Shown here piece by piece: positions 1-64,000 of a stretch of 64,000 bases of DNA; positions within the stretch are counted from its first letter, which is position 1, and each line of letters begins with the position of its first letter. This DNA is from Candidatus Latescibacterota bacterium. Its GTDB lineage: Bacteria; Latescibacterota; UBA2968; GCA-2709665. The DNA lies in contig CAXXJS010000049.1 of the NCBI GenBank assembly GCA_963662665.2, forward strand, positions 1-64,000, written 5' to 3'. The notes below the pieces were generated by a model, which saw only the letters and a program-made list of their open reading frames with translations, was not told where the DNA came from and made no database searches. The translations under genes were made by a program, and so were the position numbers.

Positions 1-21
1 GCTGTTTTTTTCGGATTGGGG
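1..21 (+). mobile_element. Right end of an IS1380-like MITE copy (cut by window edge)
   Basis: gctgtttttttcggattgggg followed by ttaa matches the end of the 6029-6220 element (gctgtttttttcgaattgggg then ctaa) at 20/21 nt. Confidence 0.7.
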
Positions 22-46
22 TTAATCACCAGAAGGAGGTCTCTTC

Positions 47-574
47 GTGAAGAAGTGTGTACTCGCTGTCGTTCTATCTGCTATTGTTCTGTTCGCATGG
101 GGGTTTCTCTCGTGGGCGATATTGCCGTGGCATAATGCGGTAGCGAACAAATTCGAAGATGAATCGGCTGTTTCAGAGGTCCTCAAGGAAAACGCTCCGG
201 CCGCGGGAATGTACTATCTCCCAGTCGCCCAGGAAGATCTCAGTCCGGGGGCGCTGTTCGCCCTTGCGAACGTCTTGCCCGACGGCTTCGATATGGGCAT
301 GGGCGGGATGATGGGACTTGGCCTGCTCGGGCAGGCGGTGTCCGCGATGCTCGTCCTTCTTCTGCTGTGCAAGACGTCGAACCTGGACTACTGGGGTCGG
401 GTCTGCTACGTGGCGCTTGCAGGGCTGACTATCGGATTTGTGAGCCACTTTCCATATTGGAACTGGTTTGGCTTCTCCACGGCGTATACGCTCGTTATCA
501 TCGTGGACTCCCTGATCGCCTGGTTTCTGGCGGGCCTTATTATGGCCAGATTCGTGGAAGGGAAATCCGGTTAG
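47..574 (+). CDS. Hypothetical membrane protein (about 4 TM helices)
   Basis: GTG start after AAGGAGG RBS; four hydrophobic segments. Confidence 0.8.
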   Translation: MKKCVLAVVLSAIVLFAWGFLSWAILPWHNAVANKFEDESAVSEVLKENAPAAGMYYLPVAQEDLSPGALFALANVLPDGFDMGMGGMMGLGLLGQAVSAMLVLLLLCKTSNLDYWGRVCYVALAGLTIGFVSHFPYWNWFGFSTAYTLVIIVDSLIAWFLAGLIMARFVEGKSG

Positions 575-649
575 CTCGGGTTAGTCGCGAATCAATCGAC
601 TCCACGCAGCAAAATGGCATATCACGCCTTTGGTGAAGCAGGTATGAAG

Positions 650-674
650 GTGGGGCAGACATTCCTGTCTGCCC
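650..674 (+). repeat. REP-like hairpin (GTGG-GGCAGACA-ttcc-TGTCTGCC)
   Basis: Palindrome; reverse-complement copy at 13686-13710 with one mismatch. Confidence 0.75.
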
Positions 675-768
675 TTCTTGTTGTTCTTGTGCGGACATTG
701 CAGCAAGCCGTGCGCCCGCAAGGTTAACGGGTTGCGGGTCCAGGAAATGATGTCGAGCGAGGTGTCCT

Positions 769-1668
769 ATGATCAATCAGCAGTCCGGAATGTCATCGGA
801 GGCGCACAGGGCGAGCAGAACCGCGAACCTGGCGGCATGCGTGCGCGCGTATCATTGTCGCTGGCACGAGTCGCCGATCTTCGCCGACACCTGCGCATTC
901 GACATGATATCGGATTTCTGGCGGGTAATTGCCAGATACCGTCTGCTCAGCTGGATAACCGTTCACACGCTGTTCCGGGCGTTCCGCCCGATACACACGG
1001 AAATTATCCTGCGGTCCCGGTATGCCGAAGACCGCCTCATGGACGCCGTGCGTGCGGGCGTTGCGCAGTACGTCATTCTCGGGGCCGGGCTCGATACGTT
1101 TTCCATGCGCCAGGATGACCGTTCGGACAGGTTGCGGATATTCGAGCTGGATCATCCAGCGACCCAGGAAATGAAGCGTGAACGGGTGTTGAAGGTTTAC
1201 GGCGAGATTCCGGCCAATCTGGTGTTCGTTCCCATCGACTTTGAAACCGATCATCTCGACGAGGCGCTTGCGAAGGCCGGATTCGATCCTCTGACGCCGT
1301 CGTTCTTTTCCTGGCTGGGTACGACCTATTATCTCTCGAAAGACGCAATACGCGAGACGCTGGATCGCGTTGCCGGCGTTGTTGCCCCCGGCAGCCGCGT
1401 TGTTCTCGATTACAAGCTGGACCGGAGTCTGGTTCCGGTGGAGAGCCTTCCGTTCGCTGACACACTGGACCGATTCGTGGCCCGTCGCGGAGAGCCGATG
1501 CTATCCACGTTCACGCCGGAGGAGCTGAAAGACGTGATGTCCGGGTACGGCTTTGCTGAACTGGAAAACCTCCCCGCCGGCGAACAGAAACGCCGTTACC
1601 TGAACGAGAGATCCGGGCTGGTGGATCCGGCGCCGAATTTCTCATTTGCGTTATATGGCGTGTCTTGA
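769..1668 (+). CDS. Class I SAM-dependent methyltransferase, LCM/TIGR00027-like
   Basis: QYVILGAGLDT, FELDHPATQ, PIDFE and FSWLGTTYYL motifs. Confidence 0.85.
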   Translation: MINQQSGMSSEAHRASRTANLAACVRAYHCRWHESPIFADTCAFDMISDFWRVIARYRLLSWITVHTLFRAFRPIHTEIILRSRYAEDRLMDAVRAGVAQYVILGAGLDTFSMRQDDRSDRLRIFELDHPATQEMKRERVLKVYGEIPANLVFVPIDFETDHLDEALAKAGFDPLTPSFFSWLGTTYYLSKDAIRETLDRVAGVVAPGSRVVLDYKLDRSLVPVESLPFADTLDRFVARRGEPMLSTFTPEELKDVMSGYGFAELENLPAGEQKRRYLNERSGLVDPAPNFSFALYGVS

Positions 1669-1744
1669 TTTGATATCCTGACGACCATGACATGAAATTT
1701 CGTCTCTGAGCCGATTTGAAGACCCGAAACGAAGAGACCGGATA

Positions 1745-2203
1745 ATGACAGATGCAAATGGGCGGCGCGGCAAAATCACATTACGGCGGGGTCTCCTGTT
1801 GATTTTCGTCCTTGGAAGTGTCGGGCTGGGCGTGGAGTTGCTGCTGCTGGGACACTTTCAGGAGTGGCGGCAACAAGTGCCACTGGCGCTGCTGGTATCA
1901 GGTCTCGTCCTGATAGCAGCGCACATGGGGTGCAGGTGTCCGGTTGTCCTCCGGATCTTCCGGCTGGCGATGCTGGCGTTCGTGCTGGGTGGCGTCGCGG
2001 GATTCTGGTTTCATATCAATGGCAATATGGAATTCGAACTGGAGATGAATTCAAGGTTGACCGGTTGGGCCCTGGCGTCCAGGACGGCCAGCGGCGCCCT
2101 CCCGGTCCTGGCGCCCGGCGCGCTCATTCAGCTTGGTTTGATCGGCTTGCTGTACACGTATGGGCATCCGGGTCTGCGCGCTGGACAACCTGAAACGGAT
2201 TAG
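1745..2203 (+). CDS. Hypothetical membrane protein
   Basis: Four hydrophobic segments; fits co-directionally between neighbours. Confidence 0.7.
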   Translation: MTDANGRRGKITLRRGLLLIFVLGSVGLGVELLLLGHFQEWRQQVPLALLVSGLVLIAAHMGCRCPVVLRIFRLAMLAFVLGGVAGFWFHINGNMEFELEMNSRLTGWALASRTASGALPVLAPGALIQLGLIGLLYTYGHPGLRAGQPETD

Positions 2204-2227
2204 TGTATTCATGTTGGCAAATCAGCC

Positions 2228-3550
2228 ATGCCATACGCAACCGATACCCCGCTGCCCCGCGTGCGCAACGTGGAAGTGATCCCGATCGACCAGGGTGGCG
2301 AGCGGGCGTTCTACATACGCGATCCGCTGGAGATCGCAACACAGCCGCTGCTGCTCGGACCGGCGGGAATGTTCGTCCTGTCGCAACTGGACGGCCGGCG
2401 CACCATCAGTGAGATTCTCGAGTCCCTGCGAAAGGCGCTACCGAGCGGCGAGGTGGGGGTTGGCGAGATCCGTCACGTGCTGGGCAGATTGAGCGAGGGA
2501 TGCTACCTGGACGACCCCGTGGCCGCGGCCCGGTTTTCCGGGGTACGAGAGGATTTCGAGCGCGCGGACGTTCGGCGGGCATGGCACGCGGGAACCGCCT
2601 ACCCGAGCGATCCGGGGGAACTCGCCGGGATGCTCGACGGGTTCTTTGCTGAGGCGTCTTCCGAAAAGGCGCAGGACGAAGTCTCGAAGGGAGACCCGTC
2701 GACGGGGTTAGCCGCCATCATGTGCCCGCATATCGATCTGCGCGCAGGCGGGGAGTCGTATCCGCCCGCCTTCACGGCATTGGCCGATGCCGCCGATGCA
2801 TCCCGGCCGTTCGAGCTCTATGTCATTCTCGGTGTGGCGCACAATGGCGGCACCGAACCGGGAAAGAGCTTCGCCATCGCGACCGGCAAAGACTACGAGA
2901 CTCCGTTCGGGCGAGTGCCTACGAACGCCGGGGTAATTGAGGATTGGTCCGGCCGCGCCGGCCGCGACCTCACGCAGGAGCAGTGGCTCCACCGCTCGGA
3001 GCACTCGGTTGAGTTCGCTTTGCTGTTTCTTCAGTATATCCAGGCCAGGGCGGAACTGCCGCCGTTTCAGGTAGTACCGGTCCTGCTCGGAAGCGTCGAT
3101 CACTGCCTGCAGGAAGGACGGAATCCCCTGCAGGCTCCCGAAGTGTCCAACGAACTGGAGGCGCTGCGGGAGGCTGTGTCTGCGAGCGGAAAGCGTACCC
3201 TCTACGTACTCAGCGTGGACCTGGCGCATATCGGACCCAAATTCGGCCATCCCGAACGGGTCGATGATGCTGGGGCTGCCGCCTGCGAGTCGGCTGACCT
3301 CGACCTGTTGGGTTACGCGCAACGGTTCGATGCGACCGGCCTTTACCGGTCGCTGCAGGCTAACGAAAACGGCCGGAACGTGGACGCCGTCTCCGGTCTG
3401 TTTTCGCTTCATACGCTACTGGCCGGCGCCGAATGTCACGGTGAACTGCTCAGCTACGGGAAGAATCGGCAGGAGGATTCCGGGTCGCTGGTCAGCTATG
3501 CCGGCATGGCCTTCTATGCAACGCCGCCAAAGCCCGCTCAAGGCAGGTAA
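2228..3550 (+). CDS. amrB: MEMO1-family protein (AmmeMemoRadiSam protein B), long form with N-terminal extension
   Basis: RRAWHAGTAYP, PHID, LGVAH, HRSEHSVEF, SVDLAHIGPKFG and SLVSYAG motifs. Confidence 0.85.
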   Translation: MPYATDTPLPRVRNVEVIPIDQGGERAFYIRDPLEIATQPLLLGPAGMFVLSQLDGRRTISEILESLRKALPSGEVGVGEIRHVLGRLSEGCYLDDPVAAARFSGVREDFERADVRRAWHAGTAYPSDPGELAGMLDGFFAEASSEKAQDEVSKGDPSTGLAAIMCPHIDLRAGGESYPPAFTALADAADASRPFELYVILGVAHNGGTEPGKSFAIATGKDYETPFGRVPTNAGVIEDWSGRAGRDLTQEQWLHRSEHSVEFALLFLQYIQARAELPPFQVVPVLLGSVDHCLQEGRNPLQAPEVSNELEALREAVSASGKRTLYVLSVDLAHIGPKFGHPERVDDAGAAACESADLDLLGYAQRFDATGLYRSLQANENGRNVDAVSGLFSLHTLLAGAECHGELLSYGKNRQEDSGSLVSYAGMAFYATPPKPAQGR

Positions 3551-3650
3551 CCGGCCGAACATCCCGCATTCTCCCCCCGCGTCCTTGCCACTCGCGTCCA
3601 TCACCCTTACGCGTTATATTGGACGCGTTCAGTGAGTTCAGGAGGCCGAT

Positions 3651-4490
3651 ATGCCCCGGAGATGGTTGCGCATCGCCGCTGTCCAGATGCACGCCAATGA
3701 TGACATCGAGAAAAACGCATTCGGAATCGTCGAGCGATTGGAAACCTGTGCTCGTGAGAACGTCGACGTGGCGGCGTTCCACGAAGGTGTGCTATTCGGC
3801 TATTGCGACCACCCGGATTTCTGGGCAAATCTGGATCAATCCCGTATTGAAAGCGCCGAACGGCAGATCATCCGGGCCTGCCGGGAAAACGGCATCGCGG
3901 CCGTCGTCGGTTCAACCCATCAGGAAGGCGGACGCCGCTTTAACAGCTTACTCATTGTGGACAGAGACGGCACGGCGCGGGGCCGTTACGGCAAGATCCA
4001 TCTTGCCGGTGAGCGCTGGTTTGAGCCGTCGCAGCACCTGCCCGTTTACAGACTCTGCGGCGTGCACTGCTGTTTTCTGATCTGTCACGACATCCGCTAT
4101 CCCGAACTCGCGCGACTGCCCGCGGCGGCCGGCGCGCAAATTTGCTTTTTCTGCAGTTGCGAGAGTTCCGTCACTCTCGAGCATAAATTGTCGGCCTATA
4201 GGGCCATGCCCATCAGCCGCGCGACCGAGAACGGCATTTATGTAGTAATGGCCAATGCGCCGGCCGATTCCACGGATATCGACCGCGCGGGGTCATCTCA
4301 CGGGGAATCAAAGATCATTCATCCGGATGGCAATGTAATGTTGGAAGCCGGAATGTTTTCAGACGAGATCATCATCCGCAGGCTGGACCTGAGTCACGCA
4401 TCGCGAAATATCGCATTGCGCGCCGTAAACGACGTCACCTGCATCAGCGGTTGGATAAAGGAGGGCGTGAGGCTTGTAGAACGGGAATAG
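3651..4490 (+). CDS. Carbon-nitrogen hydrolase (nitrilase superfamily)
   Basis: E-K-C triad contexts: FHEG, YGKIHL, LICHDIRYPE; SRATEN. Confidence 0.9.
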   Translation: MPRRWLRIAAVQMHANDDIEKNAFGIVERLETCARENVDVAAFHEGVLFGYCDHPDFWANLDQSRIESAERQIIRACRENGIAAVVGSTHQEGGRRFNSLLIVDRDGTARGRYGKIHLAGERWFEPSQHLPVYRLCGVHCCFLICHDIRYPELARLPAAAGAQICFFCSCESSVTLEHKLSAYRAMPISRATENGIYVVMANAPADSTDIDRAGSSHGESKIIHPDGNVMLEAGMFSDEIIIRRLDLSHASRNIALRAVNDVTCISGWIKEGVRLVERE

Positions 4491-4526
4491 CCTGACGACT
4501 TGTCTCAATCGGATCGAGGAGTATGC

Positions 4527-5984
4527 ATGAAAGGGTCGAGACCGAATATCCTTTGGATTTGCACGGACCAACAGCGGTACGACACCATCGGCGCGATGGG
4601 GAACCCCCACGTCGACACGCCCAATATCGACCGCCTCGTCGCGGACGGGTTTGCATTTACGCATGCGTACTGCCAGAGTCCCATTTGCACCCCCAGCCGG
4701 GCAAGTTTTCTGACCGGACAGTACGCGAGCGCCGTCCACGTGAATGGAAACGGTAATTCACACTTTCCGGACACACCGCCGCTCGTCACGAAGTTGCTCG
4801 CCGACAGCGGTTACGATTGCGGCCTGATTGGAAAGTTGCACCTGTCCAGCGCATTCGGGCGCGTCGAAAAGCGTGTTGATGACGGGTACCGGTATTGGCA
4901 ATACAGCCACGCACCCCGGGACGATTGGGAGACGGGCCATGACTACGCCGATTGGGTCCGGTCGAACGGGGAAGTGCTTGGCGAGTTGACCAAGAATCCC
5001 GATGGCGTTCCGGCGGAACTGCACCAGACCACCTGGTGCGCCGAGAAAACCATCGAATTCTTGAGCGAAGCACGGGATTGTCCCTGGTTGGCCTCCGTGA
5101 ATATCTACGACCCCCACCCGCCGTTCAATCCGCCCGAATTGTATCGCGATCTGTTCGATCCCGAACAGGTAAATGGACCGCTGTTCAGAGTAAGCGACCT
5201 GGTACAGCAGAAGAAACTGGAAGCCGTCGACTTTCAGTCCAAAGGGCGGCATCCCGGCGACCTGGACATCAAAAGCCCGGTGATACCCTGGACGCAGACC
5301 CACGGACTGGTGGAGCCGGAAACGGCCGGAATGCGGGATGCAAAAACGCTGATCGCCGCGTATTATGCCATGATCAAGCTGATCGACGATCAGCTCGGGC
5401 GGATCCTGGCCGCTCTGGAAGCAACCGGACAGCGCGAAAACACACTGGTGATCTTCACCAGCGATCACGGGGAGATGCTGGGAGACCACGGGCTGATTCA
5501 GAAGGGATGCCGATTCTACGAAGGGCTGGTGCGGGTGCCGCTGGTCTTCTCGTGGCCGGGTGTGGTAAAATCGGGGCAAAGAAGCGATGCACTCGTCGAA
5601 CTGCGCGATATCGCCCCGATCCTGCTGGAACTGGCGGGGTTACCCGTTCCGGAGCGGATGCAGGCGCGTTCATTGGTGCCCATGCTGGTCGGCGAGAAAT
5701 CACCGGACGAACACCGCGAATTCGTCCGATGTGAATTCTACGATGCGCTGGATCAGGCCGACGGGACGTTCGCCACCATGTACCGCGACCGCCGGTACAA
5801 GCTTGTCGTCTACCACGGGCACGGCCTGGGCGAACTCTACGACCTCGAGGAAGACCCGGGGGAGTTTGAGAATCTGTGGGACAGTCCCGTTCACGCTTCT
5901 TTAAAGCTCGACCTCATGCAGCGCAGCTTCGACGCGTCCATGCTCGCCATGGACCGGGGCCCCGAACGCATCGGCCCGATGTGA
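4527..5984 (+). CDS. Formylglycine-dependent sulfatase
   Basis: PNILWICTDQQR, CTPSRASFLTG, GKLH, FTSDHGEMLGDH; GAGGAG RBS before ATG 4527. Confidence 0.92.
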   Translation: MKGSRPNILWICTDQQRYDTIGAMGNPHVDTPNIDRLVADGFAFTHAYCQSPICTPSRASFLTGQYASAVHVNGNGNSHFPDTPPLVTKLLADSGYDCGLIGKLHLSSAFGRVEKRVDDGYRYWQYSHAPRDDWETGHDYADWVRSNGEVLGELTKNPDGVPAELHQTTWCAEKTIEFLSEARDCPWLASVNIYDPHPPFNPPELYRDLFDPEQVNGPLFRVSDLVQQKKLEAVDFQSKGRHPGDLDIKSPVIPWTQTHGLVEPETAGMRDAKTLIAAYYAMIKLIDDQLGRILAALEATGQRENTLVIFTSDHGEMLGDHGLIQKGCRFYEGLVRVPLVFSWPGVVKSGQRSDALVELRDIAPILLELAGLPVPERMQARSLVPMLVGEKSPDEHREFVRCEFYDALDQADGTFATMYRDRRYKLVVYHGHGLGELYDLEEDPGEFENLWDSPVHASLKLDLMQRSFDASMLAMDRGPERIGPM

Positions 5985-6028
5985 GGGAGGGGATGGAGCT
6001 TCTCCAACTTTTCCCTTAGCGCGGCTAA

Positions 6029-6220
6029 CCTTGATTCGCCATTCTTCGGGGACGTAAAACCGAATATATGCAAGCAGATAAAGGTGATTTAACGGCTGAT
6101 TACCAGGATACACCAGGTCACTGGACGTGAACTGAAAGCATGTCCTTTTTTGACGACCGTTACGCCCCATTTCAGGGGTTTCCGTTGCGTCGCCGAGTTG
6201 CTGTTTTTTTCGAATTGGGG
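6029..6220 (+). mobile_element. IS1380-like MITE, 192 bp, flanked by CTAA target-site duplication
   Basis: Ends CCTTGATTCG...CGAATTGGGG; CTAA at 6025-6028 and 6221-6224; diverged inverted copy at 37252-37442. Confidence 0.8.
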
Positions 6221-6287
6221 CTAAGCGTTGCTCAGCCGCAACCAAATAGGCGAAAGTGAATGTGCGCGCCCTTTCAACGGTTTAATC

Positions 6288-6373
6288 ATTCCCCCCTTGA
6301 GGGGGAGTCGCAGAAGCCGATCCGATCCCTGAGCTTGTCGAAGGGCCGGCGTCGGCTGATGCGGTGGGGGAAT
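6288..6373. repeat. Compound REP-like hairpin containing TCCCTGAGCTTGTCGAAGGG (6326-6345)
   Basis: attcccccc...gggggaat closing arms; the inner 20-mer recurs as reverse complement near 13257-13275. Confidence 0.6.
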
Positions 6374-6501
6374 TTCAACGCCTTACTGTGAGCAAGCAGC
6401 TTGAATTGACATGTACGCATTTTGCACATAAGTCACACTATAAGAGTCTAATCGCGAGCATCTATGAAGACACAAAACTTCCACATTTGTCAGGAGGAAC
6501 G

Positions 6502-7278
6502 ATGGGAAACCCGGTAGTCCACTTTGAAATCGCCGGCCCCGACGGTTCCGCCTTGCAGCAGTTCTACCGGGACCTCTTCGGCTGGAATGTGCAGGCGCAA
6601 GGCGGGGAGATGGGCAACTACGGTTTGGCGCAGGCCAACGAAGGCGGCATCGGCGGCGGTATCATGGAAACCACGGAGGACATGCCTGCCAGCAACTATG
6701 TGACCTTCTACATCCAGGTCGATGACCTGCAGGCAGCCCTGGATAAGTTGTCCGGGATGGGTGGAACTGCGGTCATACCGCCGACGGAGATTGCGCCCGG
6801 CATGGGTTCCTTTGCCATGTTCATGGACCCCGCCCGCAACACCATTGGACTGTACTCGCTGCCCCACGAGTGGGACGGCGAGATGCCGCCAAAGGGCAAT
6901 GCCCCACCCGTTGTGCACTTCGAGGTGGGCGGAAGCGACGCGGAAGCTCTTAACGACTTCTACACCGGCACCTTCGGATGGCGGACCACGCTTATGCAAG
7001 AGATGAACTACCGCCTCGTAGCGCAGGAACCGGAGGGCATCGGCGGCGGCATGTTCCAACACAGGGCCGATATGCCGCCAAACGCCCCTTCGGTTGCCGT
7101 AATGGTCGACGATTTGCAGGCGTATCTCGACAAGGCGGTGAGTCTTGGCGCAACGGCCCTGATGCAACCGAACGAGATTCCCGGCGGCTTCGGTTCGCTC
7201 GCGATCTTTAACGATATCGCAGGCAACCGGATCTCCCTGTTCAAGGCACCCGAGGATCCCGCCGGACCGCAAAATTGA
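6502..7278 (+). CDS. VOC/glyoxalase family protein with two tandem domains
   Basis: Two repeats NPVVHFEI / PPVVHFEV...VDDLQA...DPARN / DIAGN; AGGAGG RBS. Confidence 0.88.
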   Translation: MGNPVVHFEIAGPDGSALQQFYRDLFGWNVQAQGGEMGNYGLAQANEGGIGGGIMETTEDMPASNYVTFYIQVDDLQAALDKLSGMGGTAVIPPTEIAPGMGSFAMFMDPARNTIGLYSLPHEWDGEMPPKGNAPPVVHFEVGGSDAEALNDFYTGTFGWRTTLMQEMNYRLVAQEPEGIGGGMFQHRADMPPNAPSVAVMVDDLQAYLDKAVSLGATALMQPNEIPGGFGSLAIFNDIAGNRISLFKAPEDPAGPQN

Positions 7279-7374
7279 CAATTCATCGGCAGCGCTGACA
7301 GGTCCGGGCGCCGCGTTGAAACGGTATCCCCACAGATCAGGTCCGGGAGCGTCGCCCCTGGTCTCGGATCGATG

Positions 7375-8631
7375 TCACTCCACCGTATATCCCTTTGACG
7401 CCCAGACCTTTTTGGCCAGCGATTTTGCCTCGTCGGACGGTTCGATGTCACCCAGGATGCTGGACGGCGGCTGTCCTTCCTTTTTTCGCGCGGGGTCGGG
7501 CGACCAGTCGTCGTCTTCGTATCGTTTCCGTACGGATTCGTCGCGGAAGTCGGGCACTTCCATCGGCGCCGAATCGTTCAGCGCCGAACGCCACGCCTGG
7601 ATGCCTGCGATACTCATGTCCAGGCCGCGGTAGACGTCGAGATAGGGTTGTTCACGCTTGCGTATCGCCTCTGCAAAGTGAAAGGTCGTAAAAAAGTCGC
7701 CCCCGCCGTGTCCGGTGCGGGTTGCCCGGTTGTGGTGTACGGGGAAGTCCGGCTTGTAGACCGTTTCGACGGGCTCGCCACTGCGTTTTTCCCACGGTTC
7801 GTACCAGACGCGCAGGCGCTGTTTGTCGCCATGGCGGCAGTTTTCCATGACACCCTTGTTGCCGTGGATACGGACGTAATTGCCGTGGCCTCGCAGCCCG
7901 CCGTGGAGGGACTTCATCACCGCGTCATTGTCCATCCGGCAGATGATCACCGCGGCGGTGTCCGAACGCCTCATGTGCAGCGTCTGGATGGGGTCGGCGA
8001 AGTCAAACGGTATGACAAAGCCGTTCACCTTCGTAGGCCGGGTGTCGGTGATATACATCACCGGGGCGATGGAATGGGTGCAATAGTACGTGGCGGGGGT
8101 CCAGTTGCGCCAGTGGTCTCGTCCGCAGCTTCGCGCCAGTTTGACTTCCGGCGGGTCCGGGTGGACGTATTCTCCCTCGCCGTACTTGAACTCGCCCACG
8201 CTACCCTTCTGATAGAGCCGCTTCATTTCCTGATTAAAGACCATGTACGGATAATTCTCGGCAAACATGTAAATCCTGCCGCTTTTTTCGACCGCACGCG
8301 CCAGGGCTACGCCTTCGCCCAGCGTGTGGCAGGCAGCGGTCTCGCTCATCACGTGCTTTTCGGCGTTGAGTGCCTTGATTGCGAACGGCGCGTGTTCGTG
8401 AAAGTAGTTCGCCAGGACGACCGCGTCCATGTCGCAGCCGAGGAATTCGTCGTAATCCACGTACGTCTGTACATTCAGCGCTTCGCCCTCCGTGAGGAGT
8501 CGCTCTTCCCAGGTGTCGCAAATTGCAACAAGTTCCATACCCGTCGCTCCAGCCGCACGGGTAAAGGAGCGGCCCCTGCCGACGCCGACCACGCCGACCC
8601 GCAAATGCTGTCTGCCGGTTTTTCTTGCCAT
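7375..8631 (-). CDS. Gfo/Idh/MocA family oxidoreductase
   Basis: VGVVGVGRG, KHVMSE, AENY, GEGEYVH and GHGGGD motifs. Confidence 0.9.
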   Translation of the reverse strand: MARKTGRQHLRVGVVGVGRGRSFTRAAGATGMELVAICDTWEERLLTEGEALNVQTYVDYDEFLGCDMDAVVLANYFHEHAPFAIKALNAEKHVMSETAACHTLGEGVALARAVEKSGRIYMFAENYPYMVFNQEMKRLYQKGSVGEFKYGEGEYVHPDPPEVKLARSCGRDHWRNWTPATYYCTHSIAPVMYITDTRPTKVNGFVIPFDFADPIQTLHMRRSDTAAVIICRMDNDAVMKSLHGGLRGHGNYVRIHGNKGVMENCRHGDKQRLRVWYEPWEKRSGEPVETVYKPDFPVHHNRATRTGHGGGDFFTTFHFAEAIRKREQPYLDVYRGLDMSIAGIQAWRSALNDSAPMEVPDFRDESVRKRYEDDDWSPDPARKKEGQPPSSILGDIEPSDEAKSLAKKVWASKGYTVE

Positions 8632-8879
8632 GGTTCAACCCCTCGGAGTTATAATGTAGTGGGCGGATTTGAAAATCCCGATACCAACATCCGGTCTACG
8701 AAAAGATAGTTCTGATTTTCGCTCTTCATATTGAATTTTCGACCGCGCCACATCTTTCGAAAACACACTTTTTTTGTTACAATAGTTAGTGGAGGGTCGA
8801 ATCAGCTGATTCGTGTCTGTTCACGTCCAATCTCTAACTTCGCATCGATCTCTCAGGATCCGGTCGGAGGCGAATCGAG

Positions 8880-9698
8880 TTGGAAACCGAGACGAAGGAA
8901 AGTACGGGACTGACACAGGCGGAACGTTATTTCTTCGACGTCAACGGCTACGTCTTGCTCGAGGGAATTTTCAGTCCGGCGGAATGCGGTCGCCTGATCG
9001 AACTCGCGGACAAGATGGACGCCGATGACGCGTGCCTATACAAGCACGACGGGTATCCGAAGACACCGGCGCTTACGGTTCTTTCGCGTTGCGCGTGGTA
9101 TCACGCCCATCTGCTGGAAACGGCATTGCATCCGGTCCTGTTTCCCGTCATTCAGGACGTGATCGGGGGCGACGTGCGCCTCGAGGAGCATCAGTATCTT
9201 ATCAACTATCCCGTTGAGCCGGAAGTAGATACCGAGTTCCGTAAATCCTGTGTGGCGGATGAAGGCTGGCACCGGGGCATCGCCCCCAACGTCGGCAGCT
9301 TTGAAGCGGACGGGCACTATCACTGTATGTTCACCAAAGCCTTCATCTACCTGACCGGTAACGGTCCCGGGGAGGGCACGTGGGTGGTGCCGGGAAGCCA
9401 TCGGATGGACCTGCCCACGGGAACGCTGCGGGAATTCATGGACGGGACCGTGGTGCGGCAACTGGAATCCCGGGCCGGGGACGTACTCATCCTGAGCGAA
9501 ACGCTGATACACGCCGGGCCCCGATTGAAAGCCGGCGCACGGCCGCGCTATTCCCTGGTCTACGGGTACACGGCGCCTTTCATGCAGACGTGGAATCGCT
9601 ACGACCCGCCGGCCGATCTGCTGGAACGGGCGACCCCCGAACAACGCAGCCTTCTGACGGGTGAACTCCGATACGGGTTCCGCCGCGGGCAATTCTGA
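8880..9698 (+). CDS. Phytanoyl-CoA dioxygenase (PhyH) family protein
   Basis: FFDVNGY, VVPGSHR, AGDVLILSETLIH; TTG start with GGAGG RBS. Confidence 0.85.
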   Translation: METETKESTGLTQAERYFFDVNGYVLLEGIFSPAECGRLIELADKMDADDACLYKHDGYPKTPALTVLSRCAWYHAHLLETALHPVLFPVIQDVIGGDVRLEEHQYLINYPVEPEVDTEFRKSCVADEGWHRGIAPNVGSFEADGHYHCMFTKAFIYLTGNGPGEGTWVVPGSHRMDLPTGTLREFMDGTVVRQLESRAGDVLILSETLIHAGPRLKAGARPRYSLVYGYTAPFMQTWNRYDPPADLLERATPEQRSLLTGELRYGFRRGQF

Positions 9699-9884
9699 GA
9701 GTCCGCGGGAGACCGGACGCGGACGCGCATCCGAACGACGGAGCTGACAAGAGCAGGGTGATCGGCGTTGACAAAACCGCAGGTTGTTACAAGTCTGAGA
9801 AAACAGACAGCCGGGCCCCGGCATCTCACCGTCTCGCAGACATCCCGCCTGGATCGGGTAGCCGGCACACGGGAGGAGTCATAT

Positions 9885-11033
9885 ATGTCAGAGAAAAAAG
9901 GGATGGCTTTCCAGTCAGAGTACGTTCGATGGCTCTTCGTCATCCTGTGTATATACGTACTGCTGGTCGCCGTCGGCCTGATCGGCAAGGGCTTTCGTCT
10001 GGAATTCGGCGACAAGGAGGGCGTCGCATCCCTGTTCGCGCTCGGGACGAACCCGTTCGTCGGACTGGTGCTGGGTATCCTGGCAACGGCGTTGCTTCAG
10101 TCATCCAGCACCGTTACCTCCATCATCGTCGGTCTTGTCGCCGGAGGAATGCCCATTGACGTGGCGATACCGATGGTCATGGGCGCAAACGTCGGGACAA
10201 CGATCACCAATACGATCGTCAGTTTCGGGCACGTGGGACGGTCTGGCGAATTCCGGAAAGCATTTGCGGCCGCCACGGTACACGATTTCTTCAATGTTCT
10301 GAGCATCGTGATTTTCCTGCCGCTGGAGCTCGCATTCGGCTTTATCGATAAACTGAGCGGCGAGTTGACCCATATCGTTGAGAACATCGGAACAGTCGAC
10401 GCAGGCGGGAAGGGTATCTTCAAGGTCGTCATCGGATTCGGTACCGGCCTTTTTGAGTCGCTCATCTCATGGCTCCCGGACGTGTGGGCGGGACTGGTTC
10501 TGATTTTCCTGGGAATCGCGCTTATTCTCGTCTCGATCATGTATCTGGGGAAGGCGCTGAAGAGCGTGTTCGTGGGCAAGGCGCAGCGGTTCTTGCACGC
10601 GGCCGTCGGCAAGGGTCCGGTGACGGGTATATTCTCCGGTACGCTGGTTACCGTTCTTGTGCAGTCGTCCTCGACCACCACAAGCCTGATCGTACCGCTG
10701 GCGGGTTCGGGCGTGATCCGGCTTCGTCATGTCTATCCGTTCACGCTCGGCGCAAACATCGGGACCACCATCACCGCGCTCCTCGCCGCAACCGCGATCA
10801 CGGGCCCCACCCATGCCGTTGCGCACCAGATCGCGATCGCGCATTTTCTCTACAATCTGGTGGGAGTCATCGTCATCTACGGCATCCCCTGGCTGCGGGA
10901 GGTTCCCCTCATGGGCGCCGAATGGCTTGCACGCCTCGGCAGCGAACGCAAATGGTTGGCCATCCTGTATATCATCTTTGCGTTCTTCGGCATTCCGGCG
11001 GGGCTTGTGTTTGCCAACGTGTGGCTGTTCTGA
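9885..11033 (+). CDS. Na+/phosphate cotransporter (NptA / NaPi-II family)
   Basis: Duplicated QSSS motifs, GANVGTT / GANIGTT, ATVHDFFN; GGAGGAG RBS. Confidence 0.9.
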   Translation: MSEKKGMAFQSEYVRWLFVILCIYVLLVAVGLIGKGFRLEFGDKEGVASLFALGTNPFVGLVLGILATALLQSSSTVTSIIVGLVAGGMPIDVAIPMVMGANVGTTITNTIVSFGHVGRSGEFRKAFAAATVHDFFNVLSIVIFLPLELAFGFIDKLSGELTHIVENIGTVDAGGKGIFKVVIGFGTGLFESLISWLPDVWAGLVLIFLGIALILVSIMYLGKALKSVFVGKAQRFLHAAVGKGPVTGIFSGTLVTVLVQSSSTTTSLIVPLAGSGVIRLRHVYPFTLGANIGTTITALLAATAITGPTHAVAHQIAIAHFLYNLVGVIVIYGIPWLREVPLMGAEWLARLGSERKWLAILYIIFAFFGIPAGLVFANVWLF

Positions 11034-11211
11034 GTAGCGAATCCTATTGAGGGACGATCATTAGTAAGGCATACGCCGGGACAGTCATGATGAATTCTGG
11101 CCGCGTCACAATTGCGGCACTGCGATCAGGACTGCGGGACGAGTGAGGGCGTTTTCTTTTCTTGCAAAAGGCGATGTCCTGTAAATCGCAAAGAGAGCAG
11201 GTTGGTGCCCG

Positions 11212-12252
11212 ATGCCGTATGGAGTTGCATTGCTGGGAACCGGCCGCATCGGCGGCAGCTATATCGATGTGGTGAAGAAGACGCCCGGCGCCGAAATTAG
11301 GGTGGTCGCCGAGCCGCGTGAGGACGCTGCCGCGACGTGGCGGAGCCGGCATCCCGACGTCGATTTCGTTTCGGACTACCGGGAAACCCTGAATCGCGGC
11401 GACGTGCACGTCGTCATCGGGACCCTGCCGCACTGGCTCCATCACCAGGCGGCGCTGGATGCCGCGGCCGCCGGCAAGCATATTTACATGGAGAAACCGC
11501 TCGCGGCCTGGGCGTGGCAGGCCGAAGAGATGCTGGCCGCGGCCCGTGCGAACGGCGTCAAGCTGATGACCGCCCACACCCAGCGTTACTTCCCGGCGGT
11601 AGAGGCGATGAAGGGCGTTGTGGACCGTGGTGACCTGGGGCAGGTGATCATGGCCTACGATATGTGGCACAAGTCTTATGTACCGAACAACCGTCCGGAG
11701 TGGATGCTGGACCGCGATCGCGGCGGCGGCATGGGCCAGATGGACGGCACCCACCAGATCGACCGCCTGCTCTGGATCATCGGCAACGACGTCGAGACGG
11801 TTTCGGCGCGGCAGGGGCAGTTCACTTACCCGAAGTCCCAACATCCGGCCATTGACTGCGATGATACCGGGATGTATTTCATCCGATGGAGGAGCGGAAT
11901 CGTCGCCACGGTCAGCCGCATCGCGTGGGAACGCGGCGCTACCGAATACGGCGGTGACTGGTTCTTTACGCGCGGTATGGCGCGTTTCCGCCTGCCCTAC
12001 GGTGGGGGTGACCCACCGGCGTTATTCATCGCCGACACGCCCGACGGGACATGGCGGCGCGAGGACGTACCGGTTCGCGACAGCCTGCTGGACGAATTCA
12101 CCGATTTTATCGAGTCGCTCGAACGATGCGACGAGAATACGCCGATACCCCAGGTCCACGGCCTGAACGTGCTCAGGGTGCTGGAAGCGACTGAAGTATC
12201 CGCGCGGACCGGGCGCGAAGTGGTTCTGGATCTGGAGTCAGAAGGAGAGTGA
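11212..12252 (+). CDS. Gfo/Idh/MocA family oxidoreductase
   Basis: LLGTGRIG, GKHIYMEKP, GGGMGQMDGTHQID. Confidence 0.9.
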   Translation: MPYGVALLGTGRIGGSYIDVVKKTPGAEIRVVAEPREDAAATWRSRHPDVDFVSDYRETLNRGDVHVVIGTLPHWLHHQAALDAAAAGKHIYMEKPLAAWAWQAEEMLAAARANGVKLMTAHTQRYFPAVEAMKGVVDRGDLGQVIMAYDMWHKSYVPNNRPEWMLDRDRGGGMGQMDGTHQIDRLLWIIGNDVETVSARQGQFTYPKSQHPAIDCDDTGMYFIRWRSGIVATVSRIAWERGATEYGGDWFFTRGMARFRLPYGGGDPPALFIADTPDGTWRREDVPVRDSLLDEFTDFIESLERCDENTPIPQVHGLNVLRVLEATEVSARTGREVVLDLESEGE

Positions 12253-12255
12253 GAA

Positions 12256-12993
12256 ATGTGTGAGATGCGCGCGTTTTTCGAGGAAAACGGCTACTACCTG
12301 GCCAGGTCCGTCTATTCGCCCGTCGAAGTCGGCCGGCTGGAGGACGAATTCGATCGAATTGTGCGTCAGATCAGCAAAGACAGAAAGAACGGTTCCGCAA
12401 ACGGCAAAGGTGTCATCGGCACACGCAACGTGCAGCAGTATTCCGGTCTGTGGATGGCGGCCTTGCTTCACGAAAAGTTCCTCGACATTGTCGAACGGCT
12501 CATCGGTCCGGACATCGTCCTCAATCATTCCACGCTCTTCGAGAAGCGGATGACAACCGAAAAGACACCCTTCCACATGCACCAGGACTGGAGCTATCTG
12601 CCAACCCGGATGAACACCATGATCGCCGGTATGATCCATGTCAGCGAGGCCACAGAGGCAATGGGCTGCCTCAGAGTCTATCCCGGGTCCCACAGACACG
12701 GCAGGGTGGAAGGCTCTACTGCGACGAACGCCGCGTTCCACGAACAGTTCCCGTTTGAAGGGTCCACGGCGATTGAAGCGCGGCCGGGTGACGTCACCTT
12801 TTTCGATTACTTCCTAGTACATGGTTCACCGTCCAACCGCTCCGAATCGCCAAGAAAGGTGGTGATTGCGCGGATGTTCTCCGGCAGGGACCAAAAGGAG
12901 GACGTCCACCAGTTCAGCGAAAACCTGGTGTTGCGCGGGTGGAACTACCATACAACGGCCGCAACGGCCAGGAAGACGGTCGTCAAAGCCTGA
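12256..12993 (+). CDS. Phytanoyl-CoA dioxygenase (PhyH) family protein
   Basis: FFEENGY, HQD, GCLRVYPGSH, VHGSPSNRS. Confidence 0.9.
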   Translation: MCEMRAFFEENGYYLARSVYSPVEVGRLEDEFDRIVRQISKDRKNGSANGKGVIGTRNVQQYSGLWMAALLHEKFLDIVERLIGPDIVLNHSTLFEKRMTTEKTPFHMHQDWSYLPTRMNTMIAGMIHVSEATEAMGCLRVYPGSHRHGRVEGSTATNAAFHEQFPFEGSTAIEARPGDVTFFDYFLVHGSPSNRSESPRKVVIARMFSGRDQKEDVHQFSENLVLRGWNYHTTAATARKTVVKA

Positions 12994-13140
12994 AAAGCAA
13001 ACACCTGCCCTGCCCACCGCCTCAAGGCGCACGGCTGAACGCGTCCCTTTCACTTCAGCGTCATCTGAGAGCCGCTTACCGATCCTCAGCCGGTTCACAG
13101 ACCCGCTTGCATCACACCCTTCTGTTATTGCCGGATGAAA

Positions 13141-13183
13141 TATTAATTTTTTAATTGACGAGACACAGAAAATCCCATATATT
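13141..13183 (+). promoter_or_regulatory. Sigma70-like promoter with AT-rich upstream element
   Basis: TTGACG (13155-13160), 17 bp, TATATT (13178-13183), preceded by an A/T tract. Confidence 0.5.
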
Positions 13184-13358
13184 AAATTATTAATAGATGG
13201 ACATGGGGAGCTGGGAATACAATCTCCCGAGAGGCTGACGGACCACGATGGCCGACCCTTCGACAAGCTCAGGGAGCGGCCAGGTTGACCGGTGACTATC
13301 CAGCTGAAGAGCGAACTGTTGTGCTGCATTTCTGTTTGGAGCGACTGCTTGCTGCTCG

Positions 13359-13524
13359 GGGATGATCCCATGCCGCAGTAGATCCTTCGTCGGCCTGACG
13401 CCTGCCCGGACCGGGCTCGGCAGACAGGGCCTCCTCAGGATGACAGTCGTGGCAAACGTGTGGACGAAACATCTTGCAGATGCCCAGTGCAAAGCATGTC
13501 ATTCTGAGCGGAGCGAAGAATCTC
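13359..13524. repeat. REPIN-like inverted doublet, copy 1, with 28-bp nested insert at 13401-13428
   Basis: agatccttcg...ctcaggatgaca followed by its inverse tgtcattctgag...cgaagaatct; homologous to 59171-59307. Confidence 0.8.
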
Positions 13525-13685
13525 CCGTCTTCTCGATTGGACCTGGACCACATGCCCTTCGGGGACGAACTTGTGCGCGGACACATCGTCGGCCTGGCGG
13601 CTAAGGCGTAATGATAGTCTGGAGGCAGATATTAAACGTGCCCACTGTGCCAACTTTCACCATTCCGACAGGAGAACCATGACGT

Positions 13686-13710
13686 GGGCAGACAGGAATG
13701 TCCGCCCCAC
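13686..13710 (-). repeat. REP-like hairpin, copy of 650-674
   Basis: gggcagacaggaatgtccgccccac is the reverse complement of 650-674 with 1 mismatch. Confidence 0.75.
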
Positions 13711-13812
13711 TCTCACGTCCGCTTCTTGAGCACGATAGTTTGTGCTGACACATGACCGACGCATTTGGCGGATGCCGGACGGCCGCCCTGTCATTACCCA
13801 CGGAGGTTAAGG

Positions 13813-15363
13813 ATGAATACGATTATCCTCACACTCTTCTCATTGCTCCTTCCCGGGACGCTCCGGGCGGAGGCGACGCTGACCCTGGACGGCGTTTCCA
13901 CAGACAATACGATCACTATCACCTATGTTCTTCCGGAGTCATCGCACGTGCAGGTAAGGATAACCTCGAGTGTAGGCGTCCACGCCGCTCCTCAATACGG
14001 TTTCCAGGCGCCCGGAAGCTACTCAATCGTACTCGACAAATCGGGATTCCCCCGAGGTCAATACTCAGTCAGGCTGGTTCTGGATCGCGATCGGAACAAG
14101 GTCACCCGGCGGAGTTTCCTCCACAGCCGATCTGGCACACCGGTTACCGTGACACGGGAGGAACGGGACCTCTATAATCGATCTTATGCCCGTACAATGT
14201 TCGTGAAGAACGAAGCCGTCCAATTGTGGAATGAACTCATCGCCCGGTACCCTGGCTACGCGGGCAGGGGCGTCGCTTTTCTCTATTCGATAATGGCCAG
14301 AATATCGGAGACTGACAGTGCCGACGTCCATGCGGCCGCAGACAGCGCTGCAGCGTTAATGCCCCATTCAGGGACTTACTACACAATCGGTCGTATTCTG
14401 AGCAGATTGGTCGGTCCTCCAGGCGTGGAGAAGACGTACCCTTATGCTGCGTTGGTTTTTGCCGATCGGGCGATAAACCACGTCCGCGATGTGCCCGAAC
14501 CCTACCGCGCCGAACAGCTATTCAGATACAAGTGTCTAAGGGGTCACTGTCTGCAGCTCCTGGGGAAATTCGAAGAGGCCGGGAAGGTTTACCGTGAGGG
14601 CATCAAGATTCTTGAATCGCTCGGTGGTGCTGGAACTTACTCGGACTTCCGCGGCGGCGATTGGGCATATCAGGGTCTCGCCTCGCTTCATGAACATCAA
14701 GGCAGGTACCGGGACGCGATCGAACTCTACGAGAAGGCTGTCAGGGCCAGACCAAGGGACCCCGAACTCTGGATGGCCTTGCAACGCAATTTCAACCTCG
14801 CTCATGGGTCCGACTCCGGTTATCAGGCATACAGCCGGAGACTGGAGGCAGAGATACGGGGTGACGCGCCGGAGAAACAGGACGACCTTGTCGGGAAGCC
14901 GCTTCCTGAATTTGTGCTGACGCGATTGGGAGGGGACACGTTGACCCTGGAGCAAGTCAAGGGAAACGTGAGCGTTCTGAACTTCTGGGCGTTCTGGTGC
15001 GGGCCCTGCATGGCGGAGTTGCCCGTAATTGCCCGACTCGCGAGAGAAACTTCCGAAAGCGGAGTAAAGGTGATCGCCGTTCACACCCCGCTTGAATCCG
15101 TTCCAGGCATCTCGAAAGAACAGGTCCCGAAGCTTGTTCGAAATACCGCGGGCAAGTATGAGGGCTCGTTCGATACCGTGTGGGACAGCAAGGAACAGAG
15201 TCTCTATGTGCGGACCGGGACAAAATCCCTGCCGGTGACGCTGGTTGCGGACAAAGAGGGAATTGTTCAATTCCGGATGGTCGGCTTCGATCCCGAAAAC
15301 GCCTACCGGAAACTCAAAGCCGTTGTGGACAGACTGAGTATCTCTTCGGCGATACCCCGATAG
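13813..15363 (+). CDS. Exported TPR + TlpA/redoxin domain protein
   Basis: Signal-peptide-like N-terminus, TPR-like helices, C-terminal NFWAFWCGPCMAELP; GGAGG RBS. Confidence 0.85.
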   Translation: MNTIILTLFSLLLPGTLRAEATLTLDGVSTDNTITITYVLPESSHVQVRITSSVGVHAAPQYGFQAPGSYSIVLDKSGFPRGQYSVRLVLDRDRNKVTRRSFLHSRSGTPVTVTREERDLYNRSYARTMFVKNEAVQLWNELIARYPGYAGRGVAFLYSIMARISETDSADVHAAADSAAALMPHSGTYYTIGRILSRLVGPPGVEKTYPYAALVFADRAINHVRDVPEPYRAEQLFRYKCLRGHCLQLLGKFEEAGKVYREGIKILESLGGAGTYSDFRGGDWAYQGLASLHEHQGRYRDAIELYEKAVRARPRDPELWMALQRNFNLAHGSDSGYQAYSRRLEAEIRGDAPEKQDDLVGKPLPEFVLTRLGGDTLTLEQVKGNVSVLNFWAFWCGPCMAELPVIARLARETSESGVKVIAVHTPLESVPGISKEQVPKLVRNTAGKYEGSFDTVWDSKEQSLYVRTGTKSLPVTLVADKEGIVQFRMVGFDPENAYRKLKAVVDRLSISSAIPR

Positions 15364-15367
15364 GCCC

Positions 15368-15391
15368 GGGCGACCGGCCGGTCGCCCCTGC
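15368..15391 (-). repeat. REP-like perfect palindrome GGGCGACCGGCCGGTCGCCC with GCAG foot
   Basis: Perfect 20-bp palindrome 4 nt after a stop codon; same stem as 63096-63116. Confidence 0.65.
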
Positions 15392-15492
15392 ACGCGGTTG
15401 CGTATTGCGGTCGTTGTGAGTTCTGCACGATGTTGCGGACGACTGGCAACAGGCAGATATTCCTGTCGCACGGTGTCCGCGGAAGTGGGCGC

Positions 15493-15520
15493 GCAGGGGC
15501 AGGTTTCAAACCTGTCCCTG
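15493..15520 (+). repeat. REP-like hairpin GCAGGGGCAGGTTTCAAACCTGTCCCTG
   Basis: Near-perfect intergenic palindrome with GCAG foot. Confidence 0.6.
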
Positions 15521-15755
15521 ATGTTTGGATATCGAGTCTGTTGGACCTAACGCCCTGGAGGGGAACCGATTTTCCCTGGGGGCGTTTAATTATATGTGCA
15601 TTGATCTGTAGACAGGCCAGTCGCCAACCGGCCGATACGCCCGCCACCCGTTCGAAGGGGCTCAATAACAGGGCGCATTATAGTAGTGCGGTTTAACTGT
15701 TGCATTATGCGACACTCGGCGGGTTTCCGAGGACCATCACAAAAAAGGCGCGCCA

Positions 15756-16148
15756 ATGAGAACAATTCCCAGGATTATCTGCTTATGGCTATTCTGCACC
15801 GCATTTACAGCGGTCGGAATCGGGGCGGAGACCGCCTCCCCGCTGCTGCAGGCCATGCGAGAGGAATTGAACCGCTCCATTGACCTGCTCAAACGGCAGC
15901 CGGTCCCGCCCTATTATCTCAGTTATGAAATCACGGAAACCCACCTGATCCGTATCGGGGCTTCATTTGGCGCGCTGTCCTACAACAACGAGAGGCGCAG
16001 CCGCATGCTCGAGGCAACAAAGCGCGGGGGGTTTTTCATCCCCCGAATGGTCCTTTTCGAGGTCATCACGCTGAAACCGCCTACCGGCGAAATCGCCAAG
16101 GCGCCGGTTTCTCCGCATCCCTTCTTCGCGGGAAAAGTCACGCAATAA
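15756..16148 (+). pseudogene. Internally deleted remnant of exported TldD/PmbA-related metallopeptidase gene(s)
   Basis: Signal peptide + SPLLQAMREELNRS...PPYYLSYEI...ASFGAL (N-terminus) joined to VLFEVITLKPPTGEIAKAPVSPHPFF (typical C-terminus); only 130 aa. Confidence 0.55.
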
Positions 16149-16179
16149 CCCAGCGAGGCGCTGATCGCCGTTGGGCGCG

Positions 16180-17184
16180 TCAGACGCCGGTAAACGCTTT
16201 GACTTTGTCCTCTGTCCTGGACGGCCGTGCCGGGCGTTCCGCGCGCAATTCGCCCCACAGGGCGATCGCGATGCCCGAGAGAATGATGGCGCCGCCAATG
16301 ATCTGCGCGGGCATGGGCACCTCGCCAAGGATGAGAGCCGCGAAGAGTACGCCGGCCACCGGCGAGAAGGAAGACGCGGTGGCGATGTCGGCGGGGCGCA
16401 CGCGTTTGATACCGGCAAACCACGCCAGTTGCCCGCAGGCCACCACCACGCCGCCGTAAAGGACCATCCAGCCCCACAGCACCGGTGTGAAGATATCGGC
16501 GAAGTGCTCGACTCCGAACAGATAGAGCCCGATTACGAGGAAAAAGATTGCGCCCAGAAGGTTTCGGTAGACGCTGAAGATGCCCAGGGGGATCGTCTGA
16601 AGCTGCTTTCGGCCGATTTCCGCGCCGCACACCAGCAGTACGGTCGCAGCCGCCGCGAAGACCTCACCGCTGCCCACCCCGTTCCGCATTCGCGCCGCCG
16701 CCATGCTCTCGGACGATGCGTCCATCTGCAGGACGAGCGTTGTCCCCACCCCGCCAACGGCGCACAGGGCGCCCATTACGGCAGCTCCGCTCGACCTCTC
16801 CCGGTAGAACATCCAGGCCAGCAACAGTCCAAGCGGGATTTCTATGGTCTCGATCAGGACGATATTGGTCACCGAGGTACGCGAGATGGCCGTAAACATC
16901 ATGGCCGGCGCGACCGCACCCGAGGTGAGGGCAAGGACAGTCTGAACCAGCCACTGGCGGCGCGACAGCTTGCGCAGGCGGGTCGGGCGCCATTCCCTTT
17001 GATTGAGGGCAAACAGCGTGAGCGCCGCCACGAGATTGCCTGCGAAGAGCAGGTTGCAGAAGGAAATGGGATTTCGGCCGTCGATCAGATGCGCCTGGCC
17101 GATATCCACCAGGCGCGCCACGACCGAGGCGGCGGCGGCAAAGACCAGAATGGCAATCCACAGATAGATGCGTCCCCAGTTCAT
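16180..17184 (-). CDS. DMT/EamA family transporter
   Basis: About 10 TM helices, SFSPVAGVLFAALILGE; ATG 17184 with GGAGG RBS. Confidence 0.88.
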   Translation of the reverse strand: MNWGRIYLWIAILVFAAAASVVARLVDIGQAHLIDGRNPISFCNLLFAGNLVAALTLFALNQREWRPTRLRKLSRRQWLVQTVLALTSGAVAPAMMFTAISRTSVTNIVLIETIEIPLGLLLAWMFYRERSSGAAVMGALCAVGGVGTTLVLQMDASSESMAAARMRNGVGSGEVFAAAATVLLVCGAEIGRKQLQTIPLGIFSVYRNLLGAIFFLVIGLYLFGVEHFADIFTPVLWGWMVLYGGVVVACGQLAWFAGIKRVRPADIATASSFSPVAGVLFAALILGEVPMPAQIIGGAIILSGIAIALWGELRAERPARPSRTEDKVKAFTGV

Positions 17185-17470
17185 CGGACCTCCAGTGTGC
17201 ACGCGCCCGTCGTCGACTTCCGGCGTGAACGTTGCGATTGAGGCGGCGGCGCGCCGAGCGCGTAAATTCCAACGCGATCTCACGCTTGACGTAGATCAAT
17301 CCGCGCTCTTTATTGTACCCAATACCGTGTTTGCGCGCAATCGCGCAATTCTTCCACCCGGCGCCTGATTACATTTCGAATTCAATCGCGAATTGTCGGT
17401 CGCCCCGCCATTCTTGGCACAACCGAACCCGTACGCCCGCGGGCTATGCGTTATCTCCAGGAGTATACCA

Positions 17471-17854
17471 ATGAGCCGGACACCCGCCGCGAAACTGACG
17501 GGCATGAGCCCGCAATTCCTGGTGGCCGATCTGGACCGGTCGATCAGTTTCTTTACTGAGCAACTCGGATTCGACCTCGACTTCCGATATGAGCATTTCT
17601 ACGCGGGAATCGTGCGGGACGGTCACGCCATCCATCTGAAGCTCGCAGACGCGCCGCGCGGCGAAAGGGAATTCCGGCGGGAGAACGAGCACCTGGACAT
17701 CACCTTTACGGTTGACGATATCCGGACCGCGTACAAGGACGTGCGAAATCGGTCGGTCCCGGTCATTCAGCCGCTCAGGGAGATGCCCTACGGCCACGAA
17801 TTTTACGTCTCGGATCCCGATGGCTACATTCTGGCGTTTGTCGAGACGATATAA
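17471..17854 (+). CDS. VOC/glyoxalase (bleomycin resistance-like) protein
   Basis: VADLDRSISFF..LGF, MPYGHEFYVSDPDGY; AGGAG RBS. Confidence 0.88.
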   Translation: MSRTPAAKLTGMSPQFLVADLDRSISFFTEQLGFDLDFRYEHFYAGIVRDGHAIHLKLADAPRGEREFRRENEHLDITFTVDDIRTAYKDVRNRSVPVIQPLREMPYGHEFYVSDPDGYILAFVETI

Positions 17855-17916
17855 CGCAGGCGGCAGAAATGGCGTTTGCAAAGTCGGGGAGGGATTTCAG
17901 ATGGTTGGCGTGGGAC

Positions 17917-17961
17917 TTGACATCGTCGCCGGTTTTTCTTATACGTATAATACACGTATAA
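17917..17961 (+). promoter_or_regulatory. TA operon promoter with overlapping palindromic operator
   Basis: TTGACA 17917-17922; palindrome TTATACGTATAA 17939-17950 and repeated ACGTATAA over the -10 region. Confidence 0.6.
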
Positions 17962-17996
17962 ATGCTTTCCGTGCCGTCTGAATCGGGGAGATACAA

Positions 17997-18227
17997 ATGC
18001 GCAAAAAGCTCACGATCACCATTGATGAGGAAGTGTATGAGGGCCTGCATCGGATAATCGGTCGCCGCAGCATCAGCCGCTTCGTTGAAACGCTGGTCCG
18101 CCCGCACGTGCTCCGTCCCGATCTGGAGCAGGCATACGAAGAGTTGGCGCTCGATGAAAAACGGGAAGCCGAAGCTGAAGAATGGGCGGAAGAGACTCTG
18201 GAGGACGCATTCGATGCGCCGAGGTGA
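17997..18227 (+). CDS. Putative RHH-type antitoxin
   Basis: [15 protein letters not shown]-terminus, acidic C-terminus, overlaps toxin start. Confidence 0.8.
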
Positions 18228-18534
18228 AGTCTGGTGGGTGAATTTCAATCCTTCAGTCGGCGGCGAAGTCCGTAAGAGACGCCCCGCGATTGTCGTCAGC
18301 AACGACGCATCCAACACGCATTTGAATCGAGTTCAGGTTGTGCCGTTAACGAGCAATCTTGATCGTCTTTACCCGAGTGAAGCCTATGTGACGGTAGAGG
18401 ACCAACGACGGAAAGCCATGGCCGATCAGTTGGCTACGGTAAGCAAACGCCGATTAGGCGCACGTCAGGGAAGCATCTCGGTGTTGGATATGGAACGCGT
18501 CGAACGCGCGTTAAGGGTGCAGTTAGGCCTGTAA
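18214..18534 (+). CDS. mazF: PemK/MazF family endoribonuclease toxin
   Basis: [48 protein letters not shown]. Confidence 0.92.
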
Positions 18535-18669
18535 AGACCGTGGTGCGCGTGTATGAATTCTATTGACATACATTCGTGCGAATTGGCGCGCGTCAGCCTG
18601 CAACACACTCGCTTCAGCAGGTGACGTCGGCAATTGGCGTCAAATTTCAAAGGGGGTAAGTCCAATAAG

Positions 18670-19896
18670 ATGGCGACCATCAATTCCAACTACAACAAAC
18701 TCTCAGCGGGCTATCTGTTCCCGGAAATCGCGAGGCGTACGGGGGCGTACCTGGAGAATCATCCGGATGTGAAGGTGATGCGTCTCGGCATAGGTAACAC
18801 CACCGAGCCCTTACCTCCAAGTGTGATTGAACGCTTGCATCACACCGTGGAAAAACTCGGGAAGGCGGAGACCTATACGGGGTACGCGGACGGGAGTGAA
18901 GGCGAACTGGACCTGCGGGAGGGGATAGCGGGCCGTTACGCCGAGCGCGGCGTCGCGTTGGATCCGGATGAAATATTCGTGAGCGACGGCGGGAAACCCG
19001 ATTCCGCGAATATCCAGTCCATTTTCGGGCTAGACAACGTGGTGGCCGTTCAGGACCCGGCCTATCCCGTCTACGTGGACAGCAATGTGATCGGCGGACG
19101 CACAGGGAAGATGGTGGATGGTCAGTACGAAGGAGTCGTATACATGCCCTGCACCGAGGCGAATGGCTTCTTTCCAGAATTGCCCGCGGAAAAGGTGGAT
19201 CTGATCTACATATGCAGCCCCAACAATCCCATTGGTTCCGTAGCAACCAGGAGTCAGTTGCAGGCGTTTGTGGACTTCGCCCGCGATCATCGGGCGGTGA
19301 TCATCTTCGACGCTGCCTATTGCGCGTACATTTCGGACCCCGAACTGCCGCACAGCATCTATGAGGTCGACGGCGCCGGCGCATGCGCGATTGAGATCAA
19401 CAGTTTTTCCAAAGATACCGGATTTACCGGCGTGCGCCTGGGCTGGACCGTGGTCCCGCAGGCTCTCGTGCTTGAAGACGGCGGGCCGGGCGTGGTGAAC
19501 GGGCTCTGGCGCAGACGGCAGAATACCATGTTCAACGGCGCCTCCAATATTGTACAGGGCGGCGCACTGGCGGTGTTCACCGAGGCGGGCAAGGCGGAAT
19601 GTGCCGAAATGGTGGCCTACTATATGGCCAATGCCCAGCGCATCCGTTCGGGGCTCGAAAGACTGGGCCTGACGGCCTACGGCGGCGTCCACGCGCCGTA
19701 TCTCTGGATGAAGACGCCCGGGGGTATGGGTTCGTGGGACTTCTTTGACAAATTGCTTTCCGAAGCGCACGTCGTCGGGACGCCGGGGGCGGGATTCGGA
19801 CCGAGCGGCGAGGGTTTCTTCAGGCTAAGCGCGTTCGGACACCGCGAGGATATCGAGCTGGCAGTGGAGAGCATCGAAAAAAACCTGAAGCTTTAG
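18670..19896 (+). CDS. dapL: LL-diaminopimelate aminotransferase
   Basis: GYLFPEI, LGIGNTTEP, DPAYPVYVD, CSPNNP, SFSKDTGFTGVRLG, GFFRLSAF. Confidence 0.93.
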   Translation: MATINSNYNKLSAGYLFPEIARRTGAYLENHPDVKVMRLGIGNTTEPLPPSVIERLHHTVEKLGKAETYTGYADGSEGELDLREGIAGRYAERGVALDPDEIFVSDGGKPDSANIQSIFGLDNVVAVQDPAYPVYVDSNVIGGRTGKMVDGQYEGVVYMPCTEANGFFPELPAEKVDLIYICSPNNPIGSVATRSQLQAFVDFARDHRAVIIFDAAYCAYISDPELPHSIYEVDGAGACAIEINSFSKDTGFTGVRLGWTVVPQALVLEDGGPGVVNGLWRRRQNTMFNGASNIVQGGALAVFTEAGKAECAEMVAYYMANAQRIRSGLERLGLTAYGGVHAPYLWMKTPGGMGSWDFFDKLLSEAHVVGTPGAGFGPSGEGFFRLSAFGHREDIELAVESIEKNLKL

Positions 19897-19943
19897 TCCC
19901 CTGTTCCCATAATATCTTATCATTCTCCCGTCGATTCATCCCG

Positions 19944-19976
19944 CCTGCCTGCACCAGGCAACGCGCGGCAGGCAGG
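19944..19976. repeat. Short CCTGCCTGC...GCAGGCAGG hairpin element
   Basis: 9-bp inverted arms; same end style as the nested insert at 13401-13428. Confidence 0.5.
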
Positions 19977-20055
19977 TCTGGCTACGTCGGGCCGACCTTA
20001 CGCAGGTCGCCTGCGTTCCGGATTGCTGCAAACGACCTGGATTGGAGGGTAGCGG

Positions 20056-21012
20056 ATGCGTCTGCTGGTTTCTGTCTGCTGTATCTCTATTGGATTTGCT
20101 GCGGCAGGGGTTTCGGCTGAAAAGAAACCCAGGCCGAAACTTACCGTGGCGTTCCGGTTTGCATCCGCATTCGGACAGAAGGGTGGCGGTGTCGGGCACT
20201 TTCATGAAGCGTCCGCCATCGCCCTGGATACGTTCGGCAATCTATATGTGGCCGATACGGGCAACGACCGCATCCAGAAATTCGAAGCAGACGGAACGTA
20301 TCTGTCCGAGGTGGGCACGTTCGGCTGGGACCCCGGTCAATTCAGCCAACCGGCAGGGGTTGCGGTGGGAAAGGGCGGGCTCGAGGTCTATGTTGCGGAC
20401 GGGAGAAACAACCGAATCCAGATCTTCAGCCCGCACTTCCGCCTGCTGGGCGTGGTTGGCGGACGGGACGTCGACGGCCCTGTTCGACTGGGCAACCTTG
20501 GCGGAATCGCGGTCTCCGAGGCCGGTGAGCTGTACGTGTCCGATACAGACGCCGACCAGGTGGTTCAAATCAGCGATTACAGTCCCCTGGAGAACCAGTT
20601 CGGGGGTTACGGATACGGCGCCGATCGGCTCAGGCGTCCTTTGGGCCTTGCCGTTGGACAAAAGGACCAGGTCTTCGTCTGTGACAGCGAAAACGATCGG
20701 GTCGCGGTGTTTGACAGATACGGAAATTTCAAGAATGGCCTGGCGGAAGGGTCGCTGTCCGAACCGTCGGGTGTGTGTACGGGGCCCAACGACGTGCTGT
20801 TTGTGGCAGACGCCGGACATCACCGCGTGGTGGCACTGGACCTGCGGACCGGCGACGTGGCTGCGCTGATCGGCGGCCCAGACGCGGGACAACGGCCGGG
20901 CGTTTTCAAAAGGCCCAAAGACGTGGCCTTCGGTCCGGGCAGGATCCTCTACGTGCTGGACGGTGGCAATAACCGTATTCAGAAATTCGAAATGTTGATC
21001 AGCAGGAGATAG
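20056..21012 (+). CDS. Exported NHL-repeat beta-propeller protein
   Basis: Six repeats of the YVADTGNDRIQKF type; signal-like N-terminus. Confidence 0.9.
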   Translation: MRLLVSVCCISIGFAAAGVSAEKKPRPKLTVAFRFASAFGQKGGGVGHFHEASAIALDTFGNLYVADTGNDRIQKFEADGTYLSEVGTFGWDPGQFSQPAGVAVGKGGLEVYVADGRNNRIQIFSPHFRLLGVVGGRDVDGPVRLGNLGGIAVSEAGELYVSDTDADQVVQISDYSPLENQFGGYGYGADRLRRPLGLAVGQKDQVFVCDSENDRVAVFDRYGNFKNGLAEGSLSEPSGVCTGPNDVLFVADAGHHRVVALDLRTGDVAALIGGPDAGQRPGVFKRPKDVAFGPGRILYVLDGGNNRIQKFEMLISRR

Positions 21013-21120
21013 GCCGCGTCCATACCGGGAGTCGCGAGTCAGGCGGGGCGGTCCGCGGGGTCTTGAGTGGCCGGGGCGGTACCCGGTTTCTCTGACTGCC
21101 GACTCCGTTTTTGTTTTTAT

Positions 21121-24100
21121 ATGATCAAGCACAATCTCATACCGCAGGTCTTCATCATCTTCGTCGGCTTCGGCGTCGCGTCGGGCGCGCCGCCGCCTGA
21201 ACGGTTGACGGTCTTTGATCTCGAGCGGACGTTTCGGGCGGACGGGAGCCGGGGACCATACCGGATTGCAGACCGGCCCATTCTGAAGGGCAGCGAAAGG
21301 GTCTGGACGGGTGACAGTCTGCTCGTAAGGGACCTGGATTACGAACTGAACTATACTGACGGGTTGCTGCTGTTTGCGCGGGAACGGCCTCGCGGCGCGG
21401 AGGTGCTCGTGCGGTTTCGGCAACTGCCCCAGGTTCTGCCCAGGGTTTATAGACGGCGAGAGCGAAGCCTTCAACGGGCGCCTGCGCGGCGACCCGTGCA
21501 GCGACGAAGGCGGCGTGCTGCGTCACACGCGACGGAATTGTACGATGAGGCTCCGTCGCGGCTCGACGTGGGGGGCGCCAAGCGCATCCGGGTCACGGTG
21601 GGCGGCAGTCGCGATCTCGAACTCAATCAGGCGCTCCGTGTGCATATAACGGGAGAGATGGCGGACGGTGTCGAAGTGGCTGCGATGCTGTCGGACCGGA
21701 ACCTCCCGCTGGGACTTGATGGCAGCACCCGCAACCTGCAGGAGCTGGATCGCGTGATGTTTCAGGTTCGATCCCGTACGGTTTCGGCTTCACTCGGCGA
21801 CCTGGACGTCGTGTTTGACGGCACCACCTTCGGGAGGTATCGCCGGCGGCTTCACGGAGCCCATCTCGCGTTCTCGTCTTCCGGCGCGGACGTCAGGGTC
21901 TTCGGCGCCGCCGCGGACGGACGATGGATCAGCCACCGCATTCCTGCCGTCGAAGGATACCAGGGGCCGTACCGGTTGCCCGGCGACGCCACTGCCCTGG
22001 GTGGGCGAATTGTCGCGGGTTCAGAGCGGGTCTATCAGGACGGACGCCTGCTGCGCCGTGGCGAAGGCCAGGACTACGTCGTGGACTACGAAATGTCCAC
22101 GATTACGTTTACACCTGTCAGGCCCATCTACGGGCACAGCCGAGTTACTGTGGAATACCAGTTCGAGGCGCCCGGTAACCGCCGGCGCCTGATGGGTGCG
22201 CGGGGCACGCTGGCGCTCTCCGACGACCGGTTGAAGGTGGGGGGCACGTTCATCCGCGAGGCAGACCGGAATGGCGCGGTCCAGGGTGTCGGCGTTTCCG
22301 TGGCGCCCATTCAGCCGTTGCGACGACAGCTGGCCGTTCTCGATGCCGCTTATGAGCCGATCGGGGGCGTACGGGTGGACGGCGAATTGGCGATGAGCGC
22401 GTTGCCCTCGGAGACGGACGCCCGTAACCAGAGGAGAGGACAGGCCTTCAGGCTGGGATTGGACCTGTGGCCGGACGCGCTGCGGTTGGCGGGGTACGCC
22501 CTGGGGCGGTTTCGAATTACGGGAGCATACCGGCAGGTCGGCGCCAGGTTCACGGGAATCGAACCGATCGTGTCGGCAAAGCGAGAGGGGCGGTGGGGAT
22601 GGCAGGCCGATGCGCCCGATGCGTCCGATGCGGGAGACCGAATGGGCGAAGTCGCGCTGCAATACGCTCTGAGGCCCGGCATCCGGTTCGACGCCGGTTA
22701 CGGCCGGCGCCAGGGGAAAGTGACGGCAATCCGGCGCGAGGTCGGATTGGAGATTTCCAACCCGCGGGCCCCGCAGGTGTCCTATCGGTTCAACGAAGTC
22801 TCTCACGGGTCGGGGTTGTTCGCCAGGCATCGGGCGCGCGTCCGGGCGCCCCTGCGAGGAGTCACGCCCGGATTCCGTTTTGAGTCGGAAGCGGCGACAG
22901 GGTCGTCGGTTTCTCATTCGACCCTGTACTATGCGTCCCCGTCTGATCCCGCGCACCGCGGGATACGCATCCGGGCGGGCGCCCTTGACCTGACCACGCG
23001 AGTGATGGACGCGCTGGCGTGGACGTCGGAGATTTCGATACGGCGAGTAAATCTTCTGGATCACGCGTGGCGGGACAGTCTGCGGGCGTGGGCGACAACG
23101 CACCGGGCTTCGATGTCCGGCTGGCGCGGCCTGTCGTTTTCCGGGGAGTATAGCAGGAGCAGGACGAAATCGCCCCTGCATCCGGCGAAAGGACGAGTGA
23201 CGGACCTCGGTCGGATACGATGGGGATACGCCGCTTTGAACGGCGCGGTTTCACACAGATTCTCCTATCGGATCTCCAGCACCGGTGCGCCCGACAGACA
23301 GCCGGTGTATGTCGCGCTGGGACCGGGTCGAGGTACTCATGTCTGGGAAGACGTGGATGGCGACGGGTTCCAGGATCCCGAAGAATTCGTAGCAGACGTG
23401 GATGGCGAGTACGTGCGTTATTTCAGTCCGGCCGTCGGATTCCGCCCGGTGCGTGACGCGGCTCTCGCTGCCCGTACGGAGTTCGTGCTGAAGCGGTTGC
23501 TGCGGTCTCCCCGGGGAAAGTGGCTGCGTATTCTGGCCGGCCTGTCCCTGGATATTTCGCTGGAGGCCGACAGGCAGGTACCGTCTGGCCAGGCCGGTGT
23601 GGCGCCATGGAACATGCACGTTCTCGGCCCGGGCGACGGGATACTCCACGGCCGGCGCGAGTTGCGAACGCGGCTTTACCTGTTTCGATATAGCCGGCCG
23701 GCCGCGTTCCGTCTGTCGGCCCGCCAGGGCTCCCGCATAGACCGGGCGTTTACCGCCGGCGGCCTGGAGACGGCGTCGCTGGTGTCCGCGCAGGGCCGTC
23801 TTGCCCTCGGGCGGACGTCGTCTCTGGAACTCGAAGTACACGGTGAACGACGTGACCGGCCCGGCGAAGGGCCGTTTTTCTACCTGATTCGGTCGCGGCG
23901 GCTATCCATGAACTGGTATCGGCACACGAGGCGGGCATGGCAGGCACGGGTGGAACTGGCGTTTGGCGGTGACAGGGAGGAAAACCGGGAGTTGCGGGCC
24001 CGGTCTGTGTCTGTCCGCCCCGAAATCCGACGCACACTGCCGGGCCGGGGGCGTTTGCGGACGTCCTGCGATTGGACCCGTGTGTTTGCGTCGGGATCCC

Positions 24101-24279
24101 TGCCGCTGTTCCTTGGGATGGCGGGTGGAAACCGGGCGGGAGACAACCTGGGCTGGCGTCTGGGTGTGGACTACCGGCTGGGCCGGTATCTCACGGCGAT
24201 GATCGTATACGACGCGCGTAAACGGTCCGAGAAACCGGTACTGCATCTGGGACGAATGGAGATGCGGGCCTTATTTTGA
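21121..24279 (+). CDS. Large hypothetical outer-membrane beta-barrel protein
   Basis: About 1050 aa, signal peptide, amphipathic strands, terminal Phe (RALF), two GSERV...DYxxxY repeats. Confidence 0.75.
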   Translation: MIKHNLIPQVFIIFVGFGVASGAPPPERLTVFDLERTFRADGSRGPYRIADRPILKGSERVWTGDSLLVRDLDYELNYTDGLLLFARERPRGAEVLVRFRQLPQVLPRVYRRRERSLQRAPARRPVQRRRRRAASHATELYDEAPSRLDVGGAKRIRVTVGGSRDLELNQALRVHITGEMADGVEVAAMLSDRNLPLGLDGSTRNLQELDRVMFQVRSRTVSASLGDLDVVFDGTTFGRYRRRLHGAHLAFSSSGADVRVFGAAADGRWISHRIPAVEGYQGPYRLPGDATALGGRIVAGSERVYQDGRLLRRGEGQDYVVDYEMSTITFTPVRPIYGHSRVTVEYQFEAPGNRRRLMGARGTLALSDDRLKVGGTFIREADRNGAVQGVGVSVAPIQPLRRQLAVLDAAYEPIGGVRVDGELAMSALPSETDARNQRRGQAFRLGLDLWPDALRLAGYALGRFRITGAYRQVGARFTGIEPIVSAKREGRWGWQADAPDASDAGDRMGEVALQYALRPGIRFDAGYGRRQGKVTAIRREVGLEISNPRAPQVSYRFNEVSHGSGLFARHRARVRAPLRGVTPGFRFESEAATGSSVSHSTLYYASPSDPAHRGIRIRAGALDLTTRVMDALAWTSEISIRRVNLLDHAWRDSLRAWATTHRASMSGWRGLSFSGEYSRSRTKSPLHPAKGRVTDLGRIRWGYAALNGAVSHRFSYRISSTGAPDRQPVYVALGPGRGTHVWEDVDGDGFQDPEEFVADVDGEYVRYFSPAVGFRPVRDAALAARTEFVLKRLLRSPRGKWLRILAGLSLDISLEADRQVPSGQAGVAPWNMHVLGPGDGILHGRRELRTRLYLFRYSRPAAFRLSARQGSRIDRAFTAGGLETASLVSAQGRLALGRTSSLELEVHGERRDRPGEGPFFYLIRSRRLSMNWYRHTRRAWQARVELAFGGDREENRELRARSVSVRPEIRRTLPGRGRLRTSCDWTRVFASGSLPLFLGMAGGNRAGDNLGWRLGVDYRLGRYLTAMIVYDARKRSEKPVLHLGRMEMRALF

Positions 24280-24391
24280 AAGGCGCGGCTTGTTTCGATA
24301 TGGATGTGAGATCGCCCGGAACTCTCTGTTCGGGCCTGTAGACAGACGCTTCGAGAAGGCGTCGCTGCTTGCGTTCGCGAGGATTGGACGG

Positions 24392-26089
24392 ATGTGGCTG
24401 TTTACCCTCGCCATTCACGTTTTGGCGGGTGTGTGGGTGGATGCGTCCGAGACCGGTCGCGTTTTCATTCGGAAGGTGCGGGTTGACGGCGTGCGTCGGG
24501 TTTCCGAAGAACGTGTTCGAAGCTGGTTGATCACGCGCACCGGTATGCGGGTGGACAGCCTGCTCCTCAAGAAGGACATGGTCCGGATTCTGGATGGATA
24601 TCGAGACGAGGGATACTGGCAGGTATCCGTTGCATTTCCGGAGGTGGACGTAAATAGGGGACGCGTTTACTTTCGAGTCGAGGAGGGGAGGCGGACGCTC
24701 ATCGACACGGTCGAAATCGCAGGCAACGAACACGCGGCATCGGACTCCCTGATGAACGCGATGTTCACACGGAGAGGTTCGCCACTGATAACGGAATCCC
24801 TTGAAACGGATCTGGATGCGCTCGTACGGTTTTACGAAAACCGCGGGCATCCCTTCTGTTCCCTGGCGCCGGAGGTGAGCGTTTTACCGGGTAGCGATAG
24901 GGTGCGTCTCCGGATAGCGGTAGATGAGGGACCCTTCGTACGGGTGGATACGGTTCGCTTCTCGGGCAACCGGTTTACGCGCGTTGAGACGCTGCTCAGG
25001 GAGATGCGTATCGCGAAGGGCGAGCCCTACGATCAGCGCCGGGTGGATCGGGCGCTTCTTGCTCTGCGGCGTTTGCCGTTTCTGCTGGACGTAAACGGCG
25101 CGGTGTTGAAGACCGAGCCCGATGGACGTACGGCGCTGGTGGTTTCCGTCCACGAGGCGCCGCCGGGCCGGGCTGAAGGCGTGGTGGGCGTTGCGCCGGC
25201 GTCGGGAGATCGGGCGGCCGGCCTGACCGGATCGTTCGCCATTGCTTTCAACAATTTGCTTGGGACCGGACGGCGCGCGGACGCTTCCTGGTCGCGCAGG
25301 GGGAACGCTGCGACCGATCTGGATCTGCTCTATATTGAACCGTGGATATTGCGTCGGCCGTTAGGACTTGAGGCGACGCTTCTGATGCGGCAACGGCCCG
25401 GGTTTGCCGAGAACCGCCTGGGTCTGGGGATCAGTCTGTCCACCTTCGGGGTCGCCGACGTTCGGGTGGGCGTTTCCAGAGGCGGCGTTCGGCCGGATTC
25501 AAGCGTGGCGATCGGTTTTGCCACGGGTCGCGTCTGGTCTCTGGATGGTGCGCTTGAAATTGACCGCCGGGACGACCGATGGAATCCGACTTCGGGCTGG
25601 CTGCATCGAATCCGACTCGTATGGAGCCGCGTCACACGGGACGCCGGCGCGCACCGGAGATTGCGTATTTTGGCCGATTTGCACCGTTATCTGGGGTTGG
25701 GCCGGCGTACGGTGATCGCCGCGTCTCTGCACGCCGCCGGGGTGGCTGAAAACGGGGACGCGCTTCCGGACGGGCCCTTTCGGCTGGGAGGGGCAACGTC
25801 GATTCGAGGTTACCGGGAGGAGGCGTTTCTGGTGAATCGGGCGATCTGGACGAATCTGGAGTGGCGGCTCATACTGGCGCGCCGGTCACGGGCGTTCCTG
25901 TTTGTCGATGCCGGCGTGCTGGGGGACGCGGCCACGGGTGCACGGAATGGATTGCGCTTCCCCGTTGGCTTCGGACTGGGCATGCGTACCGTATCCCGGC
26001 TGGGGACCATCGGACTGGACTACGGTTTGACGAAGACTGACAGTCCGGGTCGGGGAAAGGTTCACATACGTATGGTAAATGCGTTTTAG
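24392..26089 (+). CDS. BamA/TamA (Omp85) family protein with POTRA domains
   Basis: POTRA motifs (GN..T...LLRE, YENRGHPF), NLLGTGR, LGGATSIRGY, C-terminal Phe; start uncertain. Confidence 0.88.
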   Translation: MWLFTLAIHVLAGVWVDASETGRVFIRKVRVDGVRRVSEERVRSWLITRTGMRVDSLLLKKDMVRILDGYRDEGYWQVSVAFPEVDVNRGRVYFRVEEGRRTLIDTVEIAGNEHAASDSLMNAMFTRRGSPLITESLETDLDALVRFYENRGHPFCSLAPEVSVLPGSDRVRLRIAVDEGPFVRVDTVRFSGNRFTRVETLLREMRIAKGEPYDQRRVDRALLALRRLPFLLDVNGAVLKTEPDGRTALVVSVHEAPPGRAEGVVGVAPASGDRAAGLTGSFAIAFNNLLGTGRRADASWSRRGNAATDLDLLYIEPWILRRPLGLEATLLMRQRPGFAENRLGLGISLSTFGVADVRVGVSRGGVRPDSSVAIGFATGRVWSLDGALEIDRRDDRWNPTSGWLHRIRLVWSRVTRDAGAHRRLRILADLHRYLGLGRRTVIAASLHAAGVAENGDALPDGPFRLGGATSIRGYREEAFLVNRAIWTNLEWRLILARRSRAFLFVDAGVLGDAATGARNGLRFPVGFGLGMRTVSRLGTIGLDYGLTKTDSPGRGKVHIRMVNAF

Positions 26090-26102
26090 CGATCAGGCCC
26101 TG

Positions 26103-26918
26103 TCAGAATGGGAACAAGACGGGGATATTCCCGTCGGTGAGAGCAGCCCCGTATTCGCAAACCTGAAAGGCCTCGGCAAAGCGGATCCCCCGTCCCCGGC
26201 GTTCGCCGTAACGCTTTACGAGCACGTCGCGGTGCCCGTCGGCGACCGCCCTGAACTGCTCCAGTCTGTGTGCCAGCCACTTTCTGCGATCGCGCGACGA
26301 TTTCGGTACTTCGTTCAGTATGCCGGCATTATAGGGCAGCCACTCGTACATCTGTGAGGTGTGGCAATGCAGCATGTCGAGCTTCTTGTCGACGACGGCG
26401 TCGATGTCGATTGCCACCTCCGGCTCAAAGGGCGCAGGAGACCTGAAGTTGTCGCTCATGTAGGCGATCACCGGATTGTAAGATAGCGCGGGTACATCTG
26501 TACAGACGTTGGGGACGGTGACCATGTAGGCGGCGTCCTGAACGAGGATGGCGGCGTACCGATGGTCTGGATGGTAGTCGTTTGACCGATGGGTGAGGAT
26601 GAGGTCCGGCGTGTAGGAGCGGATCATTCGGATGACGTGCTTGCGGTTCTCCAGCGTGGGCTCCAGCTCTCCGTCGTGGTTGTCCATCACGTGGTATTCG
26701 ATCCCGGCCACTGCGCCTGCGGCCTCGGCTTCCGCACGTCGCCTGCGCGCGAGCGCGATGCCGCCGGTTTCATGATGGCCCGCGTCTCCGTTTGTCAGGG
26801 AAACGAACCGGACCTCGTGGCCGAGAGCCGCGTAATTGATTGCAAGTCCGCCGGCTTTGATATCGCAGTCATCGGGATGCGCCCCGAAGACGATGATTCT
26901 CAGGGGTCGTTTCGGCAC
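26103..26918 (-). CDS. PIG-L family deacetylase
   Basis: GAHPDD, TNGDAG, YHPDH, CHTSQ. Confidence 0.92.
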   Translation of the reverse strand: MPKRPLRIIVFGAHPDDCDIKAGGLAINYAALGHEVRFVSLTNGDAGHHETGGIALARRRRAEAEAAGAVAGIEYHVMDNHDGELEPTLENRKHVIRMIRSYTPDLILTHRSNDYHPDHRYAAILVQDAAYMVTVPNVCTDVPALSYNPVIAYMSDNFRSPAPFEPEVAIDIDAVVDKKLDMLHCHTSQMYEWLPYNAGILNEVPKSSRDRRKWLAHRLEQFRAVADGHRDVLVKRYGERRGRGIRFAEAFQVCEYGAALTDGNIPVLFPF

Positions 26919-26925
26919 GGTGTGC

Positions 26926-28641
26926 TCAGTTCAAAATCGGGTGGTAGATGACCTCGATTGAAATTTCCGTCCGGTCTCCCGGGATGGACACGAGGCTGAC
27001 ATGTTCACGGTATCGAACGTCCGTATCCGGACGCGCGGTGTCCCCATTCACCAGGATCCTGCCGATTGCCGCGCCACCGAATTGTTGTGGAATCTGGATG
27101 CGCAAGCCTGGATGAGACGAACGGCCCTTGAGGTTAAAGCGCAGCACTGAACCGTTCCATTCCAGGTCGTTGAACAACCAGGTGTCGCGTGCGCCCCAGA
27201 AGGCCGCCCACTGGTCGAAGGACCAGATTGGCAGGCCTTTTTCGTTTGCCTGACGGAGCAGTTCCCTGCCCTGCTCTTCCGAAAACCTGACCCAGTTTCC
27301 AGGGTGGATACAGACACCGTAGGGTGTGTGGAATCGGGTCGTGACATCGGCGAAGATGCGTTCCAGGGTAACGGAAAATACACGTGGCGACAGCTTGTAG
27401 GAGTAGTCCTGAGGGCCGAACATGCCGTCGTCGGTCAGGTGGGTGTGCTGCTGGTAGACGTCGGCCAGGCGGCCGTCGGGGTGGCAGAAGCGCATCGGAA
27501 GCGCCGCGCCGAAGGGCGCGTAGGGTGCGGCTTCCCTGTCTCTCATATAGGTTCCGGAAAAGTAGTTGCCGTCCATCAGCACACCCAGTTTTTCCATAAC
27601 GTCCACGAGATCCAGATAACCTGCCCACGCCGTGCAGTGATTGCGCAAGGTACGTGCCGGAATCCGGAACTTCTCCTCGAACAGGCGGATCTGACGCTCA
27701 AACTCCGCAACCCGTTCCCGAACGGGACGGCCATCCAGCGGGCGAAGGTTCGGGTGCGGCCCGACGTCGTGTGTTTTGGCGTATCTCGCCACGTCCTCGG
27801 CCGTGGATCTGGTGAGGTTGGGGATGATGTACAGGCTCATTCGTCCGCCGGCGCCACTGACGCCGCCAAATTCCGCTTCGTTCGACGCCACGTCGGCATG
27901 ATCCTCGTCTCCGGAGTACAGCAGGATGCCTCTTGCGGCATGCGGCAGGTGTGAAAGGAAAGGCGCCGGCGCGGGCAGGTAACGTCGCACCAGGTCCACT
28001 AACAGCCGGGAGAGCAAGTCGGCATGTGGGAGCCAGCCGGCATCGTTCGGACCTACACGGGCAGCCATGTGCGAAGGCCGGGCGCAGCCGTCCCCGTCGG
28101 GGATGCGTTCGGCAAGGTCGGGATCGCCCTGGCGAAGCAACAGGACGCAGCGGGGCAGATCAAAGGCAAAGGCGATGATTCGTCCGCTGCCGAGACGGGT
28201 TTCCGAAACGCCCGCGGTCTCGCCGCCATAGCGTCCCGGGCGGGACAGGAAGGCCAGTGGTTTCGCGGCTTCCGAGTGTTCCCACGCGTGAACGGCCCCG
28301 ACTATCGGAAGTAATTCGCCTGCCAGGCCGCCGGTAGGATACGCGACATTGCGCAGACGAAGCGGCGGTTCTTTCGCGCCACGCACTTTCAGTCCCGCCG
28401 CTCGCGCGAGCGCCCTGCCCGGCAGGAAGCAGAGGAGCGTGCCACCGCGGCGTGCGTAGTCCGTGAGTTGGTCCCCGTCCTGATACGCCGGACAGACGAG
28501 TACCGGAACATCGGCTGGTTCGAGGGTCGGTACCCGGTCGCGGCAAACTGCCGTGCAGAGCGACAGTCCCCAGGTCTTGAGAATCTCTGCAATGTAGGCC
28601 GAAAGGTTGGACGTGTCCGTCAGAATGCCGATTTTCATCAT
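26926..28641 (-). CDS. Hypothetical protein with polysaccharide deacetylase (CE4)-like central domain
   Basis: SGDEDHAD, VGPHP, RNHCTAW, CIHP motifs; translationally coupled to upstream gene. Confidence 0.6.
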   Translation of the reverse strand: MMKIGILTDTSNLSAYIAEILKTWGLSLCTAVCRDRVPTLEPADVPVLVCPAYQDGDQLTDYARRGGTLLCFLPGRALARAAGLKVRGAKEPPLRLRNVAYPTGGLAGELLPIVGAVHAWEHSEAAKPLAFLSRPGRYGGETAGVSETRLGSGRIIAFAFDLPRCVLLLRQGDPDLAERIPDGDGCARPSHMAARVGPNDAGWLPHADLLSRLLVDLVRRYLPAPAPFLSHLPHAARGILLYSGDEDHADVASNEAEFGGVSGAGGRMSLYIIPNLTRSTAEDVARYAKTHDVGPHPNLRPLDGRPVRERVAEFERQIRLFEEKFRIPARTLRNHCTAWAGYLDLVDVMEKLGVLMDGNYFSGTYMRDREAAPYAPFGAALPMRFCHPDGRLADVYQQHTHLTDDGMFGPQDYSYKLSPRVFSVTLERIFADVTTRFHTPYGVCIHPGNWVRFSEEQGRELLRQANEKGLPIWSFDQWAAFWGARDTWLFNDLEWNGSVLRFNLKGRSSHPGLRIQIPQQFGGAAIGRILVNGDTARPDTDVRYREHVSLVSIPGDRTEISIEVIYHPILN

Positions 28642-29810
28642 CCGGCGCTTTCGGGCATAACGCCAACGGGTCTGGCGTTCGTCGGACGGAATTCGGGCAC
28701 CTTCATGGGGTGGGTCCCGCGGTCGATGGAATCCGCCGCAAGGATGGCCGGCGCGGCGGTCTCGATGGCACGGTAAACGTTGAATTCCTGCGCTTTGCCC
28801 TCACGGACGGCGTCGCGGAACGCGGCGTGCACGTAATAGTCGGCGTCGCCGTGGCCGCTTGCGCGGGCTTCGGGCGGCGCGTCGGTGCGCTCGAAACGCC
28901 AGTCGACCTCGGCCATGTCGTGCATCTGTTCGTCGGCCAGCCACATGAGCGGTTTCCCTCTTTGCGAACGCTTCCATTCAACGCTTCCCCTTGTGCCGAG
29001 CACCTGGTACCAATGGTGACCCCGGTTGCCGGGGATTTTCTGTGTGAATCCGGCGGCCATCCGCAATATCGCATCCTTTTCGGTTTTCATCAGCGCCACC
29101 TGGATGTCGGGCTGGCCGATTTCGGGATGGGAATAACTGGGCCCGGACGTGCTCATGGCCGTCACTTCCACCACCCGGTCGTCCAGCACGCGGAGCATGG
29201 GGCTGAGTTCGTGAGGAAGGTAGTGGATGGGCGGCATTTCTTGACGCCAGGTCGGTCTGGCCCCGGGATGCTCCTCCAGTTCCTCGACCGTATGGAACGC
29301 TCCCGTGTCGGGATTCTGAAAGAAATGGCGCGTACCGTAGTAGCCGATATACTGGCCTTCGCAGAACGTGACCCGGCCCAGCCGTCCCTGCGCCACGAGG
29401 TCCCGCCATGTTTCCACGAAACCCCAGTACCTCGTCTGTTCGGCCAGATGGTAGACCAGGCCGGTGCGTTCAATTTGGGTGACGATCCGCCAACAATCTT
29501 CCATGGTGTGGGCGGCGGGCACCTCGGAGTTCACGTGTTTGCCGGCTTCCAGGGCCATGGCCGCCAGCGCGCCCTGTTCCCTGCAGCGGACGCAGAGCGC
29601 AATGGCGTCCACGTTTCCGTCCGCCAGAATATCTTCATATGCCGCATAGGCCCTGGCCGGTTTTTCAAGTGCGGCGAGCGCGCGTTCGTGCAGCGCGGCA
29701 ATGGGGTCGCATACGGCGGTGATCCGGTAGCCGTTGAGACTCTGCAGAAGGCGGAGCCAGTGCAGACCCCGGTGACCGAGCCCCACGAGGCCCACGCGAA
29801 TGTCATCCAT
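28638..29810 (-). CDS. Gfo/Idh/MocA family oxidoreductase
   Basis: VGLVGLGHRG, GKHVNSEVPAA, SGHGDAD; ATG 29810. Confidence 0.9.
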   Translation of the reverse strand: MDDIRVGLVGLGHRGLHWLRLLQSLNGYRITAVCDPIAALHERALAALEKPARAYAAYEDILADGNVDAIALCVRCREQGALAAMALEAGKHVNSEVPAAHTMEDCWRIVTQIERTGLVYHLAEQTRYWGFVETWRDLVAQGRLGRVTFCEGQYIGYYGTRHFFQNPDTGAFHTVEELEEHPGARPTWRQEMPPIHYLPHELSPMLRVLDDRVVEVTAMSTSGPSYSHPEIGQPDIQVALMKTEKDAILRMAAGFTQKIPGNRGHHWYQVLGTRGSVEWKRSQRGKPLMWLADEQMHDMAEVDWRFERTDAPPEARASGHGDADYYVHAAFRDAVREGKAQEFNVYRAIETAAPAILAADSIDRGTHPMKVPEFRPTNARPVGVMPESAG

Positions 29811-29967
29811 TGAAGACCTCTGAAGATTGACGCAAGGATCGCATGTTCTGGGTGGGCATTCAAACGATGAGGGGGGATCCATACGAATATACGGATCTTC
29901 CGTCCGCGCGCAAGTATCGGATCGTACGGAACGCCAGGGCACCGGCGCCCGTGCAAGGGCGGACTTG

Positions 29968-31194
29968 CTAATCGACGCGCTGTGCGGGGCCTGGATCCGT
30001 GGCACGGTGAGAGTAGTATAGGCCGATACCGCAGGCAACCGCCCCCAGGGCGAACACAACGCCGATAGCGAAGGGAACGGCGGGGCCCCAGTCGATTAGT
30101 TTACCGCCGCCCAGGCTTCCGGAAAGCATACCGGCGCTCCATGCCACGTGCGCGCTGCCGACCACCCGTCCCTCCTCGCCCTCGCCCGCGGTCAACTGCA
30201 GGATGCCGGGCATGGTTGTGGAGAGGGACCACGCGAAGACGGAAGCCATTATTCCGAAAATGTACAGGCCGGCAAGCGTGTGAGCCGTAAACGTGAGACC
30301 CACGGCGCTGACCGCGACAAGCGAAGACGAGACGAAGACGGGCTTCCACCGGCCGATGCGGTCCACGAACCGGCCCGTGAGCAACTGCGAGCCGCATGCG
30401 GCAACCAGGCTGATGGCGCTGTACGTGGTGACGGACGTGTTGGTGCCGGAGATGCGAAAGATGAGCAGCGGTATCAGCAGGCTCACCGCGCCCCAATAGC
30501 TGGTCGGGAGGTACCGGATGGCCAGCAGCAGGCGGACTTCCCGGCGACGGCAGAGGCGGATGTATCCGGCGAGAGACCGCGTGGCCGACCTGTCGGAGTG
30601 TGCGTGTCTCGGGAGGCTGGGCAGCATTGCGAGGGTCAAAACGACGATACCGGCGGCGGTCGCGCAGGCCAGATGTCCGAGGGGTTCGTATCCCAGGTTG
30701 TCGGCTACGGGTCCGGCCATCAGGTTGCCCGCGGCGCTTCCGAGCGTACTGCTCAGAAAATATCCCGCGGAAGCCATGCCCATCACGCCTGCGGGAGCGG
30801 CGCCCAGGAGGTAGCTCTGCCCGCCCGTGCTGCTGAATCCGAAGGTCATTCCAAGGCCGATGGATAAAGCCGATAAAAGATAGGGGTCCCCCGTGAGAAA
30901 CATGGCGCCCGCCAGCAGCGGCCCGAATTGGCCCAGGATCAGCACGCGCTTGATGCCGAAGGCGTCGCAAAGCATGCCCGCGGGCACTGAACACAGCCCC
31001 CCAAGCATAAAAAAGAGGCCGCGCAGGCCGGCGGTAAAGAGAGGCGACCGTGAAAGACCGGCTTCGACGTAGGCCGGAAGCAGCGACGAATAGAGGGGAG
31101 ACGAAACAAGACTGGCAAGGAAGGAAACGACGAGAAGGGCGACGAAGCGGCGGTTCAGCAACTCCTTGAGGTCTGCTTGGGGCGGATCGGGCAT
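29968..31194 (-). CDS. MFS transporter
   Basis: 12 TM; GMLCDAFGIK and GRFVDRIGR loop motifs. Confidence 0.9.
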   Translation of the reverse strand: MPDPPQADLKELLNRRFVALLVVSFLASLVSSPLYSSLLPAYVEAGLSRSPLFTAGLRGLFFMLGGLCSVPAGMLCDAFGIKRVLILGQFGPLLAGAMFLTGDPYLLSALSIGLGMTFGFSSTGGQSYLLGAAPAGVMGMASAGYFLSSTLGSAAGNLMAGPVADNLGYEPLGHLACATAAGIVVLTLAMLPSLPRHAHSDRSATRSLAGYIRLCRRREVRLLLAIRYLPTSYWGAVSLLIPLLIFRISGTNTSVTTYSAISLVAACGSQLLTGRFVDRIGRWKPVFVSSSLVAVSAVGLTFTAHTLAGLYIFGIMASVFAWSLSTTMPGILQLTAGEGEEGRVVGSAHVAWSAGMLSGSLGGGKLIDWGPAVPFAIGVVFALGAVACGIGLYYSHRATDPGPAQRVD

Positions 31195-31427
31195 TGTTGA
31201 ACCGGGTTATGGCGATTCGCGTTCGAAAGCGCTGGACATCGGTTTGCAGCGAAAACATATTGGGGTATCGGAGGTGCCGCCTATTATGGACGATCGTCAC
31301 CGCGATGTCAACCCAAAAGGGGATTCGGATTCGCGGTTGCCATTCCACTGGCGACACGAAACCGATGAATGTGTCGTCCGGAAACACGCTCGGGATTTTG
31401 GCCGATGAGGACGCAAGGGGTTCCGGC

Positions 31428-31958
31428 ATGGGAAAAACACGGAAAAGGGTGATACCGGGCTGGACCGGGAGGTGTTTTGAGGATTTCGAGGTGGGCGACG
31501 TCTACCGGAGCCGGTTCGGGAGAACGGTGACGGAGGCCGACAACCAGCTGTTCACGCACCTGACGATGAATACCAATCCGCTTCACTTCGACGAGGAGTA
31601 TGCCCGGAACACGCGGTGGGGAAAGATCCTGGTGAACAGCACGTTTACGCTCGCACTGGTGGTTGGCATGAGTGTGCCCGACGTGAGCGAGAAGGCGATG
31701 GCGAATCTCGGCTGGAGCGACATCCGGCTCCCCAATCCGGTATTTGTGGGAGATACGCTCTATTGTGAAACGGAAGTGCTCGCCACGCGGGAGTCGAAGT
31801 CGTTCCCGGAAGCGGGTATCGTAAAAGTGCACACGCGAGGCGTGAATCAGACCGGGCGCGTCGTCATCGACCTGACGCGCAGTGTAATGATCTACAAAAA
31901 CGCGCACGCGCCGTCGGGAGTAACCTTTCCCGAAATTCGCGAGGAGAAGGACGGGTGA
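31428..31958 (+). CDS. MaoC family (hotdog) dehydratase, RipB/Ich/Mch-like
   Basis: GRCFEDFEVGD, RTVTEADN, NTNPLHFD, ANLGW, PVFVGDTL. Confidence 0.9.
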   Translation: MGKTRKRVIPGWTGRCFEDFEVGDVYRSRFGRTVTEADNQLFTHLTMNTNPLHFDEEYARNTRWGKILVNSTFTLALVVGMSVPDVSEKAMANLGWSDIRLPNPVFVGDTLYCETEVLATRESKSFPEAGIVKVHTRGVNQTGRVVIDLTRSVMIYKNAHAPSGVTFPEIREEKDG

Positions 31959-32815
31959 AGGCGATTCGGTCCTGGCTGTTTGTGCCGGGGCACCGGCAGC
32001 GGATGATCGAGAAGGCATTCGATCTGGCGTCGGACGTCGTGATCTTCGATCTGGAAGACGGCGTCCCGACGGCTGAAAAGGATGTCGCGCGCCGACAGGT
32101 GGCTGAGGCGCTGTGTGGCGTGGCTGCAGGGACGGCCCCGTTCGTGAGAGTTCATGCGGCAGGGTCCTCGGAACTGCACGCCGATTTGCGGGCGCTCGCC
32201 GGGGCGCGTCCGCAGGGACTCGTGATGCCCAAGGTACGGGGTCCGAACGATGTACTTGAGATGCACGGGTGGCTCGCCGGACACGAGAAAAAGGCGGGAT
32301 TGCCGTCCGGCGCCGTCCGGCTTCTGGCGACCATTGAGAGCGCCGGTGGCCTGGTTCATGCTCCGTCGATTGCATCCGCCACGCCCAGGATGGCGGGGCT
32401 CATGTTCGGCGCGGAGGATTTCGCCTTGAATATGGGCCTCTTTTCGCATCCGGGGCAGGGTTTGTTTGATTACGTCCGTTCGGCACTGGCGATAGCCGCG
32501 GCCAGCGGACAGATCCAGGCCATTGACAAGGTCTTTACAGCCATCCGCGACTCCGACGGGCTGGCCCGGGAAGCACGGCGGGCCCGGGACCTCGGGTTTG
32601 ACGGAAAGGCCGTGATTCACCCGGATCAGATCGGCGCGGTGAATGATATCTTCAGTCCGACACGGGACGAGGTGACGATGGCCAGGAGGATCGTCACGGC
32701 CTTTGAACGCCACGCGGACGACGGCGCCGCAGCCGTGGACGGCCGGATGGTCGACAGACCGGTGCTGGAACAGGCTCGAAGGGTTCTGGACCGCCACGGG
32801 GAGGAACGCGCGTAG
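31955..32815 (+). CDS. CitE/HpcH family CoA-ester lyase
   Basis: RSWLFVPG, DLEDGV, MPKV, IESA, FGAEDF, GKAVIHP; GTGA overlap with upstream gene. Confidence 0.92.
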   Translation: MKAIRSWLFVPGHRQRMIEKAFDLASDVVIFDLEDGVPTAEKDVARRQVAEALCGVAAGTAPFVRVHAAGSSELHADLRALAGARPQGLVMPKVRGPNDVLEMHGWLAGHEKKAGLPSGAVRLLATIESAGGLVHAPSIASATPRMAGLMFGAEDFALNMGLFSHPGQGLFDYVRSALAIAAASGQIQAIDKVFTAIRDSDGLAREARRARDLGFDGKAVIHPDQIGAVNDIFSPTRDEVTMARRIVTAFERHADDGAAAVDGRMVDRPVLEQARRVLDRHGEERA

Positions 32816-32940
32816 AGCGGACCGGCCGGCAGACTTTCCGTGAGGCGCACGGTGTTCGCGATCGCTCGCGGCAGATGATGAAACGGTACGTTCCGGGCGT
32901 GTCTGCGTTGTCGGACGATTTCAGTGGACGAGAGGATCAC

Positions 32941-34146
32941 TTGCACGAAAGACACCAGCACCCGCCGTTGGGCGGGATAAGGATAGTCTCGGTGGAGCAG
33001 TTCGGCGCGGGGCCGTGGGGGACGATGATGCTAGCGGACCTGGGCGCCGAGGTCATCAAGGTCGAAAACCCCGGGACACGCGGCGACGTCGCGCGTTACG
33101 TGCCTCCGTATACGGCCGATCGGGACAGCCTGTATTTCCAGAGTTTCAATCGGAACAAGAAGAGCATAACGCTAAATTTACAGCATCCGGGAGCCACGGA
33201 GGTGTTGCATCGCCTGGTGAGGATTTCGGACGGCGTGTTCAACAACCTGCGCGGAGACCTTCCCGCCCGGCTGGGCCTGGACTATCCGTCTCTGAGTGAG
33301 GTCAAGGCTTCGATCGTGTGCTGCTCGCTTTCCGCATTCGGGCGTAATGGGTCTCGCGCAAACGAGCCGGGTTACGACTATCTGATGCAGGGCTATGCCG
33401 GCTGGATGAGCCTGACCGGGGAGCCGGACGGCCCGCCAACGAAGACGGGACTCTCCCTTGTGGACCTTGGCGCGGGCGCGATGGCGTCTCTGGGCATGGC
33501 AAGCGCGATTTTCCGCGCCAGGCAGACGGGTCTGGGGTGCGACGTGGACGTGAACCTGTTCGATACGGCGCTCGCGCATCTGGGATACGTGGGGGCGTGG
33601 TACCTGACCCGAGGCTATGAGGCGAATCGGACGCCCGATTCTTCGCATCCGTCGCAGATCCCGTCGCAGGTGGTGCCCACAAAGGACGGATGGCTTGTGG
33701 TGATGTGCGCTAAGGAGAAGTTCTTCAGGAACCTGGTTCTTGTTCTTGGGGCGCCGGAACTGGCTGAAGATACCCGGTTCCGCTCCTTTGCGGATCGTCT
33801 TGAGAATCGCGACGTTCTGGTTCCAATCCTGAAGGACCGCTTCCGCAGAAAGACAACCGCCGCCTGGCTCTCGCTGCTCAAGGGCAAGGTGCCCTGTGCG
33901 CCGGTAAACACCGTTGCGCAGGCCTTTGCCGACCCGCACGTGGACGAGAACGATATGATACTGGAACTGCCGCATCCCGAGTTCGGCGCGGCCAGGGTCG
34001 TGGCCAGTCCGATCAAGGTCGAGGGTCCGCCGGTTGAACCCCGGCGCGGACCCTCGCTGGGCGAACACAACGAACCGATTCTGAGCGACTATCTGTGCTA
34101 TTCAGCCGCGGAGATCGAGAAGCTCCGCAGCGACGGAGCCATTTGA
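32941..34146 (+). CDS. CaiB/BaiF family III CoA-transferase
   Basis: AGPWGTMMLADLGAEVIKVE, NRNKKS, PGYD, LGEHN; TTG start after GAGGA (alternative 32875). Confidence 0.92.
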   Translation: MHERHQHPPLGGIRIVSVEQFGAGPWGTMMLADLGAEVIKVENPGTRGDVARYVPPYTADRDSLYFQSFNRNKKSITLNLQHPGATEVLHRLVRISDGVFNNLRGDLPARLGLDYPSLSEVKASIVCCSLSAFGRNGSRANEPGYDYLMQGYAGWMSLTGEPDGPPTKTGLSLVDLGAGAMASLGMASAIFRARQTGLGCDVDVNLFDTALAHLGYVGAWYLTRGYEANRTPDSSHPSQIPSQVVPTKDGWLVVMCAKEKFFRNLVLVLGAPELAEDTRFRSFADRLENRDVLVPILKDRFRRKTTAAWLSLLKGKVPCAPVNTVAQAFADPHVDENDMILELPHPEFGAARVVASPIKVEGPPVEPRRGPSLGEHNEPILSDYLCYSAAEIEKLRSDGAI

Positions 34147-34221
34147 ACTGCCGCATCCGGGAACGACAACTGGCGGGCTCGCGAGCTTTATCGGGACCGC
34201 AACCACAAGAAGGGAGGCCCG

Positions 34222-35067
34222 ATGGGAGAAATGTTAACGCTTCCGGCGCACTACTACCGTCAGCACGACGCGGATCTGGGCGCGGACGTTCCGGGACGCG
34301 GTTACGCGGGCTGGACGACCCGCACACTGGACGTGCCGCTTGAAAGGACGGCGCTGGTGAGCATGCACGCGTGGAATCCCGGTCTGGTAGACGAGATTCC
34401 ACCGGGGCCCGGGTCGCCGTACGACGGCTGGTTCCGCATGGTGGAATATCTGCCCAGGGCGATGAGGATTTCGCGGGACGTCTTTCCGCCGCTCTTGGAA
34501 GCGGCAAGACACGCCGGTTTATCCGTAATTCACGTTGCATCGAGCGAGAGTTATACCGCGTCTAACAACGAATACCAGCGCATCAAGGCGATGGCGGGGC
34601 CGGAGCCGGAATCGGCGCGGGGTGCGGCGGAAGATCCACTAAAGAAACAGTGGCAGACCGACCGCGGCAGCCAGATGACCGGCGCGCACAACCAGCCGGA
34701 CATCGCGGCGGGATTCAAACACATCGGCTTTGCGCCACAGGCGATTCCCGATGCCGGCGAGCCCGTGGTGATCAATACCCATCAGCTGAACGCCGTATGC
34801 CGTGAACGTGACATCTGGCACCTGATCTATATCGGGTTCGCCATCAACTGGTGTCTGCTGGCCAGCCCGGGCGGCATGATCGATATGGGGCGGCTGGGGT
34901 ACGTGTGCTCGACGATCCGGCAGGCGACAACGGCCGTGGAGAACGGGGAAAGCTGTACCGAGGAACGGGCCAAGGAGATTGCGCTGTGGCGGGTATCGCT
35001 GATGTTCGGGTACGTGTTTGACGTCGACCCCGTGATCGACGCCCTGGGTCAGTTGTCGAACGGGTGA
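34222..35067 (+). CDS. Isochorismatase/cysteine hydrolase-like hypothetical protein
   Basis: ERTALVSMHAW, LIYIGFAINWC, IRQATTAVE; GGGAGG RBS. Confidence 0.65.
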   Translation: MGEMLTLPAHYYRQHDADLGADVPGRGYAGWTTRTLDVPLERTALVSMHAWNPGLVDEIPPGPGSPYDGWFRMVEYLPRAMRISRDVFPPLLEAARHAGLSVIHVASSESYTASNNEYQRIKAMAGPEPESARGAAEDPLKKQWQTDRGSQMTGAHNQPDIAAGFKHIGFAPQAIPDAGEPVVINTHQLNAVCRERDIWHLIYIGFAINWCLLASPGGMIDMGRLGYVCSTIRQATTAVENGESCTEERAKEIALWRVSLMFGYVFDVDPVIDALGQLSNG

Positions 35068-35103
35068 CGGCGGTTTGGGAATCGACACCTCGCGCGGGGC
35101 CGT

Positions 35104-35766
35104 TTAGAGCGCCGTCACGAGGGCAATGCCCCCCACAACCAGCAGCGAGACAGCCCAGATCAGATCGAAATTGATCCAGTTTCGCCGGAGCACGGCCAGA
35201 CCCAGTTTGCGGTACACGATCCACGCGACGGCGCCCATCACGAGCCACATGGCCAACGTGTGGACGCCCACGGCCAGTAAGACGTCTGTCAGAGAGTTCA
35301 TATCCGGCGGACCGTGGCCGTGATTTGCGGTCGCCACGCCCAGCAGGGCAGGAATAACCATCAGACCCGCGCCGTGGGCGGTGGCCATCAGAAACGACCA
35401 GGCGAAGAGATCTCCCTGTCCGACCTTCATTCCCACCCATCGCGGATGCCGGTAATAGTTGAACAGCTTGTAGATTCCGAAGGCGATCAGCAGGAGGGCG
35501 GTAATCCACTGCAGGGCGGACAGGGAGATAAAACGGAGGCCTGCCAGGACAATGCCGGCGACGACGGCTATTGAGGCTGCATGGCCGGCCGCGATGGGGA
35601 AAAGGGCAATCCAGACGGCGCGTTCGCTGTTGTGCTGGAGCCCGAGAGACAGGGCAAACAGCCAGCCCATGCCGGGATTCAGTCCGTGAAAGGCGCCAAA
35701 GCCAATCATCGCCAGCCACGGCCCCATCCAGTCAGGAAGGGTAGCAAAAAGAGTCGGTGGAGGCAT
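35104..35766 (-). CDS. His-motif membrane protein coupled to SBP56 gene
   Basis: GAFHGLNPGMGW, AAGHAAS, MATAHGAG, GVHTLAM; overlaps end of SBP56 gene (alternative start 35727). Confidence 0.75.
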   Translation of the reverse strand: MPPPTLFATLPDWMGPWLAMIGFGAFHGLNPGMGWLFALSLGLQHNSERAVWIALFPIAAGHAASIAVVAGIVLAGLRFISLSALQWITALLLIAFGIYKLFNYYRHPRWVGMKVGQGDLFAWSFLMATAHGAGLMVIPALLGVATANHGHGPPDMNSLTDVLLAVGVHTLAMWLVMGAVAWIVYRKLGLAVLRRNWINFDLIWAVSLLVVGGIALVTAL

Positions 35767-37129
35767 CTCCTCCTTCCAATCGGACCTGGTGGACGCGCGT
35801 TTCGCCGAAGTCGATGAAGAAACCGGGGTCCAATTCAAGCCCTCCGTCCGGGTCGACGTTGGCTTTCGCCATCCAGCCGTCCATTCCCGACGGATAGAAC
35901 TGGTCGTCCCAGGCGCTGTAGAGCGAATTGGTAAAGTAAATCCTCCGCCCGTCGCGGCTGATTTCCACCATCTGCGGACCACCCGACAATAAGCCGTCAC
36001 GCTTCGCGTGCGGCGTTTTATTTACGATACCCCCGATGTCCACCTTGCCTGTCAGGACCGGCTCGAACGGATCGGAAACGTCGTACTGATGCAGTTCACC
36101 CAGGCCCCAGCAGGAAACGTACAGAAATCTGTCGTCCAGGGAGAGATCGATATCGGTGACCAGGGGCGGTACGGCTTCGAACGCCTTCAGTATCGGAGGC
36201 AGGTCCGCCGCACCGGCCGGCACGGCCGGAATCGTGATCACCTTTCGCATTCGCCAGGCGCCGTTTTCGCGGAACCACGTCCAGATGGAGGCGGACAGGT
36301 CCGCAGTGCTGACGACCACACCGGCGAAGCCGTAGGTCTTTCGCGGATCGTGCGCGGGCCGCAGTTCGAGGAGCATCTGATGTTCCGGGCCGATGTCAAC
36401 TGTCTGATCGAGTCGGCGTTTTCTGAGATCCCAGAAATGGAGCCGGTGGCCGTATTTGTTCGCGAGCAGGTCCTCGGGTACCACCCCGTTCTCGAATTGC
36501 TCTGGCCTGCACCATTCGCTGCTCATCAGGACGTCCTCGGCAAGGTGCCACCAGAAGTCGTACGCCAGTTCCTGTGAACCGCGATGAATTTCCCAGGGCC
36601 CTATGACGTCGAAACTGAAGTGGTCGAGCAGGAAGATACCCCCCGGGCCATCGCCGCCGTTCGCCGGGCCCAACGCGCTGACGTAGATCGCGTCGGGCCC
36701 GCAATGTACGGTGTGGGGCCGGCTGTAGCCCGACCTGGCCATGAGCTCATCCGGCTCTATGATCTTGACGATATGGGGACGGGTGGGGTCCGGCCTGGTA
36801 TCCACAACGTAGATGCGCGACGTACGCAGGGCGGGCAGGATCAGGTAACGTCGTTCCAGGTGGGGATGAGGCGCATAGGGGCACAGGGCCGAGCTGCAGG
36901 CATTCCAGCCGAAATGGTGGAGTTCGTCCCCGTTGTACGGCATCTGGAGGGAGTGGATGTTTTGACTGTACGTGGGAGACGTCGGATCAAGATCCACGAC
37001 GCTCAGGGCATCGGGTCGATCGTTCTCGCCGGGATTGAGAGCGGACACGTAACCGTACCGTTCCGGTGGCGCCTGCATGGCCATCCTGGGCGATGGATAA
37101 AATGATGGATCGGGTTTCCATAACGGCAT
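35732..37129 (-). CDS. Selenium-binding protein SBP56 / SELENBP1-like (possible methanethiol oxidase)
   Basis: DELHHFGWNACSS, RPHTVHC, YDFWW, GGPQMVEISRDGRRIYFTNSLYSAWDDQFYP, GGDASTD. Confidence 0.92.
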   Translation of the reverse strand: MPLWKPDPSFYPSPRMAMQAPPERYGYVSALNPGENDRPDALSVVDLDPTSPTYSQNIHSLQMPYNGDELHHFGWNACSSALCPYAPHPHLERRYLILPALRTSRIYVVDTRPDPTRPHIVKIIEPDELMARSGYSRPHTVHCGPDAIYVSALGPANGGDGPGGIFLLDHFSFDVIGPWEIHRGSQELAYDFWWHLAEDVLMSSEWCRPEQFENGVVPEDLLANKYGHRLHFWDLRKRRLDQTVDIGPEHQMLLELRPAHDPRKTYGFAGVVVSTADLSASIWTWFRENGAWRMRKVITIPAVPAGAADLPPILKAFEAVPPLVTDIDLSLDDRFLYVSCWGLGELHQYDVSDPFEPVLTGKVDIGGIVNKTPHAKRDGLLSGGPQMVEISRDGRRIYFTNSLYSAWDDQFYPSGMDGWMAKANVDPDGGLELDPGFFIDFGETRVHQVRLEGGDASTDSFCYPS

Positions 37130-37251
37130 CGTCGTACGTTCCTTCCAATGAGTGATTACGGAGATTCACGGTGGCGCGGGAACCGTCGCCGCCGCGGCGA
37201 CGGGACGAGCCGTCCCCTCGCAGTCAGGATCGGATTTCCAGCCGTCGTTAG

Positions 37252-37442
37252 CCTCAATTCGAAAAAAACAGCAACACGGCAACGAGGCGAAAACCCCTGA
37301 AACGAAGTGAAACGGTCGTCTTAGAGGACATTCTTTCAGTTCACGTCCAGTGACCTGGTGTATCCTGGTAATCAGAAGTTAAATCGCCTTTAACTACTTG
37401 TATTTATTCGGTTTTACTTCCCCGAAGAATTTCGAATCAAGG
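37252..37442 (-). mobile_element. IS1380-like MITE, 191 bp, flanked by TTAG (CTAA on minus) duplication
   Basis: Reverse-complement homologue of 6029-6220; TTAG at 37248-37251 and 37443-37446. Confidence 0.8.
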
Positions 37443-39476
37443 TTAGAGCTTCCGATAGTCGATGGAACCCGACTCCGAAACAAACGGACGCCCTCCAACT
37501 TCCAGTACGGAGCCGGCGGCGAGCAGGCCGGTGTCGACCTCGTCATCGACGGTTCGGACGTGCGCGAACTCTGCATCCGTCTGAATGTCGTTGAAAGTGA
37601 CCGTATTGCCGGGTCCCGCGGTAAGTACGGTGTCGGCCGCGTTGCCCTGACCAATCCGAATGGCACAGCCAGCGGCGTTTCCGGCGGCGTCGATTTCGGG
37701 CGGGGACGTGTCCTTCCGGTAGGGGACTAATGCCACGATACAGAACAGCGGACTCCAGAACCAATCGTAGCGCAGCCGCGGATGGTCGTGGAAGACCTCT
37801 TCGCGCCAGCGGCCCGGCCAGGGTGTCGCGATCTGGACGTCGCACCGGTTTTCACGCCTGCATCCGGTAATAGTGACCCTGTCCCGTCCACAGTCCAGCC
37901 GATTGTCGGCGGCCGTATGCAACAGCCACGACAGCATCGGCCGGTCGTGCATTTCGAAATCGAGGCGGTCGACGATAATCACGGCGGCGGGCGCGCCGCG
38001 TACATCCGGCAGGCAGAGCGTCCGCCGGACGAACCGTTGCGCGCTGACGTAACTTTCTCCCGCCTCGGACTCGATGTAGGGGAAGTCCCCCTGGATGTCC
38101 GCGCATACGATGCCGTCGTTGCCAGCCGGGCCGCGGCGTTGCATCTCGCCCATCACCAGCGGCAGATTGTGGGCTTCACCCAGCGCGCCAAGGCGCAGCA
38201 CTTCGGTGGTGTCGGAAAGCCGCTCGAGGGCGTATCCCGAATCGCAGGCGAAAGTTTCTCCGAGGGCGTGCAGCGCGAAGTGGTTGCGATCGGCCTGCCG
38301 GTGTCCGCCCGCGGGGAAAACGTCGCACAGAAACGAAAGGAGGAAGTCTTCGGGCCGCCACCCGGATCGGACGTCCACCAGCCCCCGGTTGCGAAAGTGC
38401 TTGACCCCCGGCATGTCCGGACGATCCGGCGAAACGGGCTCTACCGAGGGGTCGAAGTACAGCAGATAACGGGTGACGGTATCGCTCCAACCGTCGGCTG
38501 GCAGATGCCAGGTTTCGCCGCCGGCCGGCGGCTTATCGATGGTCTGCCAGAGCCATTGGGCGAGACCGCTGTTCTGTTGAGAAGCCAGAAGGGAAAGCCA
38601 TTCGATGTGGAACCCGTCGTTGCAGTCGTTCAGCGGATTGGGCCGCCCCGTCGCGGGGATGAGTTCATACGCCAGACCCTCCGCGATGCGTTCCCATCCG
38701 GCGTGGCTCGTGAGTTCCCGGTCTCCGCAGACGGACAGCGCCAGGGCGAACGGCGCCAGGTAGTGTAACGTGGCGCTGCCGTAGGCCGGTCCTTCGTAGA
38801 ATGCGCCGTCGCCGTCGTGACCCTTTTCGAGGAAGAGCAGGCAACGATTTTTTGAAAGGGTCAAAGCGTTTTTGAACCGGGACTCGTCCAGCACGCCGTA
38901 GCTGCGGAGTACGAGTCCGAGCAGGCCCAGGCCGATGAGTCCGATGGCGGCCATGTTCCAGTCGGGGCGGGTCTCCTCCGGGTCCGGCGGGTTATCGAGC
39001 GTGAAGTCGATGAACGGCAGGCAATAGGTACCGATTTCCACGCGTTCCGCGTCTGTCAGCTCGTGCCGCAACAGGTCCAGTCCGATGGCCAGAACCATGG
39101 AACTTGCGCCGGCGTCCAGGCAATTGTCCCGCCAGGTGCTGTACGGACGCCCGTAGTTCGTGCCTCCGCAGTTCTCCACGATGCGGTGTTTCACAATCGT
39201 CCGGAGGATGTTGCAGGCCTCCGCAGCGTATTTCCCGTCGAGGAGAATGCCGCCCACGGCAAGGGTTTCTATCGACTTGGGAAGCAGACGGCCGCCGGGT
39301 CTGGTCAGCCAGAAGTCCGCACGGCGTTCGTTATAGTCGATGTATGTGGGCGATGCCGCATCGAGATGGCCTTCGCAGGCCTTCCGGAGGTTGCCTTTCA
39401 GCGAGGCGACGATCGGACTGGCGTCAGCCCGGCGATTGGTGAGAATGCCTCGAAAAAGAGAATCAGGGATATTCAT
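37443..39476 (-). CDS. Heparinase II/III-like family protein
   Basis: Helical N-terminal region with WN..., DGAFYEGPAYG, NDC, RSGW, GGHRQADRNHF, AHN. Confidence 0.8.
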   Translation of the reverse strand: MNIPDSLFRGILTNRRADASPIVASLKGNLRKACEGHLDAASPTYIDYNERRADFWLTRPGGRLLPKSIETLAVGGILLDGKYAAEACNILRTIVKHRIVENCGGTNYGRPYSTWRDNCLDAGASSMVLAIGLDLLRHELTDAERVEIGTYCLPFIDFTLDNPPDPEETRPDWNMAAIGLIGLGLLGLVLRSYGVLDESRFKNALTLSKNRCLLFLEKGHDGDGAFYEGPAYGSATLHYLAPFALALSVCGDRELTSHAGWERIAEGLAYELIPATGRPNPLNDCNDGFHIEWLSLLASQQNSGLAQWLWQTIDKPPAGGETWHLPADGWSDTVTRYLLYFDPSVEPVSPDRPDMPGVKHFRNRGLVDVRSGWRPEDFLLSFLCDVFPAGGHRQADRNHFALHALGETFACDSGYALERLSDTTEVLRLGALGEAHNLPLVMGEMQRRGPAGNDGIVCADIQGDFPYIESEAGESYVSAQRFVRRTLCLPDVRGAPAAVIIVDRLDFEMHDRPMLSWLLHTAADNRLDCGRDRVTITGCRRENRCDVQIATPWPGRWREEVFHDHPRLRYDWFWSPLFCIVALVPYRKDTSPPEIDAAGNAAGCAIRIGQGNAADTVLTAGPGNTVTFNDIQTDAEFAHVRTVDDEVDTGLLAAGSVLEVGGRPFVSESGSIDYRKL

Positions 39477-39560
39477 GGAAGAATTCCTTCCGGGTTCGTG
39501 CGTTGTCGATCGCAAGAGACTCCGTTCGACTGTTCCGTCGGAGGACCGGTTGAGGCGGGA

Positions 39561-40325
39561 TCAGGTCGTTTCCATACCCGGCGGCATGAAGATCTCCCGC
39601 CGCCTTCCGTCGCTGTAACCCTCCACGTCGGAAAGCACCACGCCGGGGCTGGCCAGCGTCGCCCTGACGATCTGCCGGTTGAAGGTATGGACGTAGTCCG
39701 ACGTCAGATATTCTTCAACGGGCATCCACAGACACTCTTCGATTTCTTCGGGCTGAAGGACGATTTCGTAAGAGAGCGGTTTGAGGCGGCAGACGAAGTA
39801 AATGTCGGATTTGTCGTGGCGGTAGCCGTGCCAGTGTCGGAAACACACCATCGCTTCAAATGACGTTTGAACTCCCGTTTCTTCCCGGATCTCCCGGACG
39901 ACGGCCTCGGCCAGATGTTCGCCGGGGTGCAGCGCGCCGCCCGGCAGCTTATAGTAGGGCCTGCTGCTTCCCCGGTGTTTTTCGCAAACAACCAGGATCT
40001 CTTCGTTTTCGCTGATCACCACTCCGCCCGCGCCTATATAGTGGGTGGCATATCCCGGGATAAACGCGTTTTCAACCAGCGGCAGGGTCATCATAAGGTA
40101 GGTATCGCCGCTGTGGTGAAATGTGAAACCTGCCTGTACGGCGACGGGTATGAATTCCGATTTCCCTATAGGAACCTCCAGCCACGCGAGCTGGTAGCCT
40201 CCCTCCGTCCAGATCTCCAGGGACATGGAGAGGCGATGGCTGAACGTTTCCACGTCTGAGGGAAGGCTTTCGTGGCTGATGACAATGCCGTTGAAGGCAT
40301 TGGTGGTATGTTCGAGGACTTCCAT
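39561..40325 (-). CDS. Nudix hydrolase, NUDT6-like long form
   Basis: Nudix box GGALHPGEHLAEAVVREIREETG; N-terminal W...GFTFHH...PGYATHYIGAG domain. Confidence 0.88.
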   Translation of the reverse strand: MEVLEHTTNAFNGIVISHESLPSDVETFSHRLSMSLEIWTEGGYQLAWLEVPIGKSEFIPVAVQAGFTFHHSGDTYLMMTLPLVENAFIPGYATHYIGAGGVVISENEEILVVCEKHRGSSRPYYKLPGGALHPGEHLAEAVVREIREETGVQTSFEAMVCFRHWHGYRHDKSDIYFVCRLKPLSYEIVLQPEEIEECLWMPVEEYLTSDYVHTFNRQIVRATLASPGVVLSDVEGYSDGRRREIFMPPGMETT

Positions 40326-40417
40326 ATCGGGATCCCCCGGTTCCTTGTCGGCGCGGACCTGAATGTAAACAGCCCGTGGCCGGTTCACAAGTGGTTTTGA
40401 TACGGCGAGGTTTTGCC

Positions 40418-40446
40418 TTGACAGGGTGTAGGCCGCGGTTGATATT
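40418..40446 (+). promoter_or_regulatory. Possible sigma70 promoter
   Basis: TTGACA, 17 bp, GATATT in the divergent intergenic region. Confidence 0.4.
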
Positions 40447-40536
40447 GACGGTCCTTTTTGGGTTTTCGAATGCGGGATTGTGTTCGCTCTTATATGTTAT
40501 GTACGGTGTGCCGGATCAGAGGCCAGGAGGTGGTGG

Positions 40537-41736
40537 ATGAGCAGTGTTTATGAACGACTGGGTATTGGTACCATAATCAATGCTTCCGGGCCGTCGACCC
40601 GGTTGAGCGGGTCGATCCTGCCGGTGGAGGTGGCGCAGGCCATGGCGGACGCCTCTCAACATTGCGTGGATATCGCCGAGTTGCAGGCGTGGGCGGGCCG
40701 GGCCATTGCCGACGTCACGGGCGCCGAGTCCGGGTACGTCACGTCGGGTGCCGCGGCGGGCATCATGCTGGGCGTGGCGGCGTGCGTGACCGGGCTGGAC
40801 CCGGGCAGGATGAACCGGCTGCCGGATACTCAGGGAATGAAGGACGAGGTGATTATTCCGCGAAGCCATCGGAATTTTTATGACCACGCCATCCGTGCGG
40901 TTGGCGTAAATCTCGTGGAGGTGGGGATTTCCGACAGGTACAGCGGCGCCGGGGTCCGGGATACGGAAGCGTGGGAGATTGCCGATGCGATTACCGACCG
41001 GACCGCGGCGGTCGCATATGTGATGAATGCGCGGGCGCGTCCGGATCTGACGGACGTTGTGAAAGCAGCCCACGAGCGCGGTGTGCCGGTTGTGGTGGAC
41101 GCCGCCGGGCAGCTTCCGCCCCAGTCGAACCTCCGGCGTTTTGTCGAAGCCGGAGCGGACGTGGTCTGTTTCAGCGGGGGAAAGACCATCCGAGGGCCGC
41201 AGAGTTCGGGGATTCTATGCGGCCGGCGAGATCTTGTATCGGCCGTTGCGCTTCAGCACCTGGACCAGGATGTGTTTCACGATCTCTGGAATCCGCCGCC
41301 TTCGCTGATCGACAAAGATCGGCTGCCGGGCGCGCCGCAGCACGGGCTTGGCCGGCCCTGCAAGGTAGGAAAGGAAGAGATCGTGGGCCTGATCACGGCG
41401 CTCAGGTTGTTTGTTGCCGAGGGGGACGAGGCGCGTCACGCCCGATGGGCGGCAGCGATTGAGAGCCTGGCCGAAGTCGTGAAGGGTTTACCGAACGTCC
41501 GCGTAACAACCAGCATCGACGCCGGCAGACCCATTCCCGGTTTGAACATTCAGATCGACGAGGCGGCCGCGGGCATCACGGGACTGGAACTCGCGCGGCG
41601 CCTCATCGGAGGGCAGCCCAGCATACACTGCAATACGGCGGAGGTGTATGAAGGCGTGCTGGGGTTCGGTCCCATGTGTCTGCGGGAAGGGGACGTGGAG
41701 GCGATTGGCAAGAGACTGGGTGAACTATTGGCTTGA
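40537..41736 (+). CDS. SelA-like/DgaE-family PLP-dependent enzyme
   Basis: IINASGPSTRLSGS, TSGAAAG, VDAAGQ, FSGGKTIRGPQSSG, GRPCKVGKEEI; AGGAGG RBS. Confidence 0.85.
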   Translation: MSSVYERLGIGTIINASGPSTRLSGSILPVEVAQAMADASQHCVDIAELQAWAGRAIADVTGAESGYVTSGAAAGIMLGVAACVTGLDPGRMNRLPDTQGMKDEVIIPRSHRNFYDHAIRAVGVNLVEVGISDRYSGAGVRDTEAWEIADAITDRTAAVAYVMNARARPDLTDVVKAAHERGVPVVVDAAGQLPPQSNLRRFVEAGADVVCFSGGKTIRGPQSSGILCGRRDLVSAVALQHLDQDVFHDLWNPPPSLIDKDRLPGAPQHGLGRPCKVGKEEIVGLITALRLFVAEGDEARHARWAAAIESLAEVVKGLPNVRVTTSIDAGRPIPGLNIQIDEAAAGITGLELARRLIGGQPSIHCNTAEVYEGVLGFGPMCLREGDVEAIGKRLGELLA

Positions 41737-41923
41737 AAGAAGAAAGGACAGGCAGACAGACAGGCGCGGAATCAGAGAATGGTCCCCGGGCCTGACGCCC
41801 GAGGATGAACGCCGGCCGGCACGGATCCGGCGCGACAACATCGGCCGCGGCCGGCTTGGCCAACGTTGCAGACCGGGTAGCCGGGGCATTGGCAGAAACA
41901 GAAAAATATCCGGAGATTCATCT

Positions 41924-43270
41924 ATGAACCTGGATTGGAATGCAGCGGGACGGGAGGCGGTGGACTGGCATTGCAGGTTGCTTCGATTCGACACCACGAA
42001 TCCCCCGGGGAACGAATTGCCTTTGGTGCGGGACATTGCCGGGGCGCTGACCGGAGAGGGGCTTTCCCCCGGCATCCTGGAATCGGCGCCCGGACGCGGA
42101 AATCTGGTCGTGCGTCTCAAGGGCGACGGGTCCGAACGCCCCGTACTGCTGCTGTCGCATTTAGATGTGGTTCCGGCGGAGCCTGCGAAATGGACGCGCG
42201 ACCCGTTCGGCGGTGAGGTGGACGCGGGGTACGTGTGGGGACGCGGGGCGATCGACTCCAAGCTGACGACGGCCGTCGGTCTACAGGTCGTGTTGTTGTG
42301 CAAGCGGCTGAATCTGCCACTGACGCGCGACCTTGTCCTGGTGGCCGCCGCGGACGAGGAACTCGGGGGGGTGCATGGGGTGCGGTGGCTTGCGGCCAAT
42401 CATCCGGAGGTGTTCGACGCGGAATATGGGATCAACGAGGGTGGAGGCTTCGCGTTACTGATCGACGGTCGTCCGGTCTACACGTGTCAGGTGGCCGAAA
42501 AGGGTAGTGCCGAGCTGAACCTGGTCGCGCGTGGACAACCCGGGCACAGTTCCGTTCCCCATAGCGACAATTCGGTCTTTCATCTGGGAGGGGCCCTGGA
42601 GCGACTGAGCCGCGTGAAGATGCCTCATCGGATTACGCCCGGCGTGCGGGCGTTCTTCGAGGGCGCTGCCGCCGCGCAGGTCAGGGACGAAGTGGCGGAT
42701 CTGCTGCTCGGGGTACTGGATCCGGATCGCTGCGATGCCTCGCTGAAGGCCATGCCCGTTGACGAGCCGACCCGGAAGATGTTCGACGCGATGGTGCGCA
42801 ATACGTGCGCGCCCACCATGCTCGAGGCCGGCGTGAAGCGCAACGTGATCCCTTCGGAAGCCGTGGCTCGGCTCAGCGGCAGACCTTTACCCGGGGTGGG
42901 TGAAGACGGGTTCGTGGGGGAAGTTCGCGCTTTGGCTGGCGACGGCGTCGCTTTCGAAATGGAAAAGACCTTCAGGCCGGGTACGGAGTTCGACCATCGG
43001 ACACCGTTGTTCGACGTGGTCCGGGCGGCGATCGCCCGGTTCGATCCGGATGGGGCCGTGGTCCCGTACATGCAGACGGGTGGCACGGATGCGCGGTTCC
43101 TGGGGGACCGCGACATCCACATCTATGGATTCCTGCCTATGCGGTACGAAGAGGGCGAGGCGTACTTCGACTTGTGCCATGGGCACGACGAACGGGTGTC
43201 CTTGGCGAATGTAAAGTTCGGCGTTCAAGTCCTGTTCGACGTCGTGTGCCGGTTGAACGGAATCGCATAG
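41924..43270 (+). CDS. M20/M25/M40 family metallo-hydrolase
   Basis: DTTNPPGNE, LSHLDVVP, WGRGAID, ADEELGG, HGHDER. Confidence 0.92.
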   Translation: MNLDWNAAGREAVDWHCRLLRFDTTNPPGNELPLVRDIAGALTGEGLSPGILESAPGRGNLVVRLKGDGSERPVLLLSHLDVVPAEPAKWTRDPFGGEVDAGYVWGRGAIDSKLTTAVGLQVVLLCKRLNLPLTRDLVLVAAADEELGGVHGVRWLAANHPEVFDAEYGINEGGGFALLIDGRPVYTCQVAEKGSAELNLVARGQPGHSSVPHSDNSVFHLGGALERLSRVKMPHRITPGVRAFFEGAAAAQVRDEVADLLLGVLDPDRCDASLKAMPVDEPTRKMFDAMVRNTCAPTMLEAGVKRNVIPSEAVARLSGRPLPGVGEDGFVGEVRALAGDGVAFEMEKTFRPGTEFDHRTPLFDVVRAAIARFDPDGAVVPYMQTGGTDARFLGDRDIHIYGFLPMRYEEGEAYFDLCHGHDERVSLANVKFGVQVLFDVVCRLNGIA

Positions 43271-43276
43271 CGCCCT

Positions 43277-43440
43277 AGTGTTCTGTCCCGGAAATAAGTT
43301 GCCTGAATTCGGCCGCAGAGTCGCCCGGCTCGGAAGGCGCCAGAGCGCAGGCGACCTGGCATGGTCGGCGAGCGATGGCAACGCAGCGAGACGGGATGAA
43401 TCTGCGGAAGAATGGTAAGGTATTTATGGGACAGGACACT
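43277..43440. mobile_element. MITE-like element, 164 bp, 20-bp terminal inverted repeats
   Basis: agtgttctgtcccggaaata ... tatttatgggacaggacact (17/20 match); related short copy at 54327-54399. Confidence 0.75.
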
Positions 43441-44332
43441 GTTCCAGAACGTGTCGAAGCGCGCCCTCAAGACCGGGATGTTGAAAGTCGTATCCGGATT
43501 CCTGCAGCCGGGCGGGATCTACGCGGGTACTCGACAGCAGCAGAGCATCCGCCATTTCCCCGAAAGCCAGCCTGGCGGCGAAGCCAGGCATGGGGAAGAG
43601 CGTTGGACGGAAAAGGACACCCCCCAGTGTCTTGGTGAATTCCCGGTTTGTCGCCGGCGCCGGCGACACCGCATTGACGGGGCCCTCCAGCGTTTCCGTT
43701 TTGAGCGCGTGGGCGATGATTCCCGCCAGATCGCTCAGAGAGACCCAGCTCATATACTGATCTCCGCTGCCGATCACGCCTCCAACGCCCATCTTGAACG
43801 GGAACAGCATTTTGGCCAGCGCGCCGCCGTCTGCACTGAGCACGATGCCGATTCGCAGGTAAACAGTACGCACGCCCGCGTCAGCCGCAGGGCGCGCGGC
43901 ACTCTCCCAGGCAATGCATGTCTCCGCGAGGAAGTCGGCGCCAGGAGGGCTTTCCTCGTTGAGGACTTCGTCGCCGCGGTTGCCATAGTATCCGATCGCC
44001 GACGCGGAGATCAGAACACCGGGAGGCGTCTGCAAATCGGCAAGGCCCTGTGCCAGAAGCCGGGTACCATCTTCACGACTGCCGCGGATTCGATTTTTCT
44101 TTGCTTCGTTCCACCTGCCCGACGCGATATTCTCGCCGGCCAGGTGGACGACGGCCTGAATACCCTCCAGTTCGGCGGCGGCAAGTTCTCCCGTTTCCGG
44201 GTCCCACCGTCGTTCCAGGTCACCTTTCGGGCTCGCGCGAACGAGCCTCAATACACGGTGGCCGCTGGATTCGAGATGCGGTATGAGGGCCGAGCCGACG
44301 AGTCCGGATGAACCCGTTACGAGAACATTCAT
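43424..44332 (-). CDS. TIGR01777 family NAD-dependent epimerase-like oxidoreductase
   Basis: VTGSSGLVG, HLAGENI, SASAIGYYG, LRIGIVLS, GSGDQYMSW. Confidence 0.92.
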   Translation of the reverse strand: MNVLVTGSSGLVGSALIPHLESSGHRVLRLVRASPKGDLERRWDPETGELAAAELEGIQAVVHLAGENIASGRWNEAKKNRIRGSREDGTRLLAQGLADLQTPPGVLISASAIGYYGNRGDEVLNEESPPGADFLAETCIAWESAARPAADAGVRTVYLRIGIVLSADGGALAKMLFPFKMGVGGVIGSGDQYMSWVSLSDLAGIIAHALKTETLEGPVNAVSPAPATNREFTKTLGGVLFRPTLFPMPGFAARLAFGEMADALLLSSTRVDPARLQESGYDFQHPGLEGALRHVLEQCPVP

Positions 44333-44350
44333 GGGTTGCCTCCTTGTCTG

Positions 44351-44764
44351 TTACAGCCGGTAGAGCATCAGGTAGATGATAACGCCACTGACGCACACGA
44401 ACATCCAGACAGGCCACACCCAGCGGGCGAGGCGTCTGTGGGACTGAAAGTTCCCGCGCAGGGCCAGCCATACGACTGCAAGGGCAAAAGGCGCATTCAC
44501 GGCGGCCAGGACGACGTGCGGGATCAGGATGGCGAAATAGACGCTGCGGGTCCAGTCGTGGTAAGGGTAGGGTACCGACCCGATCCGGACGTGATAAACG
44601 AGATACGACGTGAGAAAGAGGGCCGAGAAGGCGAGGGCGCAGAGCATCATGCGCCTGTGTTGCCGGATGTTGCCGCGCCTGATTTGCAGATAGCCCAGCA
44701 GGAGAAAGCAGGCACTGATCGAATTGAACATTGCATTAAGGGCTGGCAGGTCGCTGACGGCCAT
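44351..44764 (-). CDS. DUF420 family membrane protein
   Basis: LPALNAMFN, HRRMM, FLTSYLVYH, HRRLARW, VSGVIIY; start inferred. Confidence 0.85.
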   Translation of the reverse strand: MAVSDLPALNAMFNSISACFLLLGYLQIRRGNIRQHRRMMLCALAFSALFLTSYLVYHVRIGSVPYPYHDWTRSVYFAILIPHVVLAAVNAPFALAVVWLALRGNFQSHRRLARWVWPVWMFVCVSGVIIYLMLYRL

Positions 44765-44955
44765 CCGAACCTCATTTCGCGTGGATCGGGCTCCGAACTG
44801 AAGTGTACTCATTTTTAAAGGCTTTGGCAACCGCATGGGATTCCAGCCGGCCGGGGATCCGGACACTGCCGAACCGGTTGACACAGAGTTGAATTTCTAC
44901 TTTTTTCGTATTCTGAGATTATCTTTAAGACGTTATAAAACAGGAGGAAAGTGGG

Positions 44956-45159
44956 ATGTCTGCAACGGGCGGACAGTGGATGACACCCGGAGAAATCGAG
45001 CAGGCTCTGGGGCGCAGAAAATCCAGGGAGGTATTTGAAGACCTGATATATGACCGGCGCACCAGGCGGGAGATACTTGATCTACTGATAGAAGCCACAG
45101 CCTGCAACGAATTTTCGGCGGAAGACTTCCTCCGGGAAATTGTGAAGACAAAGCAGTGA
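44956..45159 (+). CDS. Small hypothetical protein (67 aa)
   Basis: AGGAGG RBS upstream; globular charged composition; first in a co-directional run with nadB and guaA. Confidence 0.65.
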   Translation: MSATGGQWMTPGEIEQALGRRKSREVFEDLIYDRRTRREILDLLIEATACNEFSAEDFLREIVKTKQ

Positions 45160-45207
45160 AACGTCCCGCCGTCGGGGCGCCTGCACCACGAGAGGGGTAG
45201 ACCGATC

Positions 45208-46863
45208 ATGTCCGACGTCTGGGAAACCGACTATCTGGTCATCGGCAGCGGAATCGCAGGTCTGTCCTTTGCGCTCAGGGCAGCAGAGTCCGCCTCCGTC
45301 ACCGTGATTACCAAGAAGGAGTCCCAGGAGTCGAATACCAACTATGCCCAGGGCGGCATTGCCGCCGTCTTCGATTCGGACGACTCCTTCGGCCAACATG
45401 CGGAGGACACGCTCTCCGCCGGGGCCGGGCTCTGCGGCCGGGATGTGGTGGACCTCGTGATTGGACAGGGTCCGCGGATGGTCCGGGAACTGATGGCCTG
45501 GGGCGCCGCGTTTACCAGGGAGCGGGACGGCCGCCGCCTGGCGCTAGGGAGGGAAGGAGGGCATACCAGAAACCGGATTGTCCACGCGGCGGATCTCACA
45601 GGAAAGGAAATCGAAAGGGCGCTTACGGAGGCGATAGAATCCCATCCCGCCATAACGCGGTTCGAACACCATATGGCCGTCGACCTGATTACGGAACACC
45701 ATCTTTTCGGCGCCAAGACGGAACCGCAGGGACGGATCCATTGCTGGGGAGCATACGTTCTGGATGCCGCTTCGGGCCGGGTCCGGCGATTTCTGGCCCG
45801 GGTAACGCTTCTGTGTTCCGGCGGGGCCGGGCAAATCTACACACACACGACCAACCCGGGCATCGCCACCGGCGACGGGATCGCCATGGCCTACCGGGCG
45901 GGGGCGCCAATAGCCAATCTGGAGTTTATGCAGTTTCACCCTACCACGCTCTACCATGCGGAGGGAGACTCATTTCTGATTTCCGAGGCGGTACGCGGCC
46001 ACGGGGGCGTCCTGATCGATCGGAACGGACATCCGTTCATGGACGCATATCACCGTATGGGAGCGCTCGCGCCGCGTGACATCGTCGCCAGAGCGATCGA
46101 CAGCGAACTGAAGAAGAGCGGCGCACCCTGCGTATATCTCGACGTCACCCACGTGCCCGCCTCCGAGATTCAGGAGCGTTTCCCCGGCATCCACCGGCGG
46201 TGCCTCGAGCTCAAAATCGATATCACCCGACAGCCCATCCCGGTTGTGCCCGCCGCTCACTACATGTGTGGAGGCGTGTCGACGGACCTGTGGGGCCGCA
46301 CGGAAATCGAAGGGCTCTATGCCTCCGGGGAGGTGGCGCACACGGGCCTGCACGGCGCGAATCGTCTGGCGAGCAATTCACTTCTCGAAGCACTCGTGTT
46401 TTCGGACCGCGTCCATCAGCACGCGTCCCGGCGCCTGGACATAGCAGCCGGGTTTCCCGACGTGCCGGACTGGCGGGAAGACGACGTGTTCAACACCGAA
46501 GAGTGGGTACTGCTGGCCCACGACCGGGTGGAGGTTCAGCGGTTGATGTGGGACTATGTCGGCATCGTGCGTTCCGACTTCCGGCTCAAACGCGCGGCGA
46601 GGCGAATTGGCGTCATTGCCCGGGAGGTCGAGGAGTTTTACAAGCGGACCAGGGTTACTGAAGCGCTCCTTGAGTTGAGAAATATCACGACGGTGGCCGC
46701 GCTCGCGGTTCGATGCGCACTGAAACGGCGCGAGAGCCGGGGGCTCCATTATAACGTGGACTGCCCCGAGGACGGCTCGGCTGCCGGGGAGGATACGGTC
46801 CTGTCGGTCCGCGAGACCTGGCAATCATCCGAAGTTGACTGGCAGGCGGCCCTGGAAATCTAA
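45208..46863 (+). CDS. nadB: L-aspartate oxidase
   Basis: IGSGIAGL, NTNYAQGGIA, REGGH, QFHPT, LISEAVRG, GLHGANRLASNSLLE, ESRGLH. Confidence 0.95.
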   Translation: MSDVWETDYLVIGSGIAGLSFALRAAESASVTVITKKESQESNTNYAQGGIAAVFDSDDSFGQHAEDTLSAGAGLCGRDVVDLVIGQGPRMVRELMAWGAAFTRERDGRRLALGREGGHTRNRIVHAADLTGKEIERALTEAIESHPAITRFEHHMAVDLITEHHLFGAKTEPQGRIHCWGAYVLDAASGRVRRFLARVTLLCSGGAGQIYTHTTNPGIATGDGIAMAYRAGAPIANLEFMQFHPTTLYHAEGDSFLISEAVRGHGGVLIDRNGHPFMDAYHRMGALAPRDIVARAIDSELKKSGAPCVYLDVTHVPASEIQERFPGIHRRCLELKIDITRQPIPVVPAAHYMCGGVSTDLWGRTEIEGLYASGEVAHTGLHGANRLASNSLLEALVFSDRVHQHASRRLDIAAGFPDVPDWREDDVFNTEEWVLLAHDRVEVQRLMWDYVGIVRSDFRLKRAARRIGVIAREVEEFYKRTRVTEALLELRNITTVAALAVRCALKRRESRGLHYNVDCPEDGSAAGEDTVLSVRETWQSSEVDWQAALEI

Positions 46864-46917
46864 GTTGATGTTTCAGGATACCTGATGGATCCCGAGCGCG
46901 AGCCCGGGGGAGCTTAT

Positions 46918-48717
46918 ATGCAAAACGGCATTGCCGTGCTGGATTTCGGGGGGCAATACGCCCATCTGATCGCGAACCGAATCCGCCGGCTGCGGGTCTA
47001 TTCGGAAGTCTTCCTGCCCACTGTGGACACATCTGAATTAGACGGGTTTTCGGGCCTGATTCTGTCGGGGGGCCCCGCGAGTGTCTACGATCCGGATCAG
47101 CCGGCGTTCAATTCGGCACACCTGAGTTCCGGGCTGCCTGTACTCGGTCTCTGCTACGGGCATCAACTGGTCTGCCGGGAACTTGGCGGCGAGGTGGCCC
47201 GGGGGGACGTCCGCGAATACGGTTCGGCGGAACTGCGGATTCGTTCGAAGGCAGGGCTGTTCGCGGGCATGGCGTCGTCTCAGGTGGTGTGGATGAGCCA
47301 CGGCGACGTGGCCAGCCGTCTGCCGGAGGGGTTCGAGGTGCTGGGTTCGACGGAAGACTGCCCGACGGCCGCCGTGGGAGACGCGCGGCGCAACCTCTAC
47401 GGACTGCAATTCCACCCCGAGGTTGCGCATACTGCCCACGGAATGGAAATACTGGACAATTTCCTGAATATCTGCAAGGCGCCGCGTACCTGGACCATGG
47501 CCAATTACGCGGAAACCTCAATGGAACAGATTCAGGAGCAAGTGGGCCGGAAGCGCGTGTTTCTGCTGGTTTCGGGAGGCGTCGATTCGAGCGTGGCTTT
47601 CGCGCTGTTTAACCGGGCGCTTGGACCGGAGAGGGTGCTGGGGTTGCATATCAACAACGGGTTCATGCGCAAGGGAGAATCCGCCGGCGTAGCGGAAGCG
47701 CTCAGGGAAGAAGGATTCGAAAATCTCGTTGTAGAGGATGCCACGGAGAATTTCCTGCTTAGCGTGGAGGGTCTGGTGGAGCCGGAACAGAAACGGCTGG
47801 CCGTTGGCCGGGCGTTTATGGATGTTAAGGATCGCGTGCTGGCCCGGATGCACCTGGACTCGGACGGCTGGTTACTGGGGCAAGGCACGCTCTACCCGGA
47901 TACCATCGAGTCCGGGGGTACGGAACATTCGGCGGTAATCAAGACGCACCACAACCGGGTCGACGTGGTCGAGGAATTGATCGCACAGGGACTCGTAATC
48001 GAACCGCTGTCGCATTTGTACAAAGACGAAGTTCGCGAACTCGGGGTCGCCATGGGACTGCCGCCGCACCTGGTCTGGCGCCAGCCTTTTCCCGGACCCG
48101 GATTGTCTGTGCGCTGTCTCTGCTCCAGCGGCGACGGCGCGGACGCGCCGGACGCGGAGGCCGAGGAAGTCGCCCGCGATATAGCGGTCCGCGCCGGGCT
48201 TGGGCTCCGGGTGCTTCCGCTCCGGAGCGTAGGCGTCCAGGGGGACTTCCGCACCTACGCGTACCCGGCGGTTGTCTGGGGTGAGGCGGACTGGACGGAA
48301 TTGGAGGACGTTTCCACGCGAATTACGAATTCCGTACACGCGATCAACCGCGTGGTGTATCTGCTGGCGCCGTCATCGCTACCCGAGCTGAAGCTGAAAC
48401 GGGCATTCCTGACGCAGTCTCGTCTGGATCTGCTCAGAGACGTTGATGCGCTCGCGATGACGGCACTCGAGCGCGAGGGACTGTCGTCGAGGGTGTCCCA
48501 GATGCCCACCGTCCTTTTGCCGCTGACATCCGACGGTAACGCGGAAACCGTGGTTTTGAGGCCGGTGGAGACACCGGACTTCATGACGGCGCGGTTTTCC
48601 GAGTTGCCGTTTGATTTCGTGCACAAACTCGCAGGTGAGATTAGCTCGGAAGACGGCGTGGAGGCGGTGTTTTACGATGTGACGCACAAACCGCCGGGAA
48701 CGGTCGAGTGGGAGTAG
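46918..48717 (+). CDS. guaA: GMP synthase (glutamine-hydrolysing), long form
   Basis: LDFGGQY, GLCYGHQ, QFHPEV, SGGVDS, IKTHHN, PFPGPGL, KPPGTVEWE. Confidence 0.95.
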   Translation: MQNGIAVLDFGGQYAHLIANRIRRLRVYSEVFLPTVDTSELDGFSGLILSGGPASVYDPDQPAFNSAHLSSGLPVLGLCYGHQLVCRELGGEVARGDVREYGSAELRIRSKAGLFAGMASSQVVWMSHGDVASRLPEGFEVLGSTEDCPTAAVGDARRNLYGLQFHPEVAHTAHGMEILDNFLNICKAPRTWTMANYAETSMEQIQEQVGRKRVFLLVSGGVDSSVAFALFNRALGPERVLGLHINNGFMRKGESAGVAEALREEGFENLVVEDATENFLLSVEGLVEPEQKRLAVGRAFMDVKDRVLARMHLDSDGWLLGQGTLYPDTIESGGTEHSAVIKTHHNRVDVVEELIAQGLVIEPLSHLYKDEVRELGVAMGLPPHLVWRQPFPGPGLSVRCLCSSGDGADAPDAEAEEVARDIAVRAGLGLRVLPLRSVGVQGDFRTYAYPAVVWGEADWTELEDVSTRITNSVHAINRVVYLLAPSSLPELKLKRAFLTQSRLDLLRDVDALAMTALEREGLSSRVSQMPTVLLPLTSDGNAETVVLRPVETPDFMTARFSELPFDFVHKLAGEISSEDGVEAVFYDVTHKPPGTVEWE

Positions 48718-48862
48718 GTACAGGATGGCGAAGCATCGTCCGGCCGCGGCGTGACGGAGAACGGGCGGGACTGTGGGGGTGATTGTGAGTAGCCGGGGAA
48801 GAGACAGGAAATTGTATTGAATACGGTGAGGGGTACGAGGGAAGGGTTGGCATTGCAAACGG

Positions 48863-49552
48863 TCAGTCGGAGGCGACGGCCGTTTTTTCGTCCAGTGCAA
48901 GCCCGTCCAGCGCAAAGCGATCGATCGGGGCGGACTGATCGACAAGCCGGTGGCGGGCGGCGAAGGCTGCCTTGACCCTCGAACCGAGCAGTACGCAGAT
49001 GAAGAAAACAGCGCCCCCTGCCAGCATGAGGTTGGTGAGATTCAGCATGTTTCCGATCAGTACGAAAATCAGGTACCGCGGAAATCGCCCCAGAAACACG
49101 GCGACCACGTATCGATGCAGAGGATAACCGCTTGCGGGACTGAGGATCCGGAATATGTAGAACGGGATAAAGGGAACCAGCGCCGCGAACCAGATGGCAA
49201 AAAACGGCGCCTTTCGGAAATAATGGACTGCGCCCTTGTAGACGTCGCTCTCACGTGTCCGTCTGATCCTGGGGATCTGAAACGCGAATTTCATGGCCCG
49301 GTAATCGACGAAGCAGGCGATCATCGTGCCGGCGACGGCGGCGAACGCAACAACAACCGGATGGTAGGACCGGCCAAAGTAAACCAGCGCGGGTTCGTGA
49401 GGAAAAGGAACGAATGAATTGGCGGGAATGCTGTAGAAGAAAAGAAAAGAAAGGTTGCGGTAATCCGGCAGCAGGAGGGCCGCGATGCCGGCAACCGTGA
49501 ACAGGCCGGCCGAAGCCCCTAGAAACGCTTTCCAGCCCTTACTTATTTTCAT
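48863..49552 (-). CDS. VTT/DedA (SNARE-associated) family membrane protein
   Basis: PFPHEP, VPFIPFY, GRFPRY and hydrophobic helices. Confidence 0.7.
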   Translation of the reverse strand: MKISKGWKAFLGASAGLFTVAGIAALLLPDYRNLSFLFFYSIPANSFVPFPHEPALVYFGRSYHPVVVAFAAVAGTMIACFVDYRAMKFAFQIPRIRRTRESDVYKGAVHYFRKAPFFAIWFAALVPFIPFYIFRILSPASGYPLHRYVVAVFLGRFPRYLIFVLIGNMLNLTNLMLAGGAVFFICVLLGSRVKAAFAARHRLVDQSAPIDRFALDGLALDEKTAVASD

Positions 49553-49593
49553 ACCCGTCAGTCCCTTTTCTCGGTGGGAAGTCCTGCTGCGTC

Positions 49594-49622
49594 AATATAA
49601 GGGAATCTGTTAAAAGTGTCAA
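49594..49622 (-). promoter_or_regulatory. Sigma70 promoter for the VTT/DedA gene
   Basis: Minus strand TTGACA, 17 bp, TATATT about 40 nt before ATG 49552. Confidence 0.6.
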
Positions 49623-49696
49623 CTTGTTTTCAGTTCGCATTCTGAATGTCGCCGATGCGCAGTTCCTTTATCGACTCCGCAAAGGGCGGACGGTAC

Positions 49697-51049
49697 CTAA
49701 AACGTGCTCTCCGGCGTCGTTCCCGGGCACCAGCGGGCCGTGGTCAAGGCCGGGATGAGCGCATTCAATGCCGAGGGGGTTCCGATTCGTCTGAGGGCCT
49801 CGGCGGCGTTGCCCCGCGCGTAACGATTGCCGTCCGCCAGTCCGTTACAAAGCTCCGGGACGGCGGATTCGGCTGCCGGTCCCAGTTTGGCCAGAGCCAG
49901 TGCGGCAATGCGGCGCACGTCGCCGTCGGCGTCCTTCATTCGCCTCCTCAATCCTGAGATCACGGCGGGTTCCGCAAGGGTGATATTTCCAAGGGCTTCC
50001 GCCGACCATTGGCGGACCTCGGGGTCTTCGTGTTCCAGGGTGTCGACCAGATCCGGCACGGCCGCTTCGGCGCCTTTACCAATATCCGCCAGGATCTGGA
50101 CAGCCGTGACAGGATCGTTGTCGAGCCTTTCAATCATGCTGGGAACCGCTGGCGCCCCCATCGCGCTGAGGGCGTAGTGCGCGTTACGACGCACGGATTC
50201 AGTCGCTTCGTCCAGCACTCTGGTGAGGTCCGGAATCGCAGGAGCGCCGGCAGTGGCGAGGCGGTAGGCGGCGTTCAGTGCCGTGTTCTCGTTTGCGTGG
50301 TCAAGACACCCGGCAATCCCGGCCACCGGCGCGTTCACGCCGTTCGTGGACGCATGTCCCCGGTGCCAGTCCCACAGGTGGCCCCACAGCGGGGCGCGAT
50401 CTTCCGCGCGTTCCCAAGCATCCCGCATCCGGCTGGGGTGCGCGGAATGCTTCCAGCTCGGGGCATCCGGTTCCTGCATCCGCGCGAACAGGAACTTCAT
50501 CATATAGCGGGGTCCGTCGCTGGAATTCGCCATGGCCCGGTGCCAGAGGTCGTAGTGCACGATGGTGACGTCGCCCGCGTCACCGCAAAGCGGCAGTTCC
50601 TCGCTCTCTTCGGCGTTATAGGTGTTATTGTAATGGCTGCCGGGCACCACGCCGGTGGGGCCCAGGCGCAACGGCGTGGGCTGGGGGTAATAGAACGCCA
50701 TGGCCCATCGTGTATGGTGATGGCGCCGGTTCCAGCCGTCCATATGCATACGCTGTCCGGTGCTGCCCGGCGGGTTGCAGTGGCAGTGGCGGTGCGGATG
50801 CATGTAATAGTTGGCGCCAAGCAGACCGGTAAGTGCGCCGGCCACGTTCGCGTCGTCGAAGACCTGCCTGATTTCCGGCAGCCGTGGAAGAAGGTTATTA
50901 CCGGGGTTTCCCTCTTTCTCGAATATGGCATCGGTACGTTCGTAGACGTCCTGATGGAATTCCGGCGGAAGCGCCGTCCTGACGGTAATGAACCCGTTGA
51001 CGACGTAGAACCGCAACTGCTCGTCCGTGAGTAACTTGACCTCGCGCAT
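49697..51049 (-). CDS. PhyH-family dioxygenase fused to HEAT/PBS-lyase repeats
   Basis: HMDG, GPTGVVPGSH, HYDLWHR followed by repeats VRQWSAEALG, VRRIAALALA, ARGNAAEAL. Confidence 0.88.
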   Translation of the reverse strand: MREVKLLTDEQLRFYVVNGFITVRTALPPEFHQDVYERTDAIFEKEGNPGNNLLPRLPEIRQVFDDANVAGALTGLLGANYYMHPHRHCHCNPPGSTGQRMHMDGWNRRHHHTRWAMAFYYPQPTPLRLGPTGVVPGSHYNNTYNAEESEELPLCGDAGDVTIVHYDLWHRAMANSSDGPRYMMKFLFARMQEPDAPSWKHSAHPSRMRDAWERAEDRAPLWGHLWDWHRGHASTNGVNAPVAGIAGCLDHANENTALNAAYRLATAGAPAIPDLTRVLDEATESVRRNAHYALSAMGAPAVPSMIERLDNDPVTAVQILADIGKGAEAAVPDLVDTLEHEDPEVRQWSAEALGNITLAEPAVISGLRRRMKDADGDVRRIAALALAKLGPAAESAVPELCNGLADGNRYARGNAAEALRRIGTPSALNALIPALTTARWCPGTTPESTF

Positions 51050-51070
51050 GATAGAACCCCTTATTTCGCG

Positions 51071-52258
51071 TCACATCTGCCGGCGTCCGGGTTGTCGCGG
51101 GTGCGCCAGCAGGGCTTCCTCCACAACGTCCGTGCCCCAGCCCGGCCCGTCCGGGACGGCCATGCGCCCGTCGACGATACGTGGCGGATTCGTCACCAGG
51201 TCGTCTTTCCAGGGCACGTCGTCGACGTCGATTTCCATGATGCGCACGTTGGGAAGCACGGCGCAGAGACTGGCGCTGATGAACGTTGCCAGGTGGCTGT
51301 AGTAGTTATGTGGGGCCACATTCAACTGATAGACTTCAGCGAGGTTCCCGATTTTTTGTGCCTGGGAGAACCCGTTCCAGGGTACGTCGACCATGAACAC
51401 GTCGGCCGCCTGACGCTCAAAATAGGGAATATAGCCGCGCATGTGAAACAGATTCTCGCCTGTGCAGATGGGCGTGGAGGTGGACTCCTTGATCTGCAGG
51501 ATGGCTTCCGGGTTGTACATGTCAATTTCAAGCCAGAGCAGGTTGAAAGGTTCCAGGATTTTCGCGATTCGCCTGCAGGCTTCCGGCTTGAAGTTGAAAT
51601 TGAGGTCCAGGTTGATGTCGACGTCCGGCCCAACGGCTTCTCTCAGTGTTCCCACCAGAGCCTCGATATGGGCCAGCAGTCGTGTCGAGACGGTCTGGTC
51701 GGTCGTACCGGGTTTTCCGGCAAATCCAGGAAAGTAGACGGACCCGGGATTGCCAGGCATGAGGATGTTGGTCTTCAGCGCCGTGAAGCCCTTCTGCACG
51801 ACCTCCCGCCCCAGCGCCGCAACGTCATCCAGCGTGCGCAGCGGCGGCTTGCCGATGAGTTCGTGCGCCCGGATGCGGCTGGTGCCGCAGTGCGACCAGT
51901 AAACGCGGACGTCATCCCTCGTTGGACCGCCGAATAATTCGACTACCGAGATCCCGAGCGCCCGGGCCTTGATGTCCACCAGGGCCAGTTCAACGCCTGC
52001 CATGGCTTTGGCGGCCGCTCCGTCCGGACTCTGGCGGCTCCATCTCGCCATATCCTGGAAACGCATCTCGAACGGGCGCGGGTCCCGTCCGATCAGCACG
52101 CGTTTGAAGTCCTCCACGGCGCCGGCGACGCTTGCGGGCATTTTGTCGTCGCTGCATTCGCCCCAGCCGGCGATGCCGCTATCGGTTTCCACCTTGACGA
52201 ACAGCCAGGTACGCCAGCCGGCGTCGACGTGAAACGTCCGTATGTCGGTGATTCGCAT
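51071..52258 (-). CDS. Mandelate racemase/galactonate dehydratase-like enolase-superfamily protein
   Basis: FVKVETDSGIAGWGE, DIKARALG, ALK, ICTGEN, APHN, PGWG; ATG 52258. Confidence 0.9.
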   Translation of the reverse strand: MRITDIRTFHVDAGWRTWLFVKVETDSGIAGWGECSDDKMPASVAGAVEDFKRVLIGRDPRPFEMRFQDMARWSRQSPDGAAAKAMAGVELALVDIKARALGISVVELFGGPTRDDVRVYWSHCGTSRIRAHELIGKPPLRTLDDVAALGREVVQKGFTALKTNILMPGNPGSVYFPGFAGKPGTTDQTVSTRLLAHIEALVGTLREAVGPDVDINLDLNFNFKPEACRRIAKILEPFNLLWLEIDMYNPEAILQIKESTSTPICTGENLFHMRGYIPYFERQAADVFMVDVPWNGFSQAQKIGNLAEVYQLNVAPHNYYSHLATFISASLCAVLPNVRIMEIDVDDVPWKDDLVTNPPRIVDGRMAVPDGPGWGTDVVEEALLAHPRQPGRRQM

Positions 52259-52313
52259 TTTGCGTGCCTCTTTCGGGGATTCAGGGATTCCGGGCGGGCC
52301 TGGCATCACGGGA

Positions 52314-52350
52314 ATAAAGAAACAGGGGGCGTTGATCCGCCCCCCTGTTT
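52314..52350 (-). terminator. Intrinsic terminator of glnA
   Basis: aaacaggggggcg-gatcaa-cgccccctgttt followed by ctttatt on minus strand. Confidence 0.75.
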
Positions 52351-52381
52351 GCGTACTTCGTTTATTCTATTATGTATGGCC

Positions 52382-53800
52382 CTACGCGTCGAAATACAGC
52401 GCGAACTCGTAAGGATGCGGCCTGAGTCGCATCTCGTCGATTTCGTTCTTGCGCTTGTAGTCGATCCAGTGGTCGACCACGTCCTGGGTGAAAACGTTTC
52501 CCTTGAGGAGGAAATCGTGATCGGCTTCAAGGGCGTTGATGGCTTCTTCCAGCGATCCGGGCGTCTGGGGGACTCTGGCCAGTTCTTCCGGTTCCAGATC
52601 GTAGAGGTCCTTGTCCAGGGGCTCGCCCGGGTCGATCTTGTTCTCGATGCCATCAAGGCCGGCCATAAGCATGGCCGCGAAGGCCAGGTAGGGGTTGCAG
52701 GAGGGGTCCGGGCAGCGGAACTCGATCCGTTTGGCTTTGGGGCTGGGCGAATACATCGGGATCCGGACGCACGCACTGCGGTTGCGCTGGGAATAGGCCA
52801 GGTTGACCGGGGCTTCGTATCCGGGTACAAGCCGTTTGTATGAGTTGGTGGTAGGCGCGGCAAATGCCAGCAACGCGTGCGAGTGTTTGAGAATGCCGCC
52901 AATGTAGTGGAGCGCCATCTCGCTCAGCCCGGCGTAACTGGATCCTGCGAACAGTGGTTCACCGTTCTTCCACAGGCTCTGGTGCACGTGCATACCCGTA
53001 CCGTTGTCTTCAAAGAGCGGCTTGGCCATGAAGGTGGCTGTCTTGCCGTGTTTCCTTGCAGTGTTCTTGACAATGTATTTGTAGAGAATCAGCTTGTCGG
53101 CGCACGACAGCAGCGGCGCGAATCGGAAGTCGATCTCGCCCTGACCGCCGGTTGCCACCTCGTGATGGTGGGCCTCGACTTCGATTCCGCAGTTGAGCAT
53201 ATGCAGGACCATCTCACTCCGTATATCCTGAAGGCTGTCGGTTGGGGGCACCGGGAAGTACCCCTCCTTGTAACGGGGCTTGTAGCCCAGGTTCGGCTGC
53301 TCGTCGCGACCTGTATTCCAGCGGCCTTCGTCCGAATCGACGAAATAATAACCCGAATTGTTCGTCTGGTCGAAGCGGATATCGTCGAAGACGAAGAACT
53401 CCGCTTCGGGCCCGAAGGTGGCCGCGTCAGCGATGCCTGAAGATCTGAGGTAATTCTCGGACTTTTTCGCCACGGTTCTGGGGTCGCGGGTGTAGAGATC
53501 TCTCGTGATCGGGTCTTCGATTTCGCAAAACAAAACGAGCGTGGGAACATCCAGGAAGGGATCTACGAAGGCCGTATCGGCATCGGGCATCACGAGCAGG
53601 TCGCTTTCGTCGATGGATTGCCAGCCACGCATGCTGGAACCGTCGAAGCCGAGGCCGTCTTCGAACGTGTCTTCCTCGACTTCGACCGCGGGCACCGAAA
53701 AGTGTTGCCACAGCCCCGGATAGTCCGTAAACCGGAAATCCACGATTTGCACGTTGTTTTCCTTGATCATGTCAAGGACGTCCTGAGGTGTTCGGCCCAT
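52382..53800 (-). CDS. glnA: Glutamine synthetase type I (GSI-beta)
   Basis: [45 protein letters not shown], adenylylation-site DKDLYDL. Confidence 0.97.
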
Positions 53801-53892
53801 TCTGCCGCTCCTTTCGCGTGTGGGAAGTTGTACGGTCTACTCCATATATATATCAGAACGAATCCGGAACGGCGAAAATATACGGGGCATAT

Positions 53893-53930
53893 GTTTCGTT
53901 TAAATTGCAAATATGTTAAATACATGTTAA
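53893..53930 (-). promoter_or_regulatory. Four-site 11-bp-phased direct-repeat box upstream of glnA (GlnR-box-like)
   Basis: Minus strand TTAAC-n6-TTAAC-n6-GCAAT-n6-GAAAC in an AT-rich island. Confidence 0.55.
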
Positions 53931-54029
53931 TAGCGTTGGCAGCGCGTTATGCCGGGATAGGGCGGCCGGGCACCGCGGCGCCGGCGCGGAAATGGGGATT
54001 TCAGCCGATTCGGAGCTCCTGCAAAAGGC

Positions 54030-54058
54030 TTGACAATGACCTGGCATTCGTTTATCAT
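54030..54058 (+). promoter_or_regulatory. Sigma70 promoter, probably for hrcA-grpE-dnaJ
   Basis: TTGACA, 17 bp, TATCAT. Confidence 0.55.
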
Positions 54059-54211
54059 TTGTTGGAATATGGAGTTTGTCAGGCTGCGAGAGTTTTAACT
54101 GCCTCCTTCCATGCGGGCTGGTATTGCCGTCCGGCATGTTTAAACGCCACCTTTCATGTTTTCCTCTCTTCCCCGGAAGAAGCCGTCGAAAGGTCATATA
54201 CTTCACCTTAA

Positions 54212-54326
54212 CAGCCCGTTGAAAAAGTCCATCCGGGCTGCGTCCGGCCCTTGTGGCCGAATTATTGCGTTGCGCTCCCTTCCGGATTCGACGCAGTCGC
54301 GCGCCTTGTCTACGGCCACAATGACA
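54212..54326. repeat. Truncated MITE-like element with internal hairpin
   Basis: IS-end-like cagcccgttgaaaaagtcc after ttaa; inverted arms ttgtggccg (54251-54259) / cggccacaa (54313-54321); no matching right end. Confidence 0.4.
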
Positions 54327-54399
54327 AGTGTTCTGTCCCGGAAATAGATTGCCGGAATTCGGCAGATAAATGGTAACATATTTCCATCGAAGGGACACT
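54327..54399. mobile_element. Short (73 bp) copy of the 43277-43440 MITE family
   Basis: Identical first 20 bp, shared ttgcc.gaattcggc and aatggtaa..tattt, ends ggacact; lacks the central ~90 bp. Confidence 0.7.
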
Positions 54400-54417
54400 G
54401 AAGAAGGGGTGGGTTGT

Positions 54418-55449
54418 ATGTTGCTGTTACAGGAGCGGGAAGCAGCGATTCTGAATATTCTCATCGGTACGCACGTCAATACCGGGGGCCCCGTTGGATC
54501 GAGGGCAATCGCCAGGTCCGGGCTGGGTCTCAGTTCCGCCACCGTGCGCAACTCTATGGCCGACCTGGAGGAGAAGGGCCTGCTCACCCATCCGCATACG
54601 TCGGCCGGTCGCGTTCCCACGGATAAAGGATACCGCTATTACGTCGACAGAGTGATGCCCAGGCAGACTCTGGAGGAAGAGGAACGCGAGCAGATCCGCG
54701 AGCGGGTGCGGGCATACGTCCGTGAGGGCGATATCGAAGCATTGCTCGAGCAGATGTCGAGAATGATCGCCGATCTCTCGATGAATCTCGGAATGGTTCT
54801 ATCGCCGAGGTTCGAGCGGGGGGTCTTCGACCGCCTGGAAATGGTCCATCTGTCCGAGGGAAGGCTCCTGCTGGTGCTTGCAATCAAATCGGGGCTGGTG
54901 AAGACGATGGTAATGGAGGTGGACTCCGCCATTGCCCCCGGCGAACTGGATGATACGTCGCGGGCGGTAAACGAACGCCTTTCCGGTCTCAGCGTGGCGG
55001 AAATCAGAGATTCGGTTGCCGAACGGCTCCGTGAGGTCTCAAGCGGGTCTCCCAGACTCCTGCGCGTGCTGTGTGACAGCGCGCCAAGCCTCTTTCGCTT
55101 CCAAAGCGGTATGGATCTGCACTTCGGCGGGGCGGGCAATTTCATCATGCAGCCTGAATTCAACCGCAAGAAAAACGACCTGGCGGCCCTGATGGAATTG
55201 CTTGAAGCCCGGGAACCGATGATTACGATTCTGGACGAAAGAACCGAAAAAGACGGCATTTCCGTCACGATCGGCACCGAAAACGGACCGTCGCAACTCC
55301 GTGGCTGCAGCGTGCTTACTTCGAGATATCGGGTTGGCGCCATCTCGGGAGTTATCGGGCTGATCGGGCCCACTCGCATCCCGTACGCGAGGCTCATACC
55401 TCTCACCCGGTATATGGCGGCACTGGCCGAGGAAATGTTGGATCAATAG
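54418..55449 (+). CDS. hrcA: Heat-inducible transcription repressor HrcA
   Basis: PVGSR, SSATVRNSMADLEE, HPHTSAGRVPTDKGYRYYVD, IGPTRIPY. Confidence 0.95.
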   Translation: MLLLQEREAAILNILIGTHVNTGGPVGSRAIARSGLGLSSATVRNSMADLEEKGLLTHPHTSAGRVPTDKGYRYYVDRVMPRQTLEEEEREQIRERVRAYVREGDIEALLEQMSRMIADLSMNLGMVLSPRFERGVFDRLEMVHLSEGRLLLVLAIKSGLVKTMVMEVDSAIAPGELDDTSRAVNERLSGLSVAEIRDSVAERLREVSSGSPRLLRVLCDSAPSLFRFQSGMDLHFGGAGNFIMQPEFNRKKNDLAALMELLEAREPMITILDERTEKDGISVTIGTENGPSQLRGCSVLTSRYRVGAISGVIGLIGPTRIPYARLIPLTRYMAALAEEMLDQ

Positions 55450-55470
55450 CAGGAGGTTACACGGGCGCAT

Positions 55471-56064
55471 ATGGCGAAATCTAACGAAGTCAACGACGAA
55501 GAAACACAGGAGGAGACCGCCGAAGCGGAAGCTCCCGCGGAAGTGGAAACGCCGGATCCGCTGGCGGAAGCCCTCCGGGAGTCGGAAGAGCACCGGGATC
55601 GGTGGCTTCGGCTGGCAGCCGAATTCGACAACTACAAGAAACGGAGGTCGAGGGAATTCGATGCCCTGGTGCAATCGGCCAGCGAGAACCTGATACGAGA
55701 ATTGCTGCCTGTTCTCGATTCGGTCGCACGCGCGTTGGACCATCGCGCCGACGGCGAGGACGATTCAGAGGGGTACAAACAGGGCGTCGCCATGATAATG
55801 GAACAATTCCCGAAAGTCCTCGAGCGTCGAGGGCTTTCGGAGATCGAGGCCGCGGGCCGACCGTTCGACCCCAACTTTCACGAAGCGCTGATGCAGATGT
55901 CTTCAGATCAGCACGCCGAGGGGCTGGTAATGGCCGTCGTGGAACGGGGGTACCGTATGGGCGATAGAGTCATACGCCCGGCAAAGGTTGTCGTGAGCGG
56001 AGGGAGCGCGGAAGAGGAGCCCGCAAGCGAAGAAGAAGGCGAGGAAGAAAGTGAAGCGCGGTAA
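55471..56064 (+). CDS. grpE: Nucleotide exchange factor GrpE
   Basis: RLAAEFDNYKKR, LLPVLD, FDPNFHEA, GYRMGDRVIRPAKVVV. Confidence 0.96.
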   Translation: MAKSNEVNDEETQEETAEAEAPAEVETPDPLAEALRESEEHRDRWLRLAAEFDNYKKRRSREFDALVQSASENLIRELLPVLDSVARALDHRADGEDDSEGYKQGVAMIMEQFPKVLERRGLSEIEAAGRPFDPNFHEALMQMSSDQHAEGLVMAVVERGYRMGDRVIRPAKVVVSGGSAEEEPASEEEGEEESEAR

Positions 56065-56121
56065 CTCTGAGCAGGGCCGGAAATCGGCTCTGTTGTTTGT
56101 TTTGCCCGACAGGAACGGATA

Positions 56122-57279
56122 ATGTCCAAACGCGACTACTACGAGGTCCTCGGTCTGCAACGCGAAGCAACCGAAGGCGAAATTAAGAAAGCCTATCGCA
56201 AACAGGCGATGCAATATCATCCCGACCGTAACGCGGGCGATGAAGAGGCCGCGGCCAGATTCAAGGAGGCCGCCGAAGCATATGAGGTCCTGGGCGATAC
56301 CCAGAAACGTCGCGTGTACGACCAGTACGGTCATGCGGGTCTGGGCGGGCCGTTCCAGGGCGGGGGATTTCAATGGTCCGATTTCACCCATGCAACCGAT
56401 TTCGAGGACATTTTCTCCAATCTCGACGACGTGTTCGGCGGCGGTATTCTGGGCGATCTGTTCGGCCGACGCGGCGGCCGTCGCGGCCCCCAGCGTGGGG
56501 AGGACCTCCGCATTCCGCTCCGGTTGACCCTGGAAGAGATCGCGGCCGGCGCACAAAAGAAGATCCGATTTGCGCGGATGGAAAAGTGCGGCACATGCGA
56601 CGGGAGCGGCGCCCGTTCCGGCGCTGCCGCCAGGACCTGCAGCGTCTGCAACGGGATGGGGCAGGTGCGCCAGGCGACCAGGTCGATGTTCGGCCAGTTC
56701 GTGAACGTAACCACGTGCCCCCAGTGCAACGGCGAGGGCAAGGTGATCGGCGACCGCTGCTCCGACTGCGGCGGCGAGGGCAGGGCGAAAAAGACCGTAA
56801 GTCTGGCAGTCAACGTCCCGGCGGGTGTGACCGACGGCAACTACATCCCGTTGCGGGGGCAGGGCAGCGTTGGACCCCGTGATGGCGCCGCCGGGGATTG
56901 CATGGTGCTGATCGAAGAGGAGGAGCACGAGTACTTCGAGCGGCACGGCAACGACATTCTCTATGAATTGCCCATCAGCTTCAGCCAGGCGGCGCTGGGC
57001 GCCGACGTGACGGTTCCCACGTTGAACAGCAAGGCGGAAATGAAGATTCCGGCCGGAACGCAGTCCGGACAGGTTTTTCGCCTGCGGGGCAAGGGTATAC
57101 CGGAACTGAACGGGTACCGTACCGGCGACCAGCTCGTTCGCGTGATGGTCTGGACGCCAGCCCGTCTCAACGAGGATGAGAAGACGCTGTTCAGGCAACT
57201 CGCCGAACTGGAGAATATCCAGCCACCGGAAGGTGGAAAAGGCTTATTCGAACGTATGAAAGAGGCGTTCGGCGGTTAG
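56122..57279 (+). CDS. dnaJ: Chaperone DnaJ
   Basis: DYYEVLG, HPD, four CxxCxGxG zinc-finger repeats. Confidence 0.97.
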   Translation: MSKRDYYEVLGLQREATEGEIKKAYRKQAMQYHPDRNAGDEEAAARFKEAAEAYEVLGDTQKRRVYDQYGHAGLGGPFQGGGFQWSDFTHATDFEDIFSNLDDVFGGGILGDLFGRRGGRRGPQRGEDLRIPLRLTLEEIAAGAQKKIRFARMEKCGTCDGSGARSGAAARTCSVCNGMGQVRQATRSMFGQFVNVTTCPQCNGEGKVIGDRCSDCGGEGRAKKTVSLAVNVPAGVTDGNYIPLRGQGSVGPRDGAAGDCMVLIEEEEHEYFERHGNDILYELPISFSQAALGADVTVPTLNSKAEMKIPAGTQSGQVFRLRGKGIPELNGYRTGDQLVRVMVWTPARLNEDEKTLFRQLAELENIQPPEGGKGLFERMKEAFGG

Positions 57280-57317
57280 CGAATAGTACCCGTGTGTCTC
57301 CTTTACGCAATACGGGC

Positions 57318-57348
57318 GTCCCGTGCATCCGCACGGGGCTTTTTTTTT
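57318..57348 (+). terminator. Intrinsic terminator after dnaJ
   Basis: gtcccgtgc-atcc-gcacggggc followed by a long T tract. Confidence 0.85.
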
Positions 57349-57376
57349 GGGGGGCCGATCGTCGCCGGACTGCGCG

Positions 57377-58819
57377 TTACGTTTTCCTCAGCCTGCGGAA
57401 AAGCGGTTGACTCTTCCTGATCTCCGATTTCGAAAAACTGGTTTCGATATGATCGGCGGTACACGGAAGAAAGGGTCTCAGGACCCGCGAAATGGCGCGA
57501 ATCGAACCGACCCAGGCCGAGAGATTTTTCCGGAGCTTCCCGGCCTTTCCCTGTTTCAGAAATTCCCACGGACGTTCCGCGTCGATTTCGCGGTTCAGAC
57601 CGCCAACGCGCCGCCAGATGGCCCTCAGGCCGCCGGCAAAGTCGAATTCGTCTAGCGCGTGCGTGACGTCCTGTGGAACGCGGGCATCGGGCGTTTCCGC
57701 CCGACCGTAACCGCACCCTTCGCATAGGGCTTCGAGCCGGCGCACCAGGTTGCCCAGACCGTTCGCAAGGTCCGAGTTGTACACTTCCCGCAGCCTGGCT
57801 TCGGACACATCGCCGTCCTCTCCCGAACGGACTGCGCGGAGCAGGTAGTACCGGAGGGCGTCAGCGCCGTATCGCCGGATCAGGGGGAATGGGTCCACGG
57901 CGTTGTCCAGCGACTTTCCGATCTTGCGGCCTTCCACGGTCAGATGGCCGTGGACGAAGATGGTTCGGGGAAGCGGCAGGCCGGCGGAGAGCAGCAGGGC
58001 GGGCCAGTAAACCGCGTGAAACTTGAGGATATCTTTGCCGATCACGTGGACCCGGTTGGGGCAGTTGCGCCAAAACCGATCGAATTTTTCGACCCCCGAA
58101 CCATAGCCCAGACCGGTGAGGTAGTTGGTCAGGGCGTCGAACCAGACGTACATGACCTGCGTCGGGTGTCCAGGCACGGGCACGCCCCAGCCTCCGGAAC
58201 GCTCCCGATTGCGGGAAATGCTGAAGTCACGCAGGCCCTGCCTGATGAATCCCAGCGCTTCGTTTCGGCGTGTTTCCGGGAGAATGCGAAGCTCTCCGGA
58301 CGCGATCAGGCCCTCGAGCGCCTTCTGATAGGCGGATAGGCGGAAGAAATAGTTGGTTTCTTCCACGGACTCGGGTTCGACGGCGTGAACAGGGCATCGA
58401 CCGTCCGAAAGGTCCCGCTTCAGGTAGAAGTCCTCGCATCCCGCGCAATACAGACCGCGGTACTGCCGGAGGTAGATATCCTCCTGCCGGCAGTCGGTCC
58501 AGAATCCGGATGCGCCGCGGAAGTGGACGTTGGAGGAGGAGCGGATGAAAGCGTCGGAAGAGACGTTGAGGGCTTCGACCAGGTTTCGGAAGACCGCGGC
58601 ATTCCGATCGCAGAACTGATCGGGCGCAAGGCCCTGACGGGCGGCGGCCTGCACGTTTTTGAACGCATTTTCGTCGGTTCCGGTGAGGAAAAACGTCTCG
58701 TCGCCCAGGAGCCGCCGCCACCGTGCAATCGCGTCGGCCTGTACGAGTTCCAGCGCGAAACCCACGTGGGGGCGGGCATTGACGTAGGGGATGGACGTAG
58801 ATACGTAGAACGTATTCAT
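57377..58819 (-). CDS. metG: Methionyl-tRNA synthetase, short atypical form (HVGF/KIGKS, Met-depleted)
   Basis: FYVSTSIPYVN, FFLTGTDE, YCxxCE..CPVH knuckle, NYFFRLS, YVWFDAL, IGKDILKFHAVYWPA, LANGLGNL, NREIDAERPW. Confidence 0.9.
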   Translation of the reverse strand: MNTFYVSTSIPYVNARPHVGFALELVQADAIARWRRLLGDETFFLTGTDENAFKNVQAAARQGLAPDQFCDRNAAVFRNLVEALNVSSDAFIRSSSNVHFRGASGFWTDCRQEDIYLRQYRGLYCAGCEDFYLKRDLSDGRCPVHAVEPESVEETNYFFRLSAYQKALEGLIASGELRILPETRRNEALGFIRQGLRDFSISRNRERSGGWGVPVPGHPTQVMYVWFDALTNYLTGLGYGSGVEKFDRFWRNCPNRVHVIGKDILKFHAVYWPALLLSAGLPLPRTIFVHGHLTVEGRKIGKSLDNAVDPFPLIRRYGADALRYYLLRAVRSGEDGDVSEARLREVYNSDLANGLGNLVRRLEALCEGCGYGRAETPDARVPQDVTHALDEFDFAGGLRAIWRRVGGLNREIDAERPWEFLKQGKAGKLRKNLSAWVGSIRAISRVLRPFLPCTADHIETSFSKSEIRKSQPLFRRLRKT

Positions 58820-58836
58820 CAGGAGGCCCTTTCCAT

Positions 58837-58874
58837 AAAAAAAACCCCACCGCCGATCCGTCGGCGGTGGGGTT
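58837..58874 (-). terminator. Attenuator-type intrinsic terminator in the metG leader
   Basis: Perfect 14-bp stem aaccccaccgccga/tcggcggtggggtt, 4-nt loop, U8 tract ending 17 nt before metG ATG. Confidence 0.88.
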
Positions 58875-58902
58875 GTCGATTCAGGTACACGTACGATTCA
58901 GT

Positions 58903-59061
58903 TCATTTCATGGGATGGTCCGCCGCGGGATGTCCGAATGAGATAGAGGACATCATGCACATCGAAATCACGGCGACACGGGTCGATGCATTGCCATGTG
59001 GAACGGCTGAGGATTGTACTGATAAACGCGAAACGTAGACCGAAATCTGAACCGATTTCAT
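58903..59061 (-). CDS. Putative metG leader peptide (52 aa, M-C-M-M cluster)
   Basis: GGGGAGAG RBS before ATG 59061; ATG TGC ATG ATG at 58962-58951; stop about 28 nt before the terminator stem. Confidence 0.6.
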   Translation of the reverse strand: MKSVQISVYVSRLSVQSSAVPHGNASTRVAVISMCMMSSISFGHPAADHPMK

Positions 59062-59088
59062 CTTACTCTCCCCAATTGTGTGGGCGTA

Positions 59089-59117
59089 AAGATAGACGGC
59101 CAGCCATGAATTGTCAA
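59089..59117 (-). promoter_or_regulatory. Sigma70 promoter for leader peptide and metG
   Basis: Minus strand TTGACA, 17 bp, TATCTT. Confidence 0.6.
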
Positions 59118-59170
59118 GTTTCACGTGCGGACGTACCGCATTTCAGGTATCGCACCGTGCAATTCGCGCA

Positions 59171-59307
59171 GGGATGATCCCATGCTGCAGTAGATCCTTC
59201 GTCGGCCTGGCGGCCTCCTCAGGATGACAGTTTTACCGACACCTTACAGACAGACTTCGCCACCGGTTACCGCAACGCATGTCATTCTGAGCGCAGCGAA
59301 GAATCTC
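59171..59307. repeat. REPIN-like inverted doublet, copy 2
   Basis: Homologous to 13359-13524 but lacking the 28-bp insert. Confidence 0.8.
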
Positions 59308-59462
59308 ACGTACATCGTGAATCTGATATCTTCCCCTTGTCCTTTTGGCGGTATGGGCTTAAATTGACGAAGGCAGGAGAATCCGGGGTGGGCCTGCCGG
59401 TCACCCGGTTTCCGGGCGGTATTCTACTTTCGTGAATATTATTATAGAGTAAGGGATCGGTT

Positions 59463-60512
59463 GTGCTTTACTGGTTGGGAGAGCGTTTCTCGGACGTTTA
59501 CGGGCCCCTTCGGCTGTTAACGTCCTATCTGTTTCTGGCCGTTCTGGGCACGGCGCTGGCCGGTTTATTCACCTGGCGGCTGCTTCCCGGATTGTGGATG
59601 CGGCTGCCCAAAGACCGTGGCCGCGCGTATGCCGTCGATAACGAGCAGAGCCACGGCAAGCCCGTGGGTGCCGGCGTTATTTTCATCCCCATCTACCTGA
59701 TCGTGTGTTTTCTGATCCTCCCGCCGGGTTCCCAGTACTGGCAGATTCTGGGCTGTCTGTTTCTCGCGATGCTGGCCGGGTTCCTTGACGATCGAAGTCC
59801 TGGCGGATGGGGCGAGTACCGCGTGGGAGCCATCGACCTGGGCATTTCCCTGCTGGGCGCAATGGTTATTTGCCAGTTGGAGTCCGTCGAGCTCTGGCTT
59901 CCGCTGATGAAGACGCCGGTACTGGTCCAACCGTGGATTTTCGTGCCCGGGGCCGCGTTATTGATCTGGGTTTCAATCAATGCCACCAACTGTACGGATG
60001 GCGTGGACGGGCTGTCGGGCAGCCTGAGTGTGCTCGCCTTCATCTATCTGGGCGTCATTCTATACGGGATTGTAGGGCACACGGACATTGCCCGGTATCT
60101 TCTTGTGCCGCACTATCCGGACGGCGCGGTCTGGGCCCTGTTCGCATTTGTCATGGCCGGGTGTCTGGCCGGTTATCTCTGGTATAACGCCTATCCCAGC
60201 GCAGTGCTGATGGGAGACGCGGGATCCCGGCCGATGGGCTTCCTGCTCGGGATACTGGTTCTGGCGTGCGGCAATCCGTTTCTGATCGTCGTGGTCGCAA
60301 GCGTGGTGCTGGTGAATGGGGCCACGGGACTGCTGAAAGTGGCGTTGCTGCGGTTTCTGAAGATCGGGATATTCGAGACGGTTCGATATCCGCTGCACGA
60401 TCATTTTCGGCACAAAAACGGATGGTCGAATACGCACGTACTCGTGCGGTTTATTCTGCTCCAGGCGTTTGTGACGCCGATTCTGCTGGTTTTGCTGGTT
60501 AAGATCCGCTGA
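59463..60512 (+). CDS. mraY: Phospho-N-acetylmuramoyl-pentapeptide transferase (MraY family)
   Basis: MLYWL start, GFLDD, NATNCTDGVDGL, LWYNAYPSAVLMGDAGS, PLHDHF. Confidence 0.88.
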   Translation: MLYWLGERFSDVYGPLRLLTSYLFLAVLGTALAGLFTWRLLPGLWMRLPKDRGRAYAVDNEQSHGKPVGAGVIFIPIYLIVCFLILPPGSQYWQILGCLFLAMLAGFLDDRSPGGWGEYRVGAIDLGISLLGAMVICQLESVELWLPLMKTPVLVQPWIFVPGAALLIWVSINATNCTDGVDGLSGSLSVLAFIYLGVILYGIVGHTDIARYLLVPHYPDGAVWALFAFVMAGCLAGYLWYNAYPSAVLMGDAGSRPMGFLLGILVLACGNPFLIVVVASVVLVNGATGLLKVALLRFLKIGIFETVRYPLHDHFRHKNGWSNTHVLVRFILLQAFVTPILLVLLVKIR

Positions 60513-60552
60513 GGGTGCAGGCGCGCGGCGAGATTACGCACAAAGGGAAACC

Positions 60553-61911
60553 ATGGACGCAAAAGAAACGCTAAAGCGGAAAATCTGTGAGGCCATCGAC
60601 CGCCGGCGCGGACAGATCGAGCGGATCGGGGACCACATTATGGCCCATCCGGAGACTGGGTTCAAGGAATTCGAAACGTCCAGGCTGGCGGCGAATACCA
60701 TGGAAGAGTTCGGGATTTCGCCGGAAACCGGGCTGGGGATTACCGGCGTGAAGGGCATTTTACGGGGTGCGAAACCGGGCCCGACCGTGGCCCTGATCGG
60801 CGAGCTGGATTCGCTTGTAGTGCCGGATCATCCCATGGCCGATCCCGAAACCGGCGCCGCACACGCCTGTGGACACAACGCGCAGATGGCCGGGCTGCTG
60901 GGCGCGATGATGGGGATGGTGGACACCGGCGCGGCTGAGTCCATGGCCGGCAACGTCGTGTTTTTCGCGGTGCCCGCGGAAGAGTATATCGAGGTCGAGT
61001 ACCGGATGGGACTGGTCAGGGAAGGAAAGCTGGAGTTCCTGGGCGGCAAACCCGAACTCGTCCGCCTCGGGCATTTCGACGATATCGACGTGGCGGCCAT
61101 GATCCACACGCACAGCGACCCTGGCATGAAGAAGGCGGCGACTGCCAAGTCGTGCAACGGATGTATGGTGAAGATGATCCGGTTCGTTGGCCGTGCCGCG
61201 CACGCCGGAGGCGCGCCTCACAGGGGAATCAACGCGTTGAACGCCGCCCAGATCGCATTAATGGCAATTCATGCGCAGCGTGAGACGTTTCGGGATAACG
61301 ATTCGATCCGGGTACATCCGATCATCACCAGGGGCGGCGACATCGTGAATGTGGTGCCGGCGGAGGTAACGATGGAGACCTACGTCCGGGGGAAGACGAA
61401 CGAAGCGATGCTGGACGCCAACGAGAAGGTCGACCGGGCGATCCGCGCGGGGGCCATGGCGGTCGGCGCTCGGGTGGAGATCGAGACGCTGCCGGGGTAC
61501 ATGCCCGTCAGGACCGATCCTGCGTTGAGCGAAGTGTTCGAATCGAATTCGAGAGCACTATTCGGCGACGACGAGGTCTGTGAGGTCTCGCACCGGTCGG
61601 GATCCACGGATATGGGGGATCTGTCCCACATCATGCCGGCGATCCATCCGTACATGTCCGGAGCGGACGGCGTGGGTCACAGCGCGGACTGGCATATTTC
61701 GGACAAGGAGATGGGGTATATCGCGCCCGCGAAATCACTGGCGCTTCTGGCCGTGGACCTTCTGCACGGCGCCGGCGAGGAGGCGACGGGCGTGCTCCGG
61801 GACTTCGAGCCGGCGATGACGAAGGAAGAGTACCTGACGTTCCAGCGTGCGCTGTTCAAGACGGAGGTATTCGACGGGGCAGGCGGCGGGAAAGACGGGA
61901 ATACGAACTGA
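60553..61911 (+). CDS. M20 family amidohydrolase (ACY1L2/AbgB-like)
   Basis: HPETGFKE, GELDSL, HACGHN, PAEE, GRAAHAG, GSTDMGD. Confidence 0.9.
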   Translation: MDAKETLKRKICEAIDRRRGQIERIGDHIMAHPETGFKEFETSRLAANTMEEFGISPETGLGITGVKGILRGAKPGPTVALIGELDSLVVPDHPMADPETGAAHACGHNAQMAGLLGAMMGMVDTGAAESMAGNVVFFAVPAEEYIEVEYRMGLVREGKLEFLGGKPELVRLGHFDDIDVAAMIHTHSDPGMKKAATAKSCNGCMVKMIRFVGRAAHAGGAPHRGINALNAAQIALMAIHAQRETFRDNDSIRVHPIITRGGDIVNVVPAEVTMETYVRGKTNEAMLDANEKVDRAIRAGAMAVGARVEIETLPGYMPVRTDPALSEVFESNSRALFGDDEVCEVSHRSGSTDMGDLSHIMPAIHPYMSGADGVGHSADWHISDKEMGYIAPAKSLALLAVDLLHGAGEEATGVLRDFEPAMTKEEYLTFQRALFKTEVFDGAGGGKDGNTN

Positions 61912-61924
61912 TCCTTACGTCTGC

Positions 61925-62695
61925 TTAAATCACATTGATCTCGCGCGTTCCGGCGTTCCCGATGCGTTTCGGGCCGTCTCTTTCCAGCACCGCCGGTTCC
62001 TCCACCAGCCAGGATCCCTCCAGAGAAAGAACGTTCCCTTCCTCGAAAACGATCCCGGGCGCCACGCGTTCGTGGCCCGACGGGTAGGCGGAACTCATTC
62101 TGGGTTCCTCGTGAACGTCCATTCCCACCCCGTGTACCAACCATAGTGGCGCGTCTGTTTTTTCAGCTTCGAACTCACGGCGGCAGGCCTCGAAGACTTC
62201 CCGTTTGGTCTTGCCGGGGCGCACTACGTCATACATAAACGCGATGCGGCGGACATGGGCGTTTACGGTTCCAACTGCTTTCGGTGTGGGTTCCCCGAAA
62301 CAGAGTGGCAGTTTGAAGTCGCTCATGTAACCCTGGTAGCAAATGTTCCAATCAGGAGATAATCCCGCGTCCAGGCCGATCCGACCTCGATGAAGGTCCC
62401 GTTTCTTTAACTGATCGATTGTCACGGCAAGATAATCCTTCACGTAGTCGTCGGTCCCGTAGGTCTCTGACGGCATGTCCGGCAGGTTGAGGCCGCGGGC
62501 GCCCACGGTGAAAGATCTGTCGGGCGGCGCGATGACGCAGAACATCAGTATCCATCCATCGTTGGTATTGTTGTACATCGCATCCCGGAAGAGGAGGTCG
62601 CTGCGCAGGTAAAGGGTGTTCTTTCGTCCTGCGAGGATAAGGGCATCCAGCCCGCTTTCGGCGATGAGGGCTTTCAACCTCGGAATATTGGCCAC
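61925..62695 (-). CDS. M24 (Xaa-Pro peptidase/creatinase-like) protein, apparently internally deleted; possible pseudogene
   Basis: GLDALIL..N..YL, GRIGLD, YQGYMSD, HGVGMDVHEEP, LSLE; only 256 aa. Confidence 0.65.
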   Translation of the reverse strand: MANIPRLKALIAESGLDALILAGRKNTLYLRSDLLFRDAMYNNTNDGWILMFCVIAPPDRSFTVGARGLNLPDMPSETYGTDDYVKDYLAVTIDQLKKRDLHRGRIGLDAGLSPDWNICYQGYMSDFKLPLCFGEPTPKAVGTVNAHVRRIAFMYDVVRPGKTKREVFEACRREFEAEKTDAPLWLVHGVGMDVHEEPRMSSAYPSGHERVAPGIVFEEGNVLSLEGSWLVEEPAVLERDGPKRIGNAGTREINVI

Positions 62696-62937
62696 GTTGG
62701 AGTCTCCTGGTTAACGATTCTTGTTGTCATGAATCGGTCAGAAGGAAGAGGTAAGACGGGTTGGTAACCCTGTCAAATGACATCACCGAAACTGTATCTA
62801 TCGATGTTCGAAAAGAAGCGAATTGTATAAGGGAGCGCGAGATTGGAGTTGGCCTTCATGCCAGCGTGTCGTAACACAAAATGTGAGTTTGTGGCGGAAA
62901 AAAACGTGACATTTGGGGTCCTGCGTTTTTATGCAGC

Positions 62938-62961
62938 ACGCGAACTGACAGTTCGCGTTAC
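62938..62961 (-). repeat. REP-like hairpin GTA-ACGCGAACT-gtc-AGTTCGCGT
   Basis: Perfect 9-bp stem with GTA(A) foot, intergenic. Confidence 0.6.
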
Positions 62962-63091
62962 GATCGGGTTCCGGTATCTGAGATCTTGGTTAGTGAGCCA
63001 GTTTTTCGGGACCGATAGGCGGGCTGCTCGCTGCTTCTCGCTACACTTGGGACCGTCGGCTTCCAGCCCTTGTGGCGCCGACGTTGGATTT

Positions 63092-63116
63092 GTAGGGGCG
63101 ACCCTTGTGGTCGCCC
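63092..63116 (+). repeat. GTAG-family REP
   Basis: GTAG-GGGCGACC-cttgt-GGTCGCCC. Confidence 0.75.
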
Positions 63117-63233
63117 GCCCTCGCGACTTTTCCTGACAGTTGATAACTCTGTCTGCTAAAGTATCCTTGACTGTTACCGGAAACAAGCGGTTTGTCCCAT
63201 GCGGCGGGCTATTGCCGTCAAAGGAGAATGAAG

Positions 63234-64000
63234 ATGCCACATCCGAATGACCTGAATATCGGCTGGAATGCCGTCAGCACGACGGGTGCGGTTGCCGCGG
63301 GTGGCGCCGGAGCCGTGGCAGCGGGAATCGGGATTCTGGAACGGGGTGGAAACGCGGCAGACGCCGCGGCGGCGACCATCCTCGCGCTGAACGTGACCGA
63401 TCACGGCGCGTGCTCGATCGGGGGCGAGGTGCCGGTGATCGTCTACGACGCTGACAGACAGGAGGTCAAGACGCTATCCGGTCAGGGGAGGGCGCCGCTC
63501 TCGCAAGAAGCGATCGACTGGTACATGGAACACGGCATTCCCGATAAAGACATCAAGATGGCGCCGGTCCCTTCGGTTGTTGATCTGTGTACGACGCTGC
63601 TCATAAAGTATGGCACCCAGTCCTTTGAACGGATTGTGGCTCCCACGCTGGAAATCCTGGATGACGGCGAGGAATCCTGGCATCCCCGGCTTGCCGACAC
63701 GCTCCGCAGGCTGGTCAAGGCGGAACAGGCCGCACACGGAAACCGCCAGGAGAAGGTTGCCGCCGCGAGCGACCGCTTCTACGGCCGCAACGGGGCGGGA
63801 CAGGACGTCGCCGACGCTTTGGAGGCGGATTACGTCGAGAAAGGCGGTTTTCTGCGGAAAGCAGACCTGGCGGCCCACCGGACCCTGATTGAAGATCCCG
63901 TCACGGTCGACTACCGGGGTTACGACGTGTACAAATGCGGTCCCTGGACGCAGGGGCCGTACCTGTGCCAGGCGTTGCGCCTCCTGGAGGGCTTCGATCT
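63234..64000 (+). CDS. Gamma-glutamyltransferase family protein (runs off window)
   Basis: Manual translation MPHPNDLNIGW...GILERGGNAADAAAATILALNV..SIGGE...SGQG...YRGYDVYKCGPWTQGP; AAGGAG RBS. Confidence 0.85.
   Translation, partial: MPHPNDLNIGWNAVSTTGAVAAGGAGAVAAGIGILERGGNAADAAAATILALNVTDHGACSIGGEVPVIVYDADRQEVKTLSGQGRAPLSQEAIDWYMEHGIPDKDIKMAPVPSVVDLCTTLLIKYGTQSFERIVAPTLEILDDGEESWHPRLADTLRRLVKAEQAAHGNRQEKVAAASDRFYGRNGAGQDVADALEADYVEKGGFLRKADLAAHRTLIEDPVTVDYRGYDVYKCGPWTQGPYLCQALRLLEGFD

Follow-up and report, generated by a model that had tools for sequence, protein, structure and literature searches.

We consider it likely that the gene described here encodes an auxiliary methionyl-tRNA synthetase (MetRS) whose expression is induced through ribosome-mediated attenuation at times of Met-tRNA scarcity and which has been purged of methionine so that it can be translated under exactly these circumstances. 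The gene lies in a stretch of 64,000 nucleotides of DNA of a Candidatus Latescibacterota bacterium (assembly GCA_963662665.2, contig CAXXJS010000049.1), referred to below as the window. A preliminary description of this locus had proposed a secondary MetRS serving as a rescue paralogue under methionine starvation. The rescue reading is supported by a canonical MetRS encoded elsewhere in the genome, by the methionine-poor homologues of the enzyme, and by a leader with Met codons and a terminator upstream of the gene. It also withstood all of the computational tests that had been named as able to refute it.

The methionine-poor enzyme

Profile searches assigned the 480-aa product to the MetRS family: it matched PF09334 with E = 2e-93 (313.6 bits against a cut-off of 20.1) and TIGR00398 with 394.1 bits, above the cut-off of 336.35. 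The score against NF008900, the full-length equivalog model, was 463.6 and thus under the cut-off of 598, largely because the protein stops at position 478 of the 648 in the model and lacks a C-terminal domain. The alignment with the Aquifex aeolicus MetRS (2CSX) runs from end to end (E = 1e-105). The segments PY.N, GTDE, VWFDAL..NY and FH..YWPA, which we take to form the methionine pocket (with the residues that touch methionine as given in the E. coli literature), are identical or conservatively replaced in this alignment, which also includes the zinc knuckle of the CP domain (C-x-x-C...C-P-x-H). These segments and the knuckle are invariant across 18 Met-free members of the family, and so are G356, N357, R361, P417 and W418. 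The motifs that read the CAU anticodon, GNLVRR (356-361, N...R) and RPWEF (416-420, P-W), align with 2CSX as well, and the N...PW segment is kept, just as the preliminary description had it.

The HIGH signature reads HVGF (residues 18-21), which retains the first His and the Gly but has Phe instead of the last His; the KMSKS loop reads KIGKS (299-303), which retains both Lys and the Ser and has Ile instead of Met. The motifs GTDENA (47-52), WPALLL (272-277) and PFLP (449-452) are also present. An HVGF-type variant, in which Phe takes the place of the last His, is shared by 108 of 119 close homologues and also occurs in the only MetRS of a Curtissbacteria genome; KI[SG]KS was found in 110 of the 119. 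HVGF and DENA, which had been listed among the departures from the canonical sequence, are real; HxGF and DENA proved to be clade signatures that do not involve methionine. Since relatives that share HxGF and KISKS are the only MetRS found in each of the six CPR genomes tested, these variants are compatible with a working enzyme, and the HxGF form of HIGH is probably functional in the methionine-poor MetRS, although the loss of the second His may carry a catalytic cost. Judging from these alignments, both the active site and the anticodon site appear to be intact, and the enzyme would be catalytically active.

The genes adjoining that of the MetRS are the chaperone genes hrcA-grpE-dnaJ, a MraY-like gene and a gene for an M20-type amidohydrolase/peptidase (60553..61911). 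The MetRS gene is regarded as monocistronic on account of the terminator-like hairpin of the convergent dnaJ (Table 1). No tRNA genes were found within the window, and no biosynthetic cluster, mobile element or pathway genes were seen in the approximately 3 kb inspected on each side.

A second, canonical MetRS

The preliminary description had called the enzyme secondary, and the second copy was indeed found on another contig (G000:C21:111713-113617). It is a canonical MetRS of 634 aa with HLGH, GTDEHG, KMGKS and a C-terminal extension, and it contains 16 internal Met (2.5%). Within the phylum, the canonical enzyme is present in 156 of 168 genomes and the methionine-poor one in about 23, three of which have an internal stop in the latter gene. 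The methionine-poor MetRS is therefore an accessory, patchily distributed gene, and the canonical MetRS is the widespread copy. All five close relatives tested also carry both (15-16 internal Met in the canonical MetRS versus 1-2 in the paralogue), and the same asymmetry recurs in a Planctomycetaceae genome (8 versus 2) and in two Chloroflexota genomes (12 versus 2 and 6 versus 2).

Methionine depletion

Apart from the initiator, the 480-aa enzyme contains a single methionine, residue 223 (QVMYVW), as originally stated; about nine would be expected at the proteome rate, and the second MetRS of the genome has the 16 mentioned above. The claim that neighbouring proteins are rich in methionine was equally accurate for the amidohydrolase at 60553, with 23 internal Met (5.1%); there are 16 in HrcA, 6 in GrpE, 8 in DnaJ and 7 in the MraY-like protein. 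According to crude gene calls, the internal Met rate of the proteome is 1.9% and the median for proteins of 400-600 aa is 9 Met; 15 of the 781 proteins of this size have at most one, many of them visibly spurious antisense ORFs. At the proteome rate, the binomial probability of finding at most one Met among 479 residues is 9.6e-4, and it falls to 6e-5 if the rate is taken from the canonical MetRS. Such a single-gene probability is by itself not decisive, and it is the methionine poverty shared by the homologues that makes the depletion so.

The depletion is specific to methionine and to the reading frame: the counts of ATG by frame are 2/6/3 in the methionine-poor gene versus 16/11/3 in the canonical one, and out-of-frame ATG is not depleted. 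Cysteine is not depleted either (nine residues, 1.88% versus 1.21% in the proteome; 3-11 per protein across its clade). At the alignment columns of residues 223, 275, 277, 300 (in KMSKS), 365, 389 and 451, which hold Met in 37-85% of ordinary MetRS, the methionine-poor clade has Leu, Ile or Val. The earlier claim that motif methionines had been replaced is thus correct for KIGKS, WPALLL and PFLP, with the restriction that KI[SG]KS also occurs in clade members of normal Met content.

Among the 119 close homologues (51-86% identity), internal Met is absent from 31, occurs at most once in 72 and at most three times in 93, so the Met content of the HxGF/KI[SG]KS clade, the comparison that the preliminary description had singled out, is not ordinary. 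The MetRS of the window falls into a clade of 115 sequences (support 100), composed of a subclade of 95 members with a median of 1 Met and a sister group of 20 with a median of 8. On a tree of 345 sequences, Met content flips at least 18 times. The gene tree does not follow the phyla, across which the distribution is patchy; both features fit horizontal transfer. Cultured bacteria that carry a methionine-poor MetRS include Rhizobium sp. 2YAF20, Actinorhabdospora filicis NBRC 111898 and Pelagibius sp. Alg239-R121.

Methionine content and copy number are only partly linked. The rule that low Met marks a backup copy and normal Met a sole copy was tried and holds in part, the exceptions coming from CPR and from Chloroflexota with two copies. 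The sole MetRS copies of CPR genomes have 2-18 Met, and because some of these relatives have just 2-6, low Met is not strictly tied to a backup role. Conversely, several Chloroflexota genomes have two copies although their HxGF-type copy contains 5-10 Met.

The leader region

Immediately upstream of the MetRS gene lies a leader region (Table 1) of which the candidate promoter, the leader ORF, the MCMM cluster and the terminator are conserved in the genus.

Table 1. Features of the methionine-poor MetRS locus and its surroundings (positions in the window)
Feature	Position	Strand	Remarks
Terminator-like hairpin of convergent dnaJ	57318..57339	+	dnaJ ends at 57279
Met-poor MetRS gene, proposed to be auxiliary	57377..58819	-	480 aa, ATG start; core enzyme without C-terminal tRNA-binding extension
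RBS region	58819..58836	-	GGAAAGGG; between terminator and MetRS start codon
Intrinsic terminator	58837..58874	-	14-bp G+C-rich stem 58874..58843, loop of 4, eight-T run ending at 58837
Predicted antiterminator 5' strand	58920..58928	-	CCGCGGCGG; leader codons P-A-A; complementary to 5' arm of terminator
Leader ORF	58903..59061	-	52 codons + stop, ATG at 59061; translation MKSVQISVYVSRLSVQSSAVPHGNASTRVAVISMCMMSSISFGHPAADHPMK, then stop; SD-like GGGGAGAG before start
Putative regulatory codon cluster	58951..58962	-	ATG TGC ATG ATG (M-C-M-M); leader codons 34-37
Candidate sigma-70-like promoter of leader transcript	59089..59117	-	TTGACA, 17 nt, TATCTT; 10/12 consensus matches

The sequence of the candidate promoter suggests that it is functional, and the block TTGACAATTC...CTAT(C/A)T(T/A) is common to the related loci L010-L013. 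Genus-level relatives carry a homologous leader ORF, and in 13 such leaders the pattern of the cluster is M-[C/R/Y]-M-M (once M-Y-M-P), with the Met codons retained and the second codon variable. The terminator is a strong one (dG of -28.6), and its structure is conserved: in 15 related leaders, 98.1% of the alignment cells are paired and 6 of 14 pairs have changed on both sides, a result reached by none of 500 shuffles. Its T-run ends 17 nt 5' of the MetRS ATG, so the gene would be transcribed only through the terminator, as the interval up to the start codon is too short to hold a promoter of its own. Within the RBS region there is a mini-ORF of 5 codons, MERAS, with a TGA that overlaps the MetRS ATG; this mini-ORF is not conserved in L010-L012.

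A mutually exclusive antiterminator is predicted by folding. If the mask for the ribosome is placed on the Met cluster, the antiterminator helix has an energy of -16 to -17 kcal/mol; if it is placed on the stop codon, the helix does not form (about -2). In the register of the window, 89.5% of the cells are paired (alignment A1); covariation is weak, since only two pairs show changes in both strands and 32 of 500 shuffles score as high. Lineages with another terminator sequence carry a matching, different upstream strand.

A scan of positions 56500-60500 against Rfam by E-value returned sub-threshold matches only, the best being NsiR1 with 29 bits against 39, and a gathering-threshold scan of 13 related loci gave no match. 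Given that both scans were negative, the leader is not a T-box, a SAM riboswitch or any catalogued leader. The weak NsiR1 match is the terminator hairpin itself.

Recurrence of the leader and terminator layout

Leaders with a Met cluster followed by a terminator were also found upstream of methionine-poor MetRS paralogues in Chloroflexota, Planctomycetota, Alphaproteobacteria and Actinomycetota. The upstream sequences are unrelated between the phyla, and the leaders are of the types M-[CRY]-M-M, M-x-M-x-M-R and M-M-P-R, none of which is in Rfam. The frequency of this layout was determined with a detector that looks for an upstream ORF with two or more Met in a span of 5 codons and a terminator 5-60 nt past its stop. 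Among non-duplicate loci, it was positive for 24 of the 37 that have at most 3 Met versus 3 of the 58 that have at least 4 Met, although many of the supporting loci are close kin (13 come from one genus), so that the 24 represent approximately 10-12 independent lineages. On independent metagenome contigs, positives numbered 12 of 17 (G+C of at least 0.6, at most 3 Met) versus 2 of 45 (at least 4 Met), and 1 of 12 on low-G+C contigs. The methionine-poor loci that lack the layout include seven low-G+C CPR-like ones as well as L122 and L123 (0 Met), where the only upstream ORF is of a different kind.

When applied to this genome, the detector was positive for 1 of 688 random genes and for 23 of all 3483 genes, with the top score only at the methionine-poor MetRS locus. 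There was no other convincing leader of the same type among the 23, which do not include the canonical MetRS. The best other match, upstream of an IMP dehydrogenase-like gene, was unconvincing, and two others were spurious ORFs.

Eighteen leaders were selected for folding, and the terminator was located in 17 (7 from the genus of the window). In these, the last Met codon lies 58-83 nt and the leader stop 17-44 nt from the terminator arm. In all 17, the fold predicted with the ribosome mask on the Met cluster (-13.7 to -36.1 kcal/mol) was more stable than the one with the mask on the leader stop (0 to -9.8). In the stalled state, more bases of the terminator 5' arm were predicted to be paired in 14 leaders, an equal number in two (L117 and L033) and none in one (L068).

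Proposed mechanism

In the model that we favour, the intrinsic terminator of the leader transcript would normally keep the methionine-poor MetRS off. A ribosome translating the 52-codon leader would have to decode M-C-M-M. If Met-tRNA(Met) is plentiful, it would proceed to the leader stop and cover the antiterminator strand; the terminator would then form, and transcription would stop 17 nt short of the MetRS start. With Met-tRNA(Met) in short supply, the ribosome would stall on the Met codons, CCGCGGCGG could pair with the 5' arm of the terminator, and RNA polymerase would read through to yield MetRS mRNA. The additional MetRS may then raise the charging capacity of the cell. We propose that selection removed the in-frame Met codons because a shortage of Met-tRNA is the very condition under which the enzyme is needed; its own translation would then not be stalled.

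The candidate causes of such a shortage are limitation of methionine or cobalamin and inhibition or damage of the housekeeping MetRS. In this genome only MetH, which depends on B12, is complete. Initiator Met-tRNA is still required by the leader and by the methionine-poor MetRS, and where methionine is truly absent a second MetRS would be of no help.

We also lean, by a narrow margin of confidence, towards a broader view, in which this circuit occurs in at least five phyla as a self-starting rescue loop that combines a spare MetRS free of its cognate residue (0-3 Met in approximately 480-540 residues) with a cognate-codon attenuator, in which the Met content of MetRS flips with the backup role, and in which the same design may exist for other synthetases.

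Alternative explanations

A possible but clearly less probable reading is that the protein is resistant to an inhibitor or antimetabolite and replaces a blocked housekeeping enzyme; the attenuator would sense the fall in Met-tRNA, and a Met-free chain could still be made during the block. This shares the circuit logic of the rescue model and differs from it only in the trigger and in the selected property of the enzyme. The presence of a second copy beside the housekeeping MetRS would agree with it, as would the altered HxGF and DENA at the active site, the patchy occurrence across phyla with a gene tree unlike them, which fits horizontal transfer, and the regulatory analogue of an antibiotic-resistant TrpRS under ribosome-mediated attenuation. 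Resistant aaRS paralogues (including MetRS) and natural MetRS toxins are stated in PMC5388404 to be documented. However, HxGF and KISKS also characterise the sole MetRS of CPR genomes and hence are no mark of resistance, and the approximately 3 kb on either side contain no adjoining biosynthetic cluster or mobile element. We know of no MetRS inhibitor in the habitats of the carriers.

The other explanations can be weighed more briefly. Isoforms depleted of sulfur are an established phenomenon under sulfur starvation, and the canonical copy is rich in Met (2.5%), so methionine might have been removed to save sulfur or to protect the enzyme against oxidation. Yet cysteine, which likewise contains sulfur and can be oxidised, shows no depletion, the control element reads Met codons and not a redox or sulfur signal, and the Rfam scans gave no known riboswitch; both variants of this idea were rejected on the Cys content and appear very improbable. 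Much the same low probability is given to a MetRS-like protein that does not charge tRNA and activates methionine or an analogue for another pathway. It could account for a HIGH motif without its second His, the change of DEHG to DENA, the missing canonical C-terminal tRNA-binding extension and the low NF008900 score (itself largely due to the end at 478 of 648), but the TIGR00398 score is above its cut-off, the anticodon-binding domain with its N...R and P-W motifs is kept and aligned with an A. aeolicus MetRS solved with tRNA, the six CPR genomes tested have no MetRS other than close relatives with this architecture, and pathway genes are absent from the vicinity. Coincidence, meaning a low Met content due to chance or composition next to an unrelated small gene with its own terminator, is the least credible of all. 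The one-gene composition test (P of only about 1e-3) and the other methionine-poor ORFs among the crude gene calls would leave room for it; against this stand a depletion conserved down to approximately 50% identity, the complete lack of internal Met in 31 of 119 homologues, the occurrence of the layout in several phyla with unrelated sequences (versus 1 of 688 random genes), and a T-run that ends so close to the start codon that the MetRS would be transcribed only through the terminator.

Relation to known systems

The closest parallel is reportedly the auxiliary, indolmycin-resistant TrpRS1 of Streptomyces coelicolor, which Vecchione and Sello are said to have described in J Bacteriol in 2010 as controlled by ribosome-mediated attenuation. 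Both systems have a second aaRS beside the housekeeping one and a cognate-codon leader peptide, with induction by a fall in charged tRNA (here proposed). In the present case, however, the amino acid is Met and not Trp, and the layout is found in at least five phyla; to our knowledge, near-total removal of the cognate residue has no counterpart in TrpRS1. Two MetRS genes in one genome are also said to occur in Streptococcus pneumoniae, where the second, MetRS2 (the work of Gentry et al. in 2003), reportedly gives inhibitor resistance. MetRS2 differs in being of another MetRS type, and we know of no report of Met depletion or of a leader for it. In Firmicutes, T-box control raises the expression of aaRS genes with uncharged cognate tRNA; unlike this direct contact between tRNA and RNA, ribosome stalling is proposed here, and no T-box match was obtained at the MetRS loci.

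The pheST operon of E. coli is the classical example of an attenuator upstream of an aaRS gene. [quoted passage not shown] 2005 (PMC1262725), whose survey, in the parts consulted, reports no RNA regulatory structure for methionine operons. The present leader resembles these attenuators in its ORF with regulatory codons, its terminator, its alternative (predicted) antiterminator and the synthetase gene downstream, and differs from them in its Met codons and in matching no Rfam family.

A low bias of amino-acid biosynthetic enzymes towards their cognate residue has been reported by Fasani and Savageau 2014 (PMC4209129), and the principle that a protein needed during amino-acid starvation is poor in that amino acid is common to both cases. 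That work, as far as it was consulted, concerns biosynthetic pathways (with no occurrence of 'aminoacyl-tRNA synthetase'), whereas here it is the synthetase itself that is affected and the depletion is near-absolute (0-1 residues in approximately 480). According to the parts consulted of Rubio et al. 2015 (PMC4787780), a cyanobacterium has a duplicate ThrRS (T2) that is induced under zinc deficiency. It likewise is a duplicated aaRS expressed only when the main enzyme fails and built for that scarcity, as proposed here; in contrast, the scarce factor is a cofactor metal and not the substrate, regulation and adaptation are different, and the cognate residue is not purged. Our literature search revealed no description of a methionine-poor MetRS or of a Met-codon attenuator in main texts, although supplementary lists of aaRS paralogues could include the clade. 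The review PMC9437257 mentions neither MetRS nor attenuation nor starvation.

Conclusions

If the proposed interpretation is correct, the locus is a natural case of an enzyme whose amino-acid composition has been shaped by its own regulatory logic: a spare synthetase made without the amino acid whose shortage induces it. The rescue loop would break the deadlock that arises when the synthesis of MetRS needs the missing Met-tRNA. Methionine would become another of the few amino acids known to be sensed through leader-peptide attenuation, and several leader families, all absent from Rfam, would be added. Since cultured carriers exist, the idea is directly testable. A Met-free MetRS would also be a tool for work with methionine analogues, because its own chain cannot be altered by them. 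The genomic signature itself, a cognate-free aaRS paralogue preceded by a cognate-codon leader, is simple and may help to locate synthetases whose expression is conditional and, possibly, habitats where MetRS inhibitors occur naturally.

A Met-poor MetRS alongside a canonical copy

The 480-aa protein encoded in the window matched PF09334 (Pfam, 2e-93) and scored 394 bits against TIGR00398 (metG; cut-off 336). Aquifex aeolicus MetRS (2CSX, solved with tRNA) aligned to residues 1-457 (E = 1e-105), and this alignment covered the segments PYVN, GTDE, VWFDAL..NY and FH..YWPA, the zinc knuckle C-x-x-C...C-P-x-H and the anticodon motifs N...R and P-W. The protein comprises the whole MetRS core but has no C-terminal tRNA-binding extension. 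The preliminary description had proposed that the anticodon-reading segment is kept, which agrees with the presence of GNLVRR and RPWEF.

Features of the Met-poor MetRS locus (positions in the window, or residues of the protein)
Feature	Position	Strand	Remarks
Putative sigma-70-like promoter	59117..59089	-	TTGACA-17-TATCTT
SD-like motif	between promoter and leader ORF	-	GGGGAGAG
Leader ORF	59061..58903	-	52 codons; encodes MKSVQISVYVSRLSVQSSAVPHGNASTRVAVISMCMMSSISFGHPAADHPMK
Predicted antiterminator strand	58928..58920	-	CCGCGGCGG; leader codons P-A-A
G+C-rich hairpin	58874..58843	-	14 bp; then eight T, ending at 58837
Gap	T-run end to MetRS ATG at 58819	-	17 nt, with GGAAAGGG
Met-poor MetRS	57377..58819	-	480 residues, ATG start
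HVGF	residues 18-21		HIGH position
GTDENA	residues 47-52
WPALLL	residues 272-277
KIGKS	residues 299-303
GNLVRR	residues 356-361		anticodon side, kept
RPWEF	residues 416-420		anticodon side, kept
PFLP	residues 449-452

Apart from the initiator, the only Met is at residue 223 (QVMYVW); the enzyme is thus as nearly devoid of Met as first described, with HVGF, DENA, WPALLL, KIGKS and PFLP as stated. According to a crude whole-genome gene call (3555 ORFs), internal Met amounts to 1.9% proteome-wide, and the median is 9 in proteins of 400-600 aa (n=781), 15 of which have at most one Met (several being obvious antisense artefacts). The count for this single gene is low by a binomial test (probability ~1e-3), which is suggestive but not decisive. 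ATG occurs twice in-frame, and six and three times in the other two frames, the numbers for the canonical MetRS gene being 16 (in-frame), 11 and 3. For Cys there is no depletion (1.88% vs 1.21% in the proteome). The depletion is specific to Met and to the reading frame. Nor are the adjoining genes Met-poor: the M20-type amidohydrolase, cited earlier as a Met-rich neighbour, does have 23 internal Met (5.1%), hrcA 16, grpE 6, dnaJ 8 and the MraY-like gene 7. The genes hrcA, grpE and dnaJ are consecutive (54370-57279, + strand) and convergent with the MetRS gene, and dnaK is absent between grpE and dnaJ in this region.

The second, canonical MetRS, for which a search had been suggested, is present on contig C21 of the same genome (4.86 Mb in 66 contigs, 92% complete). 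It has 634 aa, 16 internal Met (2.5%), the motifs HLGH, GTDEHG and KMGKS, and a C-terminal extension. All five closest public relatives (four labelled Latescibacterota, one Gemmatimonadota) carry such a pair, of 634 aa with 15-16 Met and 478 aa with 1-2 Met. When 168 genomes of the phylum were surveyed with the Met-poor MetRS as query (E <= 1e-30), 156 gave a match, nearly always the canonical copy (~40-47% identity). The Met-poor type (at least 50% identity) was found in about 23 of the 168, including 14 of the 15 genomes of the window's genus (its own genome counted; one copy split) and, elsewhere in the phylum, scattered genomes of three other families. Because of this phylum-wide versus patchy occurrence, the 634-aa enzyme is the housekeeping MetRS and the window's gene an accessory paralogue. 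Three Met-poor copies (G105:C491, G123:C139 and G078:C132; loci L129-L131) contain an internal stop (TAG, TAA and TGA, one each), which points to an accessory gene in decay, or to errors in the contigs. Two MetRS genes were also found in the tested carriers Rhizobium, Actinorhabdospora, Pelagibius and an Anaerolineae genome; the Ktedonobacterales assembly in this test was fragmentary. A ValRS-like gene (…PPPNVTGELHMGHAL… and …KMSKSLGTGIDP…; G000:C21:~121000-122950, equivalent to L007 1303-3242), ~8 kb downstream of this canonical metG, is split among five or more reading-frame segments; it is a pseudogene, or else the assembly has a series of frameshifts here.

Met poverty across homologues

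The Met poverty was confirmed and is general to a large clade. The 119 best matches in a collection of 5.8 billion proteins (51-86% identity, mostly ~478 aa) include 31 with no internal Met, 72 with at most one, 93 with at most three and 19 with at least six; 108 carry H.GF and 110 carry KI[SG]KS. Internal Met is likewise lacking in 17 of 150 representatives of 50%-level clusters. In a FastTree phylogeny of 345 sequences the window MetRS falls within a clade of 115 (support 100), composed of a 95-member subclade (median Met 1, range 0-6) and a sister group of 20 (median 8). Separate Met-poor clades comprise 15 sequences including those of Actinorhabdospora, Rhizobium and Pelagibius (median 0), and 14 of Curtissbacteria (1-3 Met); several Met-poor Chloroflexota sequences (2-3 Met) lie elsewhere. 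This topology requires at least 18 changes between <=2 and >=5 Met, the count of independent origins being uncertain because the deep nodes are poorly supported.

In the Met-poor clade, L, I or V occupies the columns with Met in 37-85% of ordinary MetRS, residues 223 and 275 being the last Met positions lost. The earlier proposal that typical Met positions are replaced holds for the Met of KMSKS and of WPAM; it does not extend to HxGF and DENA, which are clade signatures not involving Met, and KISKS also occurs in Met-normal members of the clade.

A conserved leader with a terminator and a predicted antiterminator

There is no space for another promoter, and the MetRS gene is therefore transcribed only through the terminator. 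The promoter block, leader ORF, Met cluster and hairpin are all conserved in relatives, whose clusters read M-C-M-M, M-R-M-M or M-Y-M-M (M-Y-M-P once): the second codon drifts and the Met codons are retained. In 15 aligned leaders 98.1% of cells of the terminator helix are paired, with both-side changes in 6 of 14 pairs; none of 500 shuffles scored as high, and slid registers were paired down to 27-58%. A five-codon mini-ORF, MERAS* (58819-58836, - strand), lies between terminator and MetRS, its TGA overlapping the start codon (TGATG), but the closest relatives do not share it.

Folding covered the transcript as far as the terminator loop and used two ribosome masks. With the ribosome at the Met cluster, a helix between CCGCGGCGG and the terminator's 5' arm is predicted (-16 to -17 kcal/mol), whereas with the ribosome at the leader stop CCGCGGCGG is hidden and no helix of similar strength results (about -2). 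These predicted folds have the geometry of classical attenuation. In the window's register the antiterminator covaries weakly (89.5% of cells paired, two pairs with both-side changes, 32 of 500 shuffles as high). Two more distant phylum members (L126, L127) have another terminator arm, CCCGCTGTC, and a correspondingly different upstream strand, GGCAGTGG, which is again predicted to pair with it. We regard the antiterminator of the window leader as a prediction. In a wider set of 17 leaders (18 tried, the terminator being located by script; seven from the window's genus), the terminator arm follows 58-83 nt after the last Met codon and 17-44 nt after the leader stop. In all 17, predicted folds were stronger with the mask at the Met cluster (-13.7 to -36.1 vs 0 to -9.8 kcal/mol at the stop); in the stalled state more bases of the 5' arm were paired in 14, equally many in two (L117, L033) and none in L068.

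The same layout in other phyla

A Met-cluster leader ORF followed by a terminator with a T-run also precedes Met-poor MetRS paralogues of several other groups: Anaerolineae (SMSMVMRMRG, TMSMREAMRMRG, PMGMRRRG), Chloroflexia (FMSLAMRSR), Ktedonobacterales (VMLMPMRG), another member of the Chloroflexota (GMMRPP), Pelagibius (SNMMMPVTM), Rhizobium (CAMMPLYNM) and Actinorhabdospora (RMRTAFTRMMRP). The leader of a Planctomycetaceae genome (GRMMMRR) was read by eye, having been missed by our detector because its stem is bulged. The detector required an upstream ORF of 8-90 codons with at least two Met in five codons and a terminator starting 5-60 nt past its stop, both lying no more than 450 nt from the MetRS start.

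Upstream regions positive in the leader-terminator detector
Set	Positive
Genome loci, <=3 Met (5 duplicate loci removed)	24/37
Genome loci, >=4 Met	3/58
Metagenome contigs, <=3 Met, G+C >= 0.6	12/17
Metagenome contigs, <=3 Met, G+C < 0.6	1/12
Metagenome contigs, >=4 Met	2/45
Random genes, window's genome	1/688
All genes, window's genome	23/3483

Six of 80 metagenome contigs were omitted for short upstream sequence. As kin are not independent and a single genus supplies 13 of the 24 positives, these represent about 10-12 lineages. None of these leaders matched an Rfam family. Of all 3483 genes, the MetRS locus alone attained the highest score (3 Met, stem of 16). An unpublished genome (G007; L046, L099, L104), with copies of 12 vs 2 Met and the leader NMSMAMRSRM, agrees with the other loci, but none of our conclusions depends on it. 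A short leader type ending …MMPR(S/A)RG or …MMRP, then a terminator, precedes MetRS genes with 0-3 Met in five metagenome contigs of G+C ~0.7 (L173, L175, L189, L202, L205) and in L056, L068 and L172; unrelated leaders repeatedly have Pro or Arg after their Met codons.

Discussion

We consider it likely that the window encodes an auxiliary MetRS whose own frame has been purged of Met and whose induction depends on ribosomes stalling at Met codons during a shortage of Met-tRNA. Scarce Met-tRNA would stall the ribosome at the leader Met codons, and the stalled ribosome would induce the synthetase. The preliminary interpretation, a starvation-rescue paralogue, passed each computational test proposed with it, and the leader lends it independent further support.

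Met limitation is a plausible cause of low Met-tRNA. The genome encodes a full-length cobalamin-dependent MetH (G000:C5:3731-7339), and our search for a full-length MetE found only short MetE-like C-terminal homologues; Met supply in this organism may therefore depend on B12. Equally compatible is inhibition of the housekeeping MetRS, by which Met-tRNA would fall and the spare copy would be a resistant paralogue, as the preliminary description had allowed. Resistant synthetase paralogues, MetRS among them, have been described (PMC5388404), although neither a biosynthetic cluster nor a mobile element adjoins the Met-poor gene. Removal of Met for sulfur sparing or oxidation resistance is disfavoured by the normal-to-high Cys content, as is a function other than tRNA charging by the retained anticodon domain and by the Patescibacteria (CPR), where the window-type enzyme is the sole MetRS in all six genomes tested.

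These CPR copies sit less well with this picture: their internal Met number 2, 3, 4, 5, 6 and 18, and they lack the leader. Since they are sole copies, the HxGF/KISKS form is able to serve as the housekeeping MetRS, and moderately low Met does occur without a backup role. Some Chloroflexota have two MetRS copies though the window-type copy has 5-10 Met. In the Chloroflexia and Ktedonobacteraceae genomes of L100 and L099 the other MetRS is a very divergent 555-aa form with HVGQ at the HIGH position, in which a pattern search found no KMSKS-like motif.

The type of terminator described above is missing upstream of MetRS in two members of the phylum with zero Met (L122, L123); their only upstream element is a different ORF (…GG..[YA]MR[MT]SSSMRN…) extending into the RBS and start codon. 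This second type (…SHS.GG…[YFA]M[RC][MT]S…ERTC), which carries Met codons and enters the RBS and MetRS start out of frame, also occurs 3' of the terminator in L127 and, between terminator and MetRS start, in L009 and L013; in L122, L123 and L127 the MetRS start lies ~110-130 nt downstream of it. This ORF may sense the same signal at the translational level.

Attenuators 5' of synthetase genes are known, as in pheST. The closest analogue of the present circuit is an auxiliary, antibiotic-resistant TrpRS, which is reportedly under ribosome-mediated attenuation. Attenuators upstream of trpS and leuS in Streptomyces (PMC1262725) and a low content of the cognate amino acid in biosynthetic enzymes (PMC4209129) have been described. 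In the literature covered, largely the main text of articles outside subscription journals, we found no Met-codon attenuator, no Met-depleted MetRS and no combination of both; an earlier report may exist elsewhere.

To conclude, the locus probably combines an attenuation-controlled auxiliary synthetase with avoidance of the cognate residue. The Met-poor MetRS requires one initiator Met, vs about ten Met for a typical protein of its size, and with so few Met codons in its frame it would stay translatable during a shortage of Met-tRNA.

Follow-up and report, generated by a model that had tools for sequence, protein, structure and literature searches.

The window analyzed here, a stretch of 64,000 nucleotides from a metagenome-assembled genome (MAG) of a Candidatus Latescibacterota bacterium, carries on its minus strand the gene metG2 (57377..58819, start ATG at 58819), which encodes a short, 480-amino-acid paralog of methionyl-tRNA synthetase (MetRS) and is the second MetRS gene of this MAG; the other, at C21, is 41% identical. 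In profile searches the metG2 product scored 394.1 bits against TIGR00398 (cut-off 336.35) and matched PF09334 with an E-value of 2e-93, and these family matches, together with motifs of the HIGH and KMSKS types, assign it a class I MetRS catalytic core as judged from sequence. The HIGH-type motif reads HVGF, an instance of an HxGF variant found in 34 of 80 related MetRS genes examined, Patescibacteria included, and KMSKS is changed to KIGKS. The protein contains two Met residues in its 480 amino acids, the initiator and one internal. An earlier note on this DNA had described the enzyme as Met-depleted, and the description extends to all 16 MetRS2 orthologs counted, which have one to four Met per 477–480 residues and KI(G/S)KS instead of KMSKS. 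The housekeeping MetRS has 16 Met per 634 residues, and a crude estimate places the Met frequency of the proteome at 1.85%.

Upstream of metG2 lies a compact leader, all parts of which are on the minus strand. A sigma-70-like promoter (59089..59117) is formed by TTGACA (59117-59112), a 17-nt spacer and TATCTT (59094-59089), in agreement with 10 of 12 consensus positions, and is followed by a Shine-Dalgarno (SD) sequence, GGGGAGAG (59066..59073), that ends 4 nt before the ATG of an open reading frame of 52 codons plus a TGA stop (58903..59061, TGA at 58905-58903). The predicted leader peptide, MKSVQISVYVSRLSVQSSAVPHGNASTRVAVISMCMMSSISFGHPAADHPMK, can be outlined as MKSVQ...ISMCMMSS...HPMK and matched no family in Pfam or NCBIfam. 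The putative regulatory codons are ATG-TGC-ATG-ATG, specifying Met34, Cys35, Met36 and Met37 (58951..58962), and a fourth Met codon, codon 51, is found at 58911-58909. The leader ends in an intrinsic terminator (58837..58874) with its 5′ arm at 58874-58861, loop at 58860-58857 and 3′ arm at 58856-58843, giving a stem of 14 pairs (10 of them G-C) that is closed by a 4-nt loop and followed by eight T, the T-run extending to 58837. The last T is separated from the metG2 ATG by 17 nt, a distance too short for a promoter, and every metG2 transcript must therefore pass the terminator. Promoter, ribosome-binding site, 52-codon upstream ORF (uORF) with its M-C-M-M run, terminator and metG spacing had all been described in the earlier note, and each was located at exactly these minus-strand positions.

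It had also been pointed out that CGGCGG (58925-58920), inside the leader ORF, is complementary to CCGCCG (58867-58862) in the 5′ arm of the terminator. The complementarity is present, and in folds of the nascent transcript it extends to a candidate antiterminator helix of 9 bp with one bulge, formed between 58867-58858 and region 2, CCGCGGCGG (58920..58928), a segment made of Pro-Ala-Ala codons that mimics the terminator 3′ arm and provides the 5′ strand of the antiterminator. Beyond what had been noted, region 1, UCGCCGUG (58969..58976), located 7–14 nt upstream of Met34, can pair with this same segment, which would complete the classical 1:2, 2:3, 3:4 layout. Region 1 is paired with CGCGGCGG in both the minimum free energy (MFE) structure and the centroid, and the MFE structure of the leader, folded as a single strand, consists of the 1:2 pairing plus the terminator. 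Part of the 1:2 structure is a small hairpin, GAUGUCC-N12-GGACAUC (58929..58954), with Met37 in its 5′ arm. Given a footprint reaching to −15 nt, a ribosome stalled at Met34–37 would be expected to cover region 1. The terminator, at about −26 to −28 kcal/mol, is stronger than the antiterminator duplex of the window at −18.6 kcal/mol, an energy that compares with a shuffle mean of −10.5 kcal/mol and is reached by 0.3% of shuffles. When 15 leaders were tested in this way, the observed duplex energy was matched by at most 5% of shuffles in nine and was not significant in six, counts that include three failing leaders and one passing leader (L065) in which the parser had misplaced either the hairpin or the cluster of Met codons.

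When the complete leader was folded at equilibrium, the terminator was present under every ribosome mask applied; equilibrium folding is thus unable to reveal a switch, and folds of the nascent transcript were used instead. In these, a ribosome placed on Met34, 36 or 37 was accompanied by capture of at least 5 nt of the terminator 5′ arm in 14, 13 and 13 of 14 loci, respectively, and a ribosome placed on region 2 by loss of antiterminator pairing (0–1 nt) in 9 of the 14. On ribosome-free transcripts the antiterminator still formed in 13 of 14 loci, and it persisted (4–8 nt) in all 14 when a ribosome was parked at the leader stop codon. These folds indicate that a stall at the Met codons is not required in silico for the antiterminator to form, and that the OFF state hinges on well-timed passage of a ribosome over region 2. 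The alternative structure that a stalled ribosome had been predicted to expose does therefore appear in nascent folds with the ribosome in place, but the stall is not strictly needed and covariation is weak.

Conservation was assessed in the aligned leaders of 14 genus-level metG2 loci, referred to here as type A; the loci are related, and counts over them consequently overstate independence. The whole unit of promoter, SD, 52-codon frame and terminator is kept in all 14. TTGACA is invariant, the −10 hexamer reads TAT(C/A)TT throughout, and a purine-rich GGAG, GGGAG or GGGG box occupies the same leader-SD position in every locus. One stop occurs in frame 0 of the type A leaders, versus 35 and 10 in the other two frames. 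The idea that homologous leaders would share Met-rich uORFs was borne out, with M-x-M in 14 of 14 genus loci, a third ATG (M-x-M-M) in 13 of these, and Met clusters in six loci of other families. Both ATGs of ATG-NNN-ATG are invariant across type A, though the fold model leaves them unpaired; the intervening codon varies (TGC, TAC, CGC or CGA). Over codons 2–32, variability is 0.35, 0.36 and 0.39 at the three codon positions, near-equal values which, together with the open frame, suggest that translation itself is conserved and not the peptide sequence. Over codons 33–43 it is lowest at position 2 (0.146 versus 0.287 at position 1 and 0.21 at position 3), suggesting that the peptide near the Met cluster may matter.

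The paired elements are likewise maintained across type A. GCGGCG of region 2 is invariant in all 14 loci, and the proportion of cells that are paired is 97.9% for the terminator helix, 94% for the antiterminator helix (13–78% in slid controls), 88% for the helix of regions 1 and 2, and 84.5% for the small hairpin, in which the changes are one-sided only. A two-sided change is seen at terminator columns 122/149, C-G in the window locus and A-U in the other 13. Covariation is not above the shuffled control, the observed two-sided pair changes being reached in 136/500 and 153/500 shuffles, the latter for the antiterminator.

Of the 22 analysable MetRS2 loci of the phylum, a set from which L023 (G037) had been left out since its gene start was not located, 20 have a uORF that contains Met and, after it, a terminator; the remaining two loci, L019 and L020, carry only an SD-sequestering type of element. 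The six loci of other families have Met clusters in leaders of otherwise different sequence. In four of them (L022, SSMGMPMSM; L117, GMGMSM; L116, SMGMH; L118, PMAMPRM) the cluster precedes a mimic of the leader's own terminator 3′ arm and then the terminator, and L119 and L120 each contain two tandem units of Met cluster, 3′-arm mimic and terminator. The L119 and L120 leaders are also His-rich as well as Met-rich, for which the attenuator model gives no account. Motifs following the Met cluster (MRGIPR, MRGLPR, MMRPPR and MPR) recur in distant leaders. The SD-sequestering element, termed type B, occurs in seven loci, the window not among them, and places a Met codon of a uORF within a helix that hides the metG SD and AUG; this uORF has no stop before metG2 and overlaps it by 68–956 nt in another frame. 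Five of the seven carry a terminator-type leader too. ATGTCC/GGACAT pairings recur in the type A hairpin and in the type B helix that sequesters the SD and AUG. In a blind scan outside the phylum, the same layout preceded 4 of the 12 MetRS genes that have three or fewer internal Met and 0 of the 60 that have at least four; the four leaders precede Met-poor MetRS genes of Chloroflexota and an alphaproteobacterium. Candidate cultured carriers of the layout include Pelagibius, Rhizobium and Actinorhabdospora isolates (L088, L061 and L086, respectively) and a Chloroflexota isolate.

The leader appears to be specific both to its gene and within its genome. The earlier note had seen no T-box or SAM-I consensus, and scans of positions 56000–62000 against Rfam gave no match at E up to 10 to the T-box, on both strands, or to SAM-family riboswitches (SAM-I to SAM-VI, SMK). 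The Rfam matches that overlap the leader are sub-threshold terminator look-alikes, NsiR1 (29.1 bits versus a gathering score of 39) and MIR807. The window contains neither tRNA nor tmRNA genes. None of 14 loci has such a leader upstream of the housekeeping MetRS1; hairpins upstream of the housekeeping metG in family f2 belong to the 3′ end of the preceding coding gene and do not represent attenuators. A CAU hairpin loop was considered as a mimic of the tRNA-Met anticodon that might serve autoregulation, and was set aside since orthologs do not keep the sequence of the loop. The 4.86-Mb assembly was scanned for ORFs of up to 100 codons with at least three in-frame ATG within seven codons, followed by a hairpin and T-run. 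This gave 28 matches, and 23 of the 27 checked sit inside open frames of at least 150 amino acids. Of the four intergenic matches only the metG2 leader has a strong terminator (−27.9 versus −11.0 to −13.2 kcal/mol), and it is the sole convincing Met-cluster leader in this genome; the best-looking other, C40:423288-423365, falls within a long open frame of the other strand. A crude scan of the same genome for leaders of other amino acids produced 51 matches, of which two were examined: a ‘Trp’ candidate (C50:62662-62688) overlaps an apparent tRNA gene, and a ‘Cys’ candidate (C2:9945-9983) has no downstream gene on the same strand.

Computation shows which parts are present and how they are conserved, that the frame stays open, that alternative pairings exist and that only the Met-poor paralog has the leader, and we consider it probable that the leader is a ribosome-mediated leader-peptide transcription attenuator with Met regulatory codons, controlling a nearly Met-free second MetRS. 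The earlier note's reading of the locus as a Met-codon attenuator is supported, in that two of the outcomes named there as refuting it did not occur: homologous leaders are Met-enriched, and no Rfam T-box or SAM match accounts for the terminator. Ribosome stalling and Met-tRNA-responsive read-through are its predictions. The inferred part, namely how the ribosome stalls, how the switch works and what triggers it physiologically, can be modelled as follows. Transcription would start near 59082, and the leader ORF would be translated as RNA polymerase advances. With Met-tRNA(Met) presumably plentiful, the ribosome would pass codons 34–37 and region 2 and reach the stop codon, after which region 2 (58928-58920) would be occluded or paired back with region 1 (58976-58969); with region 2 unavailable, the 14-bp terminator would form and the transcript would end 17 nt before the metG2 AUG. 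Were Met-tRNA scarce, the ribosome would stall with AUG 34, 36 or 37 in its A site, covering both region 1 and the small hairpin's 5′ half. This would leave region 2 to pair with the apical half of the terminator 5′ arm and the loop (58867-58858), and this antiterminator would block nucleation of the terminator, allowing the polymerase to continue into metG2. Synthesis of the enzyme would then demand only the initiator Met and one internal Met.

It is also conceivable that the ribosome responds to the peptide instead of to the codons, the nascent chain around ISMCMMSS stalling it, much as TnaC does, on a small molecule such as free methionine or SAM or on another kind of signal, with the same RNA switch downstream. 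Such an arrest peptide would fit the conservation within the genus of residues flanking the Met cluster, the low position-2 variability of codons 33–43 and the recurrence of MRGIPR, MRGLPR, MMRPPR and MPR in distant leaders. However, the conserved flanks overlap RNA helices (the hairpin at 58954-58929 and region 2) and their conservation can for that reason be explained without the peptide, the recurring motifs may merely translate GC-rich antiterminator segments, no amino-acid-level constraint is visible in the N-terminal 32 codons, and leaders of other families share only the Met cluster and the RNA design; we regard arrest by the peptide as distinctly unlikely. A different possibility dispenses with the ribosome, the terminator being controlled by an undescribed riboswitch or RNA-binding protein, possibly MetRS acting on its own leader as ThrRS does, and the uORF being a by-product. 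Translation of the uORF is, after all, a prediction; Met37 lies within a helix arm, the ATGTCC/GGACAT pairings recur between type A and type B, and the Met codons could be by-products of RNA constraint because ATG is part of the helix palindrome CATG. Such control seems unlikely given that all 14 loci retain the SD and start codon with only frame 0 open, that Met34 and Met36 are invariant yet unpaired in the model, and that in-frame Met clusters persist in leaders of unrelated sequence. Nor was there an Rfam family match or a conserved, complex aptamer-like fold, the 156-nt leader folding only slightly better than its shuffles (z −1.6).

A third explanation denies regulation altogether and treats the leader as a free-standing small gene or small RNA that has a terminator of its own, metG2 being expressed by constitutive leak-through. 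The position of the unit, always directly upstream of metG2 and never of MetRS1 (0/14), argues against this, as does the fact that its sequence changes across families and its layout does not. Moreover, the peptide lacks the conservation expected of a protein, seven loci have a second Met-codon uORF paired with the metG2 SD and AUG, and a strong terminator 17 nt before a promoterless gene of an essential type would make little sense without controlled read-through. Even though the unit is complete, with promoter, SD, ORF and strong terminator, and the terminator always forms at equilibrium, an unregulated small gene is highly improbable.

If the Met-codon attenuator is accepted, a wider and more tentative proposal can be made, namely that it belongs to a widespread and so far undescribed Met-starvation module, in which a MetRS isoenzyme purged of Met, even in KMSKS, may be placed under Met-codon leaders at the levels of transcription and translation, possibly ON by default, in Latescibacterota, Chloroflexota, an alphaproteobacterium and possibly Actinomycetota. 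The two levels would be represented by transcription termination (20 of 22 loci of the phylum) and translation initiation (seven loci, five with both), and this shared arrangement seems to have arisen in, or spread among, these groups. The switch may be ON unless a ribosome completes the leader, and would in that case sense when initiator Met-tRNA, and not just elongator Met-tRNA, is short. The same synthetase charges the initiator tRNA; hence, the translation of a Met sensor itself depends on the signal being measured.

Leader-peptide attenuation is textbook knowledge for Trp, His, Leu, Thr, Ile/Val and Phe, and for Met genes regulation has been ascribed to T-boxes, SAM riboswitches and repressors. 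A full-text literature search, the coverage of which did not extend to subscription journals, found no published Met-codon attenuator. Such an attenuator, if real, would add a missing amino acid to these and carry the mechanism into a phylum without cultured members. The combination of a Met-codon leader with a nearly Met-free synthetase would represent a clear, testable proteome-level adaptation to starvation for a single amino acid, and the occurrence of transcriptional and translational versions at orthologous loci, along with tandem double attenuators, offers a good system for studying how switches evolve. Annotation pipelines leave such leaders unmarked or label them hypothetical small proteins.

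The classical attenuators trpL, hisL, leuL, thrL, ilvL and pheL serve biosynthetic operons. The metG2 leader resembles them in its terminator immediately ahead of the structural gene, in having its putative regulatory codons in or beside region 1, and in predicted 1:2, 2:3 and 3:4 pairings that would exclude one another, but has only three clustered regulatory codons, and its region 2 is situated 15–23 nt upstream of the leader stop and not downstream of it. There is no clear ‘superattenuation’ state, since the folds form the antiterminator without a ribosome. Firmicutes metS/metG and back-up synthetase paralogs are preceded by T-box leaders, and Met genes by SAM riboswitches; induction at low Met or charged tRNA-Met and switching between terminator and antiterminator, as proposed here, would be common to all, whereas the metG2 leader lacks a specifier loop, a T-box sequence and a SAM aptamer, and the sensor would be a translating ribosome. 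Type B loci recall the translational attenuation of ermC and cat, in that a leader-stalled ribosome would melt a helix hiding the downstream SD and start codon; they differ in that the stall would result from hunger for Met codons and not from an antibiotic, and in that the uORF has no stop before the gene. A further close parallel is with the pheM-pheST attenuator of E. coli, in which a Phe-codon leader peptide controls PheRS. There, too, a synthetase gene is preceded by a short ORF rich in cognate codons and an intrinsic terminator, and the proposed logic of low charged tRNA, stalling and read-through is the same; the differences are the amino acid, Met, a 52-codon leader (classically 14–32), the control of a Met-depleted second paralog in place of the housekeeping enzyme, and the setting in Latescibacterota.

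The pheL attenuator is treated in one article (PMC3082878). Comparative genomics has predicted leader-peptide attenuators upstream of trpS and leuS in Streptomyces, and the same source reports no conserved RNA regulatory structure upstream of methionine operons of Actinobacteria (PMC1262725). Similarly, a His leader, on duplicated paralogs, is predicted for hisS paralogs and hisZ of bacilli, in an article that also mentions ermC (PMC2965389). The metG2 leader resembles these cases in being a cognate-codon leader before a synthetase gene recognized by comparative prediction; it departs from them in its amino acid, there being no Met case in either source, in the taxa concerned, and in the depletion of the cognate amino acid from the enzyme that it would control.

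The leader upstream of metG2, the gene for a short second methionyl-tRNA synthetase (MetRS) paralog (57377-58819, minus strand), is quite probably a ribosome-mediated attenuator in which Met codons 34-37 of a leader ORF report on the charging of Met-tRNA. Every leader element named in the earlier note, which had proposed such a Met attenuator, was found in place on the minus strand. These comprise a promoter-like site TTGACA-17-TATCTT (59117-59089; 10 of 12 consensus positions), a Shine-Dalgarno sequence (SD) GGGGAGAG (59073-59066), and a 52-codon ORF running from an ATG at 59061 to a TGA at 58905-58903 and encoding MKSVQISVYVSRLSVQSSAVPHGNASTRVAVISMCMMSSISFGHPAADHPMK, with Met codons 34, 36 and 37 at 58962-58951 and Met codon 51 at 58911-58909. 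The promoter-like site is one of just two of its kind in 57000-61000; the mean in shuffles was 1.5. The terminator stem (58874-58843) has 14 pairs, 10 of them G-C, a CGGA loop and eight T extending to 58837, with 17 nt from the T-run to the metG2 ATG (58819). No T-box or SAM element was matched in Rfam at E values up to 10 across 56000-62000, which upholds the earlier reading that no T-box or SAM-I consensus is present; the Rfam matches overlapping the leader are terminator look-alikes only, all sub-threshold.

metG2 encodes a 480-aa MetRS, matched by TIGR00398 (394 bits; cut-off 336) and PF09334 (E 2e-93). The enzyme contains only two Met residues, at positions 1 and 223, and carries HVGF for HIGH and KIGKS for KMSKS. 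Since HxGF is present in 34 of 80 related MetRS genes examined, Patescibacteria among them, the HVGF variant is no sign of an inactive enzyme. Its orthologs have 1-4 Met per 477-480 aa and KI(G/S)KS (16/16 counted). The housekeeping MetRS of the same assembly (66 contigs, 92% complete) lies on another contig; it has 634 aa, is 41% identical to the metG2 product, and contains 16 Met (2.5%) and KMGKS, the mean Met content of the genome's long ORFs being 1.85%. A hrcA-grpE-dnaJ heat-shock cluster (54370-57279, plus strand), closed by a strong terminator (57318-57339, plus strand), faces the 3' end of metG2 (57377) in convergent orientation. On the other side lie a divergent glycosyltransferase family 4/MraY-like gene (59463-60512, plus strand), whose MraY equivalog score of 112.9 is far under the cut-off of 192 bits, so that it probably represents a paralog acting on a different substrate, and an M20 amidohydrolase gene (60553-61911).

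Leaders of this kind (type A) were collected from 14 loci at genus level (L001, L007-L018 and L021), which have the promoter, SD, 52-codon frame, terminator and spacing in common. Met enrichment in homologous leaders was borne out: in A1, an alignment of the 3' two-thirds of these leaders, both ATGs of ATG-NNN-ATG are invariant in 14/14 loci, the middle codon being TGC, TAC, CGC or CGA. The third ATG of the cluster is kept in 13 of 14 (CCG in L008), and Met51 is replaced by Leu in five. Among the 14 x 51 codons of frame 0 there is a single stop, in L015, where a 1-nt deletion shifts the leader stop two codons upstream; the other frames hold 35 and 10. Over codons 2-32, the mean pairwise difference is 0.35 at the first codon position, 0.36 at the second and 0.39 at the third. 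The leader frame is held open, with no visible amino-acid constraint on its first two-thirds, a pattern expected where translation, not the product, matters.

Both the minimum free energy (MFE) and centroid folds of 58990-58835 contain three elements, with a z-score of only -1.6: a helix between putative region 1 (UCGCCGUG, 58976-58969) and region 2 (CGCGGCGG, 58927-58920), a hairpin GAUGUCC/GGACAUC inside this 1:2 helix (58954-58929), and the terminator. In transcripts truncated at the loop of the terminator, the partner of region 2 (CCGCGGCGG, 58928-58920) is instead CCGCCG-A-CGG (58867-58858), the two forming a 9-bp antiterminator with one bulge. A ribosome stalled at Met codons 34-37 would cover region 1 and leave region 2 free to capture the terminator 5' arm; an unhindered ribosome would pass over region 2 and the terminator would form. 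The gene product is a MetRS makeable almost without Met. Nascent folds of the 14 loci were read out as terminator 5'-arm nucleotides captured by region 2 for each modelled ribosome position. Capture is at least 5 nt in 13 loci with the ribosome absent, and in 14, 13 and 13 with it on Met34, Met36 and Met37, respectively. It falls to 0-1 nt in nine of the 14 with the ribosome on codon 47, that is, on region 2, and remains 4-8 nt in all 14 with the ribosome at the leader stop codon. The model suggests a switch that would be ON by default without translation. In folds of the complete leader, the terminator forms whatever the ribosome mask.

The earlier note had taken CGGCGG (58925-58920) as a possible antiterminator through its complementarity to CCGCCG (58867-58862, minus strand). 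In A1, antiterminator cells are paired in 94.4% of cases (13-78% in slid controls), and those of the 1:2 helix, hairpin and terminator in 92.1% (32-49%). The alternative pairings in type A leaders, CGGCGG/CCGCCG included, are present and conserved, but covariation does not prove them, both-side pair changes being no commoner than in shuffles (136/500 for 1:2 helix, hairpin and terminator; 153/500 for the antiterminator). The clearest double change, at columns 122/149, is C-G in the window and A-U in the other 13 loci. When the uORF segment past the Met cluster was paired with the terminator 5' arm and loop, the duplex energy was matched by at most 5% of 300 mononucleotide shuffles in 9/15 leaders, four of the nine being related type A loci; of the six leaders that failed, three had a hairpin or Met cluster mis-set by the parser, as did L065, which passed.

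Among 40 relatives searched, a housekeeping-type MetRS is present in every genome, and the short MetRS is carried by 13 of the 14 further genomes in the genus. When 168 genomes from the phylum were searched, matches at E <= 1e-120 came from 24 of them, the window's own among these: 16/21 in family f1, 1/31 in f2, 3/3 in f3 and 3/76 in f4. Ten other families gave no match at this threshold. L121 (686 aa, 10 Met), which is among the 24, resembles an ordinary MetRS. The L021 match (genome G011) is split, residues 1-136 and 136-478 being read in separate frames; a frameshift, pseudogenization or faulty assembly could be the cause. The MetRS2 frames of L119 and L120 have one internal stop each.

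The diverged leaders of other families are the strongest evidence for the attenuator. L022 (MetRS 59% identical; ...SSMGMPMSMRD...), L117 (...NGMGMSMRD...), L116 (...RSMGMHTH...) and L118 (...PPMAMPRMTSRD...) each have their own SD and a segment copying the 3' arm of their own terminator (GGCAGUGG, UCGGCGGUGG or GACAGUGG), followed by that terminator, which differs in sequence from the type A one. L119 and L120 each carry two tandem uORF-terminator units about 400 nt upstream of MetRS2, with leader peptides rich in His and Met (e.g. MHHHHMMW..., HMHHHHVM, ...HAMPRAWSTSGGMSRMR); in unit 2 of L119, a 13-nt uORF segment is the exact complement of the terminator 5' flank. In the phylum, 22 MetRS2 loci could be analysed, L023 being left out because its gene start was not located, and 20 of them have a Met-containing uORF with a terminator.

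A second element (type B), absent from the window, is a uORF directly upstream of metG2 (about 60-125 nt) at L007, L008, L019, L020, L021, L116 and L117. It has an SD, encodes ...S(H)SxGG(I/V/L)xx-M-(R/C)-x-S... and has no stop ahead of metG2, overrunning the gene by 68-956 nt in another frame. The uORF's Met codon and the ~20 nt after it form a duplex with the SD and AUG of metG2 (CAUG with CAUG, GCAUGUCC with GGACAUGC, CUUC with GAAAG). Its energy is -16.7 to -27.6 kcal/mol, reached by 0/300 shuffles in six of the seven loci and by 2% in the seventh. In L117 a U-to-C change is matched by A-to-G in the SD region, and four loci have T, V or L in place of the second Met of M-R-M. By analogy, the type B uORF looks like a translational attenuator, similar to the ermC type but driven by a Met codon. 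Both levels occur at five loci (L007, L008, L021, L116, L117); L019 and L020 have type B only, a terminator-like hairpin not being found in 800 nt upstream. One or both elements are present at 22/22 analysable MetRS2 loci. In the window, a five-codon mini-ORF (58819-58836, minus strand; ATG GAA AGG GCC TCC TGA) begins within the terminator T-run and ends in a stop codon that shares bases with the metG2 start (TGATG). Its beginning, MER..., is similar to the tail of the relatives' type B uORF (...MERTC...), and it is incompletely conserved among type A loci.

Under the same blind criteria, a Met-cluster uORF with terminator was found at 0/14 housekeeping MetRS genes (L002, L024-L035, L121). Hairpins upstream of such genes were rejected as attenuators; they sit in the 3' end of the upstream coding gene. 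Elsewhere in the window's genome, no intergenic Met-cluster ORF has a strong terminator, and a crude scan of that genome for leaders of other amino acids yielded none confirmable. A blind survey of 80 loci encoding relatives of this MetRS, 78 with sufficient upstream sequence, recovered 5/6 Latescibacterota loci, the sixth, L043, escaping detection on account of its short T-run (3 nt). The other 72 gave four positives: L058 (Anaerolineae, SMSMVMRMRGIPR), L065 (Ktedonobacterales, VMLMPMRGLPR), L092 (Chloroflexota, RGMMRPPRLP) and L088 (a Pelagibius isolate, NMMMPVTM), whose MetRS read K(I/V/F)SKS at the signature motif and contain 2-3 internal Met. Such leaders thus accompany 4/12 MetRS genes with <=3 Met and 0/60 with >=4, among loci that are phylogenetically non-independent. 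By eye, similar uORFs followed by a hairpin without a long T-run possibly extend the arrangement to Actinorhabdospora (L086, MRTAFTRMMRP) and Rhizobium (L061, ...CAMMPLYNM...) isolates. In leaders outside the phylum, the Met cluster is repeatedly followed by a motif M-(M/R)-(R/P)-x-x-P-R.

The known systems for comparison are the pheM-pheST and trpL-type attenuators. A full-text literature search, with subscription journals outside its coverage, found no description of a Met-codon attenuator. The available passages of one study place classical attenuators upstream of Streptomyces trpS and leuS and report that no RNA structure is conserved ahead of the methionine operons of Actinobacteria (PMC1262725), and those of another describe a His leader at hisS paralogs of bacilli (PMC2965389). 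The attenuator principle itself is already known, with precedents for other amino acids; what would be new across the metG2 loci is the amino-acid specificity, the phylum, the link to an isoenzyme free of its cognate amino acid, and, in relatives, the pairing of transcriptional and translational versions.
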